Shown: piece after piece, positions 1 through 64,000 of the stretch
Numbering within the stretch: position 1 is the stretch's first letter
How the letters are laid out: each line of letters begins with the position of its first letter
Source of the DNA: an uncultured virus (IMG/VR IMGVR_UViG_3300032241_000856)
Taxonomy: Duplodnaviria > Heunggongvirae > Uroviricota > Caudoviricetes
Direction: 5' to 3' (one strand)
Length of the DNA stretch: 64,000 bases
Virus record (IMG/VR): IMGVR_UViG_3300032241_000856
Translations under genes and position numbers: made by a program
Notes under the pieces: generated by a model
The model's database searches: none
What the model saw: only the letters and a program-made list of their open reading frames with translations
What the model was told of the DNA's origin: nothing

Positions 1-10
1 CAAAAGGCGT

Positions 11-49
11 TATAATACTAACATCAACAGCAAACAAGGAGCGAAACTT
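11..49 (+). promoter_or_regulatory. Early promoter -10 box and conserved leader/RBS, copy 1
   Basis: TATAAT at 11-16, then ACATCAACAGCAAACAAGGAGCGAA before ATG 50; the -35 box lies outside the window. Confidence 0.75.
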
Positions 50-235
50 ATGTCAGATAAACTATATGCATTCTGCGACGCAGTCGTAGCCGTCACAGGA
101 TTCTTCCTAGTCTACGGAGTGTCAGGCACAATTGACACTGCCCCAGACAGTCAATTGTTCACATTATTGGCTATCACAATCGCAGGCCTGGGCTTGTTCT
201 TTGCAGGCGTTAATGGCTTGACAACCCGTAAGTAA
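50..235 (+). CDS. Small membrane protein (two hydrophobic segments), early gene
   Basis: 61-aa ORF with two hydrophobic stretches, own promoter and RBS. Confidence 0.75.
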   Translation: MSDKLYAFCDAVVAVTGFFLVYGVSGTIDTAPDSQLFTLLAITIAGLGLFFAGVNGLTTRK

Positions 236-277
236 GACAGTATAATAACTACTTCAACAACACACAAGGAGCGAACT
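218..277 (+). promoter_or_regulatory. Consensus sigma70 early promoter and conserved leader/RBS, copy 2
   Basis: TTGACA(218-223)-17 nt-TATAAT(241-246), then ACTTCAACAACACACAAGGAGCGAA. Confidence 0.85.
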
Positions 278-598
278 ATGGTAATAGCAGAACAAATCCG
301 TCAAGGTAAATTGTTAGCAGAGGCAGCTGGTCGTGCTATGTATGCACAGGTAGGCGAGCGTGATATGTGCGGTTTTGGTTGGGTTGAGGTCTACGTAGAT
401 CGCACTAACTCAAAGCAGGCCAAAGAGCTGATCGCCGCAGGCTTCCGCAAGGACTACAAACCAAAATGCCTTAGCATGTGGGATCCAGCTGGCATTCCTA
501 CACAGAGCGTATCAGTTAAGGAAGCGGGTGCAAGAGCCTACGCAGACTACTTGAGAGCACTGGGCTTGAACGCCTACGCAGGCAGCCGTTTAGATTGA
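278..598 (+). CDS. Hypothetical phage early protein
   Basis: 106-aa ORF with promoter and RBS; CGFGWV motif. Confidence 0.8.
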   Translation: MVIAEQIRQGKLLAEAAGRAMYAQVGERDMCGFGWVEVYVDRTNSKQAKELIAAGFRKDYKPKCLSMWDPAGIPTQSVSVKEAGARAYADYLRALGLNAYAGSRLD

Positions 599-653
599 CC
601 TTAAGGGGGAAACCCCTTATAATTAATACTTCAACACACACAAGGAGCGAACA
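595..653 (+). promoter_or_regulatory. Sigma70 early promoter and conserved leader/RBS, copy 3, with a hairpin in the spacer
   Basis: TTGACC(595-600)-17 nt-TATAAT(618-623); TAAGGGG-GAAA-CCCCTTA at 602-619; ACTTCAACACACACAAGGAGCGAA. Confidence 0.8.
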
Positions 654-1562
654 ATGGTTAAGGTTGTAAATTCAAGCAAGATGATGATGGCACTACAAAA
701 AGCACCCAAAGGCACTACCACTAGCCTAGAGCAGGACACAGACTATATCAAACAAAAAGAACGTGCCCTACAGGCGGAAACAGATGAACAGATTATGACT
801 CGTTTGGGCGAGCGCTTTGAGATCCTAGAAGACATGACTCGCGCTGTTAAGCGGGGCGACGTTAGGGCTATGATCGTAACAGGCCCTCCAGGCGTAGGTA
901 AGTCATTCGGCGTAGAGAAGGTGCTGAGCAAGCACGATGTGTTCGCTGATGTAGCACAGGACTCTAAGCTGAAGAAGTATGAAGTAGTCAAAGGCGCAAT
1001 GAGTGCCATTGGCTTGTATAAGAAGCTGTTTGAGTTCTCAGATAAGAAATGTATCCTAGTGTTCGATGACTGTGATAGCGTATTGATGGACGACCTGAGC
1101 CTGAACATTCTCAAAGCGGCCCTGGACAGTAATAAGAAGCGCACTATCCATTGGAACACTGACAGCAGACTCTTGCGCTCAGAAGGTGTGCCTAACAGCT
1201 TCGAGTTCAAAGGCGGTGCTATCTTTATCAGTAACATCAAGTTCGATCACGTTAAGAGCAAGAAGCTTCGCGATCACTTGGAAGCATTGGAAAGCCGTTG
1301 CCACTACTTGGACTTGACTATTGATACTACACGTGAGAAGCTGTTACGTATCAAGCAGGTAGTTAAGGACTGTGGCATGCTGGACGAGTATAAGCTAGAG
1401 GACTATCAGAAGCTAGAAGTAGTAGACTTCATTGTGGCTAATGCAGAGCGCATGCGTGAGCTTAGCCTGCGTATGGTGCTTAAGGTAGCAGACCTACGTG
1501 CTAGCATGCCCGACAAGTGGCGTAGCGTAGTAGAAGTAACCTGTATGCGTAACAGCCGCTAA
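654..1562 (+). CDS. AAA+/P-loop ATPase
   Basis: Walker A GPPGVGKS, Walker B LVFDDCD, sensor-like FISN and ALESRC arginine-finger-like motif. Confidence 0.8.
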   Translation: MVKVVNSSKMMMALQKAPKGTTTSLEQDTDYIKQKERALQAETDEQIMTRLGERFEILEDMTRAVKRGDVRAMIVTGPPGVGKSFGVEKVLSKHDVFADVAQDSKLKKYEVVKGAMSAIGLYKKLFEFSDKKCILVFDDCDSVLMDDLSLNILKAALDSNKKRTIHWNTDSRLLRSEGVPNSFEFKGGAIFISNIKFDHVKSKKLRDHLEALESRCHYLDLTIDTTREKLLRIKQVVKDCGMLDEYKLEDYQKLEVVDFIVANAERMRELSLRMVLKVADLRASMPDKWRSVVEVTCMRNSR

Positions 1563-1577
1563 GAGCTGTTGCATCTA

Positions 1578-1688
1578 GTCAGCCCAACGATTCGCTCCCG
1601 GCAAGCTGACACTCAGCGGTGAGAGATTCACCGCACTCTGCCCCTGACATAAATCCGATTCGCTCCCGGTGGTCAGGGGCTTTCTTTT
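1578..1688 (+). ncRNA. Putative structured 3'UTR/small RNA: three hairpins, two with ATTCGCTCC loops, ending in an intrinsic terminator
   Basis: Stems GTCAGC/GCTGAC (1578-1610), GCGGTGA/TCACCGC (1616-1634) and GCCCCTGAC/GTCAGGGGC (1640-1680), then TTTCTTTT; 14-mer CGATTCGCTCCCGG at 1588 and 1656. Confidence 0.65.
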
Positions 1689-1906
1689 GACCGAAGGATC
1701 GAGGTGGTGGCCGGCATTATAATATCTTTTTGATTTTAAAATGGGTGGTCGGCATGCATTTATAAAACTGTTGTCTTTTTACAACGGGCGCATGCAAAAA
1801 ATTAGGGGCTATAGACTCAAAAACCACCTCTCGAATCTGTAAGTAATTCACCACAATTTTTTACGCGGCAATTTTTTTAGCCTGCAGGACCCATTTCGGG
1901 CACAGA

Positions 1907-1932
1907 TAAAAAAGCCCTTTCTAAGAAGGGCT
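1907..1932 (-). terminator. Rho-independent terminator
   Basis: Minus strand AGCCCTT-loop-AAGGGCT followed by a T tract. Confidence 0.7.
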
Positions 1933-1981
1933 AGTGTGCGGACCTGTTCCGCTTGTTAGTTCTACAGTGATCAAATCTCGA

Positions 1982-2056
1982 TCAATTTGGCGGATTCTCA
2001 GAGTGCATGAGTTTTGTTTGGGGCTTGTGATCTAAATACTCTACAGTCATTTTCAT
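1982..2056 (-). CDS. Putative 24-aa peptide MKMTVEYLDHKPQTKLMHSENPPN
   Basis: GGAGG RBS (2061-2065), TAAATA motif (2094-2099), terminator downstream. Confidence 0.35.
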   Translation of the reverse strand: MKMTVEYLDHKPQTKLMHSENPPN

Positions 2057-2173
2057 TCATCCTCCAATACATAGTGTTAGTTCTATGTAATAGTATTTAC
2101 AGACAACACTGAGATTACACCATCAAATAGGCCTATTCTAGAGTCAGCAAAAACCATTAGGGCTATATACTGT

Positions 2174-2290
2174 ATGACTACTCTCTTAGAAAACGTTCTC
2201 TGGATTCTAGCTACATGTGTTGCTACTGTAGCTGTTGTCCCTCCCATACACTGGTTAGGCTACTGGCTCCAAGATCTCTTGGACTTATAA
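2174..2290 (+). CDS. Putative 38-aa hydrophobic peptide
   Basis: MTTLLENVLWILATCVATVAVVPPIHWLGYWLQDLLDL; TATACT just upstream. Confidence 0.35.
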   Translation: MTTLLENVLWILATCVATVAVVPPIHWLGYWLQDLLDL

Positions 2291-2331
2291 CATGTATACA
2301 CCCATTGAAGTCGATCCCGTCTTGATAGAAA

Positions 2332-2613
2332 TCATAATGTCTCTACTGTTTCCCTACAGTAGTTAGCATTATACTCAAACGATATCTGCTGTTTTGCCAG
2401 TAGAAACGTATAGGTCAGCACATGATTTTGCCCTGCTGTAGAGTAGACTGTAGAATCCGGAACTCCTAGTCCCAGTAGAAATGGTTCTCCCATAGTGCTC
2501 ATTATGTCCACTATTGATGAGTCACAGCCGTAGGTCTTAGCCGTAGTTGATTCGGGTGCGCCACTACCACAAGCTGACAGCGTAAATATTGCTATATAAA
2601 TTAAGTGTTTCAT
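2332..2613 (-). CDS. Putative lipoprotein
   Basis: From ATG 2613: MKHLIYIAIFTLSAC, a signal peptide with lipobox LSA-C; TTGCAA-18-TATACT 6 nt upstream. Confidence 0.7.
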   Translation of the reverse strand: MKHLIYIAIFTLSACGSGAPESTTAKTYGCDSSIVDIMSTMGEPFLLGLGVPDSTVYSTAGQNHVLTYTFLLAKQQISFEYNANYCRETVETL

Positions 2614-2690
2614 AGCACTAGTATACACTGCTTGCCCGTGGTCTTGCAAGGGTTGTTACTGTTGTTTACTATTGATTACTCTGTTACTGT

Positions 2691-2885
2691 ATGCATAACT
2701 ATCTACCCAGACTCATTACCGGTTTACTCAGCTTGCTACAAGCTAGTAGCTTACGAGACCGTGTCTACAGTCAAGAACAGCAGATTGAACGACTGTTACT
2801 AGCCATAGAGGACATTGAACGCATTAACGCTAACTCAACAAACCCAAATCAGCTTATAGCAGGGATCTGTAGGAGACTACAGTGA
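2691..2885 (+). CDS. Small hypothetical protein (possible coiled coil)
   Basis: 64-aa ORF with heptad-like QEQQIERLLLAIEDIERI. Confidence 0.5.
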   Translation: MHNYLPRLITGLLSLLQASSLRDRVYSQEQQIERLLLAIEDIERINANSTNPNQLIAGICRRLQ

Positions 2886-2927
2886 GTTCTACAGTATAGA
2901 GGTGCCAATCAGTAACGCTAGTTCGCG

Positions 2928-3010
2928 TTTTACCGCTTTCGCTTCGCGAGTAAAAATATTTTGCCGCTCTGCTTCGCTCTCTAAAATTTTTTCCGCTGCC
3001 GCTTACGCCC
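2928..3010. repeat. Three degenerate repeats with 30-bp period (T-tract-CCGCT-N-GCTT(A)CGC)
   Basis: GCTT at 2941, 2971 and 3001; CCGCT at 2933, 2964 and 2993; A/T tracts between units. Confidence 0.6.
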
Positions 3011-3145
3011 AGAACTCTAGTTGGGGGTGATTCACGGACAGCAAATAATAGATCCATACTACTGCTAGGATTACTGCTACGAGTGCAGAGTATTCGGGAA
3101 AAGTCCAATTTTTCATCCTGTATTTAACACTTGCTAAATAAACTC

Positions 3146-3856
3146 ATGAAGCAATACGAACAAATAATAGCTATTGGCTGTAGCTTTACCTACGGGCATG
3201 AAACTGCAGGGCCCGATCTATGGACAGTGGAAGATCCCAGTCGTGCTTGGCCCGCACATCTAGGGCAGTTACTAGATATTCCCGTGACTAATCTTGCCAT
3301 GTGTGGCGCCAGTAACGAGTGGATCTACTATAAACTCTCCAGCTATCTAATAAAAAATCCCCCAACACAGCCGTCACTTGTTCTAGTGCAATGGAGCTTG
3401 TTTGATCGTATACTGGCAATTCATCCTGAAAACAGTGCTAACTATGCCTGCGTAAGTCCCACAATGATTGAGTCGCACAGCTATGTTAACAACTATTTGC
3501 CATCTACATTTATCCGAAACTACGTAGAATATCTCTGCGTGGATCCTAGAAACGTTCTCAACACCTTGTATAATACTGTGCTCTTAGGCCAGTTGCTGTC
3601 TGCCCATGGACACGGCTTTTACTACTGGCCCGCCAACAGCTTGGCCAAGAGCTTGCCGGGTCTTAAATCTATACCCGAAATATATTGGCACATGGTAGAT
3701 GAATTTGAACGGGGATCCATAATCGACCGTAACTATGACTGGCATCCCCGGCTACACGATCGTGGCCCTAGTGGCGGGCACTTTAGCACTGAATGCCACA
3801 TGTGGTGGGCAGAACAGGTCTTTGAATACCTAAAGACCGGAAATAAAATAGCATAA
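3146..3856 (+). CDS. SGNH/GDSL hydrolase-like protein
   Basis: GCSFTYG block I, NLAMCGASNE block II, C-terminal GHFS; start reassigned to ATG 3146, 5 nt after TAAATA. Confidence 0.65.
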   Translation: MKQYEQIIAIGCSFTYGHETAGPDLWTVEDPSRAWPAHLGQLLDIPVTNLAMCGASNEWIYYKLSSYLIKNPPTQPSLVLVQWSLFDRILAIHPENSANYACVSPTMIESHSYVNNYLPSTFIRNYVEYLCVDPRNVLNTLYNTVLLGQLLSAHGHGFYYWPANSLAKSLPGLKSIPEIYWHMVDEFERGSIIDRNYDWHPRLHDRGPSGGHFSTECHMWWAEQVFEYLKTGNKIA

Positions 3857-3877
3857 ATAATTGATCGGAGAATTCAT

Positions 3878-4051
3878 ATGTCATCAAATCTAGACGTTAA
3901 TCACACAGAAGCCGTTGCCGCTAAAAATCCCACAATGCCCAAGCCAGGCACCAAGGAACACGACGATCTTGTCAAAGAAACTGCCGGTGCTTGCATCTGG
4001 AATCCAAACTTTGATTACGAAGCGCACCTAGCAGTAACACAGCCTAAGTAA
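3878..4051 (+). CDS. 57-aa hypothetical protein
   Basis: TAAATA at 3854-3859, GGAG RBS, ORF MSSNLDVNHT...ACIWNPNFDYEAHLAVTQPK. Confidence 0.6.
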   Translation: MSSNLDVNHTEAVAAKNPTMPKPGTKEHDDLVKETAGACIWNPNFDYEAHLAVTQPK

Positions 4052-4610
4052 TATTAAAGGCTACTGAAATACGATCTAGCCCGCTTAGATTAGCTTCTAC
4101 GCTGTGGGCCAGTTCACTGGGGAACAAGACCATAGTGCCGGGACTGCACTGATGTCTAATAACACTTTGATTGTATCTGTTGGTAAAACCCCCAAATGTT
4201 CCGGTAATATAGTCAGCTAGGCTATTGCGGTGAAATAACAAGTCACCCGAGCCTGGTTCTGCTTGTGCATAGTAAACGCCACTCAGCTGGCTGCCCGGGT
4301 GGCTATGCACTGTGTTATAATCCTTAACTCCGTTGATGTTGACCCAGTAACTGACCACTCGACCCTGGCGACTCATGCCCCATTCTTGACAAGCAGAGGC
4401 TGCCAGTTGCTCTATGGCCATCAGCAGATGTTGCGTTTGCTCAAATGCCCTACTAGGCGGGCGAGCTGTTGACTGATAGCCCCCGGCATTGCTTATTTGG
4501 CGCCCTGCGTCTTGATATCTAGTGGCCTGGACTTCTGCTACTATATCCCTGGGATCTATGCCGTCAACTGGCCATGACCATATGGGTGTTGCCCAATATT
4601 CATTTTTCAT
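4044..4610 (-). CDS. Putative 2OG-Fe(II) oxygenase (TIGR02466-like)
   Basis: HSH...LSGVYY...FPSELAHSV...RISVAFN. Confidence 0.85.
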   Translation of the reverse strand: MKNEYWATPIWSWPVDGIDPRDIVAEVQATRYQDAGRQISNAGGYQSTARPPSRAFEQTQHLLMAIEQLAASACQEWGMSRQGRVVSYWVNINGVKDYNTVHSHPGSQLSGVYYAQAEPGSGDLLFHRNSLADYITGTFGGFTNRYNQSVIRHQCSPGTMVLFPSELAHSVEANLSGLDRISVAFNIT

Positions 4611-4614
4611 CTTG

Positions 4615-5190
4615 TTAACTCAGGTTAAAGCCCATGCTAATTCGATCTTCACTGCTGAGATTTCTCTCAACTGAGTGCGTTAGCCAACTAGGGAATATGA
4701 CCAAAGTCCCAGCTTGAGCCGGGAACTTTATTCTGGTAGTGTTGTATTTGTTATCCTGCCAACCGCCCCAGGTCATTTGTATAAAGTCATTTTCCACGCG
4801 GTTATGCAACAATAGATCACCTGAGTTTTCGGGAACCTTGGACCAGTAGACAGCACTCATGGTAGACCCTGGATGGCAGTGCGCTTCGGTATAGTCGTTT
4901 GTCTCAAATATATTGACCCAGAATCCAGTGACCTTGGGCAAATGACTAAAGCCAAATTCTCCAAACACGTCTATGGACAGTTTTTCTATCAGACCGATTA
5001 GTTTTTTAGTTTCGGGCTTGGCCAGGGCGGATTTTATAATACTGCTGTTATATCCTCCGCTACGACTGGCTTTATTGCCGCCGGGATCTTCAGTTTGTCT
5101 TTCATATACTTCTTGCGAAATAATACGGGGATCAATGCTGGGTATTTCAATTGACCACACAGGTGTGGCCCATAAGTCTTGCTTTTTCAA
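4615..5190 (-). CDS. Putative 2OG-Fe(II) oxygenase (TIGR02466-like), tandem paralog
   Basis: HCH...SAVYW...FPSWLTHSV...RISMGFN. Confidence 0.85.
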   Translation of the reverse strand: MKKQDLWATPVWSIEIPSIDPRIISQEVYERQTEDPGGNKASRSGGYNSSIIKSALAKPETKKLIGLIEKLSIDVFGEFGFSHLPKVTGFWVNIFETNDYTEAHCHPGSTMSAVYWSKVPENSGDLLLHNRVENDFIQMTWGGWQDNKYNTTRIKFPAQAGTLVIFPSWLTHSVERNLSSEDRISMGFNLS

Positions 5191-5846
5191 TCTACTATTC
5201 TCCTAAATCTTTGTGTGGGGCTTAATTCTATTGACCCTAGCTTACGAACAAACAAGGTTAGAGTTAATCTTTCATCTCCGCCTGTATCGTAAGCGGGAAC
5301 TCCGTGATACTGGCTAGCATCAAATACGAACAGTCTATTGTAGACATTGCTACAGCGTAGGGTTTCTTCATAGTAACTGTTGTTCTTAGCACGAGCCTGT
5401 TGATACTGGTCAGTGTCAGTGGCCAAAGCCACATTGCCACGCTTTTTAATCTGTATCAGTTCAGGGTCTATGGGATCTGTGATATCCTTACGGCGGTATA
5501 TGCTAGTGCCAGTTGAGGGGTTGGCATTGGGTGTTAGATAAATGATAGCAATGACTAGATCGTCATTGTCTTGGTGAACCCAGCCTTGTTGAAACTCTTT
5601 GGTAACACGTTGGAATCCGCCATAAGCGTCCCAAAATACATCTGTTGTTTTTACGTCCCAGAACAAGCTGAATATGCGCTTGCACACATGTTCAAACAGC
5701 CTAGGATTGAGATCACTTAGTAAGTCACTGCGCATGCCGGGCCAGTTGCCTTCGGGATCTGATATGTAGTTTTGTTTGAGCGCAAATGCTCTAATGCTGT
5801 CCGGATCTTCTAGGAAGTCGTCAACTATTGTTGTAGGAATAATCAT
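5187..5846 (-). CDS. 2OG-Fe(II) oxygenase-like protein (DUF6445-like)
   Basis: IVDDFLEDPD, WPGMRS, WVHQD, IIYL, YNRL, YH, RLT. Confidence 0.75.
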   Translation of the reverse strand: MIIPTTIVDDFLEDPDSIRAFALKQNYISDPEGNWPGMRSDLLSDLNPRLFEHVCKRIFSLFWDVKTTDVFWDAYGGFQRVTKEFQQGWVHQDNDDLVIAIIYLTPNANPSTGTSIYRRKDITDPIDPELIQIKKRGNVALATDTDQYQQARAKNNSYYEETLRCSNVYNRLFVFDASQYHGVPAYDTGGDERLTLTLFVRKLGSIELSPTQRFRRIVD

Positions 5847-5865
5847 ACTCCTATTTAGTGGTCAG

Positions 5866-6123
5866 TTAACCCCACTGCAATAAGAATAGAGTCCTGTGCT
5901 TGTCAAATTTAAATGCCACACTTACATGATAACATTCTGTGGCCATGTTCCAAGCCCAACGCTTGTATCTGGGTCCTGTATATTCTTCTAGCCAATTTTC
6001 TATGCTGACCACACCTACAATCCAGTCTAATTGCTCGCAAACACGACCCGGCCATTGCACATCTGCAATGTATTCAAAGTCATGCTTTACTGGAACGTAA
6101 TCCCAAGTAGGATAGTGTGGCAT
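5866..6123 (-). CDS. Hypothetical phage protein
   Basis: 85-aa ORF ending FLLQWG; TAAATA 5 nt upstream of ATG. Confidence 0.7.
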   Translation of the reverse strand: MPHYPTWDYVPVKHDFEYIADVQWPGRVCEQLDWIVGVVSIENWLEEYTGPRYKRWAWNMATECYHVSVAFKFDKHRTLFLLQWG

Positions 6124-6149
6124 AATATTATTTACTAAATATTTGCCAA

Positions 6150-6296
6150 ATGAACGACTATGAACCTACTACAGAAGAAGAATCGTGGACCACTAGAGAA
6201 AAGATTCTAGTGGCTCTAGTGGTTGCTTTTATTTTATTAGAACTCAGCACCATGTGGACTTGGTGCCAGTGGTTTACCAACTGTCCTAAGTCCTAG
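6150..6296 (+). CDS. 48-aa membrane peptide
   Basis: MNDYEPTTEEESWTTREKILVALVVAFILLE...; TAAATA at 6136-6141. Confidence 0.5.
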   Translation: MNDYEPTTEEESWTTREKILVALVVAFILLELSTMWTWCQWFTNCPKS

Positions 6297-7929
6297 CGCC
6301 CTGTGTAATTCTAGGATAGGCTGCGCCAGTGGCTGGTCTAAAACCTCGATTTCCTTTGGGGAAAGTTGATCCTGTATGGAAATATTGATAAATTTGATTA
6401 GCGTTGGGGCTACCTAATCCAGTAACCGCATCCCACCCTGTAGTGCAGACATAGCCGGTAGTGTAGCCGTTTCTGTTGTTGCCCGTTGCAACATCATTGA
6501 ATAAAATAGTATAGTTGGTATAGAACGTGGACATGTTAAATGGAATTCTATAACCCAGTAGGACATTTAATCTAACCCAAATACCTGCTAGTAACGGTGC
6601 CGATGCACTGGTTCCCCCAATTTGGCTTGTTGTGCCTGCTGCCGCACTAGATGTTCCACCGTAATAAAATACATAACCAGTGCTGGGATCAGCTGGAGCT
6701 GACCAGTCAGGAACTCCTCTATGTCCTAGAGCAGTTGCGATTCCCCCGCCTGAATTGCCAGTTGATGTAGTTTTATAAGTTAACCCAGATTGCCAACTGG
6801 GAGTAGCAACCACTGTGCTTACTCCACCACCTGTTGCGCCACCACTTGCTCCGGTAGAACTTCCCCAAGCTACTTCGGCAGTAAGTGCGTTAGATCCGTT
6901 GAGTGTTACGTTAGTTCCGCCAGCCGATACAATATACTGACTACATACTGTTGAAGCCATACTGAGATTAACTGCTCCGTTATCACCCGAGCTGACAAAG
7001 AAGGTCATACCTTTTACTATGCCAGCTTGAAATGCTGTATCGTAAGCAGTAGTGTCTCCTAATCCCCAGCTCATACTTAATACGCTAGGATTGTTAGTTG
7101 TGTCATTAACTGCGGCATTTATACAGTCATTGATATTAGTAGTCCCGCCGTTTGGCGCAATGTAGTAGGCAATGTTTGCTCTAGGAGCCACTGCACCTGC
7201 ACAGTAGATATCTAGCATTGATTCAGCTGAACTATTGGTATAAAAATATGCACTGTCTACATTGATTGTGGTAATAGTAGGTGCTGTAAGGCCAATGCGA
7301 CTAAAACTGGCTGTAACATCAGGTTGTTGCCACCCTTCTCGGTAATCTTGAGGAGTAGATTGATTTAAACTTAACTCAAATATACCAATACATCCGCCGT
7401 ATCCGTCACCTGCTGGCACGTTATAAGCAGTGGCCATTTGAGGCGGAGTTACCGGATTAGAACCATAAGAAGTTCCTAAATCTGGGATAGCTATCGATGG
7501 ATCATATTCAACTATGTGTCTTACCGCTAAAAAACTTTGATCAAATCCTCCAACTGCCCTAACTGCTGACGCAATTGAAACAGGTATAGTAGGAGTATGA
7601 TCGGTTGTAATGTAGGTTCTACCATCAACAGTTTCTTCGCGAACTGTTACTTTAAACAAGTCTCCTAGCTGACCTAATGTTCCTGTTACTTTAATTGTAG
7701 CAATAGCAGATTCTGCTAACACAATAGTTAGACCGTTTGTTGTTGCCCAATTTGACACTAGGGCCATGTCTTCGTCAGTAGCACCAAAATGATAATCTAG
7801 TCCGCCGTGATCTAGTATGGGCTGGGTGCCCGCCAGGACTGCGTCTGCATATTCTTTTAATGTCATCCCATTGTCATGGGTGTCGTTATTAAGATATATG
7901 CTAACTTGAAATGATTGATTGTAATCCAT
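6286..7929 (-). CDS. Sedolisin/kumamolisin-like serine-carboxyl peptidase (S53) with N-terminal prodomain
   Basis: ESMLD (Glu/Asp of triad), SMSWG, SSGDNG, GGTSASAP (catalytic Ser), WDAVTGLGSPN Ca-binding motif. Confidence 0.9.
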   Translation of the reverse strand: MDYNQSFQVSIYLNNDTHDNGMTLKEYADAVLAGTQPILDHGGLDYHFGATDEDMALVSNWATTNGLTIVLAESAIATIKVTGTLGQLGDLFKVTVREETVDGRTYITTDHTPTIPVSIASAVRAVGGFDQSFLAVRHIVEYDPSIAIPDLGTSYGSNPVTPPQMATAYNVPAGDGYGGCIGIFELSLNQSTPQDYREGWQQPDVTASFSRIGLTAPTITTINVDSAYFYTNSSAESMLDIYCAGAVAPRANIAYYIAPNGGTTNINDCINAAVNDTTNNPSVLSMSWGLGDTTAYDTAFQAGIVKGMTFFVSSGDNGAVNLSMASTVCSQYIVSAGGTNVTLNGSNALTAEVAWGSSTGASGGATGGGVSTVVATPSWQSGLTYKTTSTGNSGGGIATALGHRGVPDWSAPADPSTGYVFYYGGTSSAAAGTTSQIGGTSASAPLLAGIWVRLNVLLGYRIPFNMSTFYTNYTILFNDVATGNNRNGYTTGYVCTTGWDAVTGLGSPNANQIYQYFHTGSTFPKGNRGFRPATGAAYPRITQGART

Positions 7930-7930
7930 A

Positions 7931-9037
7931 TTACTCTAATCTTAAGAATGTTAGTGTAACTGTAATAGCCGCGGTAGACCCGCTGTTATTGTAAATTTTT
8001 AAATAACCATTGGTCGTTACACTACCGTCATTATTAAAACCATAAACTGCTGGAGTAAAATAAGTTGTAGTAGCAGTTGTAGTGATTGCTTCTGCAATTA
8101 CTCCGCTGCCAGGTGTAGGATCTGTTGTAATAGAACGAGAACTATCTGAACTTTGAGCGCTTGAACTAGAGTAAACTACTACCCATGCACCAGCTGATAC
8201 TTGTATCCCGTATAACACATAGCCCTTGCCCATTGTAACTGTAGCTGTTGCGCTAGCACCTGATGCTAGACTAGAAGTAGTGCTTGCTACAGTTGATCTA
8301 GTGCCGTATGTTAGTGCTCCTACTGTAGCAGTAATAACGCCATTGGATATTGTAACTGTAGATCCGTCTACTTTAACTCCACCTAGTGTTGTAGTCGAAG
8401 CTGTAGGTAAAAGATATTGTAATTGATTACTACCATTTAGTGTAATTGTTGAGTTATCTATTTTAACTCCGCCAATTTGTGTAGAGCTAGCAGTTGCTAG
8501 TCCAACAGTTCCGCTAGTATTAGTAATTCCGCTAGTGCCTACTGCGGGAATAATAATTCCGCCTAGAGCAGAATTAGTAGCAGCCGGTAACGTATAAACA
8601 ACAGCTGGCGTAAAGTTAAGAACACCGGATCCTGAATTATAACTTAAGGCACCGCCACCTGATGCTGATCCAGTGGCAACTGTAAAAGTAGCGTAACCAC
8701 TGCCTTGTGGAGTATAGCCTAGTGCAGTAGTAATATCCGAAGAAGATAATGATAGCGCACCGCCTAGTGTTAGAGTAACTGCTCCGCTTGTTCCAGAACC
8801 TGTTAAAGTAAGACCTTTAATAGTTCCAGTTCCTGTAACACTGGTAATAGTGCCTGATCCGCCACCGCTTTGGCTATCTCCATATGAATAAGATAAACTA
8901 GTCCAAGCAGTAGTGCCGTCGCCGTATTTTATTTTTCTTGTATCTGTTTCTAACCCTGGCTCTCCTAGGGCTAATGTAGGATTCGCAGAAGTCCAATTGG
9001 CTGCAGTATCTCTTCTTAATTTAATAGTCGTTGACAT
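7931..9037 (-). CDS. Virion fibre-like protein with Mtd/hyaluronidase-type N-terminal domain
   Basis: IKLRRDTAANW...LALGEPGLETDTRKIKYGDGTTAW; Ser/Thr/Gly-rich; repeated LPxA...LGGVKxDxST. Confidence 0.75.
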   Translation of the reverse strand: MSTTIKLRRDTAANWTSANPTLALGEPGLETDTRKIKYGDGTTAWTSLSYSYGDSQSGGGSGTITSVTGTGTIKGLTLTGSGTSGAVTLTLGGALSLSSSDITTALGYTPQGSGYATFTVATGSASGGGALSYNSGSGVLNFTPAVVYTLPAATNSALGGIIIPAVGTSGITNTSGTVGLATASSTQIGGVKIDNSTITLNGSNQLQYLLPTASTTTLGGVKVDGSTVTISNGVITATVGALTYGTRSTVASTTSSLASGASATATVTMGKGYVLYGIQVSAGAWVVVYSSSSAQSSDSSRSITTDPTPGSGVIAEAITTTATTTYFTPAVYGFNNDGSVTTNGYLKIYNNSGSTAAITVTLTFLRLE

Positions 9038-9065
9038 TCAAAGGTCCTTTTAATATATTTAGCTA

Positions 9066-9293
9066 TCAACCTGTAGCAGACCCGCCATCTATTACGGTTA
9101 TGCCGCCTGTGGCTACGTGAGCTATAACCCAATTTTGGGTAGCTAAAGGAACGCCACCTTGAGTAGACCCGTCACTTATTCTAATAGTCATGTTAGTAGC
9201 ATCGTAGACTAATTCACCGTTTTCTCCGGTAAGTGATGAAATATCTGAAAAGTCTTCTGCTACTAATCTAAGGGATCTTTTTGGAACCGTCAT
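9066..9293 (-). CDS. Small virion protein (Mtd N-terminal-like)
   Basis: GENGELVYD...IRISDGSTQGGVPLATQNWV...IDGGSA. Confidence 0.6.
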   Translation of the reverse strand: MTVPKRSLRLVAEDFSDISSLTGENGELVYDATNMTIRISDGSTQGGVPLATQNWVIAHVATGGITVIDGGSATG

Positions 9294-9334
9294 TTTCTGT
9301 CCTTGCTATCTAGTATTTACCTAGAAAAAGCAAG

Positions 9335-9943
9335 TTACTTGAAAGGAGGACCTGCCACCCACCCAACTAGACTGTATCTTTTTCCGCGGGTTAACGGTGT
9401 TACAGTATGTAATGCAAACCCTGAAAAAAATGTCATTGATCCTAAACTTCGATCACCTGTGAATGTTTTTTCGCCTAGATGTAGTTCTAGATCACACCCC
9501 TCGTATAAACTAGTATCTGTTAACTGTAGACTAAAACTTAGCTTTCGATAACTGTTTGAATCCCATACATGATCAAAATGTTTATTATAATTGTCGTTAA
9601 GATCTTCGTAGATAGTAAACTGTAGATCTTCTATAAAATCTAAATCCCAACCCCAAAATTGATCGTTAACTCTGGTAGTAATATCGGTTAATTTCCGATA
9701 GATCCAATGAGTTTCTTCCTCTGCAGGATTGAACCATTTTACTTTACCTTTTCGATATTTTTCACTGACAATATCTTTTCTAGTAGCTGGATCTTGTAGC
9801 AATGCATCATGTAATTTAAATTTATCTGATAATCTAATAATGTCGTTACATTCTTGCGGACTAAATGCTTGAGTTACTGTAGCGTATATTTCGTGCGGAG
9901 GTGTTATTGATTTTTGTATCGGTGGTTTTAGTGGCCAAATCAT
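9335..9943 (-). CDS. 2OG-Fe(II) oxygenase (prolyl-4-hydroxylase/PKHD-like)
   Basis: LQFTIY...HFD...RKLSFSLQL...HTVTP...RYSLVGW. Confidence 0.9.
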   Translation of the reverse strand: MIWPLKPPIQKSITPPHEIYATVTQAFSPQECNDIIRLSDKFKLHDALLQDPATRKDIVSEKYRKGKVKWFNPAEEETHWIYRKLTDITTRVNDQFWGWDLDFIEDLQFTIYEDLNDNYNKHFDHVWDSNSYRKLSFSLQLTDTSLYEGCDLELHLGEKTFTGDRSLGSMTFFSGFALHTVTPLTRGKRYSLVGWVAGPPFK

Positions 9944-10383
9944 TCTTTAGTATAATATTGATAATTTACGCTCGTTGGGTTTTCTCTGTAGGTTGTAGCA
10001 CCATTCTTATGATGGAATCGTTTAGCCATAGGAGTTTGCGGGCTTAGAGTAACAATGCCCTTAAGGTCTTTATAATCTTTTAGCAACCAATCAGCCGCTT
10101 GTCTAATTAAGGTTGCTCCTGCCCCGGGCGCATAACTCCAGATAGTATAAAATACTGCAACTTCTTTGTCTTTGCTCATATTTTGTAAATCTTCTTCACT
10201 AGCTGGAATCTCTTTGAGCCATTGCATACAAGTAGCCGCTAAGATTTCTTCACCTGCTTTAAGAATTAGAATTTCAGCGGCGTCATTAATGCGTTGTTCA
10301 AGCGGAATGTGCGGTCTGACAGGATCATCTTTTATGACTCTTGTCATTGGGTCGTTGATATCTCTAATTCGGTGAAGTTCCAT
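9940..10383 (-). CDS. Conserved hypothetical phage protein (possible GNAT-like fold)
   Basis: DDPVRPHI, FYTIWSY-GAG, VTLSP, FH-KNGA. Confidence 0.65.
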   Translation of the reverse strand: MELHRIRDINDPMTRVIKDDPVRPHIPLEQRINDAAEILILKAGEEILAATCMQWLKEIPASEEDLQNMSKDKEVAVFYTIWSYAPGAGATLIRQAADWLLKDYKDLKGIVTLSPQTPMAKRFHHKNGATTYRENPTSVNYQYYTKE

Positions 10384-10421
10384 GATTCGCTACCTTGATG
10401 TTATAATATGCGTATTTATCT

Positions 10422-11858
10422 TTAGATGTCATCTCCAGGGAGATTGTTCAGTAACTCCCTTAATTTCGAACTTTCAACTTGTGCTTTAACTTTTGGAATA
10501 GCGATCCCACTTGCTGGATCTTTTATTTCTCCAGTGCCTTGATCTACAACTGTATTTCGTTGTTTGATAGAATTTAGTAGTGTGCTACCTGCACTTTGAC
10601 TATTGTAATTTCCGTATCCTTCTTCTTCAGCTAAGTCGCTGATCCTCAAACTATCGATATTAAATTCTAAATCAATTTTTTGTCCAACACCACTTGAGCT
10701 ACGTGTCTTCATTAGTTGAATTTGATAACGTCCACGTTCACGCATAGCACGACTTGTAAAGATACCAAACACATTATCAGCAGTTTGAATCTTACTCAAT
10801 CCGCCTGAGATATGACTATGATCAAACTCGACTTCTTCAACTGCTCCACGATTCAACTGAGCCGCAGTTACAAACACACAATTCTTTTCCATGGCTAAGT
10901 TACGTAATTCTTCTGACACATATTTGTCTTTAACAAACAAGTTTTCAGCACTGATCTTTTTACCAATCGGCATTAACAAGTCCAAATAGTCAACTAACAA
11001 TACGTCGACTTTGCGCCCTAGTTTAATTTCATATTCTTTCAAATAACTTCTAATGTCATTACTAGTTTTGCCACTTGGAAGATATTTTACCTGATAAGTT
11101 CCGGACTTTTTACCAATAACTTTAATCTTCATTTCAACATCATCTAAGTTTTTAAAAATGTCTCTAGTAGGCATTCCTGTTAGCATAGCATCCATACGCA
11201 TACTAACAAGTTCTTCTGAAAGTTCTAGTGTTAGGTAAACAACATTAAGCCCGGCTAATGCCCAATTTATGCCAAGATTAGCAAGAAAGAGGGATTTACC
11301 TGCACCAGATCCACCGGCAAAAATGTTAAGTTCTCCACGATTCATACCTCCAAATAACTTGTCATCAACAGCTTTCCAACCTGTTGAAACTTGTCCGTTA
11401 TTGCTTTTAATTTTCATTAATCGAGCTTTTGGATCTAAGAAATAATCAGTGCCTAAGTCCTTTTGTAATCCAACTTGAACGGCTTTCTTAATCTTTTCTT
11501 CAACTGATCCGTATTCACCTTTTTCCAGCATATCTGCGGATTCTAGGATGGCTTTTTCTAGCCCTTTGTGTTTGATAAATGTTTCAAAGTCATTCATTAA
11601 CCAATCAAAGTGTTCTTCTTTTAAATCTGATGTTTGTCTAAAATCACTGCCGGTAGACGCATTTACAATATCAACAGTTGGCATAACACTATGCTCTTCT
11701 ACATATTGATTCATAAACTCCGCGGCTTTTTGTAATTTGCGATCAAACAATGTGTGATCAAAAATACTTTGACAACGAACAAATGTTGCCGCATCTGCAA
11801 GCATCATTTCCAAGTATAATTTCTGAACATCGTAGCCGTAATCTGTGTTTTGTTTCAT
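10422..11858 (-). CDS. gp41: DnaB-like replicative helicase (T4 gp41-like)
   Basis: GGSGAGKS, LELSE, VDYLDL, AAQLNR, MKTRSS. Confidence 0.92.
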   Translation of the reverse strand: MKQNTDYGYDVQKLYLEMMLADAATFVRCQSIFDHTLFDRKLQKAAEFMNQYVEEHSVMPTVDIVNASTGSDFRQTSDLKEEHFDWLMNDFETFIKHKGLEKAILESADMLEKGEYGSVEEKIKKAVQVGLQKDLGTDYFLDPKARLMKIKSNNGQVSTGWKAVDDKLFGGMNRGELNIFAGGSGAGKSLFLANLGINWALAGLNVVYLTLELSEELVSMRMDAMLTGMPTRDIFKNLDDVEMKIKVIGKKSGTYQVKYLPSGKTSNDIRSYLKEYEIKLGRKVDVLLVDYLDLLMPIGKKISAENLFVKDKYVSEELRNLAMEKNCVFVTAAQLNRGAVEEVEFDHSHISGGLSKIQTADNVFGIFTSRAMRERGRYQIQLMKTRSSSGVGQKIDLEFNIDSLRISDLAEEEGYGNYNSQSAGSTLLNSIKQRNTVVDQGTGEIKDPASGIAIPKVKAQVESSKLRELLNNLPGDDI

Positions 11859-11893
11859 ATATGTATTATACTATCTTTATATTTTAATTTCAA
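11859..11893 (-). promoter_or_regulatory. Sigma70-type promoter of helicase
   Basis: TTGAAA-17-TATAAT, 6 nt before ATG. Confidence 0.65.
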
Positions 11894-12821
11894 GGTGTTT
11901 GACAGGATCCCACTTGTAATCCCATACTCGTTGTTTAGTGTGATATAGAACTGCACCTATACTAGAGCTTGGATCTCCCGGGTTAGGCAATGACCATCTA
12001 TATTTCCATTTAGGCATTAATTTAGCATTACATTTACTATTCATAGCACAACCGCCCATGTAGACTAAACTGTCAGCGCCTGTTAAATCTTTTGCTATAT
12101 CCATTATTGCTGTTACTTGATCTTCAAAAACAACTTGGACTGCCGCGGCAATATCACATTGATCTTGTAAATTATTAATAGGTAAAGGCCAGTCTAAAAC
12201 TCCCCTATGCAAATTTTTTGGCATTTGCAAAACGTTATCCATATAGGCCTTAACTTCAAAATAAAATCTATTTGGATCACCTTGATCGCTCATTTGTTGT
12301 AAAAGATATTCATCTTTAATAGGCGTAAGATTGATAAGTTTTGTAAATGCACTATAAAAAATTCCAAGGCTATGTGGATAACTTCTGCTCCACACTTTTC
12401 TTATTTCACCGTGTAATCCTTCCCAGATGGTGGCACATTCAAATTCTCCGATTGCATCAAGAACAACAATTGCACAATGATTGAACGGGCTAGTATAATA
12501 GCCAGCGGCAGCATGACTAGCATGGTGAGGGGTATACGTAATAGGTGCATAATTAAATCTTAAATCTTTTAAATATCGTCTAGGAAGAACTGACATGTCT
12601 AGTGCTGTTTGATATTGCCCAGCATAGACTTGTCTTGCTTTTTTAACCCAAGGTCTCTCATACCAGAATATTCTGTCAGGAGCTCCTCGGTGCAATGCCT
12701 GAGTGATGATCGAACTATCTAAAATATCATCTTTACCTGTAGCCAAAGATTGAAATTTACCGTCCTTAAAAACAGCTAGGCTTGAACCGTGATTAAGAGC
12801 GTTTATTCCCCAGGCTATCAT
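11877..12821 (-). CDS. Carbamoyltransferase, N-terminal (Kae1-like) domain only
   Basis: HHASHAAAGYY, VLDAIGE, SLGIFY, GGCAMN, PGDPSSSIGA; ends before the YrdC-like C-terminal domain. Confidence 0.8.
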   Translation of the reverse strand: MIAWGINALNHGSSLAVFKDGKFQSLATGKDDILDSSIITQALHRGAPDRIFWYERPWVKKARQVYAGQYQTALDMSVLPRRYLKDLRFNYAPITYTPHHASHAAAGYYTSPFNHCAIVVLDAIGEFECATIWEGLHGEIRKVWSRSYPHSLGIFYSAFTKLINLTPIKDEYLLQQMSDQGDPNRFYFEVKAYMDNVLQMPKNLHRGVLDWPLPINNLQDQCDIAAAVQVVFEDQVTAIMDIAKDLTGADSLVYMGGCAMNSKCNAKLMPKWKYRWSLPNPGDPSSSIGAVLYHTKQRVWDYKWDPVKHLEIKI

Positions 12822-12931
12822 TTATAGATAAAAGGATCTCTTTTGCGCAACTCTTCTAGGCGCTTTTTAAATGCTTGGCGATCTTTATACCAGCGCCACG
12901 GGTTTTTTATAAAATTCAAAAAGTTATTCAT
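12818..12931 (-). CDS. 37-aa basic peptide
   Basis: MNNFLNFIKNPWRWYKDRQAFKKRLEELRKRDPFIYK; overlaps both neighbours. Confidence 0.6.
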   Translation of the reverse strand: MNNFLNFIKNPWRWYKDRQAFKKRLEELRKRDPFIYK

Positions 12932-13898
12932 GTTTATCCTTAAACCAAGTTTTTGCTCGTAGTCTTATTTTTAATGCATTAGATTCTTTTGCCGATACTA
13001 TTAACCATAGTGTAGCCAATTTACCTAATTTAACTACTGCATCATTTATATCTTTAACATCTTCGGGCCATTCAGGCATACTAACTGACCAATCTAATTC
13101 AATTGCTTGTTCAACAGTTTTTGGACCTTCGTGATCTCTATCTGGAACTAATACAAGTTCTTTACCTAGTTGTTTTAACAACCAATTTTGACTGTCTTTA
13201 ATTTCTGCCCCAAGCAATGCACATCCATCAATACTTAGTGCATCAAACGGACCTTCGCTGACAATTACGAACTCACGAATGTCCTTTTGATTATCTAAAT
13301 TAAACACATAACCCGGTTGTTGTTCCGACAAATACTTAGGTGTAGCATCTCCAATAGTTCTAGCGGTCCAGCCTACAATTTCATTATTAAATAAAAACGG
13401 AATAATAAGTCTGTTGCTGAATCCAACTTTAGGTGTCCAATAGAAAGGAAAATCTTCAGGATATATCTTTCTATTAACCATGTATTCTAATACAGGTATA
13501 AGTTTCTCTGGAGGGTTGTCTAACAGTTCCGTAATCAGTTGACTATCCATTGGCAATGCACGGATATCAAACTTTGGAATAATACTACGAACTTCTGCCG
13601 TATTATTTTGATCTAGTTTTAACGCTTCTAATCTTAATTGTGAAATAATATCATCGGGCATGCTTAAATCCCGCATGAATTGATTCATTTTTTGACTGAT
13701 GTGTCTTCCAGGTTGCCAACTGCATTTGAATCCGCAATTGAAACAGTGATAACTAACTGCATCACCGCCGTTAATAATAAATCCACCACGTTGTCTTTTA
13801 TCGTCACAGCAGACAGCATTAAACGATATCCAACCACTTGGAGTATGTTTACGCTTGCCCGGAAGATATTGAAGTAATGTATCGGCTATGAGACTCAT
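12924..13898 (-). CDS. gp61: DNA primase (T4 gp61-like)
   Basis: N-terminal Zn finger (CC...HCFNC), TOPRIM EGPFDA, PDRD, KDIND. Confidence 0.9.
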   Translation of the reverse strand: MSLIADTLLQYLPGKRKHTPSGWISFNAVCCDDKRQRGGFIINGGDAVSYHCFNCGFKCSWQPGRHISQKMNQFMRDLSMPDDIISQLRLEALKLDQNNTAEVRSIIPKFDIRALPMDSQLITELLDNPPEKLIPVLEYMVNRKIYPEDFPFYWTPKVGFSNRLIIPFLFNNEIVGWTARTIGDATPKYLSEQQPGYVFNLDNQKDIREFVIVSEGPFDALSIDGCALLGAEIKDSQNWLLKQLGKELVLVPDRDHEGPKTVEQAIELDWSVSMPEWPEDVKDINDAVVKLGKLATLWLIVSAKESNALKIRLRAKTWFKDKHE

Positions 13899-13932
13899 AG
13901 CACATTATACTACGAAACTGTTATACTGTCAA
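13899..13932 (-). promoter_or_regulatory. Consensus sigma70 promoter of primase
   Basis: TTGACA(13932-13927)-17-TATAAT(13909-13904), 5 nt before ATG. Confidence 0.8.
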
Positions 13933-15001
13933 CGACACTGGAATAATTTGTGCCCGAAACTCTATAATTACCAAGGTTAGATGCAGTTCCAGTCCAGTTA
14001 ATTGCATAAATTTCACTTTCAGTAAAACTAGAAACAGCAGTCGAAGTTGCTCCAGTAACGGTTTGAACGGTGATGTAAATATCGTTAGCTGGTGATGCAC
14101 CGCCTAGCTGTGTGCCTAAAATCTTGATAACACAGTTTTGGGTATAGCCTGTGCCACCCTGTAATATAACCACAGAATAGGTTCCGTTTGCGTTACCTTG
14201 AACTCCAAACTCTGCACCATAACCGTTTAGGCTAGGACTTGTGTAAGTTACACGGAAATAATTATAATTTCCAACTGGAATATATGCACCGTATGGAATT
14301 AGTCCTGTATAAGGTGAACCAGTTTGTGTCCATGAGCCAAATGGTATACCAGCACTTCTAAATGATTCAACGCTGATAGTCTGATCAGTAGTTGCTTCGA
14401 TCCAAATAGTGCCGATAAATGCAGTAACTTGAATACTAAAATTTAAGCTGGTAGTTTTGACCGCTTCATAAAATTTGCAAGGGATAGCACTACTATGGTT
14501 AATAGGATATCCATTAATATCAATTTCTGCCGTGAATGTATTAAATGTTCTTGGTGGACGAGTAACTGGCAATGCATTGCCTACTAGTTCTAAAGTGCCT
14601 ACTGCTCCAAACTGAGTGTCGGTATACAACAATACATCTTGTCCGCTTGAATTTACAGCAGTAACACTATAACGCAAGTATTGAGGATGTAAACACCACA
14701 AATCTTCTTTAGGAATTGTTGAAGCGCCAACACCAAAGACGCTAGTTGATGTTACTGTGTAAGGGCTATTAGGTAAAGCATTACCCGAAGCATCCATGAC
14801 GTTCATTTCGATTAAAGAAAGCGTTGTTAGATCAATTCTTTTTTGATCAGCGTTCTGAATATCGAATTGTAAGGTATTATCTATACCATTAAAGATTTTT
14901 ACTGTTCTTGCATACACGACACGGTTCTCCACGTTAAAGCCTGCCAGATCGGCTAATAGTATAATCCTATTTGGATATAAATAACTGATAATTTTTTGCA
15001 T
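13910..15001 (-). CDS. Putative virion structural protein
   Basis: 363 aa, beta-rich; GIDNTLQFDIQNADQK; GGTGY...LGGASPANDI module; TAAATA upstream. Confidence 0.6.
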   Translation of the reverse strand: MQKIISYLYPNRIILLADLAGFNVENRVVYARTVKIFNGIDNTLQFDIQNADQKRIDLTTLSLIEMNVMDASGNALPNSPYTVTSTSVFGVGASTIPKEDLWCLHPQYLRYSVTAVNSSGQDVLLYTDTQFGAVGTLELVGNALPVTRPPRTFNTFTAEIDINGYPINHSSAIPCKFYEAVKTTSLNFSIQVTAFIGTIWIEATTDQTISVESFRSAGIPFGSWTQTGSPYTGLIPYGAYIPVGNYNYFRVTYTSPSLNGYGAEFGVQGNANGTYSVVILQGGTGYTQNCVIKILGTQLGGASPANDIYITVQTVTGATSTAVSSFTESEIYAINWTGTASNLGNYRVSGTNYSSVVDSITVS

Positions 15002-15026
15002 TTGGCAGAACCCTTTAATAGTATTT

Positions 15027-15401
15027 ATGGCAAAACTAAGAGACGATATCGAACAAAACTTACCCTTTATAAGCGTTCTAAACTACGGTGAAGACGAATA
15101 TGTCGGTATAATAATCAACCAAGATCAATTTGTAACTAGCTTCTATGATTTAAATGCTATAAAAACTCCAGAAGAAACAAAGACATTTTTAGAAATAGGT
15201 GAAACTTGGTGGTGGGAATCTAACCGTCAATTTCCCATTAATGTATTTTGCAAAGAAGAAATAATTCCTTTTGCGTATGCTATTAAAACATTTAACAGCA
15301 AGGATGTTCGAGTTATATTGGGTCCGGTTGTAAATTTAATGAACTTAACTCTTAAACGTGTAAAACGCAAGTCAGTTCAGTTAGTCCGAAAGATGCGTTA
15401 A
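15027..15401 (+). CDS. Conserved hypothetical phage protein
   Basis: 124-aa ORF; EYVGII, WWWESNR-PI motifs. Confidence 0.75.
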   Translation: MAKLRDDIEQNLPFISVLNYGEDEYVGIIINQDQFVTSFYDLNAIKTPEETKTFLEIGETWWWESNRQFPINVFCKEEIIPFAYAIKTFNSKDVRVILGPVVNLMNLTLKRVKRKSVQLVRKMR

Positions 15402-15973
15402 CTAAATTCGTAACTTATGCGTTCACAAATTAGATTCATCTGAACAACAATAGCGTGAGCGTAACCAATACTATGACTTTTCTTAAAACTATACTCTTCT
15501 GTCTTAGTCCAGATTTCATGTTCGATTGCTTGGAATCCTTTTTCCTTGCATACTGGAACGAGATGCTTTTTACCGGGTCTGAGAAGCGCAAGGAACATGG
15601 CTAACTCCTCAATACTGCGAGGTTTTAATTCTGCTATTAAACTGTGATATCCGTTAATATGGAATATCATATCACAAAATTCTTTTTGTTCTAACAAGTC
15701 CCATAAAGGTTCTTGATCAAGTAACTGTGCAAGATGTTCTTTATTTTTAACACCTTCATACACGCTTACATTTAAAAAATCAATCTTAAAATATCCGCGA
15801 TCTTCGGCGTGTTTATACTCTAATGTAGAAAGATTAGTAATTGGGTTGTATGGGATACTTTGAACATATATGCCAGTGTTATGCTTCTTGCCAGAATCTA
15901 AAGTCGCACCAATATGCTTGAGTTTATCAAGTGCTTGAGTTCTATCGGCAAAATCTATATCAATATCTGGCAT
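15398..15973 (-). CDS. Minimal DNA polymerase III alpha (DnaE)-like catalytic core
   Basis: MPDIDIDF, HNTG, FKIDFL, LALLRPG, YSFKKSHSIGY in only 191 aa. Confidence 0.8.
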   Translation of the reverse strand: MPDIDIDFADRTQALDKLKHIGATLDSGKKHNTGIYVQSIPYNPITNLSTLEYKHAEDRGYFKIDFLNVSVYEGVKNKEHLAQLLDQEPLWDLLEQKEFCDMIFHINGYHSLIAELKPRSIEELAMFLALLRPGKKHLVPVCKEKGFQAIEHEIWTKTEEYSFKKSHSIGYAHAIVVQMNLICERISYEFS

Positions 15974-16551
15974 TATTTAAATCCAATAAACTGTGACATG
16001 CAGAATCTTCCATATCCCTTTTCTTCTATTATAACATCTGTGGCTTGATGCAAATAGCAACTTGGCATAATTACTACCATATTGTTTTTTGGAGTAATAG
16101 TTATATTAAAATCAACTAATTTAAAGTCTCCTCCGGTAAATTTCTTTGGTTCTTTAAAGAAATATGTTAGGACTGTAAACACCGCTAGATCCACATGAGG
16201 TTTATAATAATGACCTGTTTCGTAATATGAAATCATAGTGTTGTCATAGTTACAACTTTGTAAATATCGAAAAATCGGATTATGATCTACCAACTCATCA
16301 GTGAGATGTTTGTCAAAAATTTTACGATTAATTTGTAAAATCTTAGATTTTTCTCTTTCACCGTAGTGTGCATCTAACCAAAGAGCTTTATTATTTTTTA
16401 TAAGATTTTTATTAACATCAACGGCTGATCCTGTTGCACTGGGATCTAATAGCATGTCATTGTCTAAAAGAATATTTAATTCACTCCAAATAGCCGACAA
16501 CTCTTCAGGAGAATAAAAATCTTCTATTATTGCGTAGACTGGCTCGGCCAT
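15973..16551 (-). CDS. 2OG-Fe(II) oxygenase
   Basis: YKPHVD, FTGGDF, LHQA, GRF. Confidence 0.85.
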   Translation of the reverse strand: MAEPVYAIIEDFYSPEELSAIWSELNILLDNDMLLDPSATGSAVDVNKNLIKNNKALWLDAHYGEREKSKILQINRKIFDKHLTDELVDHNPIFRYLQSCNYDNTMISYYETGHYYKPHVDLAVFTVLTYFFKEPKKFTGGDFKLVDFNITITPKNNMVVIMPSCYLHQATDVIIEEKGYGRFCMSQFIGFK

Positions 16552-16712
16552 ATCTTTTTCCAGTCATTTTTTCCAGGAATATCATACCCTACGTATTCTT
16601 CCCCAGTTTCCATATCGATCAACTTCCATTTAGACGGACATTTAGTGTAGACTTTAAGAGTTACAGGGTTCTCAAGTTCTTTAACTTCTTGCCCATTAAT
16701 TAATTTTCTCAT
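16527..16712 (-). CDS. Small hypothetical protein
   Basis: TKCPSKWKLIDMETGEEYVG; overlaps neighbours. Confidence 0.7.
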   Translation of the reverse strand: MRKLINGQEVKELENPVTLKVYTKCPSKWKLIDMETGEEYVGYDIPGKNDWKKIWPSQSTQ

Positions 16713-17383
16713 ATATTAGATTCCCTAGCGATCTGTTTTACAAACTCAACGTCATCAGAGCTTTTTTTAAATTTATTCATCCAGAAAGGTATATCCATAA
16801 TACTGCTTACTGCTGACAATTGATCATCATTGAATTTTTTTATCATATCACGACCGCTTTTACAATTTAGCACAATCCACGGACTAATTTTAGCATCTTT
16901 AATATCAAATGTTGCACGACTTAGGCTAGCATATAGAAAATAATGATTCCATTGAGCATTATTATTTTCTCCCCACTCCATCATCGTTTGGATTGATCTT
17001 TGGAGTGCTGTTTCTGGACTTTCTCGCTTGGCAAGGTCGACGACATATTGGTCGTAGAGTTCGTCTCTGCACCAGTGGTCAAGTTTAACATTGCTGGAAA
17101 CGACATAGTCAATAAATCTTTCTGGATAGAGAGGATTAACATTACTAACAAAACTGCCAAACTTAACAAAGGCATTATAATAAGGACTTTTACTAAAATC
17201 TTCATAAGTTTTATCCTGCTTAGTATTAGGCTGGGTTATTTTATAAAATCGCTGAAAAGCATCAAATCCTAATACTACATGTTTTTCAGTCTTTGCTAGT
17301 GCTCTGCGCTTTTGCTCACACACGTGAACAAATAGAGTTTTTTCCTTCATAAACTCTTTATCGCAATAATCACATTTAAACAT
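16709..17383 (-). CDS. Hypothetical protein with N-terminal zinc finger
   Basis: FKCDYCDKEF...HVCEQKRR. Confidence 0.75.
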   Translation of the reverse strand: MFKCDYCDKEFMKEKTLFVHVCEQKRRALAKTEKHVVLGFDAFQRFYKITQPNTKQDKTYEDFSKSPYYNAFVKFGSFVSNVNPLYPERFIDYVVSSNVKLDHWCRDELYDQYVVDLAKRESPETALQRSIQTMMEWGENNNAQWNHYFLYASLSRATFDIKDAKISPWIVLNCKSGRDMIKKFNDDQLSAVSSIMDIPFWMNKFKKSSDDVEFVKQIARESNI

Positions 17384-17915
17384 TTGTTAAATCGCCAACC
17401 GTATTAAAATTAAAATTAATTACAATTCTTCTTTGATGTTTTGTCGGGGAGCTACTAGCATGCTGTATTCTTCCATCAAATATAACAGCCCTACCTTGTT
17501 TAGGTTCAACTGTCTTCATTAATTGACCGTGAAAATCATAAAAATGTGTAGGACCATCTGAATCAATAACGTAGTATAACATTGCAAGATGTTCATTTAT
17601 GTAATCAACATGGGGATTGTGAACTCTAGGATTATCTCGTTTTGTAAAAAGTCCTGCACGGATTCTTTCTACACTGTTTACTGGAATATTTAATTTATCT
17701 GCAACAATCATCAAAGTAGCCAAACAAAAATCATTGTGCGGACTTAGAGGTTCATTAACTCTAATAACGTGAGCCCAACCTTCTGTTTGATCTTCTGTCT
17801 GGACCCCTGAAATTTCATCAATGATAAACCATGGTAATCCAGAATCCGTAAATATCTTCTTTAAATATTTCTGCATATCCATAGGGATAGCGTTATCAAC
17901 AACTTCTATCATCAT
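17376..17915 (-). CDS. 2OG-Fe(II) oxygenase-like protein
   Basis: PHVD, LYYVIDSDGPT, FDG-IQHAS, RIVINFN. Confidence 0.8.
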   Translation of the reverse strand: MMIEVVDNAIPMDMQKYLKKIFTDSGLPWFIIDEISGVQTEDQTEGWAHVIRVNEPLSPHNDFCLATLMIVADKLNIPVNSVERIRAGLFTKRDNPRVHNPHVDYINEHLAMLYYVIDSDGPTHFYDFHGQLMKTVEPKQGRAVIFDGRIQHASSSPTKHQRRIVINFNFNTVGDLTNV

Positions 17916-18388
17916 TTTAATTTTTTAGCTATAGTTTCTTCATCTAATCCGTGCGCTCTAGCAAATTCTTTAATAGTTTTGTCACTATTGATAGTTGCTA
18001 GCAATTCAATTTCGTCTAATTTTTTATTAGGAAATAACTCTTCTAAGAATTTATATTTTTTACCCGAACCTGCCGATTTTCTTTTAAAACCAATCCATTC
18101 ATGATAAAAAACTTTGTTTCCATTCCAACTGCACATGCACAGCAGGATCCAAAGTAGTTTAGGATGTTTTTGCAAATCAGCCCAGTTTTTATTAAAATAT
18201 TCATTAACAGTTAAGACAAAATGTTCTTGTTCTTCGCGAGAGCCTTTTGCACTACTCATATATCTGTTAATGATAAAATATTCATTCTTAAGTGCCTTTT
18301 GCTGATCTGCGTCCATGGCATCCCAGAACTCTCGAACATTTTGATCGATAGCAGATAATTTTTCTTTTAATTCAATCTTATCACTCAT
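17912..18388 (-). CDS. Putative clamp loader small subunit (T4 gp62-like)
   Basis: FIINRYMS, VNEY-N, HPKL-W; start reassigned to ATG 18388 overlapping the upstream stop. Confidence 0.5.
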   Translation of the reverse strand: MSDKIELKEKLSAIDQNVREFWDAMDADQQKALKNEYFIINRYMSSAKGSREEQEHFVLTVNEYFNKNWADLQKHPKLLWILLCMCSWNGNKVFYHEWIGFKRKSAGSGKKYKFLEELFPNKKLDEIELLATINSDKTIKEFARAHGLDEETIAKKLK

Positions 18389-19007
18389 CAATTGGCACCA
18401 ATCTTGCATCAAATGCCATAACAGTTCTAGTTCCGGATCCAGTCCATGGATAAACTGTGTGCGCAATATAACTTGGAAACATTACCATATTACCTGCAAC
18501 TGGCGGAATTTTACAGTAATCGTTCATAATAAATTTACTAATGTCTTTTGTCATTGGCATCTTAAGAAGCAGTTGACTATCACTAGGTTGATGATTTTCA
18601 TTTAGTTCTGGAGCAGTGATATAAATGTTACCGCTTAGATTCCCCCCTGGATGGCTATGCATTTCCTGATAATCTCCGGCTTTTTGTTGGATAGTCCATA
18701 CACTTGTAATAACAGGTTTACAAAGTTTTAGCTCTTCAACACCAGATTGTTCCATTACTAAATTCATATAACCTTGGCAAACAGTCTCTAACCATTTAAT
18801 TAGCCAATCAACATCTAAATTAATCTCATTGGGATAGACCTGTATTTGTTGTCCTCCTCTAATACTTAGAAAAGGATTATCAGCATCATTTAATTGCGGA
18901 TGTTGATGTAGCATTTCTGCTAATGCATATATTTTACTGAATTCAACTGGAGGAACTGTATCCATCGCAATAATTACAGGTTGAAAATAAGCTACCTTCA
19001 AAGTCAT
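18381..19007 (-). CDS. Putative 2OG-Fe(II) oxygenase
   Basis: HSH-LSGNIY, FPSYIAHTVYP, RTVMAFD. Confidence 0.8.
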   Translation of the reverse strand: MTLKVAYFQPVIIAMDTVPPVEFSKIYALAEMLHQHPQLNDADNPFLSIRGGQQIQVYPNEINLDVDWLIKWLETVCQGYMNLVMEQSGVEELKLCKPVITSVWTIQQKAGDYQEMHSHPGGNLSGNIYITAPELNENHQPSDSQLLLKMPMTKDISKFIMNDYCKIPPVAGNMVMFPSYIAHTVYPWTGSGTRTVMAFDARLVPIDE

Positions 19008-19330
19008 TGTATTTTGTCCTTACTTAATTTGTATATCATTATAGCACGATCTAAGGCCTTTTGTAAAGTCACATTGGTCTTTGCTTCCCGCCGAATTTCT
19101 CCCCACATTTGGACTTCTTTTAAATGTTCGTGTAATGGTGTTCCATCGAGAGTTCGATTATCAAAACGATGAGACTCATCAGATTCATAATCTATTTTAT
19201 GTCCACTGATTGGATCGTAATCGTAACCAATTAATTTTCTCGTAGACGGATCTGCACCAAATTCTCTGGCATATACCTGTCTACCATCTCTTTCATAAAC
19301 GTAAGTTGCTCCAGGTTTAAGTTTACCCAT
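19004..19330 (-). CDS. Hypothetical phage protein
   Basis: YVYER-G-VYARE-G motif; coupled to neighbours. Confidence 0.75.
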   Translation of the reverse strand: MGKLKPGATYVYERDGRQVYAREFGADPSTRKLIGYDYDPISGHKIDYESDESHRFDNRTLDGTPLHEHLKEVQMWGEIRREAKTNVTLQKALDRAIMIYKLSKDKIQ

Positions 19331-19992
19331 TATATTAACCTTATTGCTTTTCTAATAGTAAGATGTTTATCTAAACTATTTTCTTTATAAAAGTCTACAG
19401 CATCTCTAGTGAACAAATCAAATGCTAATGTTAGCCTTAAGTCTTCTTTTACAGGATCAACATAATGAAAAACCCAAGATGGAAAAATATTCAAACTGCC
19501 CACAAAATTCTTAATTTTAAATACTGTATGGTCTTTGTGCAGATCTATTCTAGGAGACACAAAGTTGGTTGAATTATCACATGGAGTTAAATTAATAGAT
19601 CCGGACAAATATGATTTGTCATCTAAAGAATGATTATGTATCCCTAGATCTACACCTTTTGTTAAAATTGTAACCCACCCATGAATCCATAATTCTTCCT
19701 GCGCTTCTACTTTATATTCTTGCAAAAATTCATAGTAGGATCGAATAATTTGCTGTTTTATTTCATTAATAACGGGCAAATCAAACTCAAATACATTATA
19801 GGTGCGCCAGTGTGATAATTTAGTTTCATCGTAGTCTGATGCATGTAAATTCTTATCAATGATATCAGTTTTTACTTTATTAATTAATTCATCAAAATTA
19901 GGTATGTTAGCATTATCTTGCCATATAGGGATGTTGCAGGTAATACCAAAATCACCTGCAACATTATAATTCCAGACAGTAAGTTTGTTCAT
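19330..19992 (-). CDS. Putative 2OG-Fe(II) oxygenase
   Basis: HNH-YLSG, FPSWVFHYV, RLTLAFD. Confidence 0.8.
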   Translation of the reverse strand: MNKLTVWNYNVAGDFGITCNIPIWQDNANIPNFDELINKVKTDIIDKNLHASDYDETKLSHWRTYNVFEFDLPVINEIKQQIIRSYYEFLQEYKVEAQEELWIHGWVTILTKGVDLGIHNHSLDDKSYLSGSINLTPCDNSTNFVSPRIDLHKDHTVFKIKNFVGSLNIFPSWVFHYVDPVKEDLRLTLAFDLFTRDAVDFYKENSLDKHLTIRKAIRLI

Positions 19993-20498
19993 TAAAGTAT
20001 TTTATCTAACTGTATAATTTCGCTTTGACGGCTAATTTCTTTAACAAAATATGCGCAATTAGGTTTATCTCCAAAACTAGTAGGCACTGCTAATAGCTGA
20101 CCATTTTTCATTTTAGGAAAATACCATTTAACATCGTTGTAAAAATTTACAATTTCAATTTTCTTAAACTCTACCCTAAACGAACTTAATGGATTAAACA
20201 CTAGTGCTTCAAACCCTCGATCATTTAAACTAGTTAAAGGTAAAATTTCAATATCACTTGCACTACTACTATCTCCAACAGCAATACACCAATCGATCGG
20301 CATGACTACTTCTTCTCCACCGATTCTTAATACCATTGCAGGTGCATTAAAACTTTCTAAAAAGATCAATGGCATGAAAAAGAAATCTGGCTCTTTAGGA
20401 TCACTATTGTCTAATACGGCAAACCTAGTGCTATCATCTACCTCATCTGGTAAATTATTCAAACTAAAAGTTTGATTGTTTAATGTTAATATCTGCAT
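19992..20498 (-). CDS. Conserved hypothetical protein adjacent to UvsW
   Basis: MQILTLNN...PLIFLESFNAPA...WYFPK; start reassigned to ATG 20498. Confidence 0.75.
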   Translation of the reverse strand: MQILTLNNQTFSLNNLPDEVDDSTRFAVLDNSDPKEPDFFFMPLIFLESFNAPAMVLRIGGEEVVMPIDWCIAVGDSSSASDIEILPLTSLNDRGFEALVFNPLSSFRVEFKKIEIVNFYNDVKWYFPKMKNGQLLAVPTSFGDKPNCAYFVKEISRQSEIIQLDKIL

Positions 20499-20505
20499 GA
20501 GTCCT

Positions 20506-21975
20506 TTATTTTTGCCAATCCGTTTTTTCAATATTAAACGGATATTTGGCTTCCTTATAAAATTTCTTTCGTTCTGTAAGATGGCGTTTTGCCCACTTAC
20601 AAGTGCTAGTTAAATCCCAAATTTGAACAAAGTCTTTATCTTCTGCTTTACGAATACCTCTACCTATACTCTGTATTACTCTTACAAAAGATTTACCAGG
20701 TTCAAGCAAAATGAGATTAAAAATACGAGGTATATTAATACCAACGGCAGCTACACCGTAGGTAGCAACAATAATTTTATTGTCACTAGTTTTAATTTCG
20801 TCGTATTCGTCTTTTCTATCCTTTGTTTTTACTTCACCGGATATAAAGACAGCGTCTTCTATTTCTTCTACTAAAAATTTGCCTGAATCAATTCTATTAA
20901 CTAGAACTAGTGTGTTGCCTGAATCTGCAATGCCTTTAATTAATTTACTAATATATTTCATCCTGTTTTTATCTGTAACAAGATATTTTAATTCTTCTTG
21001 ATATGTCTTAAATTCCGGTAAATCTATCATTTGCACTACGTTGACATGACAGTTTGATAGAACTCCTTTTTCTTGTAATTCGTGGGCTTTGATGCCGCCT
21101 ACTACTGGTCCGATGCTGGCAAAAATAGGCTCGGCTTCAAACTCTCCTTTAGGAACAGTTCCAGTTAATCCCCAACGTATAGGGGCATTACATAAGTTCT
21201 GTGTAAGTAGATTTTTAAGAACTTCTGCTTTAGCCATATGAACTTCATCTACAATAACGGTCTTAACACCATCAAGGAATTCTGCTAGTGTAACAGCTAC
21301 TTCGGCATCCCAGTTCTTACTTTTCTTATCTAAGATGTTTAATGACTGCCATGTGCAGATAGTATGTGTTTTATTAAGATCTTTACGATCACCATAATAA
21401 ACACCTACATCTAACCCAACACTGATAAAATCTTCTTCTGTTTGTTCTACTAGACTTTTGTTAGGAACAATAGTAATTGTTCGTCCGTATTTTTCTGCAA
21501 GTTGACTTAGTGTTGCAGTTGTAATTGTTTTGCCAGCACCAGTTGCGATTTCTTGCAATGCCTGTGTGTTGGTTAAAAATGTATTAATTGCGTCAACTTG
21601 ATAGTCACGCAACATAATAGGCTTACCTTCTTGCTGATGCCCTTTGGGCCATACTTTACCCTGATCGGCCCAATATGTTTCTGTTACCGGAGTAAATTCA
21701 ATCTTACGAGTAGTTCTTAAATCTTCTAATTCGTCAATATCTATATCCATGTTAGTTAATATCTTAAGACACTTTTCTAACTGGCTTAGGTAGCCGTTGC
21801 CGCCGAGGCCGAACATAGTGACACTACCATCCCAACGACCTAATTTATATGCTGGACGGTATCGTGCAGTTGGATCTACATACTTAAATGAGTTGGCTAA
21901 TTTCTTTCGTGCGTCTAATGACAGTCCTTCAAACTTAATATTAACTTCGTCGCGAATTATTAGTTTTACTGTCAT
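20506..21975 (-). CDS. uvsW: SF2 DNA helicase UvsW
   Basis: LRDYQ, ATGAGKT, DEVH, GLTGT, QSIGRGIR. Confidence 0.92.
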   Translation of the reverse strand: MTVKLIIRDEVNIKFEGLSLDARKKLANSFKYVDPTARYRPAYKLGRWDGSVTMFGLGGNGYLSQLEKCLKILTNMDIDIDELEDLRTTRKIEFTPVTETYWADQGKVWPKGHQQEGKPIMLRDYQVDAINTFLTNTQALQEIATGAGKTITTATLSQLAEKYGRTITIVPNKSLVEQTEEDFISVGLDVGVYYGDRKDLNKTHTICTWQSLNILDKKSKNWDAEVAVTLAEFLDGVKTVIVDEVHMAKAEVLKNLLTQNLCNAPIRWGLTGTVPKGEFEAEPIFASIGPVVGGIKAHELQEKGVLSNCHVNVVQMIDLPEFKTYQEELKYLVTDKNRMKYISKLIKGIADSGNTLVLVNRIDSGKFLVEEIEDAVFISGEVKTKDRKDEYDEIKTSDNKIIVATYGVAAVGINIPRIFNLILLEPGKSFVRVIQSIGRGIRKAEDKDFVQIWDLTSTCKWAKRHLTERKKFYKEAKYPFNIEKTDWQK

Positions 21976-23171
21976 AGTCCGACCCTTTTATTGATATTGA
22001 ATAATGCAGGTTCAGCATCCCATTCAATTATACAATCACAACAGTTAGAGTATACACTAATTTTGCCGTGACGTAAACCCATCTTAGTATTAATACCAAT
22101 AATGCTCATCGGTTTCCACGGTGTTTTTAGGAAAAATTTAGGAATCTTACCACCTTGTATTCCGACTATTTTTGTAGTTTCATCTAGTCGTGCATTATAT
22201 GATTTCTCAGCAATAAGCTGATTAAATTTCTTGCCAACCTCGCTATTAGGCAGTCTAAAATAAACTCCAACGTTTTCAAAAATTCTATTTTCTTCGAGAG
22301 AATCAGTTAATATTTTTAAATTTTTTAATGCGTTATCTTCTGATCCATTATCAAAAACAACCATTACCGGTAATCTTTTTAACTCTATTAGAGATGCAAT
22401 AACTTCGGTTAATGAATATTGAGCATTGTCTACAAATAATTTTGTTTTTTGTCTTTGTGCTATTTTTTCAGTTAACTTTTCACCCGGTTCTACAAGGTCT
22501 TTTGTAAAATACTGATAACGAACACTTCTATCTAATATAACGTTATTATCAATCAAAGTATCTATTCCTAAGTCAGCAGTAATCTGCTTTTCAAAATTAG
22601 GATGCGTAATTGATGTAATTAGAAATTGGTCTTTAATTTCAGTTTCTGACCACGATTGTATAGTTGAATAATAATTTTTTATAGTTTCATCAATTTCAAA
22701 ATTGAATGGAGTTAATGCATCAACTAGAGTAACGATATTACGTTCGGTTAGATCACATGTCCATGTTTTTGTAGTAACCCCTAGAGATAAATTTTCAACA
22801 GTCTTTGACAGACTTTGGATAAATTTTCGAAGATCTGAGTTAAATGTAAACTCAATTACAATTGCCGGTTCGCTATCGTTAATTTTTTTAATATATAATT
22901 TTTTTATCTGTTCTACTTGTCTAAACGGCTTAGACCAAATAGGCGACTCGACTAGTTCAAAAATTTCATCTTTAAAAATTGCAATTTTTTCAGCATTTTC
23001 ACGTAGAATTTTAATCAGTAGATTGCCTTGATTCTGAGTTAAAAAATTACCAACAGAAATTGAGTTAGCAAAACTTTTTAAAACTTGCGAATCTCGTTTG
23101 CCAATCAAAACTTCAACAGGAGGTGTTGAATAGTTTACAATTTGTAATAGTAACGAATCAAGTGTGTTCAT
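21972..23171 (-). CDS. Hypothetical protein upstream of UvsW
   Basis: 399-aa ORF; TTGACT-17-TATACT 7 nt before ATG. Confidence 0.75.
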   Translation of the reverse strand: MNTLDSLLLQIVNYSTPPVEVLIGKRDSQVLKSFANSISVGNFLTQNQGNLLIKILRENAEKIAIFKDEIFELVESPIWSKPFRQVEQIKKLYIKKINDSEPAIVIEFTFNSDLRKFIQSLSKTVENLSLGVTTKTWTCDLTERNIVTLVDALTPFNFEIDETIKNYYSTIQSWSETEIKDQFLITSITHPNFEKQITADLGIDTLIDNNVILDRSVRYQYFTKDLVEPGEKLTEKIAQRQKTKLFVDNAQYSLTEVIASLIELKRLPVMVVFDNGSEDNALKNLKILTDSLEENRIFENVGVYFRLPNSEVGKKFNQLIAEKSYNARLDETTKIVGIQGGKIPKFFLKTPWKPMSIIGINTKMGLRHGKISVYSNCCDCIIEWDAEPALFNINKRVGL

Positions 23172-23203
23172 ATAAGCAAGTATACACTAACTTTATTATA
23201 AAG

Positions 23204-24157
23204 TCAATGATTTCTAAATCCTAAGTTAAATTTTTCAAATATTGGATGACCAATTTCTTTTAAAGTTGCCTTATTCCAATAGTCTATATCAAATGCATTA
23301 GCTACATACGTTGGATCTAGTTCTATGTTTTTTATTAAAAAATTAGTAATTTGTTGTATCCTCATACCATTATTAACAATATACCACCTATGAAAGGAAA
23401 TACTTTTGTAAAAATCATTTGATAATATTTTAATGTCATCGTCCATTATTTTATTTGGCCATAAGAATCTAGTGTTGGCAAAATTATACCATCTGATGTT
23501 TTCAAACTCTCTAAATCGTGGTTGAAAATCACTAAAATAACGATATAAAATAAATTCACTTACTTGTTTTACACCTGTTATTTGATTATCAAAAATCTGA
23601 TTTAGATTTATTGTATTAACTAGTTTTTTAACAACATCTGTCTTACATCTAAATGGCGTAATAGGTGCCCAGAACCATTTTGGTGTTTTAAAACCTAAAA
23701 ATTGCTCTATCATTTCAGCAAACGGAAAATGATCCTGCATTTCAGGACCCATTACATCTTTTAAAGTTTTAGCAGAGTCTGGCGGATTATAAATTGTTCC
23801 ACTACCTTCTGCTTCGCCCCATCGATCTAATGCAGTAGGTCGTAATAAAAGATCTTTACTGTCTAAAATTAGATAATCTTCACTTTTTATAAATTGTGAT
23901 ACTGCTAATTTTAATATCTGTTGTCTAACATAGCCGGGCAAATGCTGTGCTACAAAATCAATATTACCATCAATAATTTTTAATGTGTGACGTTTGTAAA
24001 ATTTTGATAATTCAGCTTCCCAATATGCTATTGGAAACTGAGACTTTTCAACAATGATCCAATGTGTGCATTTACCGTCAAGAAATTTGTCTAAACTGTG
24101 AGATTGTAGTATTTGTTGATGGAAATCCCTATCACACGTAACTGTTACTAGTTCCAT
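23204..24157 (-). CDS. Putative glycosyltransferase/nucleotide-sugar transferase (DUF6492-like)
   Basis: LVTVTCDRD, GY-RQQILKL, YLILDSKD, SEF-LY. Confidence 0.6.
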   Translation of the reverse strand: MELVTVTCDRDFHQQILQSHSLDKFLDGKCTHWIIVEKSQFPIAYWEAELSKFYKRHTLKIIDGNIDFVAQHLPGYVRQQILKLAVSQFIKSEDYLILDSKDLLLRPTALDRWGEAEGSGTIYNPPDSAKTLKDVMGPEMQDHFPFAEMIEQFLGFKTPKWFWAPITPFRCKTDVVKKLVNTINLNQIFDNQITGVKQVSEFILYRYFSDFQPRFREFENIRWYNFANTRFLWPNKIMDDDIKILSNDFYKSISFHRWYIVNNGMRIQQITNFLIKNIELDPTYVANAFDIDYWNKATLKEIGHPIFEKFNLGFRNH

Positions 24158-24162
24158 AATAA

Positions 24163-24618
24163 TTATAGTGTCGCATCTTCCATTCCTGCAACTCTCAATT
24201 TAACTACATTGGTAATTTGCCATTGTTTTTGATCTAGAGCTTTTGTAATACCTAACCATTTGTTGCGTAACAAGGCAAATTCATTGATAATTTTTTCAAA
24301 GTCAACGACATCTGCCTCGCCTTCACAATAACGTTCACAATCTCTGCTACTTAGAGCACGTTGATAATTTTCTAAGTAACGTCGGAAGTGTTGACTTTTA
24401 AGTCGACGCAATTCAATATTAAGGTATTCTAAAATTGCCTCAATTTCCTGAAGCTGACTGAATCTATGTTCAACTATTCCAGGCATTGCTGCCGCGGCAC
24501 GTTCAACGTTGCCAGACAATTTAACTTCACGTCTGGCTTCGTCTAACTCGTTATTAAAAAATTCAGCCGCATCGGGAATATTACTAATATCTTTAGCAAC
24601 CTTAGAATACCAACTCAT
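24163..24618 (-). CDS. uvsY: Recombination mediator UvsY
   Basis: Helical 151 aa; LQEIEAILEYL, YQRALSSRD, KLRVAGMED; next to UvsX. Confidence 0.8.
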   Translation of the reverse strand: MSWYSKVAKDISNIPDAAEFFNNELDEARREVKLSGNVERAAAAMPGIVEHRFSQLQEIEAILEYLNIELRRLKSQHFRRYLENYQRALSSRDCERYCEGEADVVDFEKIINEFALLRNKWLGITKALDQKQWQITNVVKLRVAGMEDATL

Positions 24619-24857
24619 TAAAACTCCAATTCGCCGTAATCGTCGTCTTCATCTTCGACGTCGTCTTCATTCAAATAATACTCGATTGCTTGATCAAGTG
24701 TAGCATCAACGCCTGTTGCATTTTGCATTATACGATCAGTAACACCATGATCAGCTAGCAGATCTACATATCGTTCTGCAACTGATTCAATTTGTTTCTT
24801 ATCGATAAAATCGCTAAACAGCATCCAGATATCGCCTATTTGAGTTTCATTCAACAT
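24618..24857 (-). CDS. Small acidic hypothetical protein
   Basis: 79 aa with acidic tail, between uvsX and uvsY. Confidence 0.75.
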   Translation of the reverse strand: MLNETQIGDIWMLFSDFIDKKQIESVAERYVDLLADHGVTDRIMQNATGVDATLDQAIEYYLNEDDVEDEDDDYGELEF

Positions 24858-25908
24858 TTTCTTCGGTCTCCTCGGGAATGGTAGTTGTTGTTTTAGTCAT
24901 ACTGATATCAAATTTCTTCATTATCATATCTAATTTATCATCTTTCCATTCTTTTCGGTAGAATTTGAATTCCTCACCTGTTTCTGGATCAACCCACTTG
25001 AGCCTATTGCCTTCTTGTTTTAGCAAGCCTGCTTTTTCACATAAGTCAACTAGTCCACTATAAGGATTCATACCTGTTTCATATGGAATCTTTACTTGCA
25101 GTGTTTCAAAAGGTTTTGCGTAACGAGTTTTCATAATCTTACAAGCGGCACGAATACCATTTACTTCTGAAACTTTGTTACCATCTTCATCCTCTTTTAA
25201 CTTCAACTTCTTCATGGCAACCACGATAGAAGATGCGTAAACGAAGCCTTGTCCGCCGCTAATTTTATCATCAGGATCGAACATATCTTGCGAAGCGTAT
25301 GTGTGGTTAGTAGCCACCAAGCCGACATTGTAATTACCAAACATGTTAACACAATTACGAACCAACGCCGTAAGTGCTTTAGGTTTACGACCCATATCAC
25401 CTTTAAGGTCTCCTGCTTCAAATTGATTGATGTCTGTAGGGGTAAGCAACATACCCAAGCTGTCTATGACAAACAAGACTTTTGGACGTTGTTCCATAGC
25501 TTTGTATTCTGTCATGAATTCGTGGATTGTTTTTGCCACGTCATCGATCATAGCCATGTTCAACTTGAGAAGTTTTTCTTCACTTGTATCTACACCAAGT
25601 GCGTGTAACCATTTTTCATCAAGTGCGTTTTCACTATCAATTAAGATAACATAAATGCCTTGCTCTTGTGCGTTCTTAACAATATTGCCAGAACAAATGT
25701 ATGATTTGCCAGCACCAGATTCGCCAGCAAACACAGTAACCTTACCCAAAGGAATACCTTTGTTAAAATCACCTGAGATTAGGTAGTTAAGTGCAAAGTT
25801 ACCAGTGCTTACCCAATCAGTTGGGTCATTAAACCCAATGCCTAGACCGTCAATACTTTTGGTCAAGGTCTTTCTAAATTTTGATAAATCGAAGGCTTTT
25901 GTAGCCAT
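24847..25908 (-). CDS. uvsX: RecA-like recombinase UvsX
   Basis: GESGAGKS, IDSENA, IDSLG, NHTY, SGG. Confidence 0.93.
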   Translation of the reverse strand: MATKAFDLSKFRKTLTKSIDGLGIGFNDPTDWVSTGNFALNYLISGDFNKGIPLGKVTVFAGESGAGKSYICSGNIVKNAQEQGIYVILIDSENALDEKWLHALGVDTSEEKLLKLNMAMIDDVAKTIHEFMTEYKAMEQRPKVLFVIDSLGMLLTPTDINQFEAGDLKGDMGRKPKALTALVRNCVNMFGNYNVGLVATNHTYASQDMFDPDDKISGGQGFVYASSIVVAMKKLKLKEDEDGNKVSEVNGIRAACKIMKTRYAKPFETLQVKIPYETGMNPYSGLVDLCEKAGLLKQEGNRLKWVDPETGEEFKFYRKEWKDDKLDMIMKKFDISMTKTTTTIPEETEENVE

Positions 25909-25931
25909 ATATTAATTCTCCTAAAAAGATA

Positions 25932-25966
25932 ACCTGGGCGTATGACTAGGTCACAGAGGCCCAAGT
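25932..25966 (-). other. Intergenic stem-loop between SSB and UvsX
   Basis: Minus strand ACTTGGGC-CTCT-GTGAC-CTA-GTCAT-AC-GCCCAGGT then TATCTTTTT. Confidence 0.5.
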
Positions 25967-25973
25967 CGTGTGC

Positions 25974-26939
25974 TTACTTCTGACGGTTACGAATCATCGC
26001 AAGGATATCTTGCGCACGTGAATCACCACCGGCACTTGCTTCAGCCTTTGGTGCTGGAGCAGACTTAGCTACTGGTGCTGGTTCGTCGTCAAAGTCTTCG
26101 CTAGCGGCAGGTGCAGCCTTAGGAGTTGACTTTACAGGATCGCCGGTATTTTGGCTCATACCTGCTGGTTTGAAGTATTGTCCCCAACGATCCATATCAA
26201 ATGGCTCGCCGTCAACTGATGCCTCAAACATTTCTTTCATAACTTTCAATTCAACTTCGCCTGGTTTCTTAGGCAAAAAGTCACTCAAGTTATACAAGCC
26301 ATGTTGCTTGATTGCCGCATTTTCTTCGTCACTCAATGGACGCTCACGACGTGCCCAACTTGATGTTGAGTAGTCAGCATACCCACCTTTTGTGCCTTTT
26401 TTCATGCGATAGTCTAAGCCATGCACATAGTCAGTTGGCAAATCTTCCAACTCTGGATCAACCAAAGCGGCACGAATTGATGTAAAGATTTGAGGTCCAA
26501 TGATAAATCTACGGATTGGATTTTCTGGAGTTTCTTTTTCTTTGAGGCCGTCTTCAACAACGAAACCTTGGAAAATGTAACTACGCTTTTTCCAATACTT
26601 ACGACCCATATCTTCCAATGCTGGGTCTTTAAACCAAGCACGAACTTCGGAAAGAATCGGACAAGTATCACCATACATTTCAACGCAGGGGACTTGCACT
26701 ATTGTTTGTTTGCTTTCTGATTCACCTTTGATTCCGGCGAATGGCAATTTGATCATTGCACGTTCAACCCAGAAAAATGTGTTATCGGTGTTACCATCTG
26801 GTAAGAATCGCAGAACGGATTCGTCACCTTCTTTTAGATTCCAAAACGGGTAAATTGAATTGTCCCCGCCTGTTCTTTCTCCTGAACCTTTTGATTCAGC
26901 TGCCTTAAGTTTTGCTCTGATTTCTGCTAAAGATGCCAT
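25974..26939 (-). CDS. gp32: Single-stranded DNA-binding protein (T4 gp32-like)
   Basis: LRFLPD, CP-L, YWKKRSY, YADYSTS, acidic C-terminal region. Confidence 0.88.
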   Translation of the reverse strand: MASLAEIRAKLKAAESKGSGERTGGDNSIYPFWNLKEGDESVLRFLPDGNTDNTFFWVERAMIKLPFAGIKGESESKQTIVQVPCVEMYGDTCPILSEVRAWFKDPALEDMGRKYWKKRSYIFQGFVVEDGLKEKETPENPIRRFIIGPQIFTSIRAALVDPELEDLPTDYVHGLDYRMKKGTKGGYADYSTSSWARRERPLSDEENAAIKQHGLYNLSDFLPKKPGEVELKVMKEMFEASVDGEPFDMDRWGQYFKPAGMSQNTGDPVKSTPKAAPAASEDFDDEPAPVAKSAPAPKAEASAGGDSRAQDILAMIRNRQK

Positions 26940-27001
26940 AATTATTCTCCTATTAATAGCCTTTTATTTTTGCCTGTAGTTCCTTTATCACCTGATAAAA
27001 G

Positions 27002-27047
27002 AAAAAGTGCATATACACAGTATACGCACTTTTATTTATGTTTGCAA
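27002..27047 (-). promoter_or_regulatory. Overlapping terminator hairpin, sigma70 promoter and TAAATA motif upstream of SSB
   Basis: Stem AAAAGTGCGTATAC-TGT-GTATATGCACTTTT plus T tract; TTGCAA(27047-42)-17-TATACT(27024-19); TAAATA at 27038-33. Confidence 0.6.
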
Positions 27048-27072
27048 GAGAATTCTTGCTGGAAATGTGGAA

Positions 27073-29190
27073 TTATCTGCCAATCAGGCTAATAATTCTT
27101 GCCAATGTAGGTTCTTCATCATAGATGATTTTGGTGTTGTTTTCCATGAACACTGGATCATCTCCATGCTTTTCTTTATGAGCTTGTTTCAACAGACCAG
27201 CTAGTTTTAGGATACCATCTTTCTCATCGGATCCGCCATCCATTTCTTCAATGTGGTGTAGCATCTGTTCTACCATAGTTGGATCAACGTTTCCAAATTC
27301 ACCTTCTTCAGCGGCTTTGGTAAGTTTGATTTTAATGCGCTCTGCACCTAATGGAAAATGTCCGTTTTCTTGATCATAGAATCCTTCTACATATTTTTTC
27401 ATAGCTTCTTCGGGATTCATTTCATCTTGTTCGTAACCAAATTCGTCTGGAGTGCAATTACATTCTGCAATAACTTCTGCAAGTGTTTTAACTCCATGCC
27501 CGAAATCTAATCTAGTTTCAAGTGTGGCACCGGCCTTTTTAGCTCTAGCAATTGCGGCTCGTATACCTTCAGCAACTGGAGCTGGAGGAGGTGTAGCCGG
27601 AGCTGGTGGTGCTGGAGGAACAGCGCCTGCTTCGGGCGCAGGTGGTGGAACTTCTTCCGGAGCTGGTTCCGGAGCTGGTTCCGGAGGAGTTGGTAAATTC
27701 TCACCGCCAACTTCTTCTTGACCAAAATTCAATTGTGATCCAACATCTGCATTACGATTTTGAACGTAATCTTGAATCATTGAACGAACATCTAAGTTAG
27801 GATCAAGATCTTTAAACTCATCTAAGAATCTTGGATCATCAATAAATCCTTTTAGTGTATCGATAGCAGTTTGACCACCTTCACCTGCTGGAACTGGTGC
27901 TGATAATACTTCGTTATTGAATCGATCGATAGCATCTTTACGGGTAGCTTCATCATCGCTGAATAGTGAATCTGTTCCAGTATCAGTATCGACTCCCATG
28001 TCTAATCCGTCTTCAACAATTGAATTTAAGAATGATTCAAAGTGATCTTCTGGGTCAACGCTTTCTTTCTTATGACTCTTATAACCTTTGTTTTTCATCC
28101 AATTAGTTAGTGCATAAGGATTATCAATCTCGCCATGTTTCTTCATGGCCTTAACAGTGCCTTCCCATCCTTTGGGTGCCTTCTCAGCTAGTAAATCATC
28201 TGCGTCTAACTCTACAACTTCTAATTGTGACTCATCAACAAATTTATAAATGTATGGAAATACTGCTTTTAAATCTTCGTTAAATGATTTAATTGTTAAA
28301 CGATTAATTAGATCATTAGCTACTTCTTCTGGAATCATTTGCTCTTCTTGTGCTTCAAATGACTCAGCAAACTGTTCATAATAAGCGGGCTTTTGTAGTT
28401 TAGTAATTGTTTCTTTAATTTCTTCAATGCGATCTATAACACGACTAGTAACATTACCCATTGCTTCACTAATTTGCTCTTGACGGCTAACATACCCTTT
28501 AAATTTACGTAGACTTGCAAGTTCTTCACTTAGATTGCAAATATGTTGTCCAATTGCATCATATGGGTTACCGCCATGTTTAATATGTTCTGCAAGCGCA
28601 CGAGCACCAGATAAATGTTTATGTGGATAACGGAAACGTTCTCCGGCAGCATTTTCAATATAAATGCTTTCAATGTGCATAGTTCGCCCTGCGGCTAGTT
28701 CTGGATTGATAGGCTGGCTGTGTTTAACAACTAAGCGTGCCTCGCCTAAATCTTGATAACTCATTCGAGCTGTGCCGAACAACTTGTTTTCCATGATATT
28801 TTCTTCCTTGGGTTTTGCCTGAAACTCATAGTCTCGTTTGTCTAATTCGCTTTTGCCGATGTTTTGCACATCAAAGTTTAACAATCTATTTTTTGCAAAT
28901 TTTCTAAAAGATTTAATAAACTCATAAGCATGCGGATGAATACTGTCGTCATCACCTATTAAGTCGTCTCCGACTTGTATAATAACGCCGTCTTCTTCGT
29001 CTAGAGTAATCGCAATATTTCCTAAGACTTCACCATTTTCTTTGTATTCAAACTCAAAGAAACGAGCCTTGGGAATATCTGTCTTTTTACTTAATATAGT
29101 GCCGTTTTCGTCACCGAATTCGATGTCGTCAAAGCGGGTCTGTATTTTACCATACAGTTCTTTAGCAATTTTGTCGAGATTTACGTTCAT
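27073..29190 (-). CDS. Large acidic hypothetical protein (possible head/prohead-core component)
   Basis: 705 aa, acidic, Pro/Ala linker, TAAATA 4 nt before ATG, next to terminase. Confidence 0.7.
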   Translation of the reverse strand: MNVNLDKIAKELYGKIQTRFDDIEFGDENGTILSKKTDIPKARFFEFEYKENGEVLGNIAITLDEEDGVIIQVGDDLIGDDDSIHPHAYEFIKSFRKFAKNRLLNFDVQNIGKSELDKRDYEFQAKPKEENIMENKLFGTARMSYQDLGEARLVVKHSQPINPELAAGRTMHIESIYIENAAGERFRYPHKHLSGARALAEHIKHGGNPYDAIGQHICNLSEELASLRKFKGYVSRQEQISEAMGNVTSRVIDRIEEIKETITKLQKPAYYEQFAESFEAQEEQMIPEEVANDLINRLTIKSFNEDLKAVFPYIYKFVDESQLEVVELDADDLLAEKAPKGWEGTVKAMKKHGEIDNPYALTNWMKNKGYKSHKKESVDPEDHFESFLNSIVEDGLDMGVDTDTGTDSLFSDDEATRKDAIDRFNNEVLSAPVPAGEGGQTAIDTLKGFIDDPRFLDEFKDLDPNLDVRSMIQDYVQNRNADVGSQLNFGQEEVGGENLPTPPEPAPEPAPEEVPPPAPEAGAVPPAPPAPATPPPAPVAEGIRAAIARAKKAGATLETRLDFGHGVKTLAEVIAECNCTPDEFGYEQDEMNPEEAMKKYVEGFYDQENGHFPLGAERIKIKLTKAAEEGEFGNVDPTMVEQMLHHIEEMDGGSDEKDGILKLAGLLKQAHKEKHGDDPVFMENNTKIIYDEEPTLARIISLIGR

Positions 29191-29197
29191 GTTATAT

Positions 29198-30799
29198 TTA
29201 TCCGATACTGCTGATGAAGAGTGGTAGCGGCTCTATCCATTCATCCATAGGGTGTCCGTCTACACTCATTAAATCAAAGATTTTAGGATCCCATTCTGAT
29301 AAGTTTACGCTCATACGCACTATTAGCAAGAATGCAGACACTAAGTCATCATGCATGCCTTCCTTAGCTTGAAAGCTAGCGGCTTTGGCAATATAACCTT
29401 TGAGCTCGCTGATTAAAATTTTACTGTTTAATTTTACTTTATCTGCTTCAATTAAAAATTTAGCACGAGCACACGCTGAAATCTTGCTTCCATGTGTAGT
29501 ATTAAACCCTTTACGGAATTTACGCACATGTCCTTTACGCACAGGTTCGCTTACAAACAACCCTGGAAATGTTTCTTCTCCTAAATCTTTAATAACAACT
29601 AAGGCAGCTTCACCTACAGTATTATTTTCTACTGACCAAAATAATGTATTAGAATCAAGCCCGTTCTCTCCAACTTCGCTTTCGATATATCTTAAAATAT
29701 CGCGCATTATCTTAACTTGTTGTTGGACTTGTGTAAGATTATGTTGCCATTCTCCTACTTGGGTAAAGCTAGGCATTTCAAATACTTGTATACCTGCATA
29801 GTCTCCGCCTGTGCCTAAACTAGGATCTAGTGCTACAAGATATAAATTTCCTTTAGTTGGTTTTTTATACCACCGCACTTGCCCCATTCTAAATAACGGG
29901 TCTCTTCCTAGTAATTCTGCTAACTTCAAACTGCTGATTAGTGTTTCGTCATAGACTAAGAATTCACAGCCATATTCACGACGGAAACGTTCTTCACCGA
30001 TACGGCCCATCTCAGTTTTGCGCCATTCTTCGTCTCGGTCTGGATGTTCATGCCACTCTGCGCGGAATCCATGAAAGCCGTTACGTCCTAAATTATCCTT
30101 ACGTTCTTCGCCAAACTCATCAAATAAATCTTGGCTTTCTTTCCATATAGTAGCAAATGTATCTTCATCACTGTTAGGAGTTGAAGTTATAATTGCTCGT
30201 CCACCAGTTGCAAGTGTTGGTGATATTGATGTCCAGAACTCTTCGGCAATGTTAGGTTGCAAAAAGGCAAACTCGTCACAATATAGAAGGGAAATAGACA
30301 TACCGCGGCCTGTGTTGCCAGTAGTTGTTGCAGATACGATTCTTGATCCATTTTCAAACTCCATTGATCCTTTGTTATAATTTACAACACCTGCACGTAT
30401 GTAGTCAGGGCATAATTCATATCCATACCGGATACGTTGCATAATTTCTTGTGCGCCTGTATATTTGTGCGCGGCGATCAAAATAGTTTGATCTGGGTGG
30501 AACATGGCAAACCATAGCAAATATCCCGCCGCACATGTTGTCTTACCACTTTGTCGTGGCATCATGTTGATATTAAAACGATAGTCGTGATAACTGTGCA
30601 ATAATCTATGTTGATAGTCGTAAGGTTCAAACTTTACCTTTCCTCTTACAGGATGCTGAATATGAAAAAAGTTTTGAACAAAGTGCATATAACCTTCTTC
30701 AGGATCTGCACAAGCTAACAAGTCTTGAACTTGTGCTTCTGTAAACTTTTCTTTGGTATGCGCTTTTTTGGTTAAGACGCCGTCTAGTGATTTTGCCAT
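29198..30799 (-). CDS. gp17: Terminase large subunit (T4 gp17-like)
   Basis: YQ, PRQSGKTT, LLYCDEFAF, ITSTPN, ALDPSLG-GGD, HDDLV. Confidence 0.95.
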   Translation of the reverse strand: MAKSLDGVLTKKAHTKEKFTEAQVQDLLACADPEEGYMHFVQNFFHIQHPVRGKVKFEPYDYQHRLLHSYHDYRFNINMMPRQSGKTTCAAGYLLWFAMFHPDQTILIAAHKYTGAQEIMQRIRYGYELCPDYIRAGVVNYNKGSMEFENGSRIVSATTTGNTGRGMSISLLYCDEFAFLQPNIAEEFWTSISPTLATGGRAIITSTPNSDEDTFATIWKESQDLFDEFGEERKDNLGRNGFHGFRAEWHEHPDRDEEWRKTEMGRIGEERFRREYGCEFLVYDETLISSLKLAELLGRDPLFRMGQVRWYKKPTKGNLYLVALDPSLGTGGDYAGIQVFEMPSFTQVGEWQHNLTQVQQQVKIMRDILRYIESEVGENGLDSNTLFWSVENNTVGEAALVVIKDLGEETFPGLFVSEPVRKGHVRKFRKGFNTTHGSKISACARAKFLIEADKVKLNSKILISELKGYIAKAASFQAKEGMHDDLVSAFLLIVRMSVNLSEWDPKIFDLMSVDGHPMDEWIEPLPLFISSIG

Positions 30800-30813
30800 A
30801 AAACTATTTACCG

Positions 30814-30841
30814 AAAAAAATAGACCCCGAAGGGTCTATTT
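30814..30841 (-). terminator. Rho-independent terminator with UUCG loop
   Basis: AAATAGACCC-TTCG-GGGTCTATTT plus T tract. Confidence 0.85.
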
Positions 30842-30873
30842 GGCACCTTGGACAGGGTGCTAACTGCGACGAA

Positions 30874-31965
30874 TTAACCGTTAAGCATTTTGCTTAATCT
30901 TACAATTTCTTTAGATTCGTTAATAGCTGATTCTTCCATGTCTTCATAATCTTTAGGATCATGTTGCTCATAGTGGTAATACTCTAATGCCTCTTGATGA
31001 CTCCAACCATATTTTCGCATTAGGTGTCGAATTTTTCTTTCTTCGTCGTCCTCGTGATGAGCGTTTTCTTTTACGTCTTTCTTAGACATTTTTTCACTTT
31101 CACGACGAGCTTTATCACTCATGTTAGTTACTTTGCCGCGGCCATCTTTCTTTTCAGCTTTCTTCCAATCGCTTTCTTCTTTCCAACGAACAACGTTACC
31201 GTGTTCATCTTTTTCTTCAGTGCGTTCTTCTTTTATCTGCTGATACATTGCTGATAGCTTGTTAACTAATGACTCGTGGTATGGATTGCCGCCGCCTTGT
31301 TTTTTAACTGGTTCGGCAGCATCTTGGCTATGTAAATCATTACCGCCGTGGATTGCGGCATCTAATCCCATTGTATGTGGACCTGCATCACCGTGAACTG
31401 AGTTACCAAATTTTTCTGCAACTGGCAAATGTTCATCGCCACCTACTGGATCGCCTAGCACTACATCGTTAGCTGGCTTATGATGTTGTGGTTCTGAAGT
31501 TCCGTTTTCAATATTGCGCAATACTGCCATTAAATCTTTAATACCGCCTGGACCACTTCCGTTCATGCTAACGTTCATGCTAACTGAATCAGGTTGTGCA
31601 GTAGGTTCATGAGGCATATCCATTGCCGGCATCATCATGATACTTTCTTCCTCTTCCTCTTCGCCTTGAATTACTGGCATATGGTCAGTATGGTTTGGAG
31701 CAATCATAGGCTCTGTCATTTCTTCTGCTTCTGGGTCATTTGATCCAACTGGGGATTGCATGCCTGCGCCATCGTTGCCAAAATCCATCTCCGGAAGTGC
31801 CGCTTGTCCGTCGCCCATCTGAGGAGCACTAGGAGCAGTTGCACTTGCACCCATTTCAACTCCGTCTTCTTCAACACCACCATTATGATAGTGATGCATT
31901 TCCTGAGATTCGGGAACAGGCTGATCTAAGCTCTGTATTTTTTTGTATAAGTCTAGAAAATTCAT
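30874..31965 (-). CDS. Acidic low-complexity protein (possible prohead core/internal protein)
   Basis: MNFLDLYKKI...; E/M/H-rich; start reassigned to ATG 31965. Confidence 0.7.
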   Translation of the reverse strand: MNFLDLYKKIQSLDQPVPESQEMHHYHNGGVEEDGVEMGASATAPSAPQMGDGQAALPEMDFGNDGAGMQSPVGSNDPEAEEMTEPMIAPNHTDHMPVIQGEEEEEESIMMMPAMDMPHEPTAQPDSVSMNVSMNGSGPGGIKDLMAVLRNIENGTSEPQHHKPANDVVLGDPVGGDEHLPVAEKFGNSVHGDAGPHTMGLDAAIHGGNDLHSQDAAEPVKKQGGGNPYHESLVNKLSAMYQQIKEERTEEKDEHGNVVRWKEESDWKKAEKKDGRGKVTNMSDKARRESEKMSKKDVKENAHHEDDEERKIRHLMRKYGWSHQEALEYYHYEQHDPKDYEDMEESAINESKEIVRLSKMLNG

Positions 31966-31966
31966 A

Positions 31967-32590
31967 TTACTTGCCTCCCATAGGACTTGGAATTTTATTT
32001 TGTCTTGTGCCAATAAGACTGCTGTGAACTTTCTCTGCCGTAGTCTGTTCAGCTTGAGCCTTTACACTTTTAGCCTTAGGAAACAGTTCGTCATTGACTC
32101 CTGAATATTCTTCTAAATGCTTAGGCGCTTTACCTAATTCTTTTAGAAATGCTAATTTATGTTTATCTCCAACCATTTCTTGGCCGCCTGGAGCGTATTC
32201 TATTTCGTGTTTGTTTAAAAATGCTTCGCCAGTTTTTTCAGCATGCTCATGATTAATTTCATATTCACGCTCTTCTGCTAAATTCTTTACTTTTACTAAA
32301 CTATGTGGTAATCCTAAGTGCATAGCAACCGCATCTTGAACTTGATGGCTAGTTGCCGGATATGATGTAGAAACATCGAATATAGTCATGCTAATATTTC
32401 TATGCTCCGGAAAATCATAGTGACGAGCTTGTGTTGGCACACCTTTGCCTGCACTGCAACTTTCTACTTTAAATTCTGCTAGAGAATTTTTAAGTTTTTG
32501 TTGACAATCTTTTGGTAGATCTCCACCGAGTTTAATCTTAAATTCGTAAACTCTTTTGCTTTCTGTTAAGTATTCTTTGTATGATTTCAT
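31967..32590 (-). CDS. Putative head-associated protein
   Basis: N-terminus MKSYKEYLTE resembles the T4 capsid-targeting sequence; TAAATA upstream. Confidence 0.65.
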   Translation of the reverse strand: MKSYKEYLTESKRVYEFKIKLGGDLPKDCQQKLKNSLAEFKVESCSAGKGVPTQARHYDFPEHRNISMTIFDVSTSYPATSHQVQDAVAMHLGLPHSLVKVKNLAEEREYEINHEHAEKTGEAFLNKHEIEYAPGGQEMVGDKHKLAFLKELGKAPKHLEEYSGVNDELFPKAKSVKAQAEQTTAEKVHSSLIGTRQNKIPSPMGGK

Positions 32591-32611
32591 AGCATGATCC
32601 TAGTCATATAT

Positions 32612-33091
32612 TTATTTCAAATTCTTTAATTTTTCAAGTAGACTATTACGATCGCTAATGATCACCCCGTCGCCTTGTAAAGTAATTCCGTTGTCACTGT
32701 TGTTTGCATCTTGATCTAACTTTTGTTTTTTTAACTGTAGATCAATCATTTTTAACTTTTTATCTAACTTAGCAGACTTGGCATCAATTGCATTTTTAAG
32801 CATGCTGGCCGCTACTTCAAACATGCGAGCACTGTAACGTGATTCTACATTCATGCCTAAATCCATAATGTCGTCATAGGCATCAGTGGCTTTTTTAGCA
32901 AGTTCGTCTAGTTCAGAATCACCTAAATCTCCTAGACCTTTAACCATAGGTAAGGCTGCTGAGATCTTATCGTATTCGTTGATGTCTCTAAGTAAGGGAG
33001 CAACTTCAGTTTTACTCTGAGCTTTTTCCTCTTGCTTGATAATCTTTTTACTTTCGGGTAAATTTAATATTTCTTCAAGTTTTTTAGTCAT
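32612..33091 (-). CDS. Putative terminase small subunit (gp16-like)
   Basis: Helical, R-FEVA-ML, C-terminal ISDRNSLL; start at ATG 33091. Confidence 0.55.
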   Translation of the reverse strand: MTKKLEEILNLPESKKIIKQEEKAQSKTEVAPLLRDINEYDKISAALPMVKGLGDLGDSELDELAKKATDAYDDIMDLGMNVESRYSARMFEVAASMLKNAIDAKSAKLDKKLKMIDLQLKKQKLDQDANNSDNGITLQGDGVIISDRNSLLEKLKNLK

Positions 33092-33105
33092 ACTATTACT
33101 TATGC

Positions 33106-33537
33106 TCAAACCTTACTGAAGATATCATTTTCATTTAATATTCTAAATGTTATTCCCTGTTGTCTAGCCCAAATATTAGCCGCTTGCCACTTAGCTTGAT
33201 TTTTAACATACTGAGCTTGGTTATATTTGTTTTTACCGACACGTTCTAATATTGTTTGACTAGCAGGTTTGATCTCAATAAGCTCTGTAATCATTTTACC
33301 TTTCTTATCTACGTATTGTATAAAGAAATCAGGAACATAAACTGTCTGGCGTCCTGTTAACGGATCTCTGTAAGGTATTTGTATTGCTTCACTTGCCCAT
33401 TTTGTAATACTTTCATTTGTATCGCAAAAATTCATAAAGCTCCATTCCCAGCTTGAACGATAGGTGGGAAATTTATTCCCTACATACTTTTCAGGATGTT
33501 TCATTACAAATTTACCGCGGGCAAATTTACTAGGCAT
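33106..33537 (-). CDS. gp4: Head completion nuclease (T4 gp4-like)
   Basis: HPEKYVG, YRSSWE, WASE, IPY, YVPDF, IEIKP, N-AKW-AA. Confidence 0.88.
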   Translation of the reverse strand: MPSKFARGKFVMKHPEKYVGNKFPTYRSSWEWSFMNFCDTNESITKWASEAIQIPYRDPLTGRQTVYVPDFFIQYVDKKGKMITELIEIKPASQTILERVGKNKYNQAQYVKNQAKWQAANIWARQQGITFRILNENDIFSKV

Positions 33538-33908
33538 TATACAAGGATATTACGAGTTTCGTAAGTATCTACTAAAGGTGCTATTCTATAGCCTAATAAA
33601 CTTGTGTTTTCCCTATAGGCGTTAATTACTTGTCCAACTACTTGGCTTAGTTGAATAGAAGTTAGTTTATTTAGACTATCGATTAACTGGAATACGCTTA
33701 CATTATCAATCTTTGCTTGATTAAGCAAAATGATAGTTATGCTTTTGCTACTAGATTCGTCAAACCCTTTTTTTAGAAAAAATCCAGTGACAGCATCTAT
33801 TTGCGCAGCCGGAAAAGTTACTTGATGGTTATAAAATCTATCAAAAAATTGTTTCAACGATGCTGATGAGCCAATGTTTAAATCGATTGGTAAGTTAGAT
33901 GATGCCAT
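33537..33908 (-). CDS. Hypothetical structural-region protein
   Basis: 123-aa ORF coupled to gp4-like gene. Confidence 0.7.
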   Translation of the reverse strand: MASSNLPIDLNIGSSASLKQFFDRFYNHQVTFPAAQIDAVTGFFLKKGFDESSSKSITIILLNQAKIDNVSVFQLIDSLNKLTSIQLSQVVGQVINAYRENTSLLGYRIAPLVDTYETRNILV

Positions 33909-33911
33909 TTA

Positions 33912-34892
33912 TTATCCTATAGGAGTTGCAGTAGTAGTTGCAGTAGTAGAAGGTGCTATTGGAAATGATATACCTTGCAATCCTGATACGCCTTGAACTG
34001 CCGTGCTTCCTACGTTATTTAATAAACCAGCTTGTCCTGCAATACCTAATTGTTGAGTATTCTGATATGTATTAACTGTTTGATTGGCATTTTGTAAAAA
34101 ACTAGCTAGAGTTGATTGAGATAAGTTATTACTAAATGTAGGGCTTGCATTGTCAGCTGGCATGCCTGTTAACGGACTAGGAGTAGTATCGTAATGTTCA
34201 GTGCCGAATCCTTCAACACTTCCATCTGTTGTAATGCCATTTCCGTATTGAACTGCTTCATAAGCCAGTTGCATAGTGTTGTCGTGAGTGCCAGTGCCAG
34301 CATAATCAACTTTGTTATGATTCCAAGATTTTATAATAGGATTAATTAGCTTATAACTTACATACTCATGTTTTGCCATATGATAGATAGTAATGTAGTT
34401 AAAGAAAGGTAGCTGACTTCCAGTGTTTAATCCGTATGGTGCGACTATTGATCCAAAATTTTGTGTAGCATTTCTACCATAAGCACCTGGAGTCCCGGCA
34501 CTATTAGGATCTGCATAGTAGTATGAATAATAGTTTTGCCACAACTGATTAATCAATCCCATGTTGTCATCATGAAATGTAATCTGAACTGGTTGATACT
34601 TGTGCGTGTATTGCACATTAGTTTTTCTATTATATTGATTAAGTGTTTCAACTTCTAAACTAAAGTTTGGAAGATCTGCATTTTTTACCAACATATCTAT
34701 TTCAGTTCCATGACGTTGAACGAGTGTCACATCCCTGCATGCGGCAGGATTAATATTAAATGCAACATGAAATAGAAACTTGTGTTTAGGCGCTAAACGA
34801 AAATCGTCGTTGACAAACAGTCGACTAGCGGTCTGTGAGTCTCTTAGAGTTTCATTAGTTTGATTATTTAAAAAGCTGGCAAATTGTGTCAT
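33912..34892 (-). CDS. Baseplate/tail-tube initiator (gp54/gp48-like)
   Basis: Tube-fold motifs DLPNF, NQYNRK, ITFHDD, LINP-I, LAYE; next to tube gene. Confidence 0.65.
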   Translation of the reverse strand: MTQFASFLNNQTNETLRDSQTASRLFVNDDFRLAPKHKFLFHVAFNINPAACRDVTLVQRHGTEIDMLVKNADLPNFSLEVETLNQYNRKTNVQYTHKYQPVQITFHDDNMGLINQLWQNYYSYYYADPNSAGTPGAYGRNATQNFGSIVAPYGLNTGSQLPFFNYITIYHMAKHEYVSYKLINPIIKSWNHNKVDYAGTGTHDNTMQLAYEAVQYGNGITTDGSVEGFGTEHYDTTPSPLTGMPADNASPTFSNNLSQSTLASFLQNANQTVNTYQNTQQLGIAGQAGLLNNVGSTAVQGVSGLQGISFPIAPSTTATTTATPIG

Positions 34893-34938
34893 AATACTAT
34901 TTATTTAAAAATAAACTGCGCACTTAATGATTAATCAT

Positions 34939-34962
34939 AAAAAAGCCCACACATTGTGGGCT
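34939..34962 (-). terminator. Rho-independent terminator after tail tube gene
   Basis: AGCCCACA-ATG-TGTGGGCT plus T tract. Confidence 0.8.
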
Positions 34963-34968
34963 AATTTA

Positions 34969-35625
34969 TTAACCAGTTGAACCAGGTGATCCAGCTGACG
35001 TTGCATTGTTATTCCCTGTAATTCTGCTTGTCGGAGCGGCAGGGCCACCGATAGTTTGAATACAATTGTCAGGTTGGATTGTTAAATCAATTGTTAAGAT
35101 ACTTTGATCACTGTAGCTTAGAGCATTATAGTTAGCTTGTGTAATGTAGCAACCGTAACATTCCCATTGTTCAAGAACACCACTTTGCTCTGTTGGAGCA
35201 AATGCACCATTACCACCGTCTAACATTTCAATACGCATTAAGAATTTATAATCAGCACCAACTGCGGCAGCACTTTGTTCAAAGAAATCAAATTGCTTTT
35301 GCATTTGTGAGCCAACTAATTTACTCACTTGACCAGTTACATCATCACGCAACTTGACACTAAATGTATTCCATTTTGGTCTTCCAGCGTAGTGAATTGT
35401 TGAGTTGTAAACCATAATAGTCTGGTCATCAAACTGAACATTAGGACGAGAAGCTTCAGCAACTTGTTTTGTAAGCTCAGAAAGATCACTTGCCGCGCCA
35501 ACTCCGAAGTTTTCTAAAATAATTCTATAACGATATTTTAGTTTTGGAAACAATGTTCCCTGAGCCACTGCACTTTGATCAGATGCTAGTGGAACAGTAA
35601 ATCTAGATAAACTTGCTATTGCCAT
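34969..35625 (-). CDS. gp19: Tail tube protein (T4 gp19-like)
   Basis: PKLKYRYR, YAGRPKW, LRDD, WECYGC; directly after sheath. Confidence 0.85.
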   Translation of the reverse strand: MAIASLSRFTVPLASDQSAVAQGTLFPKLKYRYRIILENFGVGAASDLSELTKQVAEASRPNVQFDDQTIMVYNSTIHYAGRPKWNTFSVKLRDDVTGQVSKLVGSQMQKQFDFFEQSAAAVGADYKFLMRIEMLDGGNGAFAPTEQSGVLEQWECYGCYITQANYNALSYSDQSILTIDLTIQPDNCIQTIGGPAAPTSRITGNNNATSAGSPGSTG

Positions 35626-35642
35626 TTGTTATGCTCCGTTAA

Positions 35643-38600
35643 TTATAGTCCTAGTGCTTTAATAGCACCAGTGTTTTCTAGTCGAATTGGAATATAAATG
35701 AATTCTACTGATTTTACTGGTTCAACAGCAATATCTAAATACAACTCATTTCGATCAATTCTACTAGGTGTGTTATTTGTTGTGTCACATACTACAACAT
35801 AGTCATAAAGAGCACGTTGTCCTACTAACTCTAATAGTAAACTTTCAGCTTGACCCTTGATTGAATCTCTTGTGATTTTATCATTTGGTTCAAACACATA
35901 TGGTTTAGCTAGTGCATTAAACTGTTGACGTAAGTAAATTACTAGACGAGCTACGTTAATTCTATCTAAAGAACTTGCAACGCTAGCACGAGTGTATTGA
36001 CCATAGTTAACTAGTCCAACACCACGTAAGTAAGTTAAAGCGTTAACTTTAATACTTGCTAATGTATCACGTTGTCCAGTATTAAATGCAACTGATTGGA
36101 ATTCTCCAGTAATTGCATCAACATATCCTACTGCTGTAGCATTTGTAATACCACCACGACGAACACCAGCTGGTGCAAACCATGGATAAGAAACGTTATC
36201 GCTTAATGCAATTGTGCGCAACATCATGTGACTTGGAGGAACTACAATGTTGTTACCAATTAAGTCAGTTGAGTAACCCCATGGATAGAATACACCTAAA
36301 TAATCATCAAATGTAACTAAACCACTGTCACCGTCAACTAATGCGCCACCGTTATTGTTACCCCAGTTGCTTAATGTTGTAGCATCTGGTGTTAGGCGAG
36401 CAGGAGCATCAGCAACTACAAACGCTGAAATTCCACGATCGTAGTTTAAAGTAACCATATCGCCGATAACTTCAGGATATCCTGGAGTAGCAATTAAGTT
36501 AAACACGCGAGATTCTTCGTCACGTATTTGTTGATTAGCTTGTAACAATGCACCTAGTGCTTGCAATACAACTTGACGTTGTGCAATACGTCCAAATGAG
36601 CCTGCACCGTCATTTTGATTGGCGGCAGCGCTGACCCAACGATCTGGGAAGTATGTTGACATATTATCACCAGATGGTAAATTATAACGGTAGTTGATAC
36701 CGGTAGTATTTACATAGTTTGCGTGATATTTCTTAACGTTGAATCCTGAACGACGTAGATTCCATAACAACATACCTTGTGGATATAGTGCAGGATCTGG
36801 TGCATCAAAGTCTAGGAAGTTGCTAGTTAACAAGGCAGCAATAGTGCCAGGAGTTGAGCTTGCACCGTTTGTTGTCCAACGTGCGTCTGCAAACAAAATA
36901 CCGTTTGGTGTAGTTTGATCTGCTGTATCAATTGGCACCCATTGTTTTGTATTAGCATTATATCGATTAATTTGCGGATACATGTCTAAATCGCCTGATG
37001 TATTAATCCACAAATCTCCAGTTACAAATGCTGGCTGTCCATCTGGTCTAGCTGTCGGTTGTGTAGCACTAATGATAGGACCATTAGCATCTGTTACGCC
37101 AAGATATGGACTGCTGTGTGTAGATGTTCCGTTACCCATGAATTGTAACCCAACCCATGTATAACCATTATGCACTAGAATATCTGCATCAATGTTGCTG
37201 TCATACCACAATGTTCCATCTGCTGGAAGTGTAGTAGGAGCTGTTGGGCTTAGTGCAAACAAACCTACACCGCTAACTGTGCTAGTCCATAGTGAACCAA
37301 CTAAACGAGTGTTGTCTGCAGGGTATAATGGTGAATGAGCAACATTTGTTGAAGCAAAATCATTAAAGTTAATGCCTACCATGTTTTGTATGCTAATGTC
37401 ACCCCCATTCTTGTGTGTTATTGTAACAGCACCAGTTGTTTGGTTTACGCTAGCTGTAATATATTGGAAGCCAGCGGCGCCGATTGCATTACCAATTGCA
37501 TTACCTGTTGTAACAGGACTTGTTACAGCAGTAATTCCAGATATATTAATTAAATTACTTTCGCTAGCTGACGCACTGGCTGCACCTGGTAAAGTTTCCT
37601 TCATACCAAATGATATAGCACCACTAGTTGGTAATATGTTTAGCGTAATGCTAGTTGCACCGACAGCTTGACGTGCATATACTAAGAATTGAACTGCACT
37701 TGTTGTAGGATCTTGGAAGTATCTTACATAAACTGTTCCTAGTGCTAGATTAATACCACCGCCAGTTGGATCTAAACTATACAATGCTGTATGATTGTCT
37801 GGATATAGATTAGAACTAATCTGTGCCCATGCTTTTGTAGAAGCACTGTATTTCTTAACGACCCAGTTTGCTCCTAAGTTAGGATATGTTGTTTTAATCC
37901 ATACGCTACCGCTAGGTGTTCCATTTGGATTTGCTGTTGAAGCTTGCCACTGTGGAACTTGTGTGTGCGGGCTTAATTGTAATTCTAAATCAATATAACT
38001 GATACCCATTGCTACAGGAGAACCTAAACTACCAGTTAAAGAACTTGCACTTAATGTCCATAAACTTCCTGAACCACCTGTAATAGTAGCTGAGTTAGCA
38101 CCGTTATTCCAGGTAACAGTTTCACCTACCATGATACTGCCACCAAATACGCTACCTACAACGTGTAGTTGGTTTCCAGAACCAGGAACGCCGGCTGCCG
38201 TAAATGTTAGTCCAGATGGTGCGCCGCCTACTGTTGTAATAGCACTGCCGTTTGATACAGCAGATAATGTAAATGTTGTTGAACCGTTAGTTGAAATAAC
38301 ATAATAAGTTTTTGGATTAGTGTAACCTGTAATGCTCGGTGCTTGTAGACTAAATGTATATCCTACAAATAAACCGTTAGTTGTTGTAACTGCTAAACCA
38401 CCAAAACTTGATGATAATGTAAATGTAGTTGTGCCATTAGTTGCAGTAATGTAATAAGTTGTAGGATTACTGTAACCTGCAATCGAACCTGAACCGGCAA
38501 CTACACCAGCTGTAATTGCACCAACTGTTGTTGTTATTGCATTGCCGCCTAATGTAGATGACAATGTAAATGTAGTTGTGCCGTTAGTTGCTGTAATGTA

Positions 38601-39959
38601 ATAAGTAGCTGGGCTTGAATAACCGCTAATTGTTGCGGCGCCGGCTACAATAGTAGCGCCTGTTAATGTTCCAGCAGTAGTTGTAATATTTGGACCACCA
38701 CTAGTTGCAGACAATTGGAATGTTGTTGTTCCGTTTGTAGCAATAATATAATAAGTTGTTGGGTTAGAATAACCTGTAATCGTTACACCGCTTAATGTTC
38801 CGCTAATTGTAATTGTTTGACCAATTTGCAATGTAGTTGCAGAAGCAGACCCCATTGTAAAGTTACCACCAGTAGCAACTGTTACAGATCCTGTTAGTGT
38901 AGTAGATGTGTTACTACCTGTAAATGTAACTGGTTGTCCAACTGCTAAGGTTGTAGATGAACAACTAAATGTTCCAGTTAGTCCTGTAGATAATACGTTG
39001 CTTAGTGTAGATGTTGATGCAGTTCCAGATACAACAATTTGTTGGCCAACTTGGAAAGCACCGCTTGGAACTGTGAATGTTCCTGCTGTGCTAGATGCAG
39101 TTACTGATGTAACTGGAGTATTTGAATTGCTAATTGTTCCGCTGATTGTAATCTGTTGACCCACTGCAAATGTCGATGCAGACGAAGTAAACGTTCCAGC
39201 ATTACCTGTAATATTCACGTTTGACAAAGTAGCTGGAGAAGGGTTATTATCAATATAACCATTAAATGTCAACGTTTGATCGCCCGACCATGCTGTTGTG
39301 CCTAATTCATTCCACACACCATTTGACTTATTCCAAATTGTAACGTCGGTTGTAACTGCTACAACTGCAAAATCACCATTAGAACCAACTGAAGGTAAAA
39401 TACCTGTAAAACTCAATACTGTAGTTCCGCTTAGGGTAACGCCTGACAATAATGTGTAGTCTGTAATAACTCTAGGAATCGCATTAACAAACTGTTGTGT
39501 AGTATTGTTCCATACAAAAATACCGTAGTTAGTGTCTGCGGTATCTACCCAGAATGTGCCGTCAATTGGTGCACCGGCTGGGGCTGTTGGAGTTGCTACA
39601 AGTTGGCTTGTATCGATATCTGCACGAACTACATAAGCACGATTACTAACACCTAAGTAGCTGTAAGCGGCTTGCAAGCCATATTCGTTTAATTCTCCAG
39701 CGTGAACTGGGTTATTTTCTGCATCAGTTTGGAAGTAAGGAATACCAAAGTTGTCTGATAAATCTTTTTGGCTTGTTAACAAATATACTTGTCCAGCGTT
39801 AGATTTTAATGTTCCCGGTGCAATGCCAGTGCCTGCTCCATTTTGTTTATTTTCCTGTGAAGCAACAACGATAAGGGGAACTGTTCCCGGAGCAGCCGGA
39901 GTATAAAAACTCTCGTCTACAACTGTTACTGCAACGCCTGGTGAATTAAGTGTAGCCAT
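35643..39959 (-). CDS. gp18: Contractile tail sheath protein with large internal insertions
   Basis: LNSPGV-V-DES N-terminus; PWFAPAG-RRG, LDRINVARL, FEPND, PVKSVEFIYIP C-terminus; 1438 aa. Confidence 0.93.
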   Translation of the reverse strand: MATLNSPGVAVTVVDESFYTPAAPGTVPLIVVASQENKQNGAGTGIAPGTLKSNAGQVYLLTSQKDLSDNFGIPYFQTDAENNPVHAGELNEYGLQAAYSYLGVSNRAYVVRADIDTSQLVATPTAPAGAPIDGTFWVDTADTNYGIFVWNNTTQQFVNAIPRVITDYTLLSGVTLSGTTVLSFTGILPSVGSNGDFAVVAVTTDVTIWNKSNGVWNELGTTAWSGDQTLTFNGYIDNNPSPATLSNVNITGNAGTFTSSASTFAVGQQITISGTISNSNTPVTSVTASSTAGTFTVPSGAFQVGQQIVVSGTASTSTLSNVLSTGLTGTFSCSSTTLAVGQPVTFTGSNTSTTLTGSVTVATGGNFTMGSASATTLQIGQTITISGTLSGVTITGYSNPTTYYIIATNGTTTFQLSATSGGPNITTTAGTLTGATIVAGAATISGYSSPATYYITATNGTTTFTLSSTLGGNAITTTVGAITAGVVAGSGSIAGYSNPTTYYITATNGTTTFTLSSSFGGLAVTTTNGLFVGYTFSLQAPSITGYTNPKTYYVISTNGSTTFTLSAVSNGSAITTVGGAPSGLTFTAAGVPGSGNQLHVVGSVFGGSIMVGETVTWNNGANSATITGGSGSLWTLSASSLTGSLGSPVAMGISYIDLELQLSPHTQVPQWQASTANPNGTPSGSVWIKTTYPNLGANWVVKKYSASTKAWAQISSNLYPDNHTALYSLDPTGGGINLALGTVYVRYFQDPTTSAVQFLVYARQAVGATSITLNILPTSGAISFGMKETLPGAASASASESNLINISGITAVTSPVTTGNAIGNAIGAAGFQYITASVNQTTGAVTITHKNGGDISIQNMVGINFNDFASTNVAHSPLYPADNTRLVGSLWTSTVSGVGLFALSPTAPTTLPADGTLWYDSNIDADILVHNGYTWVGLQFMGNGTSTHSSPYLGVTDANGPIISATQPTARPDGQPAFVTGDLWINTSGDLDMYPQINRYNANTKQWVPIDTADQTTPNGILFADARWTTNGASSTPGTIAALLTSNFLDFDAPDPALYPQGMLLWNLRRSGFNVKKYHANYVNTTGINYRYNLPSGDNMSTYFPDRWVSAAANQNDGAGSFGRIAQRQVVLQALGALLQANQQIRDEESRVFNLIATPGYPEVIGDMVTLNYDRGISAFVVADAPARLTPDATTLSNWGNNNGGALVDGDSGLVTFDDYLGVFYPWGYSTDLIGNNIVVPPSHMMLRTIALSDNVSYPWFAPAGVRRGGITNATAVGYVDAITGEFQSVAFNTGQRDTLASIKVNALTYLRGVGLVNYGQYTRASVASSLDRINVARLVIYLRQQFNALAKPYVFEPNDKITRDSIKGQAESLLLELVGQRALYDYVVVCDTTNNTPSRIDRNELYLDIAVEPVKSVEFIYIPIRLENTGAIKALGL

Positions 39960-40064
39960 TTATGTAATCTCCATGAATACGATTTCTAATTGTATTTATA
40001 GGATTTTGGCTTTTTGCTGTGCATATCAGCTAAGAAAAGGTTCTAAAAAGGCTTAAATATTTAC

Positions 40065-40391
40065 ATGAGACCACTATGTTCATGCGGATTAAGACCGGTT
40101 GCTGTTAATTATTACAAAAACGGCAAGCCATATTATCGACGCCATTGCGGCGCTTGTGATCGAGGAGTTAAACTACCTCGTTGGGTTACTAGCGGATATA
40201 AACCAAAGAGTTCTTGTGATAAGTGCGGATTTAGATCACCTCATGCAGAGGTGTTTAATGTCTTTCATGTAGACGGTGATTTAAACAATTGTCGTCATAC
40301 TAATCTCAAGACTGTGTGTGCAAATTGTCAACGAGTCCTTCATAAAGAGGGAGTTCGTTGGAAGCAGGGCGACCTAGTGCCTGATTTATAA
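40065..40391 (+). CDS. Zn-binding HNH-like protein
   Basis: CSC, CGAC, CDKCGF, HVDGDLNN-NL-TVCANC. Confidence 0.75.
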   Translation: MRPLCSCGLRPVAVNYYKNGKPYYRRHCGACDRGVKLPRWVTSGYKPKSSCDKCGFRSPHAEVFNVFHVDGDLNNCRHTNLKTVCANCQRVLHKEGVRWKQGDLVPDL

Positions 40392-41010
40392 CACTCTTAA
40401 TTTGATTATACAAGTCGTCAATAGTTTCATTATTATCCAATACGTAGTCAAATTTGGTGCCAACCCAAGCAGTTTCGCTAGCATGAATACCTAGTTTTTG
40501 CATACGAGTTTTAGCCAGCATCCAATTCATACAATGTTCGCCGGCATTCATATCTGCGGCGTCTCGATACCATTCAGGCTCGGGCCCACGTTTTACACGA
40601 ATAACAATCCCGCCAGCATCTTTAATTGATTTAATCTCGTTAGGAAAACGGCAGTCACTAATGACTATGTCATCTTTTGAGTTGCGTAGTTTATTCTCTA
40701 AGCTAGCAATCCACATGTCATCGTGGAAGCCATTACGACAAACTTCAGTGCCCCAGTGTTGTAGCACCCAACGTGGTGTTAAATGTGGCATGTTTAAGCG
40801 TTCTGCCCACCATGTATCTACTTGTTCGCGCCAATCACGGGCTTGTTTTGTGCGTCCTTCTAGCATGGTTCTGTCCCAACCAAACACCATACTGACAGCA
40901 TCTTTTAAACTGTTAGCAAAACTTTCGCGTCTAAAACCGTGAAAATTAGTCAAATAATCGGCAATAGTATCTTTGCCAGAACCAATAAAACCGCACACAC
41001 CTATAATCAT
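40306..41010 (-). CDS. Deoxynucleoside monophosphate kinase (T4 gp1-like)
   Basis: GFIGSGKDT, SFA-LKD, PRWVLQHWGTE, DCRFPNE, HASE; GGAGG RBS puts the start at 41010; TTGACC-17-TATACT upstream. Confidence 0.9.
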   Translation of the reverse strand: MIIGVCGFIGSGKDTIADYLTNFHGFRRESFANSLKDAVSMVFGWDRTMLEGRTKQARDWREQVDTWWAERLNMPHLTPRWVLQHWGTEVCRNGFHDDMWIASLENKLRNSKDDIVISDCRFPNEIKSIKDAGGIVIRVKRGPEPEWYRDAADMNAGEHCMNWMLAKTRMQKLGIHASETAWVGTKFDYVLDNNETIDDLYNQIKSVINQALGRPASNELPLYEGLVDNLHTQS

Positions 41011-41056
41011 AGAACCTCCAGGATATGACATAGTATATAACAGTTTTGTTACAAGG

Positions 41057-42256
41057 TCAAGAAATTTTTAGCCAATATGGGTTTGCACTACTAGCTTGTT
41101 GATTTATAATATATTCAGTCAACAATAAACTTGTAACAATATACGAATTTAATAATGTTAAATTTAATGAAGTTGTTGCTGTTATATAGATTCTATCACT
41201 ATCGACGAATAAATTAAAATCTAACCCTGGCGTTGCTTTGAGAAAACTTGCTACTACAGAGACTAATACAGAAGTATTAATAGGAGTTCCATTTATAATT
41301 ACAACATTAGGAGTATCTACTAATATAAATTCATCGTTTTCTTTTGAAAACACAGAATTAGTAATTACATCAGTAGTGTCTGGCAATCTTATTGTTAAGA
41401 AATTTCCGGGTCCAAGATACACACCAAAAAAGTTATCTAAACATTTGTTGTTTAATAGCACCGGGCCAAGAGTTTCTAAAGTTTCAAATATAGGTTGGTT
41501 ATCAAACCCATTTTGCATATTATGTGTAATATTTTTTAATTGTAAAATATTTTTTACATTATTTCCAATATCAACTACAAAATAATGTGTTGCACAATAT
41601 TTTATAACTGGTAAAATATAAGAAGCTGGACTAAAATTTAAATGAAATCCGGTAGTATGCAAACAAGAATCATTGTCTTTTAAATTATAAAGTTTTGCAT
41701 TTCTTTCTAGTAAGTCATACACATATTGATGACTATGTTCTATTATTTTAGGAATACCATCTGTCATTCTATAAAATAATTTTGATTCAGGAGTTGCTAA
41801 AAATACATCTGTATGCTCATCTGGTCTAGTAAGCGGCGATCTATAAAAACTATAAACACCGACGTGAATAGGATCAACATTATACGGTCCTAAATTCTTA
41901 GCTAATGTTCCATACGGCCAAACAATTACGTGATCAATTTTTCCATAACCATTTAGTTTGTTTACTAAACTCTCAGAATTGTTTATGTTGATTTGATCTA
42001 AAAATACAAAGCCCATGCCTAGTTCTGAACAGGCAATAAACCAAATTAAAAAATGTGGCCAAGCATTTTCACATAATAATACTTTTTGCCCTGCTTGGGC
42101 GTTTCTTTCATTGATTAAATATGTCTTAGCGCAGTCAATATCAAAAGTAATTTCATTGTAAGATTTTATAACGTTTTGTATTGACCCGTCGGCATGTGTT
42201 ATTGAACTTTCAATTGACAAATTTGGATTTAATATCTCTCTAGTAATTACTGACAT
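41057..42256 (-). CDS. Degenerate AMP-binding/adenylation-like protein
   Basis: GQKVLL, FIACSELG, MTDGIPKIIEHSH resemble eroded ANL-family motifs. Confidence 0.45.
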   Translation of the reverse strand: MSVITREILNPNLSIESSITHADGSIQNVIKSYNEITFDIDCAKTYLINERNAQAGQKVLLCENAWPHFLIWFIACSELGMGFVFLDQININNSESLVNKLNGYGKIDHVIVWPYGTLAKNLGPYNVDPIHVGVYSFYRSPLTRPDEHTDVFLATPESKLFYRMTDGIPKIIEHSHQYVYDLLERNAKLYNLKDNDSCLHTTGFHLNFSPASYILPVIKYCATHYFVVDIGNNVKNILQLKNITHNMQNGFDNQPIFETLETLGPVLLNNKCLDNFFGVYLGPGNFLTIRLPDTTDVITNSVFSKENDEFILVDTPNVVIINGTPINTSVLVSVVASFLKATPGLDFNLFVDSDRIYITATTSLNLTLLNSYIVTSLLLTEYIINQQASSANPYWLKIS

Positions 42257-42260
42257 ATTA

Positions 42261-43049
42261 TTATCCTAATACAAACGTATATGGTATACCGCCTGCTTCT
42301 AAGTTTTGTAAATCTTTAGTAAGCTGTGTCATTTCTTCTTTACTTTCTGCTATCAATGCAGTTCCGTTAAGGGTAATAGGCGATCCTGGACCAGCAATTG
42401 ATCCAAATTTGCTACGTGCTTGTCCTAGTATTTGTTTGGCTACTGCAAGTGCATAATCCCTTAACCATTGCTTTGCATAAATGTCTTGCAATAACACCCA
42501 GTCAGGACGATAGTTGTAGGTTCTTAGCAATACCTGTTCGCCTTGGGCAAATGGTCTTTGTAGGATATCTAAAATGTGACTTGTTCTTTTCCAGTTATAT
42601 TCAATATAACTACCAAACATACGTCCTACTAGCTTTTGATAGCCGGCAAACATCTCATAAGTTGCCAATCCGCCCATCATGCTACCAGACATCATGTATG
42701 TGTTAGTGTAGGCCAAGTTAAACGGCTCGAATAGTGTTCCGCCAGCGCCTAGACCACTTCTAGAACCAATAGCTCTACGAAATACTTCGCGGACTTCGAT
42801 AATTTCATCTGGTAAACGATATTCGTTTTGATCTTGTATAAGCTCTAAAAAGCTGTAACTTTCCTCAACAGCGTTTGAGCTTTTTTGACGATAAAGTGTA
42901 AGAGCTCTATCTAGTGCTAACTCGTAGTGCGCAGGATCTAATTCTACATCAATCATACCGTCGCCAAGCATGGTCTTTATGTAGGCAAAGACTGCATTTC
43001 GTTCGGTTGTAGAATCAGTAGTGTTATTTGTAGGTAGCGAATCAGCCAT
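42261..43049 (-). CDS. gp13: Neck protein (T4 gp13-like)
   Basis: LG-GMIDVELD, W-RDY-LA-K-LG-ARSKF, LNG. Confidence 0.85.
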   Translation of the reverse strand: MADSLPTNNTTDSTTERNAVFAYIKTMLGDGMIDVELDPAHYELALDRALTLYRQKSSNAVEESYSFLELIQDQNEYRLPDEIIEVREVFRRAIGSRSGLGAGGTLFEPFNLAYTNTYMMSGSMMGGLATYEMFAGYQKLVGRMFGSYIEYNWKRTSHILDILQRPFAQGEQVLLRTYNYRPDWVLLQDIYAKQWLRDYALAVAKQILGQARSKFGSIAGPGSPITLNGTALIAESKEEMTQLTKDLQNLEAGGIPYTFVLG

Positions 43050-43090
43050 TTTTTACTCTCCTAGTATATTTAGCTTACGATAAATATCAT

Positions 43091-44551
43091 ATGCCAAGAC
43101 TATCTTTATACAAGCCAGAATACGGGCTTGATTACAACTTTATAGATCGCCAAGTTAGCGAAATGTTCCAAGCAGGCGGAACTGATGTATATCTGCACAA
43201 ATATCTAGGTGCTAATACAGCCCAGGCAAATGCCACCGCTGATCAGCCTAATTACGCACAAACTTCTATTACAAATATTCAAGACTTACTACTTTTAGAA
43301 AATCGTGATAGAACTTACGACACGCAAGTATACAGAATTAGAGGTTTGTATAATGTTCAGCAAAGTGAATTTAGTCTAAGTCAATTTGGATTGTTTATTG
43401 ATAACGACACTATATTTTTAGAAATTCATATTAACGATTTTATCAAGTATATCGGACGTAAACCTATTAACGGTGATGTTATAGAACTTCCGCATTTGCG
43501 AGATGATTTTGCACTTAACAATCTCAGTTTTGCGTTGCCTAGATACTATGTAGTCGATGATGTAGGTCGTTCATCGGGCGGTTTTAGTGTAACTTGGCAA
43601 CCACATTTGTATAGATTACGTTGTAAGAAAGTCACTGACAGTCAACAATTTGCCAGCATCTTTAATCAACCAGCTACTGATGCTAATGGGGATCCGGTAG
43701 CAAATACTACATTGTTAGACATTCTCAGCACACAAAATACAGCACTATCTATTAATGATGCTGTTGTAAATCAAGCTGAAGCCGATGCCGCAAAAAGTGG
43801 TTATGAAACTAGACAGTTTTATACACTTGCTGTCGATCCTAATACCGGCAAACCAGTTTTAGAAACTGCCGATCAATCAACATTAGATGCTAGCAATGCT
43901 AGCAATATCAATGCTGCCGCAGTAAATGGTGTGCCTGTTAGAACAGGATATACTGGATACCTAGTGGGTGATGGCTTTCCGGTTAACGGATATGCGTTTG
44001 GATTTGGAATACAATTTCCAAACAACCCGGCAGACAATGATTTTTATCTAAGAGTAGACTTTTTACCAAACAGATTATTTAGATATGACATTCAAGTTAA
44101 CGGATGGGTAGTTGTTGAAGATGCAGTGCGTATGAATATGACTAACAATGATACACGATCTACTCTTAAAACAAGTTTCATTAATAATAGTGATTACATT
44201 TATGATGATTCAGTTGCTGTTGATTATATTGAATTAACTGTTGGGCAAACACAAATTAATACCAGCATCTCATATCAAACTGGATTGTATGTAGTGTTGA
44301 AATATCAAACAACGATACTTGCTTATGTTGTTGCAGACTATCCTGCTACTTCATCTCCTGCTTATTCAGGTATATTAGTTAACAACTCTGGTCATTTACA
44401 AATAAATCTTCCAACGATACCAGATGTAAATAATAACCCAGTCCAACAGACAATCCCTTATGCAGGGCAATGGACTATCAATATATGCAACAACAGAGAA
44501 GCTCAGAGACAAAGTTTGTCAACAGCTCTTAGACCTAAGGCGGATTTTTAA
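43091..44551 (+). CDS. gp14: Neck protein (T4 gp14-like) with C-terminal extension
   Basis: LLENRDR-YD, LSQFGLF, GDVIELPH, W-PHLYR. Confidence 0.75.
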   Translation: MPRLSLYKPEYGLDYNFIDRQVSEMFQAGGTDVYLHKYLGANTAQANATADQPNYAQTSITNIQDLLLLENRDRTYDTQVYRIRGLYNVQQSEFSLSQFGLFIDNDTIFLEIHINDFIKYIGRKPINGDVIELPHLRDDFALNNLSFALPRYYVVDDVGRSSGGFSVTWQPHLYRLRCKKVTDSQQFASIFNQPATDANGDPVANTTLLDILSTQNTALSINDAVVNQAEADAAKSGYETRQFYTLAVDPNTGKPVLETADQSTLDASNASNINAAAVNGVPVRTGYTGYLVGDGFPVNGYAFGFGIQFPNNPADNDFYLRVDFLPNRLFRYDIQVNGWVVVEDAVRMNMTNNDTRSTLKTSFINNSDYIYDDSVAVDYIELTVGQTQINTSISYQTGLYVVLKYQTTILAYVVADYPATSSPAYSGILVNNSGHLQINLPTIPDVNNNPVQQTIPYAGQWTINICNNREAQRQSLSTALRPKADF

Positions 44552-46008
44552 TGCAATTCTTTTATGATGGACAGATTAGACGTTACTTAACACAGACAAT
44601 TCGTGTATTAAGTAATTTTGTAGTCAAATACGGAGACGGAACACTAGTTCGCGTTCCAGTAATGTATGGCGATAGCGATCGTCAAGTTGGATCTATTATT
44701 AGTCAAAACTCAGCTAATACAGTAGCATCGGTTCCCCGTATTGCAGTTTATATTTCTGGATTAGATATTGACCACAGTAGACTAGGTGATGCTTCTTATG
44801 TTGGTAAACTAAACTTTAGAGAAAGGGATATACAAGTTGATAACGGCCAGCAAACTTACAATCAAGCTCAAGGTAAAAATTATACTGTAGAAAGATTAAT
44901 GCCGACTCCGTTTAAACTTTCTATGAAGTGTGATATCTGGAGTTCTAGCACTGAACAAAAATTACAGATTCTAGAACAAATTATGGTGCTGTTTAATCCT
45001 AGTTTAGAAATACAAACAACTGACAACTATATTGATTGGACAAGTTTAAGTGTTTTAAATTTAAGTTCAGTAAATTGGAGTAGCAGACAAGTTCCAGTGG
45101 GCACAGAGAATCCAATTGATATTGCTACTCTTACATTTGATAGCCCTATATGGATCAGTCCTCCGGTTAAGGTCAAACATCTTGGTGTTATTACTAAGAT
45201 TATTACTAGCATCTATAATAACTATCAAACAGATTCTGATAGCTATGTGCAAGGGCTTGGAGAACCGTTAACTACTGGAACATCTTTTTTATCAGATTTA
45301 CTAAGCCAAGAAGTTACTACTGTATCAGATTATATTATTCAAATATACAATGGTGAAGCTATACTGCTGACCAGCAATGAAGGGTATACTCCAAGAGAGC
45401 CAACTTTAGATATACCCACACGTGGTGGTTCTGCCGCTATCAACTGGCATGATTTATTCGACCGTTATCCAGGAAAATACATAGCAGGATCAAGCATGTT
45501 GTATTTGACTCAACCTAATGGAACTGAAGTAGTAGGAACATTTGCTATTAATCCGTTAGATTCAACTAGATTAAATGTAACATACTTTGCAGATACCCTT
45601 GTTCCTAATACTGGCATTGACAGCAATGGCTATTTAGATACTAATCAAAGCTACAATGCGGCTGCTAGCTATCGCCCATCTAGCCCTGGAACATTTGATG
45701 CTATTGTAAACCCGCAAACTTATAATCCAGGAACACCTAGTGTTGGTTTAAGATTATTAATAATTGAAGATACAGGAAGTGCAGGGCATACTACAGAAGC
45801 ATGGGGATCTTTAGTTGCAAAGGCTAACGATATTATAGAGTGGACTGGTAGCCAATGGCATGTAATATTTGATTACACCCAATTCTCAGATACCATGGTA
45901 TGGCAGACGAATATATACACAGGAGTTCAATACCTTTGGAATGGTATCCAATGGGTCAAGAGTTTCGAAGGTGAGTATACGTCAAGCCAATGGAGAATCG
46001 TTCTTTAA
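44551..46008 (+). CDS. gp15: Tail terminator/sheath stabiliser (T4 gp15-like) with C-terminal extension
   Basis: FFYDGQIRRY, VPVMYG, PTPF, QILEQI-LFNPS. Confidence 0.82.
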   Translation: MQFFYDGQIRRYLTQTIRVLSNFVVKYGDGTLVRVPVMYGDSDRQVGSIISQNSANTVASVPRIAVYISGLDIDHSRLGDASYVGKLNFRERDIQVDNGQQTYNQAQGKNYTVERLMPTPFKLSMKCDIWSSSTEQKLQILEQIMVLFNPSLEIQTTDNYIDWTSLSVLNLSSVNWSSRQVPVGTENPIDIATLTFDSPIWISPPVKVKHLGVITKIITSIYNNYQTDSDSYVQGLGEPLTTGTSFLSDLLSQEVTTVSDYIIQIYNGEAILLTSNEGYTPREPTLDIPTRGGSAAINWHDLFDRYPGKYIAGSSMLYLTQPNGTEVVGTFAINPLDSTRLNVTYFADTLVPNTGIDSNGYLDTNQSYNAAASYRPSSPGTFDAIVNPQTYNPGTPSVGLRLLIIEDTGSAGHTTEAWGSLVAKANDIIEWTGSQWHVIFDYTQFSDTMVWQTNIYTGVQYLWNGIQWVKSFEGEYTSSQWRIVL

Positions 46009-46439
46009 CTGATAAAATTGTCTGTAGTGGTGCATTAATCTATGCTAAAACTACTGGTAGATTCTTGCTACTTCAAAAAGCACGGGGTAAGCACAGTGGC
46101 ACTTGGGGATTAGTAGGTGGCACTAACGTTGAAGGAGAAACTCCTTGGCAAGGTCTACAGCGTGAAATTACAGAAGAGATTGGTGCACATCCTAAGATAA
46201 TCAAAACGATTCCCCTAGAAACTTTTGTATCTAACGACAAAGTTTTTAATTTTCACACGTATCTATGTGTAATAGAAAATGAATTTGTTCCAACCCTCAG
46301 CGATGAACATCAAGGTTGGGCATGGTCAACTATCGACTACACTCCAAAGCCATTGCATCAAGGACTCCGCAATAGTTTTTCAAATCGTATTGTTAAAACT
46401 AAAATTAAAACAATATTTGATTTACTAGATCTTATCTAG
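45990..46439 (+). CDS. NUDIX hydrolase
   Basis: Nudix box GG-N-EGETPWQGLQREITEEIG. Confidence 0.88.
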   Translation: MENRSLTDKIVCSGALIYAKTTGRFLLLQKARGKHSGTWGLVGGTNVEGETPWQGLQREITEEIGAHPKIIKTIPLETFVSNDKVFNFHTYLCVIENEFVPTLSDEHQGWAWSTIDYTPKPLHQGLRNSFSNRIVKTKIKTIFDLLDLI

Positions 46440-47046
46440 TTGAATAGGTAAAATTAATAATAACACGACGGTTAACATCGTCTGGAGTAGCACTTGCGTG
46501 ATAATGCCCGCCGTCAAAGGTCAGCAATCTATTACGTTTAGGCACGACCTTGTGTATAATAGTTTCACGCCCTAGAAAATTATCTTTAAAATATCCAAAA
46601 CTAGCTTGTGGGAAATCATCCCACTTAGATTGATCTGTGTCGAATGGAAATTTTTCTTTGTAGATAACTGTGGGACTGTTGGTATCATTAAGGTATATGA
46701 TACCAACATTGTGTTGCCACGGCAAATCGATATGAGGGTCGTTAGTATATTGACCAAAGGTCCTAGGTTGGTTAACTACTCTTACTCTAAATATTTCTTT
46801 AATACGTTCGCCAGTTTTATCAATAGCATCATACAGTAAAGGCTCCAAGAACTCACCAAATTGTGTGCATGGACGGCCGTTAGCAATAGGGTAATGTGTT
46901 AAATTAAAAGGATGCACGTTGTTAGTGTTTAATCGACCAAATGGATATGTGATTGCACTCCAATGCCAATCAAATTCAAATCCTAATACTTTGTCGCAGA
47001 GAAGGTCAAACACTGACTCTGATAATATGTTTTCGTATATTTTCAT
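46432..47046 (-). CDS. 2OG-Fe(II) oxygenase-like protein
   Basis: PHID, IIYLN, FDG-HYHAS, RVIINF. Confidence 0.8.
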   Translation of the reverse strand: MKIYENILSESVFDLLCDKVLGFEFDWHWSAITYPFGRLNTNNVHPFNLTHYPIANGRPCTQFGEFLEPLLYDAIDKTGERIKEIFRVRVVNQPRTFGQYTNDPHIDLPWQHNVGIIYLNDTNSPTVIYKEKFPFDTDQSKWDDFPQASFGYFKDNFLGRETIIHKVVPKRNRLLTFDGGHYHASATPDDVNRRVIINFTYSTR

Positions 47047-48536
47047 TTTTTTCCTTTAATATAATCGATCCACATTTTATGATCAACTTCTGAACTAAAA
47101 TATTTTTGTTTTATATCTTTAATTTCTTTTGAAATTTTATTTGCATGATCAAACAAGTGTCTTGATTTTAGCACATTCTTAATTCCGTCTAGATTTTTAT
47201 AATGAGAGTGGGCGTAAGCAATACAGTTGTAGTCAGATGCTTCGAACATAAAACTTCCTGAACCAGCAAAATGATCTTTAGTTATGTAACCGCCACTATT
47301 TATTAACTCTGTTAAGTCATTGATATATTCAGGAACATTACTATTCATGTATTTCCAAAATTCTGAATCTTGTCTACCAGTATGATAAAACCAACGAATG
47401 TATCTAAAACTATCTTCTAGTAATAAATGCATACGATTATTATAACTCTTTTGATTAAACTGTGATTGCTTACCGGAATATAATCTCGTTATCATATCAA
47501 TTTGAATCCATGTATGGTGCAAATTAGTTGCTTCAAGCGGCTCAACAAAACTACTAGCTAGGCCGATGCAAACACAATTACCTATCCATTCATCTTTATA
47601 ATATCCGCTATCGAATTTAAGAACTCGATCGCTAGTAAGTTCAACATTATACTTTTCTAGTAGCCATTTATTAAATTCTTGTTTAGCTTCTTCATCGCTA
47701 GTAAATTGACTCGAGTAAGTATACCCAGTCCCGTGCCTATTAGACAATGGAACATCAAGAATCCATCCATTCTTTGTTGCTTCTGCGGTAGTGTAAGGTG
47801 GTATATAATCAAAGTCTTTGAACAGAGGATTGGGAATTGTTCTATTCGTAGGTAAAAAATTGCTAGTGTCGACCCATTCAGGATTTAAGTTTTTAATCAA
47901 TGCACGTTCAAATCCGCTAGCATCAACAAACAAATCTGCTGTAAATTCTCTACCGTCTTGTAATTTTATAGATGTAATTGATCTATTCTCAACAGCTACA
48001 TTAGTAACAATGCCATCAACTACATTAATTACACTACGATATCTATCTAAAATATATTTGCTTAATACAGTAGCATCAATATGTAAAGCATGTCTATAGG
48101 TGGTATTATCAACTGATGGAATTGAATTATTTTTTATATAGTTTGTGCTATAATTGTAACCGCCGTCATATTGCTGGTTAACATAATCAACTGCATCAAT
48201 AGCACAAAAATCATACAGCACTTGATCTATTTTAGCCCATGCTTCATTATGAGGAAAACTGTGCCAGCCAACACTATCTTCATTGATCCATTTGGTAAAT
48301 TTAAGACCTAGTTTAATAGTTGCATTGCAATGTTTAATTAAATCTTGAGTAGTTACGCCAACTGCTTTTAAATAGTTGTCAAAGATAGGAGTTAAACTTT
48401 CTCCTACACCAATACCAGGCTTCTTATGGTCGTAGATCATTGTGATATCGGCAAGATCGCCCCAGTAGGCTCTAAAATAAGTAGCTGCCATAACTCCAGC
48501 TGTGCCGCCACCGACTACAACAATTTTAAATTTCAT
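47043..48536 (-). CDS. Flavin-dependent (tryptophan) halogenase-like protein 1
   Basis: GGGTAG, GVGESL, ATIKLG, DASGF, GWILDVP, FVEPLEAT. Confidence 0.88.
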   Translation of the reverse strand: MKFKIVVVGGGTAGVMAATYFRAYWGDLADITMIYDHKKPGIGVGESLTPIFDNYLKAVGVTTQDLIKHCNATIKLGLKFTKWINEDSVGWHSFPHNEAWAKIDQVLYDFCAIDAVDYVNQQYDGGYNYSTNYIKNNSIPSVDNTTYRHALHIDATVLSKYILDRYRSVINVVDGIVTNVAVENRSITSIKLQDGREFTADLFVDASGFERALIKNLNPEWVDTSNFLPTNRTIPNPLFKDFDYIPPYTTAEATKNGWILDVPLSNRHGTGYTYSSQFTSDEEAKQEFNKWLLEKYNVELTSDRVLKFDSGYYKDEWIGNCVCIGLASSFVEPLEATNLHHTWIQIDMITRLYSGKQSQFNQKSYNNRMHLLLEDSFRYIRWFYHTGRQDSEFWKYMNSNVPEYINDLTELINSGGYITKDHFAGSGSFMFEASDYNCIAYAHSHYKNLDGIKNVLKSRHLFDHANKISKEIKDIKQKYFSSEVDHKMWIDYIKGKK

Positions 48537-49999
48537 GTATTATTCCTAATAACAGTCAGCATTTCTTTGTGTGTCGAAGTGTCTGGCTGATCTATTCTGT
48601 TGCCATATTCTAAATCTTTTATAACAATATCAGCTTCTTCTTGTATATTTTTTGGTAAAGATTTAAACTCTTTTAGTATACTATCGTTATTAAACCATTG
48701 CAACCCCTGGAGAACTAAAAGAAAATGATGTGCTTTAAATAACAACTGCCTACTACTGCCTTTAAAGTCATCTTCGATTGGTAATTTATCTTTCCAAATT
48801 TTTAAATTACGATCTAGTTCAGGTGGTAACTCTACGCTAGCAACCTTACGCCAGAACTCAGTGTCTCGTCTAGGACAGATAAAATGCAATAGAATAAAGT
48901 CTCGTATATTATGCACGATATCTGTAAACATTTCGTTGTATCTATCTATAACTGATTCATTGTAATTTACTAATCGTTGAGAAAGCATAAAACTCTGTTG
49001 AATGCTAGCACCGATACTACTAGCTTCTAGAGGTTCTACAAAACTACTGCTAAGTCCTATAGCACAACAGTTCTTAATCCAAGATTTATCTAACGCACCT
49101 GGATCAAACTTAATATGTTGTCCTACTGTGATTTTACATCCTAAAAATTCCTCAACTTCTGCTTGAGCTTGTGCCGGAGTTAAAAATTCACTGTCATAAA
49201 TGTAACCATTACCCCAGCGACCGTATGTAGGTGTTTTAAATAGCCAACCATATTTCATTGCCTGTGACAAAGACCACATATTGTAGTTGTCGGTATCTTC
49301 GGTTTGAAATACTAGCGCACTATTTGTTTTAAGATAGTCGCTGTGGCTTACCCATGTTGCACCTAATTTACTAATTAGAAACTTTTTAAACCCAGTGCAG
49401 TCTACATAAAAATCATAAACGTAGGTAAATTCAGAACTGGTAATAGTGTCAATATTGCCATTGTCTGCTAAATTTACACTGGTAATTTCATCATTATGAA
49501 TTGTTATACCTTTTTCTATTGCAATCTTAGTTAAAAATTCATTAAGTTTAAAAGTGTTGAAATGATATTGTGCAACAGGAGTTTGATTGTTATTTAAGAA
49601 CCAATTCTGTATTTTATTTTCCCAGAAAATCTTTCCACTCATACTTTTAGAATCAAGGCCTTGACTAATTACTCTACTGTAGACAAATGGATACTGATTA
49701 GCAATTAAGCTGTAACCATCTTGTATACTATGCATATAGTCCGGAACTCCCCAATCTTTAAACACAATACCTATTTTAAAAGTTGCATCACATTCTTTAA
49801 TTAATTCTGCGGTATTAATTCCAACATAGGCAGCAAAAGTTTCCCAATGTTCAGTTGAACCTTCGCCGACACCAATAATACCAATCCGTTTAGAACAAAT
49901 AATATCTATTTGCTTCTCAGGAAATGCTGTTTTTAAAATAAGAGCAGAAACCAAACCAGCTGTGCCGCTACCAACTACTGCAATTGTATCAGTTTTCAT
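48533..49999 (-). CDS. Flavin-dependent (tryptophan) halogenase-like protein 2
   Basis: GSGTAG, GVGEGS, ATFKIG, DCTGF, GWLFKTP, FVEPLEAS; start at ATG 49999 overlapping the upstream stop. Confidence 0.88.
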   Translation of the reverse strand: MKTDTIAVVGSGTAGLVSALILKTAFPEKQIDIICSKRIGIIGVGEGSTEHWETFAAYVGINTAELIKECDATFKIGIVFKDWGVPDYMHSIQDGYSLIANQYPFVYSRVISQGLDSKSMSGKIFWENKIQNWFLNNNQTPVAQYHFNTFKLNEFLTKIAIEKGITIHNDEITSVNLADNGNIDTITSSEFTYVYDFYVDCTGFKKFLISKLGATWVSHSDYLKTNSALVFQTEDTDNYNMWSLSQAMKYGWLFKTPTYGRWGNGYIYDSEFLTPAQAQAEVEEFLGCKITVGQHIKFDPGALDKSWIKNCCAIGLSSSFVEPLEASSIGASIQQSFMLSQRLVNYNESVIDRYNEMFTDIVHNIRDFILLHFICPRRDTEFWRKVASVELPPELDRNLKIWKDKLPIEDDFKGSSRQLLFKAHHFLLVLQGLQWFNNDSILKEFKSLPKNIQEEADIVIKDLEYGNRIDQPDTSTHKEMLTVIRNNT

Positions 50000-50754
50000 T
50001 TGAAAGGACATTTTCCTATATTCTTTTCAAGCAACTCTTTTTTTAAAGATGGTTTAAGAAATGTTTTAGCTCCTGTCGATACTTGTGTTTTCTTTACCCA
50101 TTCTACTTCGTCAATTACATGAGTTTTAATTTCAATTTTTTTATCAGTTAACGGAATCATATGTAACAAAGGCATGCCAACATTCCAAATAAATTCTTGG
50201 TTAGTAGGAGGAATTTCCACAAATGTATGCAAATGTAAACAATGCTGACTATTAAAATCAATTACTCCACCTGCTGACACAATCTTATTAATCATTATAG
50301 GATCGTTATTAGTTGTCCACATAGGTTTTTGTAGTAAAAATTTTACTCCAGTCTTTTCTTCTATGTGCCAAGGGAATATCATTTTCATATGCATATATCC
50401 GTTGAACCCATCCCATTGTCCGGGCCAATGTGTTTCTAGACTAAAAGGGCTGTCTGCACTAGTATAAGAATACCTTCCATCAGCAGTAATTATAATACTA
50501 GCATCTACCCATAATGGTGCAATAAATCCAGTTTTAAAATAATCAATTACTCCTGGACAACCTTTCATTGTTCCTTCGGGGATATGATGTATTTGCCCTC
50601 CTGGAATATGTTTTTCATGTATCCGTTGAGTAGGTAAATCACGAATCCATTGCGGATAAAATTTTATCGCAGGTAGTATTGGAGCAGTTTGTGCAATTAC
50701 TGGATCGTAAGTAAAACAATCAAGTATTAGTTGTGAACGTTTTAAAAAAAACAT
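49996..50754 (-). CDS. Hypothetical protein, paralog of 59943..60701
   Basis: LDCFT, TMKGCPG, PLW, G-PL-H-IPL, KCPF. Confidence 0.75.
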   Translation of the reverse strand: MFFLKRSQLILDCFTYDPVIAQTAPILPAIKFYPQWIRDLPTQRIHEKHIPGGQIHHIPEGTMKGCPGVIDYFKTGFIAPLWVDASIIITADGRYSYTSADSPFSLETHWPGQWDGFNGYMHMKMIFPWHIEEKTGVKFLLQKPMWTTNNDPIMINKIVSAGGVIDFNSQHCLHLHTFVEIPPTNQEFIWNVGMPLLHMIPLTDKKIEIKTHVIDEVEWVKKTQVSTGAKTFLKPSLKKELLEKNIGKCPFK

Positions 50755-50755
50755 A

Positions 50756-51400
50756 TTAGTCAATTATGAACCTAAGATTACCTGAGATAGAAATTCTATA
50801 TTCGTCAGATGTATAAAATGGATTAACACTGTGCGCTAGTGTTGATGGAAACATTGCTAGTCTTCCTTCCCAACTGCTATCTACTGGTAATACTTGACTG
50901 CAATATTGACCAAGAATGTTAACATAATGAAATGTAAACTTAGAAGTGCGAGGTCCGCCACTATTAACTGTCGGAAATATTGCATCTTCGTCTGCCAAGT
51001 TATACGGGATTTTCATCCAAATAACAAAACTTAAAACTCCAGTATGCAGATGAGGTGGATTAAATTCGTATTTCTTTTGAAAATTAACCCACAATTCAGT
51101 TAATTTTAATTTGTATTTTCCGACATGACTACCAAATGTTTGATAATATTGATATCTTTCTTCGTATATCTCACCCATGTGTAACATAAATGGTTCTAAG
51201 AAATCTATCATATCGTCCATTTTGTATTCTTTTTCCATGTGCCCTAATAAATTTTTATTATTAGGGATTGATTTAGTAAAATTTTCATATTGAATTTTAT
51301 CAATATATTCTTGAAGAGGAGTAAAAATAGACTGTGGAATGTTGCAAGTTAGCACACCAAAATTAGGTGGGTTAGTAAAATCTACGATTGTTTCTTCCAT
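50756..51400 (-). CDS. Putative 2OG-Fe(II) oxygenase
   Basis: WVNFQ, NPPHLH, FPS-LAHSVNPF, RISISGN. Confidence 0.85.
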   Translation of the reverse strand: MEETIVDFTNPPNFGVLTCNIPQSIFTPLQEYIDKIQYENFTKSIPNNKNLLGHMEKEYKMDDMIDFLEPFMLHMGEIYEERYQYYQTFGSHVGKYKLKLTELWVNFQKKYEFNPPHLHTGVLSFVIWMKIPYNLADEDAIFPTVNSGGPRTSKFTFHYVNILGQYCSQVLPVDSSWEGRLAMFPSTLAHSVNPFYTSDEYRISISGNLRFIID

Positions 51401-51462
51401 GTTTACATTTCTCGAGTAGTTAACTATATATCTGCTGACTTGCTATCAAGAAATAATCCTGG

Positions 51463-51492
51463 TTGACAAAACGATGATAATTAAGTTATACT
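51463..51492 (+). promoter_or_regulatory. Sigma70-type promoter of the rightward enzyme operon
   Basis: TTGACA(51463-68)-18-TATACT(51487-92). Confidence 0.55.
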
Positions 51493-51511
51493 AGTTAACT
51501 GAGAGAATGTT

Positions 51512-53101
51512 ATGCCAAAAAAAATAGACAAGATCGTCATTGTAGGCGGCGGATCCGCTGGATGGATGAGCGCCGCGCACCTTATTAAATTTTTTCCGAA
51601 TAAAGAAATTGTAGTAGTCGAAAGTCCCGATATTCCAATCGTAGGTGTAGGCGAAAGCACTCTTGGACAAATTAGAAATTGGACGCATGCTCTAGGCATA
51701 GACGAAAAAGATTTTATGAAGTATACAAATGCTTCATATAAAATGAGTATAAAATTTACAGATTTTTATAAAAAAGACGCTGGATCGTTTCATTATCCAT
51801 TTGGCGTTCCTGTGTTTATAGACGCTCCTGAAGAGTTATTAGAATGGCAAGCTAAAAAAATACTGTATCCAGACACTCCGGTTGCAGATTATGCTAGGAC
51901 ATATTATCCCATAATGCCATTGGTGGAAAATAACAAATACACTACTAATGAAGACGGGGAATTAGACGGATTTAGATCTGATCTAAGCGTTGCTTACCAT
52001 TTTGATTCTGCGTTGTTTGGACAATGGTTAAAGAATAATTTCTGTATACCTAGGGGTGTAAAGAATATAAGGCAAACAGTTATTAATATACCTACAAACG
52101 ACAACGGTATTCAACATCTAGCACTAGATAATGGTGACATTGTTACTGCTGACTTGTTTATCGATTGCACTGGTTGGAAAAGTTTGTTGTTAGATAAAAC
52201 TTTAAATGAGCCATTTATTTCTTGGGAAGATACATTGCCAAATAATAAAGCGTGGGCAACTCAAGTTGATTATAAAGAAAAAGAAAAAGAATTAGAAGGT
52301 TATACCAATTGCACAGCAATAGACAACGGGTGGATTTGGAATATCCCGCTTTGGAGTCGTCTAGGAACTGGCTATGTATATAGTGATAAATTTATTAGTG
52401 ATGAAGATGCCCTAACTGAATTTAAACAGTATCTTATGAGTGATAAGATGACTGTTCCTAGAACGCAGGAAGAAGTTGATTCTTACAATTATAGAAATAT
52501 AACTATGCGTGTAGGAATACATGAAAGAACTTGGGTTAAGAATGTTGTTGCTATCGGACTTAGTGCCGGATTCATCGAGCCGTTAGAAAGTAATGGATTG
52601 TTCACAGTCCATGAATTTTTAACATCATTAGTTAACACACTTGAACGTGAATATATCACTCAATGGGACAAAGATGTATACAATAGCGCATGTAAAGCTA
52701 TGTATACTAATTTTGCAGAATTTGTATCATTACATTACGCATTAAGTGTAAGAGACGATACTCCATATTGGGTAGAAGCTACTAGTAAAACTTACAGTAA
52801 CGATTTAGTTCATCGGACACCTACCACGCATGTAGGGTTTCACGATTTAGCTGAAAGAAAAATGTTTAAATTTGCACACGAAGGCGGCGGCGGTATACAT
52901 TGTATCTCTACCGGAATGAATTATTTTATGCTTCATCGTCATCAATTAATTTTTGCAGAAAATCATAGAGGAATAGATGCAAAATTGCATTGTGATGAAT
53001 TTGTATTTAGAAGAAAATTCTTGCAACAAAAGTGGCAAGCAGTTGCAGACCGAGCACCTACGCTGTATCAATATTTAAAAGACAAGGTTCATAATGAGTG
53101 A
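51512..53101 (+). CDS. Flavin-dependent (tryptophan) halogenase-like protein 3
   Basis: GGGSAG, GVGEST, ASYKMS, DCTG, canonical GWIWNIP, FIEPLESNG. Confidence 0.9.
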   Translation: MPKKIDKIVIVGGGSAGWMSAAHLIKFFPNKEIVVVESPDIPIVGVGESTLGQIRNWTHALGIDEKDFMKYTNASYKMSIKFTDFYKKDAGSFHYPFGVPVFIDAPEELLEWQAKKILYPDTPVADYARTYYPIMPLVENNKYTTNEDGELDGFRSDLSVAYHFDSALFGQWLKNNFCIPRGVKNIRQTVINIPTNDNGIQHLALDNGDIVTADLFIDCTGWKSLLLDKTLNEPFISWEDTLPNNKAWATQVDYKEKEKELEGYTNCTAIDNGWIWNIPLWSRLGTGYVYSDKFISDEDALTEFKQYLMSDKMTVPRTQEEVDSYNYRNITMRVGIHERTWVKNVVAIGLSAGFIEPLESNGLFTVHEFLTSLVNTLEREYITQWDKDVYNSACKAMYTNFAEFVSLHYALSVRDDTPYWVEATSKTYSNDLVHRTPTTHVGFHDLAERKMFKFAHEGGGGIHCISTGMNYFMLHRHQLIFAENHRGIDAKLHCDEFVFRRKFLQQKWQAVADRAPTLYQYLKDKVHNE

Positions 53102-53687
53102 AATTTATCCATTGTTTTCAACTCCAGTGTTTAAAACCCATTACAACGGGCCGCCGTTAAACGACCTTATTAAATTTTGTAAAAGTTCTGAAACTAGAGT
53201 TAATAAAGGTAATAACTATACTAGTTTAGACAACTATATTTTAAATAATCCGTTATTTGCAGATTTAAAAAAGTTTATTGATAACTCAATTGAAGAATAT
53301 AAAACTGCAATGGAGTGGGAAAATAATTTTTATATCACGCAATCATGGTTTAATGTTAATCCGACAGGCACAGGCCACCATGAACACTATCATTTAAACA
53401 GCATAGTAAGTGGAACTTTTTATCTAAGTGCTGGAAGTAATGATTTTATAACATTTCATAGTGGCCAAAGACCATCAATTGGGCTAACAACAAATTCATT
53501 TAACATGATGAATGCTCCATCATGGGATTTAGAAGTAGCTACAAGTGATCTTGTATTATTTCCATCAAACACATTACACAGCGTAAAACCAAATAAAGAA
53601 TCATACGAAAGAATTAGTTTAGCATTTAATACTTTTGTCAGTGGCACACTAGGTTTGAACGAAAATTTAACTCACTTAAAATTATAA
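53094..53687 (+). CDS. Putative 2OG-Fe(II) oxygenase (TIGR02466-like)
   Basis: HYH-NSIVSG-FY, FPS-LHSV, RISLAFN. Confidence 0.85.
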   Translation: MSEIYPLFSTPVFKTHYNGPPLNDLIKFCKSSETRVNKGNNYTSLDNYILNNPLFADLKKFIDNSIEEYKTAMEWENNFYITQSWFNVNPTGTGHHEHYHLNSIVSGTFYLSAGSNDFITFHSGQRPSIGLTTNSFNMMNAPSWDLEVATSDLVLFPSNTLHSVKPNKESYERISLAFNTFVSGTLGLNENLTHLKL

Positions 53688-53695
53688 AGAAAAAT

Positions 53696-54628
53696 ATGAA
53701 AAGAAATACAGCGTTTTTAATTAATGGCGGTGCTGGTAGAGTGTTATGCTCAATACCTGCATTAGAACTATATGAAAAAGAACATCCAGAAGATGATTTT
53801 ATAATTGTAGTTGAGTATTTTATTGAGTTGTTTAAGGGACATCCAACTTTATATAAGCGATGTTACGATCATCATCACAGACATTTGTATGAAGATAAAC
53901 TTAAAAATATGAATGTATATTTCCCAGAGTGTTATCATGTATGGGAATATTTTAATCAGCAAGCATCTATTACTCAAGCGTTTGACTTATTGCTTAATAA
54001 AAAAGGATTAAGACCGGTGCCTGTTCCAACCTTATCTTTGAGCAATGAAGAAACACAGGGCGGAATTGAAACAGTTAAAACAATTAAAAAAGATTTTCAA
54101 AATAAAAAAGCAATAGTATTTCAGCCTTTTGGTAGAGGATCAAGCATGACGCCTGGATCTATTAACAATGACCCGCAGGGACGTTCTTTTTCAATGGCAG
54201 ATGCTGTGCAAATCATTAGGCGTTTACAAAGAAAATATACTGTTATTGTAATGTCTGAAAGTCAAATTGATTTTAAATTGTTTGGCATTAAAGAAGTAGT
54301 TCCTCAACTAACAAACATGTCATTACGTCGATGGATGGGAGTAATTAATGCGGCTGATTACTTTCTAGGATGCGATAGTGTAGGACAACATTTTGCAGTA
54401 TCGTTAGGAAAAAAAGCCACAGTAGTGTTAGGCGGAACATTTAAAGAAAATGTAACATATCCAGATTATAAAAATCTTAACATTATTGATTTAGGCGAAG
54501 GCAAACGTATGTATGCACCTATACGTATGTGCTCGAGCGAAATTGCTGACACAAATAATGAAAAATTAATGACGTTAACTGAAGCAAATTTAAACAAAAT
54601 AATTGCATCAATTGATCAATCAATATGA
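53696..54628 (+). CDS. GT9 (ADP-heptose:LPS heptosyltransferase)-like glycosyltransferase
   Basis: GGAG-VLCSIPAL, VFQPFG, ADYFLGCDS-QH-A-LGKK-VVLG. Confidence 0.75.
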   Translation: MKRNTAFLINGGAGRVLCSIPALELYEKEHPEDDFIIVVEYFIELFKGHPTLYKRCYDHHHRHLYEDKLKNMNVYFPECYHVWEYFNQQASITQAFDLLLNKKGLRPVPVPTLSLSNEETQGGIETVKTIKKDFQNKKAIVFQPFGRGSSMTPGSINNDPQGRSFSMADAVQIIRRLQRKYTVIVMSESQIDFKLFGIKEVVPQLTNMSLRRWMGVINAADYFLGCDSVGQHFAVSLGKKATVVLGGTFKENVTYPDYKNLNIIDLGEGKRMYAPIRMCSSEIADTNNEKLMTLTEANLNKIIASIDQSI

Positions 54629-55236
54629 GACCTTCAGAGCTTTACCCGTTATTTCCATCTGTAGTTTATAAAAATAAACTAGAAAGATCGCTTACTTCTG
54701 AAGAATTAGAATTTATATACTCTTCAGAAGTTTTTGGACAAAGTTTAGGAAATGAAATTTCTACTAATAATTGGATTTTAGAAGATCCTAAACTAGCTCA
54801 GCTAAGGGCCGATTTAATGGAGCATGTAAACATTTATCTAAATGAAATAATGATGGTAGATGCTGAATTGTATGTAACAAATTCTTGGATAAATGTAACT
54901 GGCAATCAAAATCAACATGCACTACACAACCATAATAACAGTATAGTTTCAGGTGTGTTTTATGTAAATGTCAATGACAGTCAACCTAATATTACATTTA
55001 ACAGAATGGTTCCACCGTTCTTCTTGCATATGAGAGCTAAAAAGTATACAATGTTTAACTCTATGGAATGGACTGTGCCAGTTGAAGATAATGGTATTAT
55101 AATTTTTCCGTCTCAGTGCTATCACTTTGTTAAACCAAATTTAACTAAAAATCAAAGGATAAGTATTGCTTTTAATACTTTTGTTAGAGGCAACGTTGGC
55201 GGAGATGCAGAAGGTGCTGATTTAAAATTAAGGTAA
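54625..55236 (+). CDS. Putative 2OG-Fe(II) oxygenase (TIGR02466-like)
   Basis: HNH-NSIVSGVFY, FPS-YHFV, RISIAFN. Confidence 0.85.
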   Translation: MRPSELYPLFPSVVYKNKLERSLTSEELEFIYSSEVFGQSLGNEISTNNWILEDPKLAQLRADLMEHVNIYLNEIMMVDAELYVTNSWINVTGNQNQHALHNHNNSIVSGVFYVNVNDSQPNITFNRMVPPFFLHMRAKKYTMFNSMEWTVPVEDNGIIIFPSQCYHFVKPNLTKNQRISIAFNTFVRGNVGGDAEGADLKLR

Positions 55237-55242
55237 ATTAAA

Positions 55243-57030
55243 ATGACATCATGGATAGCGGGAATTACCCGAGGACATAACTCAAGCGTGTGCTTGTTAA
55301 AAGATGGAGAAGTTGTATTTTCTCTCGAAGAAGAACGTCTTAGTAGACACAAATACGATGGCGGACCATTTGCCTGCATGATCAAAATTTTAGATTATAC
55401 TGACAAATTAGATTATCTAGTCATTGCTCATACCCAAAGTTTAAAAGATACTGCCGGGCGTGTTGATTTTACAGGTGATGATGTATATACTGGTATTGCT
55501 AGGAAATTAGGTTTAATTGATCAAAAATTAGATATTCATAATCATCCACAGGTTATTGATTTGTCTTATAAACATCATACGTTGCATGCCGCTTGCGCTT
55601 TTTATCGATCAGGCTGGGATGATGCAGTAGCATTAGTAGTAGACGGTGCAGGCACATTTGTTCCTATGACTATTGAAGGAATAGAAGCAATGACATGGGA
55701 AACTGAATCTATTCTAGACTGCTCATATCCTGCAAATTTTAAAACGTTATATAAACATTATGGTGCTAGAGAAGTTATTAGCACAATGTTTACAGAAGCG
55801 CCGTCAGACTTTATAGGAGAACCAGGTAGCACTCACTTAGCCATTTTTACAGATCGTGCTGGCATCACTAAAACCTATGAAGCAGTAACACAATATTGTG
55901 GCTGGCAACCTATTGAAGCTGGAAAAACTATGGGGTTATTTCCTTATGGTAAAGAAAATCCCTCTATACCTAAGTTGTTTGATACTGACAGTATGGAACC
56001 GCTTTCGAATAGAAACTTAATACTGCCTACATATCCTAACGGTGCTAAGGTCAATTATGGTGCTTATGCAAGTTTACGAGATTTACCCGAAGAAGGATCT
56101 GACCCAACATTAATGCAAAATCGCAGAGATCTTGCCTATGCAGTTCAAACGCAAACACAAGAACAAGTATTAACATTAATTTATAAAGCAGTAAATTTAA
56201 CAGGAAAAAAACGTGTTGTTATATCTGGTGGGTATGGTTTAAATTGCGTAGCAAATTATTATTATCTAGATAAATTAAGAAATGATGGTATCGAGATTTA
56301 TGTTGAACCAATAAGCAACGATTCTGGAACTGCTATCGGTGCGGCATTATTAGTATGGTATGAGCAATCTCAAAGTATAGCCGCTGGAACACACAACACA
56401 TTGTATCTTGGTCCAAAACACACTTACTCACTTGATGATGTAAATGCTGTTACATTAAAAGCTGGAGTTGAAATATCAGATGCTACATACAATGATATTG
56501 TTAATTTGTTAATTAATAAAAATATTGTAACCTTATATCAAGGATCAAGCGAAAATGGCCCTAGAGCATTAGGAAATAGAAGTGTATTGTTTGATCCTCG
56601 ATTTGTAGATGGCAAAGACTTTGTAAATGGTGTTAAACATCGTGAATATTTTAGACCATTTGCAGGAAGTATTTTACAAGAACATGTCCATGAATGGTTT
56701 GATTTACGTGGAATGAATGACAGTCCATTTATGATGTATGCTGTTAATTGCCAACCCGGTATTGCTGAAAAAATACCTAGCATTATTCACGTAGATGGCA
56801 CTTGCCGAATACAAACAGTTACAGAAGAACAAAATTTTCACTATTATAACTTAATTAAAGAATTTTATAATCAAACAGGATGTCCTATTATTTTTAATAC
56901 TAGTTTTAATCTTGGAGGCGAACCTTTAGTTGAAACATTAGAAGATGCAATATGGACATTACAAAATTCAGATATTGAATATTTGTATTTGCCCGAGTTT
57001 AATAAGTTAATAACTGTGAGGAACGTATGA
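55243..57030 (+). CDS. Carbamoyltransferase (NodU/CmcH/TobZ family), full length
   Basis: EEERLSRHK, HHTLHA, VDGAG, GKTMGL, GGYGLNC, GPRALGNRS, KHREYFRPFA, HVDGTCR, NTSFN. Confidence 0.92.
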   Translation: MTSWIAGITRGHNSSVCLLKDGEVVFSLEEERLSRHKYDGGPFACMIKILDYTDKLDYLVIAHTQSLKDTAGRVDFTGDDVYTGIARKLGLIDQKLDIHNHPQVIDLSYKHHTLHAACAFYRSGWDDAVALVVDGAGTFVPMTIEGIEAMTWETESILDCSYPANFKTLYKHYGAREVISTMFTEAPSDFIGEPGSTHLAIFTDRAGITKTYEAVTQYCGWQPIEAGKTMGLFPYGKENPSIPKLFDTDSMEPLSNRNLILPTYPNGAKVNYGAYASLRDLPEEGSDPTLMQNRRDLAYAVQTQTQEQVLTLIYKAVNLTGKKRVVISGGYGLNCVANYYYLDKLRNDGIEIYVEPISNDSGTAIGAALLVWYEQSQSIAAGTHNTLYLGPKHTYSLDDVNAVTLKAGVEISDATYNDIVNLLINKNIVTLYQGSSENGPRALGNRSVLFDPRFVDGKDFVNGVKHREYFRPFAGSILQEHVHEWFDLRGMNDSPFMMYAVNCQPGIAEKIPSIIHVDGTCRIQTVTEEQNFHYYNLIKEFYNQTGCPIIFNTSFNLGGEPLVETLEDAIWTLQNSDIEYLYLPEFNKLITVRNV

Positions 57031-58220
57031 AAATAGCCGTATTAGGTGTCGGAACTGCTGGAATAATGTCGCTGTGCCATTCGTTAAAATGGTTATGCCC
57101 TGAAGGTAGCACTATTACTTCAATCTATGATCCATCTGTTCCTATATTAGGTATAGGTGAAACATCACAACCTAATTTTGTTAAATCATTATTTGAAGGC
57201 GCCGATTTTAATTTTTTAACAGACGCCAATGAACTTGATGCAACCATAAAACTTGGTGCAAGCTACAAAAATTGGAGAGAAAACAATTTTGACATGGCAT
57301 TAGAATCACCGTCATATGGTATGCATTTTAATAATTTTAAATTAAAAGAGTTTTGTTTTAATCGATTTAAAAAATTATGGGGTAATAAATTTCAAATAGT
57401 TGAAGGTAAAATTACTAATTTAGTTAATAATAAGTCGCATGTTGAAGTAGTTGTTAATAATCGAATATATCAATATGATTACATAATCGATTGTAGAGGT
57501 TATCCACCTGATCTAACTGATTATACTGTGCTAGATGATTTTACAGTTAATCATTGTTTAGTTCATATAGTAGATAAACCCGGAACTTGGAATTCTAGTA
57601 TTAATCAGGCAACTGCTCATGGGTGGATGTTTGGTATCCCGTTGTCTACTAGACAAGGTTGGGGATACTTGTATAATGATAAACTTACTACTCGAGATGA
57701 AGTAGTTGCTGAAATGGAAAGTCTATTTGGAATACCAAATATTAAACTAAACGAATTTGTTTTTAAAAGTTATTATGCTAATACGTTTTTTGATGGTCGC
57801 ATTTTAAAAAACGGCAATAGAGCATTTTTCTTTGAACCAATTGAGGGAATGGCTGGGTTTTTCTACGATACTAGTTTAAGATATTTTACAGATTTTCTAA
57901 ACGGACAACTAAATGCCGATGTGCTTAACGAGCATTTGTTAAAATCAGCTCAAGATATAGAAAATTTTATATATTTTTTATATCAGGGCGGTAGCACATT
58001 TGATAGTAAGTTTTGGAATGTTACTAAAGAGAAAAGTGCAAGACAGTTACGTAACAAATCTAACGGCAGCAGATGGCGTCTAGTGTTGTTAAATATTAAA
58101 AAAGCATTACAACATCCTGAATTAAGAATAGACTCAAGCCAAACAGGGCGATGGAGTCCAGAATTATGGATCAAATGGTCTAAAAATTTAGGATATACTT
58201 ATTTTGAGGACGAACAATGA
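57027..58220 (+). CDS. Short flavin-dependent halogenase-like protein 4
   Basis: GVGTAG, GIGET, ATIKLG, DCRG, GWMFGIP, FFEPIEG; 397 aa. Confidence 0.8.
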   Translation: MKIAVLGVGTAGIMSLCHSLKWLCPEGSTITSIYDPSVPILGIGETSQPNFVKSLFEGADFNFLTDANELDATIKLGASYKNWRENNFDMALESPSYGMHFNNFKLKEFCFNRFKKLWGNKFQIVEGKITNLVNNKSHVEVVVNNRIYQYDYIIDCRGYPPDLTDYTVLDDFTVNHCLVHIVDKPGTWNSSINQATAHGWMFGIPLSTRQGWGYLYNDKLTTRDEVVAEMESLFGIPNIKLNEFVFKSYYANTFFDGRILKNGNRAFFFEPIEGMAGFFYDTSLRYFTDFLNGQLNADVLNEHLLKSAQDIENFIYFLYQGGSTFDSKFWNVTKEKSARQLRNKSNGSRWRLVLLNIKKALQHPELRIDSSQTGRWSPELWIKWSKNLGYTYFEDEQ

Positions 58221-59431
58221 GAATTGCTGTAGTAGGCGTTGGCACTGCTGGTATAATGTCCCTTTGCCACTTGCTGAATTATGCACCTCAAGGATCTAAA
58301 GTTGTATCTATATTTGATCCTACTATACCTATTTTAGGTATTGGAGAAAGTTCAACATTTACTTTTCCTAAGTTATTGTTTAAAGGAACAGGATTTAATT
58401 TGCCTGAAGATGGGGCCGAATTAGATTCTACTATTAAATTATCAGTTACTTATAAGAACTGGCGAGAAAATTCTTTTGAATCTTTTATAGAACCAATCGA
58501 TGGCTATGCTATGCATTTTAATAATTTTAGAATGAAAGAATTTGCATTTGATAGATTTAAAGAAATCTGGGGATCACGTTTTGAAGAACTTACTGGCACT
58601 GTTGTTGATATTAAAAATAACGGGGCATACGCTAGCGTTTATCTAACTAACTCTGAAGAAAAATTTGATATTGTTATTGATTGTCGTGGTTACCCAACTG
58701 ATTACTCAGACTATGTAATTGCTGAAGATATGCCAGTTAATCATTGTTTAGTTAACATGATCCCCGAACCAGGTCTTTGGCCTTCTACTGTGCATCAGGC
58801 AACTAAAAATGGGTGGATGTTCGGTATTCCCTTAAAGACTCGTCAAGGATGGGGATATCTATATAATGATAATATTACTACCAGAGAAGATGCAGTAGCT
58901 GACATAGCTGAAATATTTAATACTACGGTTGATAAATTAACTCTTAGAGAATTTGCTTTTAAAAACTACTATGCTAAAACATTTTTTGATGGACGTATTT
59001 TGAAAAATGGTAACAGAGCATTATTTTTTGAGCCTCTAGAAGCTCTTAGCAGTCATTTTTATGAACTAGCAGTAAGATCAATGTTTGATTATTTTTTAGG
59101 TGATGCAAACATGAACACTTCTGAAAAAGTTAATCAGCATCTTACAACAGTAGCAGGTAACTTAGAGAATTTTTATCATTATGTATACCACGGCGGAAGT
59201 ATATACAATACACCGTTCTGGCAAATAACAAAAGAGAAATCTTCAAAGAAATTAAAAAATAATAAATTATGGAAAGAAACTGTTGCTGAAATAAGTAGTT
59301 GTATTACAGATGAAGGACTAATTAACAGACCAGTAGCATCCTGGATGACTAGTAAGTGGTTAGACTGGGAAAGAAAATTTGGATATTCTATATTTAAAAA
59401 ACCACATCCGTCATTATATTTGAAAGATTAA
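58217..59431 (+). CDS. Short flavin-dependent halogenase-like protein 5 (tandem paralog of 4)
   Basis: GVGTAG, GIGES, STIKLS, DCRG, GWMFGIP, FFEPLEA; 404 aa. Confidence 0.8.
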   Translation: MRIAVVGVGTAGIMSLCHLLNYAPQGSKVVSIFDPTIPILGIGESSTFTFPKLLFKGTGFNLPEDGAELDSTIKLSVTYKNWRENSFESFIEPIDGYAMHFNNFRMKEFAFDRFKEIWGSRFEELTGTVVDIKNNGAYASVYLTNSEEKFDIVIDCRGYPTDYSDYVIAEDMPVNHCLVNMIPEPGLWPSTVHQATKNGWMFGIPLKTRQGWGYLYNDNITTREDAVADIAEIFNTTVDKLTLREFAFKNYYAKTFFDGRILKNGNRALFFEPLEALSSHFYELAVRSMFDYFLGDANMNTSEKVNQHLTTVAGNLENFYHYVYHGGSIYNTPFWQITKEKSSKKLKNNKLWKETVAEISSCITDEGLINRPVASWMTSKWLDWERKFGYSIFKKPHPSLYLKD

Positions 59432-59433
59432 CA

Positions 59434-59943
59434 ATGATAAAACATTTCACTAAATTTGTTCCAGACTGGCTGCATAATAAAGCTAAAGAACAATTATTAT
59501 CTCCTTATATCGACTGGCATTTTCCCGGAAATGGTGGTTATTATGGGGACATTGATAAAGCCTGTTTTGCAAAACTCATGTTTGATATTGAAAGAAATCA
59601 TAGCGATTGGTCGTTAGTTGACTCACTTCCGTATGTGTTAGAATCATGGGTTGATACTAATAAAGACTGGTTTAAGTTTAGAGGCCTGAATCGCTGTATA
59701 TTAAATTTTTATACTCCCGGCATGACTATCGGTTGGCATAACGACCATAGTAAATCAGATCATTACACTTTAATTTACTATGTTAACGATTCAGACGGCG
59801 GAACTGAGTTTAGAGATTGTAAAATTTTACATCAAGAAAACTCTGGAATACTATTAAGATCTAAAGATGAACACAAAAATATTGAATCAACTGTGCCTCG
59901 AAGAATTTCAGTTGCTTGGATCATTGTTGGGGATATAATTTAA
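59434..59943 (+). CDS. 2OG-Fe(II) oxygenase
   Basis: WHND, IYYVNDSDGGT, EH, RISVAW. Confidence 0.8.
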   Translation: MIKHFTKFVPDWLHNKAKEQLLSPYIDWHFPGNGGYYGDIDKACFAKLMFDIERNHSDWSLVDSLPYVLESWVDTNKDWFKFRGLNRCILNFYTPGMTIGWHNDHSKSDHYTLIYYVNDSDGGTEFRDCKILHQENSGILLRSKDEHKNIESTVPRRISVAWIIVGDII

Positions 59944-60701
59944 TGTTCTTTTTTAAACGTAAAAAAATTGTATTAGATTGTTTTACAGATAGGCCCGATG
60001 TTTATAAATATTCGCCAATTGAATTTGCAAATAAGCATTATCCCGAATGGTGGAAAAAATTACCAAAAACTTATAATACACAGAATCCCAGTTTAAACAA
60101 TACCCTCGGTGAACAGCCTACAATGAAAGGTTGTCCAGGAATTATTGATAACTTTCAGTATGGGGTTATTTTACCTATGTGGTCTGATATTGCTGTGCAT
60201 ATAACTGATAGAGAATGCAATTGGCAGTTTGCTGATCATATTACTTCTGCACAAAGTCATGATCCTCTTCAGTGGTTAGGGTTGTTGCCTAACGAACGAG
60301 GGCTATTTCATATTAAGTTTGAAAGTCCTTGGTTTTTTAAAACAAAAGACGATGCGCATTGGTCATTTGCTCAACCTACATGGAATATGTCATCTATAAG
60401 TGATTATACTGTGTTGCCGGGTGTAGTTAGTTACAAATATCAACTGACTACTAATATTAACCTAATGATACATCCTAAACAAAATCATCGATTTATAATA
60501 GAAGCTGGCCAGCCATTAGTTCATATTACCCCATTATCAGAAAGAGAAGTTATTATTAAAAATCATTTAATAGATACCAACGAATTTACTAAAATGAGAT
60601 TTGAATATGGCACTACAAATAAATTTGAAAAAAATTTAGCCTGGCATAAAAAAATGATCGATCGGCTTGAAAAACCAAAGTGTCCATTTCATTTTAAATG
60701 A
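59943..60701 (+). CDS. Hypothetical protein, paralog of 49996..50754
   Basis: LDCFT, TMKGCPG, PMW, GQPLVHITPL, KCPF; start at ATG 59943. Confidence 0.75.
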   Translation: MFFFKRKKIVLDCFTDRPDVYKYSPIEFANKHYPEWWKKLPKTYNTQNPSLNNTLGEQPTMKGCPGIIDNFQYGVILPMWSDIAVHITDRECNWQFADHITSAQSHDPLQWLGLLPNERGLFHIKFESPWFFKTKDDAHWSFAQPTWNMSSISDYTVLPGVVSYKYQLTTNINLMIHPKQNHRFIIEAGQPLVHITPLSEREVIIKNHLIDTNEFTKMRFEYGTTNKFEKNLAWHKKMIDRLEKPKCPFHFK

Positions 60702-60705
60702 TCGT

Positions 60706-60734
60706 AAAAAAGGGCTTTTATTAAGCCCTTTTTT
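60706..60734. terminator. Bidirectional Rho-independent terminator between convergent operons
   Basis: AAAAAAGGGCTT-TTATT-AAGCCCTTTTTT. Confidence 0.85.
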
Positions 60735-60735
60735 A

Positions 60736-61296
60736 TTAACCCTGCGGAGTCCTTCCGGCTGCCGCTCCCATATTAACAAATATATTACTAGTTGATGGAT
60801 TTGGTGGTTCATCTATACTAGGAGTCCACTTACTAGCACCGCCAGCTGGCGGAGTAGGCCATGGAACTGCAATATGACTTTTTAAATTAGGTAAATCTAT
60901 ATTGTCAGTTATATCTCTTAATTGTTGGCGATATGTTGCCCATGCCGCTTTATCATCTGCTGACAGAGGGCTGTCTGGCATTTGAGTCCAGTCGCTACTC
61001 ATTAATTTATAAAATCGCGTTCCTTCAATCCATGTTCTAACTTTTTCTTTATCTGTTAGTTCACGAATATCCCACAATTGTTCTATAGTGCCATCTGGGT
61101 TTTTTACAATATCACCTTTAGTAGCAACTTGATATTCAGCAGGTCGACAATCATAACAATTGATAATTTCTGCTAGATTGTTTTCCGCAAGTAATTGCGG
61201 AGTAATTAACCTAGTTCCAAGTAAATCTTCTACATTTGATTGTATTAAGGGTAACCCAATTGGGTCTCCGTTAGAATCAAGTTTCATATAAAGCAT
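60736..61296 (-). CDS. Tail fibre assembly chaperone-like protein
   Basis: SDWTQMPDSPL-WATYRQQLRDI-WPTPP; follows fibre gene. Confidence 0.8.
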   Translation of the reverse strand: MLYMKLDSNGDPIGLPLIQSNVEDLLGTRLITPQLLAENNLAEIINCYDCRPAEYQVATKGDIVKNPDGTIEQLWDIRELTDKEKVRTWIEGTRFYKLMSSDWTQMPDSPLSADDKAAWATYRQQLRDITDNIDLPNLKSHIAVPWPTPPAGGASKWTPSIDEPPNPSTSNIFVNMGAAAGRTPQG

Positions 61297-61322
61297 TAAA
61301 AATTCTCCGTTTAGTTATAAAA

Positions 61323-63524
61323 TTATGGGTTACCGGCGCCGTTAGATGGGAAACTACGTGTAGTTCCTGGCCAAATAACACGAACAGCGCCACGGCCGCC
61401 GTATCCGCCACCATGTGAAGATCCTGATCCGCCACCGCCGCCACCGTAGTTTCCACCACAGTTATATCCGTGACCTTGACCATTTGACCATGGCTCTCCA
61501 GGATAACCACAAGTTCCACCTGATCCGCCACCGCCGCCTGATCCGTTTGCATGTCCATAGTCTGGACGTCCGCATGATCCATTGGCACCTTGACCATAAG
61601 CTCCAGTTCCGCCACCGCCACCTGTTCCGTATGTTGAACTATGGTGTGAGTTAGCTGAACCACCGCCACCATAACATCCAGTATGTCCGGAGTTATTAGA
61701 CCAACACTGATTTGGACCGTAACCACCGCCACCACCGCCACCACCAGCAGTGTTAGGGAATGTAACAGTTCCTGGACCGCCTGGGCCGCCAATGCATCCG
61801 CAGCCTGAACAACATCCGCATGATCCGCCGCCGCCGATGATACCTGGGAAGCAAGAATAACCTCCAGCTGCTTGGCTCCAGCATCCGCCGTTACCAACTT
61901 GAATTGTATAGCCTGATCCTGGTGATACACCAACACCATTTGAATATGTTAATCCACCGCCAGCGCCACCACAAACTGCCCATCCATAATAGCCACCACC
62001 GCCAGCACCAATAGCTACAACTGATACTGAGTTAACGCCACTAGGTGCATACCATGTGTATGATTGTGTTCCGCCGTTTGTGTTTGAGCTAGAACCTTCG
62101 TATAGTGAAGAGCCTGTTGGAGGAGGTGGATAAGAAAGCTGTCCGCAAACTGTAAGTGCTCCATACATTACAGTATTACCTGCAATAATTGCACTACCGC
62201 CTACGCAGAAACAGTTTGGTGAATATAAGTTGTTAACTAATCCAGCGCCGGCTGAACAGAAGCAGTTACCTGTATACATTATACCTTGTGCAATAAAGTT
62301 ATTAGCTACGCATGCACAACCTGTTACATACAATCCAGTTAGTGTGCCAACTGATGTTAAACTTGAAGCAGTAACACCACTGTTTAAAGTAGAACCACAT
62401 AAGTTACCAGCGGGTAAACATGAGAAGTTACTACCGTTAAATGTTGGGCTTGCGCCTGATTGAATATTTTGTGGCAAACTGATTGTAATATTACCAGTTG
62501 ACGAGCTTACTGAAACTTGATTAGATGTTCCAGCAAGTGATATTACACCAGCATTGCTTAGTGTAACTGAACTACCTAATGCTACAGTTCCACCGCCACT
62601 TAAACCAGTTCCAGCTGATACTGTAATTGAGTTGTTAATTAAAGCACCGTTTGGAATGCAACTAAAATTACCACCGCAGAATGTAGGTGCCGCACCACTT
62701 GCAATAGTTTGTGGTAATGTTAGTGTAATATTACCAGTTGATGCACTAACTGAAATTTGTCCACTTGTTCCTGTTAAACTTAACACACCTGTATTGTTTA
62801 ACGTAACTGATGCAACTGGTCCAGTCATTGTGCCACCGCCACTTATACCAGTTCCTGGATTAACCGTTACGCTTGTAAGAACACGACTGCTATTATCGTA
62901 AATACATGCTCCGTATGTTGCGCCACCAACACCTAAACCACCAGTAATAACCAATGCACCAGATCCTGTGCCAGTTGATGCAGTAGATGAAGTAATAGTA
63001 GATGCGCTATTAGCAGTTATAGAAGTAAACGCACCACTAGATGGTTGGCTATTACCAATCTGCATGTTATTCATTGAGCCAAGAGAGCTTGGACTAATTG
63101 TAGCAGTTCCGGTTGGCTGTATTGCAACGTTACCGCTAGGACTAATTGTAGCAGTAGTTCTAACTGTTAGCGTATCTGTTGTCAGACCATTAGTTACTGA
63201 TAATGCTCCGCCGTTATTAATTAAGATATAATAATTTGTGCCGTCACTGCTAATTGAATAAGTAGTGTTAGCCGGCATAGCTTGGCTTGAAGCTGCCGTA
63301 AAATTATTACCTTGAATATTACCAGCTGGTGTTGCAATAGTTATTGCTCCACCTGTTGCATTGTAAAATGTTTGTGTATAACCAACTGTATATTGTGGAC
63401 TAACTAGGGTAAGCGTTATTCCAGAAGATCCAGTAATGGTCATGAAGCTATTATTAATAGCATACGTCATGGTCGTAGTGCCAGACGTTGTTAAAAATAA
63501 CGATACTGTATTATAGCGTGCCAT
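61323..63524 (-). CDS. Tail fibre/adhesin-like protein with Cys/Gly-rich C-terminal domain
   Basis: Ser/Thr/Gly-rich shaft with tandem repeats; W-APSGV-SVSVVAIGAGGGG...GAVRVIW glycine-rich domain. Confidence 0.8.
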   Translation of the reverse strand: MARYNTVSLFLTTSGTTTMTYAINNSFMTITGSSGITLTLVSPQYTVGYTQTFYNATGGAITIATPAGNIQGNNFTAASSQAMPANTTYSISSDGTNYYILINNGGALSVTNGLTTDTLTVRTTATISPSGNVAIQPTGTATISPSSLGSMNNMQIGNSQPSSGAFTSITANSASTITSSTASTGTGSGALVITGGLGVGGATYGACIYDNSSRVLTSVTVNPGTGISGGGTMTGPVASVTLNNTGVLSLTGTSGQISVSASTGNITLTLPQTIASGAAPTFCGGNFSCIPNGALINNSITVSAGTGLSGGGTVALGSSVTLSNAGVISLAGTSNQVSVSSSTGNITISLPQNIQSGASPTFNGSNFSCLPAGNLCGSTLNSGVTASSLTSVGTLTGLYVTGCACVANNFIAQGIMYTGNCFCSAGAGLVNNLYSPNCFCVGGSAIIAGNTVMYGALTVCGQLSYPPPPTGSSLYEGSSSNTNGGTQSYTWYAPSGVNSVSVVAIGAGGGGYYGWAVCGGAGGGLTYSNGVGVSPGSGYTIQVGNGGCWSQAAGGYSCFPGIIGGGGSCGCCSGCGCIGGPGGPGTVTFPNTAGGGGGGGGYGPNQCWSNNSGHTGCYGGGGSANSHHSSTYGTGGGGGTGAYGQGANGSCGRPDYGHANGSGGGGGSGGTCGYPGEPWSNGQGHGYNCGGNYGGGGGGSGSSHGGGYGGRGAVRVIWPGTTRSFPSNGAGNP

Positions 63525-63539
63525 AGTTCTCTCTAATCC

Positions 63540-63863
63540 TTATGATGTTGATGTTTCAATTCCGTATATATTTACGTTACAGCTCTGTGAACTAGCTTGA
63601 ACAATAACGTTAATACCTGCATTTGCTACCAAACCAGTTCTTTCAAAAACACCGTATGGCACAATTGTAGTCTGATATTCAAAATATTCCGACGTGCCCG
63701 GTGTTGTTACTAATGACAATGCTAGTTTTACAGTAATAGATACCGCGCTAGTATTGGTAAAAGATACGTTAAAAACTGAATAGTAACCAGTCGGCACAGT
63801 ATATGCCGTCTGGTTAACGTTTGCTGTAGTTATTGTTGTAGTCCCTAATCTTCCTGTTGCCAT
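63540..63863 (-). CDS. Small virion structural protein
   Basis: MATGRLG, YTVP, FERTGLV, YGIE; within the fibre operon. Confidence 0.7.
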   Translation of the reverse strand: MATGRLGTTTITTANVNQTAYTVPTGYYSVFNVSFTNTSAVSITVKLALSLVTTPGTSEYFEYQTTIVPYGVFERTGLVANAGINVIVQASSQSCNVNIYGIETSTS

Positions 63864-63878
63864 GATTTATTTCTCCAA

Positions 63879-64000
63879 TTATCTTTGTAAAAAGAATCCA
63901 AGTGCAACGGGAGCTCCGTCAATACCACCTGTAAAATTCATTTTTGCTGTTACGTTAATTTGCCCGCCACTAGTTGTTGAAATAGTGTTGTTGGCAATAT
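63879..64000 (-). CDS. C-terminal end of a structural protein (truncated by window edge)
   Basis: ...IANNTISTTSGGQINVTAKMNFTGGIDGAPVALGFFLQR-stop. Confidence 0.65.
   Translation of the reverse strand, partial: IANNTISTTSGGQINVTAKMNFTGGIDGAPVALGFFLQR

What the first reader, a model, noticed from the sequence alone, without database searches (positions are those of the whole stretch)
1578..1688. Candidate phage small RNA with two loops exactly complementary to the shared early-gene RBS
Seen: three hairpins (1578-1610, 1616-1634, 1640-1680) followed by a U tract. Hairpins 1 and 3 have largely different outer stems but carry the identical 14-mer CGATTCGCTCCCGG (1588, 1656), folding as short CG clamps around the loop AUUCGCUCC. 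UUCGCUCC is the perfect 8-nt reverse complement of GGAGCGAA, the RBS of all three upstream early genes including its own host gene. Known: loop-exposed C-rich seeds pairing with SD regions are how Staphylococcus RNAIII/RsaE-type RNAs repress translation, and P1 C4 RNA is a multi-loop phage antisense RNA. Inference: a 3'UTR-derived RNA that shuts off a whole early regulon by RBS occlusion, a feedback timer for the early-to-late switch. Alternatives are 5'-3' kissing within its own mRNA, or a minus-strand decoy presenting GGAGCGAAU loops. I do not recognise it as a described family.
Basis: partly seen in the sequence, partly recalled or inferred. Interest (0 to 1): 0.9.

Follow-up and report, generated by a model that had tools for sequence, protein, structure and literature searches.

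The report
Phage RNA mirroring early ribosome sites
An uncultured large phage ends an early gene with RNA hairpins whose loops are the exact complement of a private tag on the ribosome-binding sites of its early genes; related phages changed loop and tag together, so the RNA probably turns early protein synthesis down, though this has not been tested.

Summary
Observation confirmed: three hairpins and a U tract follow an early AAA+ ATPase gene. Both 9-nt loops contain UUCGCUCC, the complement of GGAGCGAA in all three early leaders (5 matches in 64 kb, 0.81 expected). In the window's ATPase clade 65 of 67 representatives keep the loop while stems change by compensation. Loop and tag co-vary by lineage: leaders under UUCGCUCC loops carry GGAGCGA (255 of 442) and never GAGGGC; under UGCCCUC loops GAGGGC (79 of 141) and GGAGCGA only twice. 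G-U versus A-C counts favour the plus strand. In another lineage the hairpin sits behind a gene whose own leader is untagged (0 of 28) while the ATPase leader is tagged (27 of 27), pointing to action in trans. No Rfam match. Not shown: a transcript, repression, timing; a wobble test gave no support. It works like cuckoo/C4-type anti-RBS RNAs and fills the role of T4 RegB, but belongs to none of these. This scan reported the same system before on other phage genomes.

The parts
11..16 (+). -10 box of early promoter 1 (-35 lies outside the window)
   Evidence: seen
38..45 (+). RBS tag GGAGCGAA of early gene 1 (predicted target)
   Evidence: ORF 50-235, 61 aa, no PHROG or Pfam family
218..246 (+). 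sigma-70-type early promoter 2, 12 of 12 match
268..275 (+). RBS tag of early gene 2 (predicted target)
   Evidence: ORF 278-598, 106 aa, phrog_22149, unknown function
595..623 (+). sigma-70-type early promoter 3, 11 of 12 match, with a hairpin in its spacer
   Evidence: hairpin seen
644..651 (+). RBS tag of the ATPase gene (predicted target; the RNA's own host gene)
   Evidence: own leader matches at 6 nt or more in 45 of 45 class A loci
654..1562 (+). AAA+ ATPase gene, 302 aa, carrier of the 3' UTR; probably the T4 NrdC.10 family (name inferred, given by no call)
   Evidence: phrog_1250 E 5e-83; Pfam AAA above cut-off; 1307 phage records by tblastn; the model resembles RuvB and clamp-loader folds only generically, TM about 0.37
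1551..1570 (+). optional hairpin P0 over the stop codon
   Evidence: seen; similar motif in 10 of 65 class A loci
1578..1610 (+). hairpin P1 with seed loop AUUCGCUCC at 1590-1598
   Evidence: all four Watson-Crick pair types at each of stem positions 1-5 among 52 stems
1616..1634 (+). hairpin P2, variable spacer; differs or is absent in relatives
1640..1680 (+). hairpin P3 with seed loop at 1658-1666; doubles as terminator stem
   Evidence: compensatory pair types among 63 stems
1681..1688 (+). U tract, predicted 3' end (the consensus terminator scan did not call it, because of the large loop)
   Evidence: U tract in relatives; not listed

Best explanation
The stretch is a structured RNA at the 3' end of the early ATPase transcript; the + strand is the working strand. 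Its exposed loops pair with a phage-private extended Shine-Dalgarno tag (GGAG plus CGAA) in the short, unstructured leaders of many early mRNAs, the ATPase mRNA included. The 7-8 bp duplex covers the SD and blocks 30S entry. As the terminator-protected 3' end accumulates, as the tail of the mRNA or as a processed fragment, translation of tagged early genes falls: a negative feedback on the early gene class. The 3-4 letters beyond the SD core aim it at phage leaders and spare host and late RBSs. Shown here: structure, strand, complementarity, lineage-wise covariation, transfer of the hairpin to untagged genes. Inferred: the pairing itself (about 0.85), repression in trans (about 0.65), processing into a free small RNA (about 0.5), a role as early-to-late timer (about 0.4).
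For: Conservation: 56 viral stretches hold the exact double 14-mer, nearly all right behind the same ATPase; 77 of 80 metagenome loci have the loop, 2 were too short and 1 has it further downstream. Covariation (140 ATPase representatives at 95% out of 390 usable loci): class A leaders GGAGCGA 255 of 442, GAGGGC 0; class B GAGGGC 79 of 141, GGAGCGA 2; class C GGAGCAA 14 of 20; class D GAGTGAG 17 of 76, other tags 0. Tag-free test, share of leaders with 7 nt or more of perfect complement in their own 3' UTR: A 269 of 442 (shuffled UTR 0.09; B, C, D UTRs 0.06-0.07), B 84 of 152 (0.13), C 15 of 20 (0.11), D 34 of 76 (0.16); element-less loci 6 of 61 (0.09). Clamp changes on both sides around a fixed loop: CCG/CGG 70, GUG/CAC 8, CUG/CAG 6, UUG/CAA 3, CGG/CCG 2, CCA/UGG 1 of 129 loops. 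G-T versus A-C in stems: 13:2 (A), 9:1 (B), 32:1 (D). Lineage F: 30 of 34 loci carry the class A hairpin elsewhere, and the 4 misses end within 780 nt of the ATPase; carrier-gene leader tagged 0 of 28, ATPase leader 27 of 27; a second copy behind another untagged gene in 4 of 5 records. Loop-leader duplex -13.1 to -13.3 kcal/mol; leaders almost unfolded.
Against: No experiment, and no cultured member: the best cultured ATPase relative is 48% identical and lacks the element; blastn of the element found nothing real in 50,697 phage records. Independent changes of loop plus tag are few (A, B, C, D; C is one genome), and leaders within a genome may be homogenised by recombination, so leader counts are not independent. 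L210 has loops GUCGCUCC, but only 1 of 11 leaders matches at 7 nt. Wobble test: among 94 single-letter variants of the class A tag, G-U-compatible changes are not enriched (C5 to U 0; A7 to G 1 of 17; A8 to G 10 of 66). Whole-UTR folding energy favours the + strand in only 23 of 65 class A loci. No promoter upstream of the element in class A. Eight representatives next to class B have AAGGGCAC- or TAGGCAA-type leaders but no matching hairpin in the DNA held. In lineage F read-through could still place tag and hairpin on one molecule. The direction of the effect cannot be read from sequence.
Confidence: 0.65

Rival explanations
1. Mainly cis autoregulation: the 3' UTR loops fold back on the SD of the same ATPase mRNA (icaR-like). 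Other leaders share the tag because promoter-leader cassettes are copied among early genes.
For: The own leader is the most constant match: 6 nt or more in 45 of 45 class A loci versus 293 of 397 other leaders; 8 nt in 16 of 16 class D loci versus 14 of 60. In L166 only the ATPase leader carries the tag. No separate promoter. Precedent: PMC3868564 (abstract).
Against: Lineage F carries the hairpin behind genes whose own leaders are untagged (0 of 28). At 8 nt, other class A leaders match as often as the own leader (179 of 397 versus 20 of 45). The class D loop holds further seeds that match other leaders.
Confidence: 0.15
2. Pairing is real but not repressive: it shields the SD region from a nuclease, stores early mRNAs, or brings a factor or ribosome to tagged leaders.
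For: All comparative evidence shows pairing potential, not its sign. GGAG in early SDs is a nuclease target in T4 (PMC3014915 passages).
Against: The duplex covers the SD core and is predicted stronger (-13 kcal/mol) than the SD/anti-SD helix (about -8, with a recalled anti-SD sequence). Known loop-to-RBS RNAs such as c4 block translation (PMC12197685 passage).
Confidence: 0.1
3. Tag and loop are two orientations of one protein-binding site on DNA (an operator near each early start plus decoy copies); the hairpins are only terminators.
For: The motif is short and sits at a fixed place behind strong promoters; the wobble test gave no RNA-specific signal. Lineage F hairpins follow a winged-helix gene (PF14090).
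Against: 3' UTR copies are always inverted and centred in the loop of a covarying clamp and stem, also in P1, which is no terminator. Stems tolerate G-U rather than A-C. The tag always contains an SD core at RBS distance from ATG.
Confidence: 0.06
4. The working RNA is the minus strand, a decoy that displays GGAGCGAAU loops.
For: Folding energy is as good or better on the minus strand in 42 of 65 class A loci.
Against: G-T versus A-C 13:2, 9:1 and 32:1; U tract on the + strand; no minus-strand promoter-like site near it.
Confidence: 0.03

Closest known systems
Cuckoo / CcsR (RSs0680, alpha-r14) sRNAs of Alphaproteobacteria (PMC4615179: abstract and section 6; PMC8034643: abstract)
   Same: [quoted passage not shown]
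   Different: The loop here is AUUCGCUCC, not CCUCCUCCC. It is phage-borne behind an AAA+ ATPase, not DUF1127; it matches a private tag of the same genome; and it changes with that tag between lineages.
c4 antisense RNA of phages P1/P7 (PMC12197685, passage)
   Same: Phage RNA whose loops pair near an RBS and block translation; the specificity differs between related phages.
   Different: c4 acts on the ant mRNA in temperate immunity. This element matches many early leaders and has no Rfam match.
T4 RegB endoribonuclease (PMC3014915 and PMC9409239, passages)
   Same: Same proposed job: inactivating early mRNAs at GGAG in the SD, its own mRNA included.
   Different: RegB is a protein nuclease helped by S1; here the agent would be an RNA that pairs with an extended tag.
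Start-associated sequences (SAS) of cluster K mycobacteriophages (PMC3203893, passages)
   Same: Repeated extended SD at starts of non-structural genes, with letters that cannot pair with 16S rRNA; four genomes have one copy in the opposite orientation; the authors left an RNA or protein partner open.
   Different: Other sequence and other phage group; no complementary hairpin RNA appears in the passages read. Here the partner is visible and co-varies.
icaR 3'-UTR/5'-UTR pairing in Staphylococcus aureus (PMC3868564, abstract and outline)
   Same: A 3' UTR motif pairs with the SD of the same mRNA and blocks initiation.
   Different: One chromosomal mRNA, in cis. Here many leaders are matched and the hairpin can sit behind untagged genes.

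Membership tests
Cuckoo / CcsR | 2-4 adjacent hairpins, variable stems, repeated loop | tested here: met
   (some class A members have a single loop: 13 of 65 by the trimmed count)
Cuckoo / CcsR | loop motif CCUCCUCCC | tested here: not met
   the loop is AUUCGCUCC in 126 of 129 and AAUCGCUCC in 3; motif
Cuckoo / CcsR | upstream DUF1127 gene, alphaproteobacterial replicon | tested here: not met
   the upstream gene is an AAA+ ATPase; the window has phage tail sheath and terminase genes
Cuckoo / CcsR | processing from a 3' UTR; Hfq binding | not testable with these tools
   only assembled contigs of RNA runs were available
C4 antisense RNA | match to an Rfam model | tested here: not met
   0 hits at gathering score in the window; no hit on the + strand element other than a chance snoRNA match at E 4.5; only tRNAs in 14 relative loci
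C4 antisense RNA | loop-exposed seeds complementary to a phage RBS region | tested here: met
C4 antisense RNA | target is an antirepressor (ant) mRNA | tested here: not met
   the three tagged window genes are two unknowns and the ATPase
icaR-type cis 3'UTR-SD pairing | 3' UTR complementary to the own SD | tested here: met
   45 of 45 (A), 16 of 18 (B), 16 of 16 (D) at 6 nt or more
icaR-type cis 3'UTR-SD pairing | action limited to the own mRNA | tested here: inconclusive
   other leaders match, and lineage F carriers are untagged, but read-through is not excluded
Cluster K SAS | repeated extended SD at starts of non-structural genes | tested here: met
   (0 of 16 GGAG-type RBSs beyond 1700 in the window carry it)
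Cluster K SAS | 13-bp consensus given in PMC3203893 | tested here: not met
   leader profile versus the consensus
RsaE / RNAIII (recalled, no paper read) | Rfam model match | tested here: not met

The most novel reading that the evidence does not exclude
A widespread group of large aquatic phages addresses its early regulon with a private, lineage-specific barcode appended to the Shine-Dalgarno sequence and reads it with a movable hairpin RNA placed in the 3' UTR of one or two early genes. Barcode and reader are recoded together between lineages. This would be an RNA-only counterpart of T4 RegB that times early shut-off, could act on co-infecting phages with the same barcode, and is a natural orthogonal, programmable translation-control pair.
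Probability: 0.45. Interest if true: 0.85.

Novelty: new variant of a known kind. Interest (0 to 1): 0.7.

Why it matters
How large lytic phages other than T4 shut their early genes off is largely open, and the phage RNAs in the review passages read act on single phage or host targets. Here one short loop is matched to tens of leaders, and the match has been recoded several times in evolution, which gives ready-made cognate and non-cognate pairs for a reporter test in a laboratory strain. It also suggests what cluster K start-associated sequences may be for. In passing, the tag marks early genes in uncultured phage genomes.

Tried and rejected
No whole genome is held for the window, so the number of tagged genes in this phage is unknown. 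Expression: four lake metatranscriptome runs with small shares were laid on 1-3200. Their contigs cover parts of 1-1391 and nothing from 1392 on, the element included. These are assembled contigs of relatives at low depth, so this neither shows nor excludes a transcript. The pattern search for more class C members gave 19 stretches, of which 1 was the known contig and 18 were unrelated repeats. The metagenome scan with the class C protein returned no second class C genome. The genome-contig scan gave one 3.6-kb contig in a Bacteroidetes MAG, cut before the 3' UTR; not taken as host evidence. Wobble-asymmetry test: no support. Strand by folding energy: uninformative for class A. Internal promoter scans (sigma-70, extended -10, late-type box) over the last 450 nt of the ATPase and 60 nt beyond: none in 65 loci, apart from 2 scattered -10-like hexamers. 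The ATPase model (pLDDT 74) and Foldseek gave only generic AAA+ matches and no link to RNA. PA5oct and RcSimone-Hastad have no such 3' UTR. The percent-paired figures (0.995 and 0.934 versus 0.45-0.47 shuffled) are inflated because stems were chosen for best pairing; only the variety of pair types is used. Labelling errors: L322 was first classed as element-less by early trimming and moved to B. L076 was classed B on one short match, has non-matching leaders, stayed in the B counts and was left out from then on. L412 was classed element-less until its hairpin was found 288 nt downstream. Rows dropped before counts: of 426 loci, 407 had the ATPase, 390 were usable and 140 were kept at 95% identity. 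Literature searches with no relevant title: 0 papers each; 1,083 papers, 30 listed, none relevant; listings only. The alignments of the 8,495 viral candidate RNAs of PMC10690425 could not be read (four tables searched without a hit), nor could the supplement of PMC5737381, so the hairpin may be catalogued there without a function.

Full report
Observation. The 131-nt stretch folds at z = -2.41, and both loops are predicted open. GGAGCGAA occurs five times in 64 kb: three times as the RBS of the genes at 50, 278 and 654, and twice inverted in the loops; 0.81 are expected. The genes at 278 and 654 have 12/12 and 11/12 sigma-70 promoters. Calling them early rests on this promoter type. The window also holds tail sheath, terminase and helicase genes, so it is a large tailed phage; its host is unknown and no whole genome is held. 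The carrier gene is an AAA+ ATPase of phrog_1250, with relatives in 1307 phage records, most of them T4-like by organism name. I take it to be the NrdC.10 family, but that name is my inference; PMC1524935 (passages) only says that nrdC.10 matches the AAA motif.

Conservation. The exact double 14-mer is in 56 viral stretches, almost all right behind the same ATPase. I collected 426 loci, of which 407 hold the ATPase, 390 were usable and 140 remain at 95% protein identity. In the ATPase tree the window's clade has 67 members: 65 with the same loop, one with UUGCUCC loops (L137) and one with GUCGCUCC loops (L210). An independent metagenome set gave the loop in 77 of 80 loci; 2 were too short and 1 has it further on. 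Stems show all four Watson-Crick pair types at most positions, and even the 2-3 bp clamp changes on both sides while the loop stays. G-T outnumbers A-C in stems by 13:2, 9:1 and 32:1, which points to the + strand; folding energy alone does not discriminate in class A.

Covariation. Four loop types go with four leader tags. Class A: loop UUCGCUCC, tag GGAGCGA in 255 of 442 promoter-proximal leaders, GAGGGC in none. Class B: UGCCCUC two to four times, GAGGGC in 79 of 141, GGAGCGA in 2. Class C (one genome): UUGCUCC three times, GGAGCAA in 14 of 20. Class D: one large loop with UCUCACUC, GAGTGAG in 17 of 76, and further seeds that fit other leaders. A test that uses no chosen tag gives the same result: leaders have 7 or more letters of perfect complement in their own 3' UTR in 61%, 55%, 75% and 45% of cases, against 9-16% for shuffled UTRs and 6-25% for UTRs of the other three classes; element-less loci give 6 of 61. 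Limits: these are few independent changes; leaders in a genome are not independent; L210 does not fit (1 of 11); G-U-compatible changes in the tag are not enriched; and eight relatives of class B have shared leader motifs without a hairpin in the DNA held.

Cis or trans. The ATPase's own leader is the most constant match: 45 of 45 in A at 6 nt, 16 of 16 in D at 8 nt. No promoter precedes the element in 65 class A loci. So autoregulation is likely. But a further set of phages (lineage F; 18 representatives) has the class A tag in 56 of 120 leaders and no hairpin directly behind the ATPase. I predicted a hairpin elsewhere and found it in 30 of 34 loci; the four misses end within 780 nt of the ATPase. 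In 28 loci it follows a winged-helix gene (PF14090) whose leader is untagged in 28 of 28, while the ATPase leader is tagged in 27 of 27. Four of five records have a second copy behind another untagged gene. In L412 a promoter-like box lies just upstream of the hairpin (one case). Read-through could still join tag and hairpin, but a module that moves between 3' UTRs and sits behind untagged genes fits action in trans best.

Mechanism. The loop pairs with 8 letters of the leader at about -13 kcal/mol, against about -8 for the SD helix with a recalled anti-SD sequence, and the leaders are nearly unfolded. The simplest reading is RBS occlusion by an accumulating, terminator-protected 3' RNA, which lowers translation of tagged early genes and of the ATPase itself, while the extra letters spare other RBSs (0 of 16 GGAG-type RBSs elsewhere in the window have them). 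Pairing, repression, processing and timing are inferred, not shown; the RNA runs at hand could not test expression. The ATPase model shows only a generic AAA+ fold, so no role for the protein in this system can be given.

Comparison. No Rfam family matches the element or its class B, C and D forms. In build it is closest to cuckoo/CcsR RNAs, in pairing mode to c4 and icaR, in target design to cluster K SAS, and in proposed role to T4 RegB. It fails a defining test for cuckoo, C4 and SAS. Searches showed no paper on this system, judged from listings; the unreadable supplements of PMC10690425 and PMC5737381 may list the hairpin. This scan has reported the same ATPase-linked system, and similar ones in unrelated phages, several times before; those are unchecked notes and are not counted as support.

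Verdict. A real, conserved RNA element with strong comparative evidence for pairing with early RBS tags. New variant of a known kind; interest 0.7. Confidence in trans repression 0.65.

Noticed in passing
window 2056-1982, minus strand: Conserved 24-codon ORF with a late-type box and a GGAGG RBS upstream, a structured 3' region and a terminator at 1932-1913; the same small ORF is in L156, L181, L189, L180, L301 and L140.
   Followed up: partly
window 1700-1900: Non-coding stretch behind the terminator with G-rich and T-rich blocks, conserved in many class A loci; function unknown, perhaps origin-related.
   Followed up: no
window 602-618: Hairpin inside the spacer of the ATPase promoter, at the end of the upstream gene; like the promoter-stem-loop units named in earlier scan notes.
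   Followed up: no
L412 5778-6120: Small Cys-rich ORF behind the ATPase, then a promoter-like box, one class A hairpin and a terminator: possibly a stand-alone small RNA gene.
   Followed up: partly
L295 (PA5oct) about 4846-4890: The 3' arm of the hairpin behind the ATPase has 8 letters complementary to the gene's own leader, but inside a stem; may be chance.
   Followed up: no
L437, behind the winged-helix gene: A further hairpin with UUCGCUCC in its loop and a different clamp.
   Followed up: no
L332-L370, L413-L424: Relatives of class B whose ATPase is followed by protein genes; leaders share AAGGGCAC- or TAGGCAA-type motifs, and no complementary hairpin was seen in the DNA held.
   Followed up: partly
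window 2691-2885 and 2910-3010: A 64-aa ORF and a following non-coding repeat-like stretch are conserved in several relatives; no PHROG or Pfam family for the ORF.
   Followed up: no
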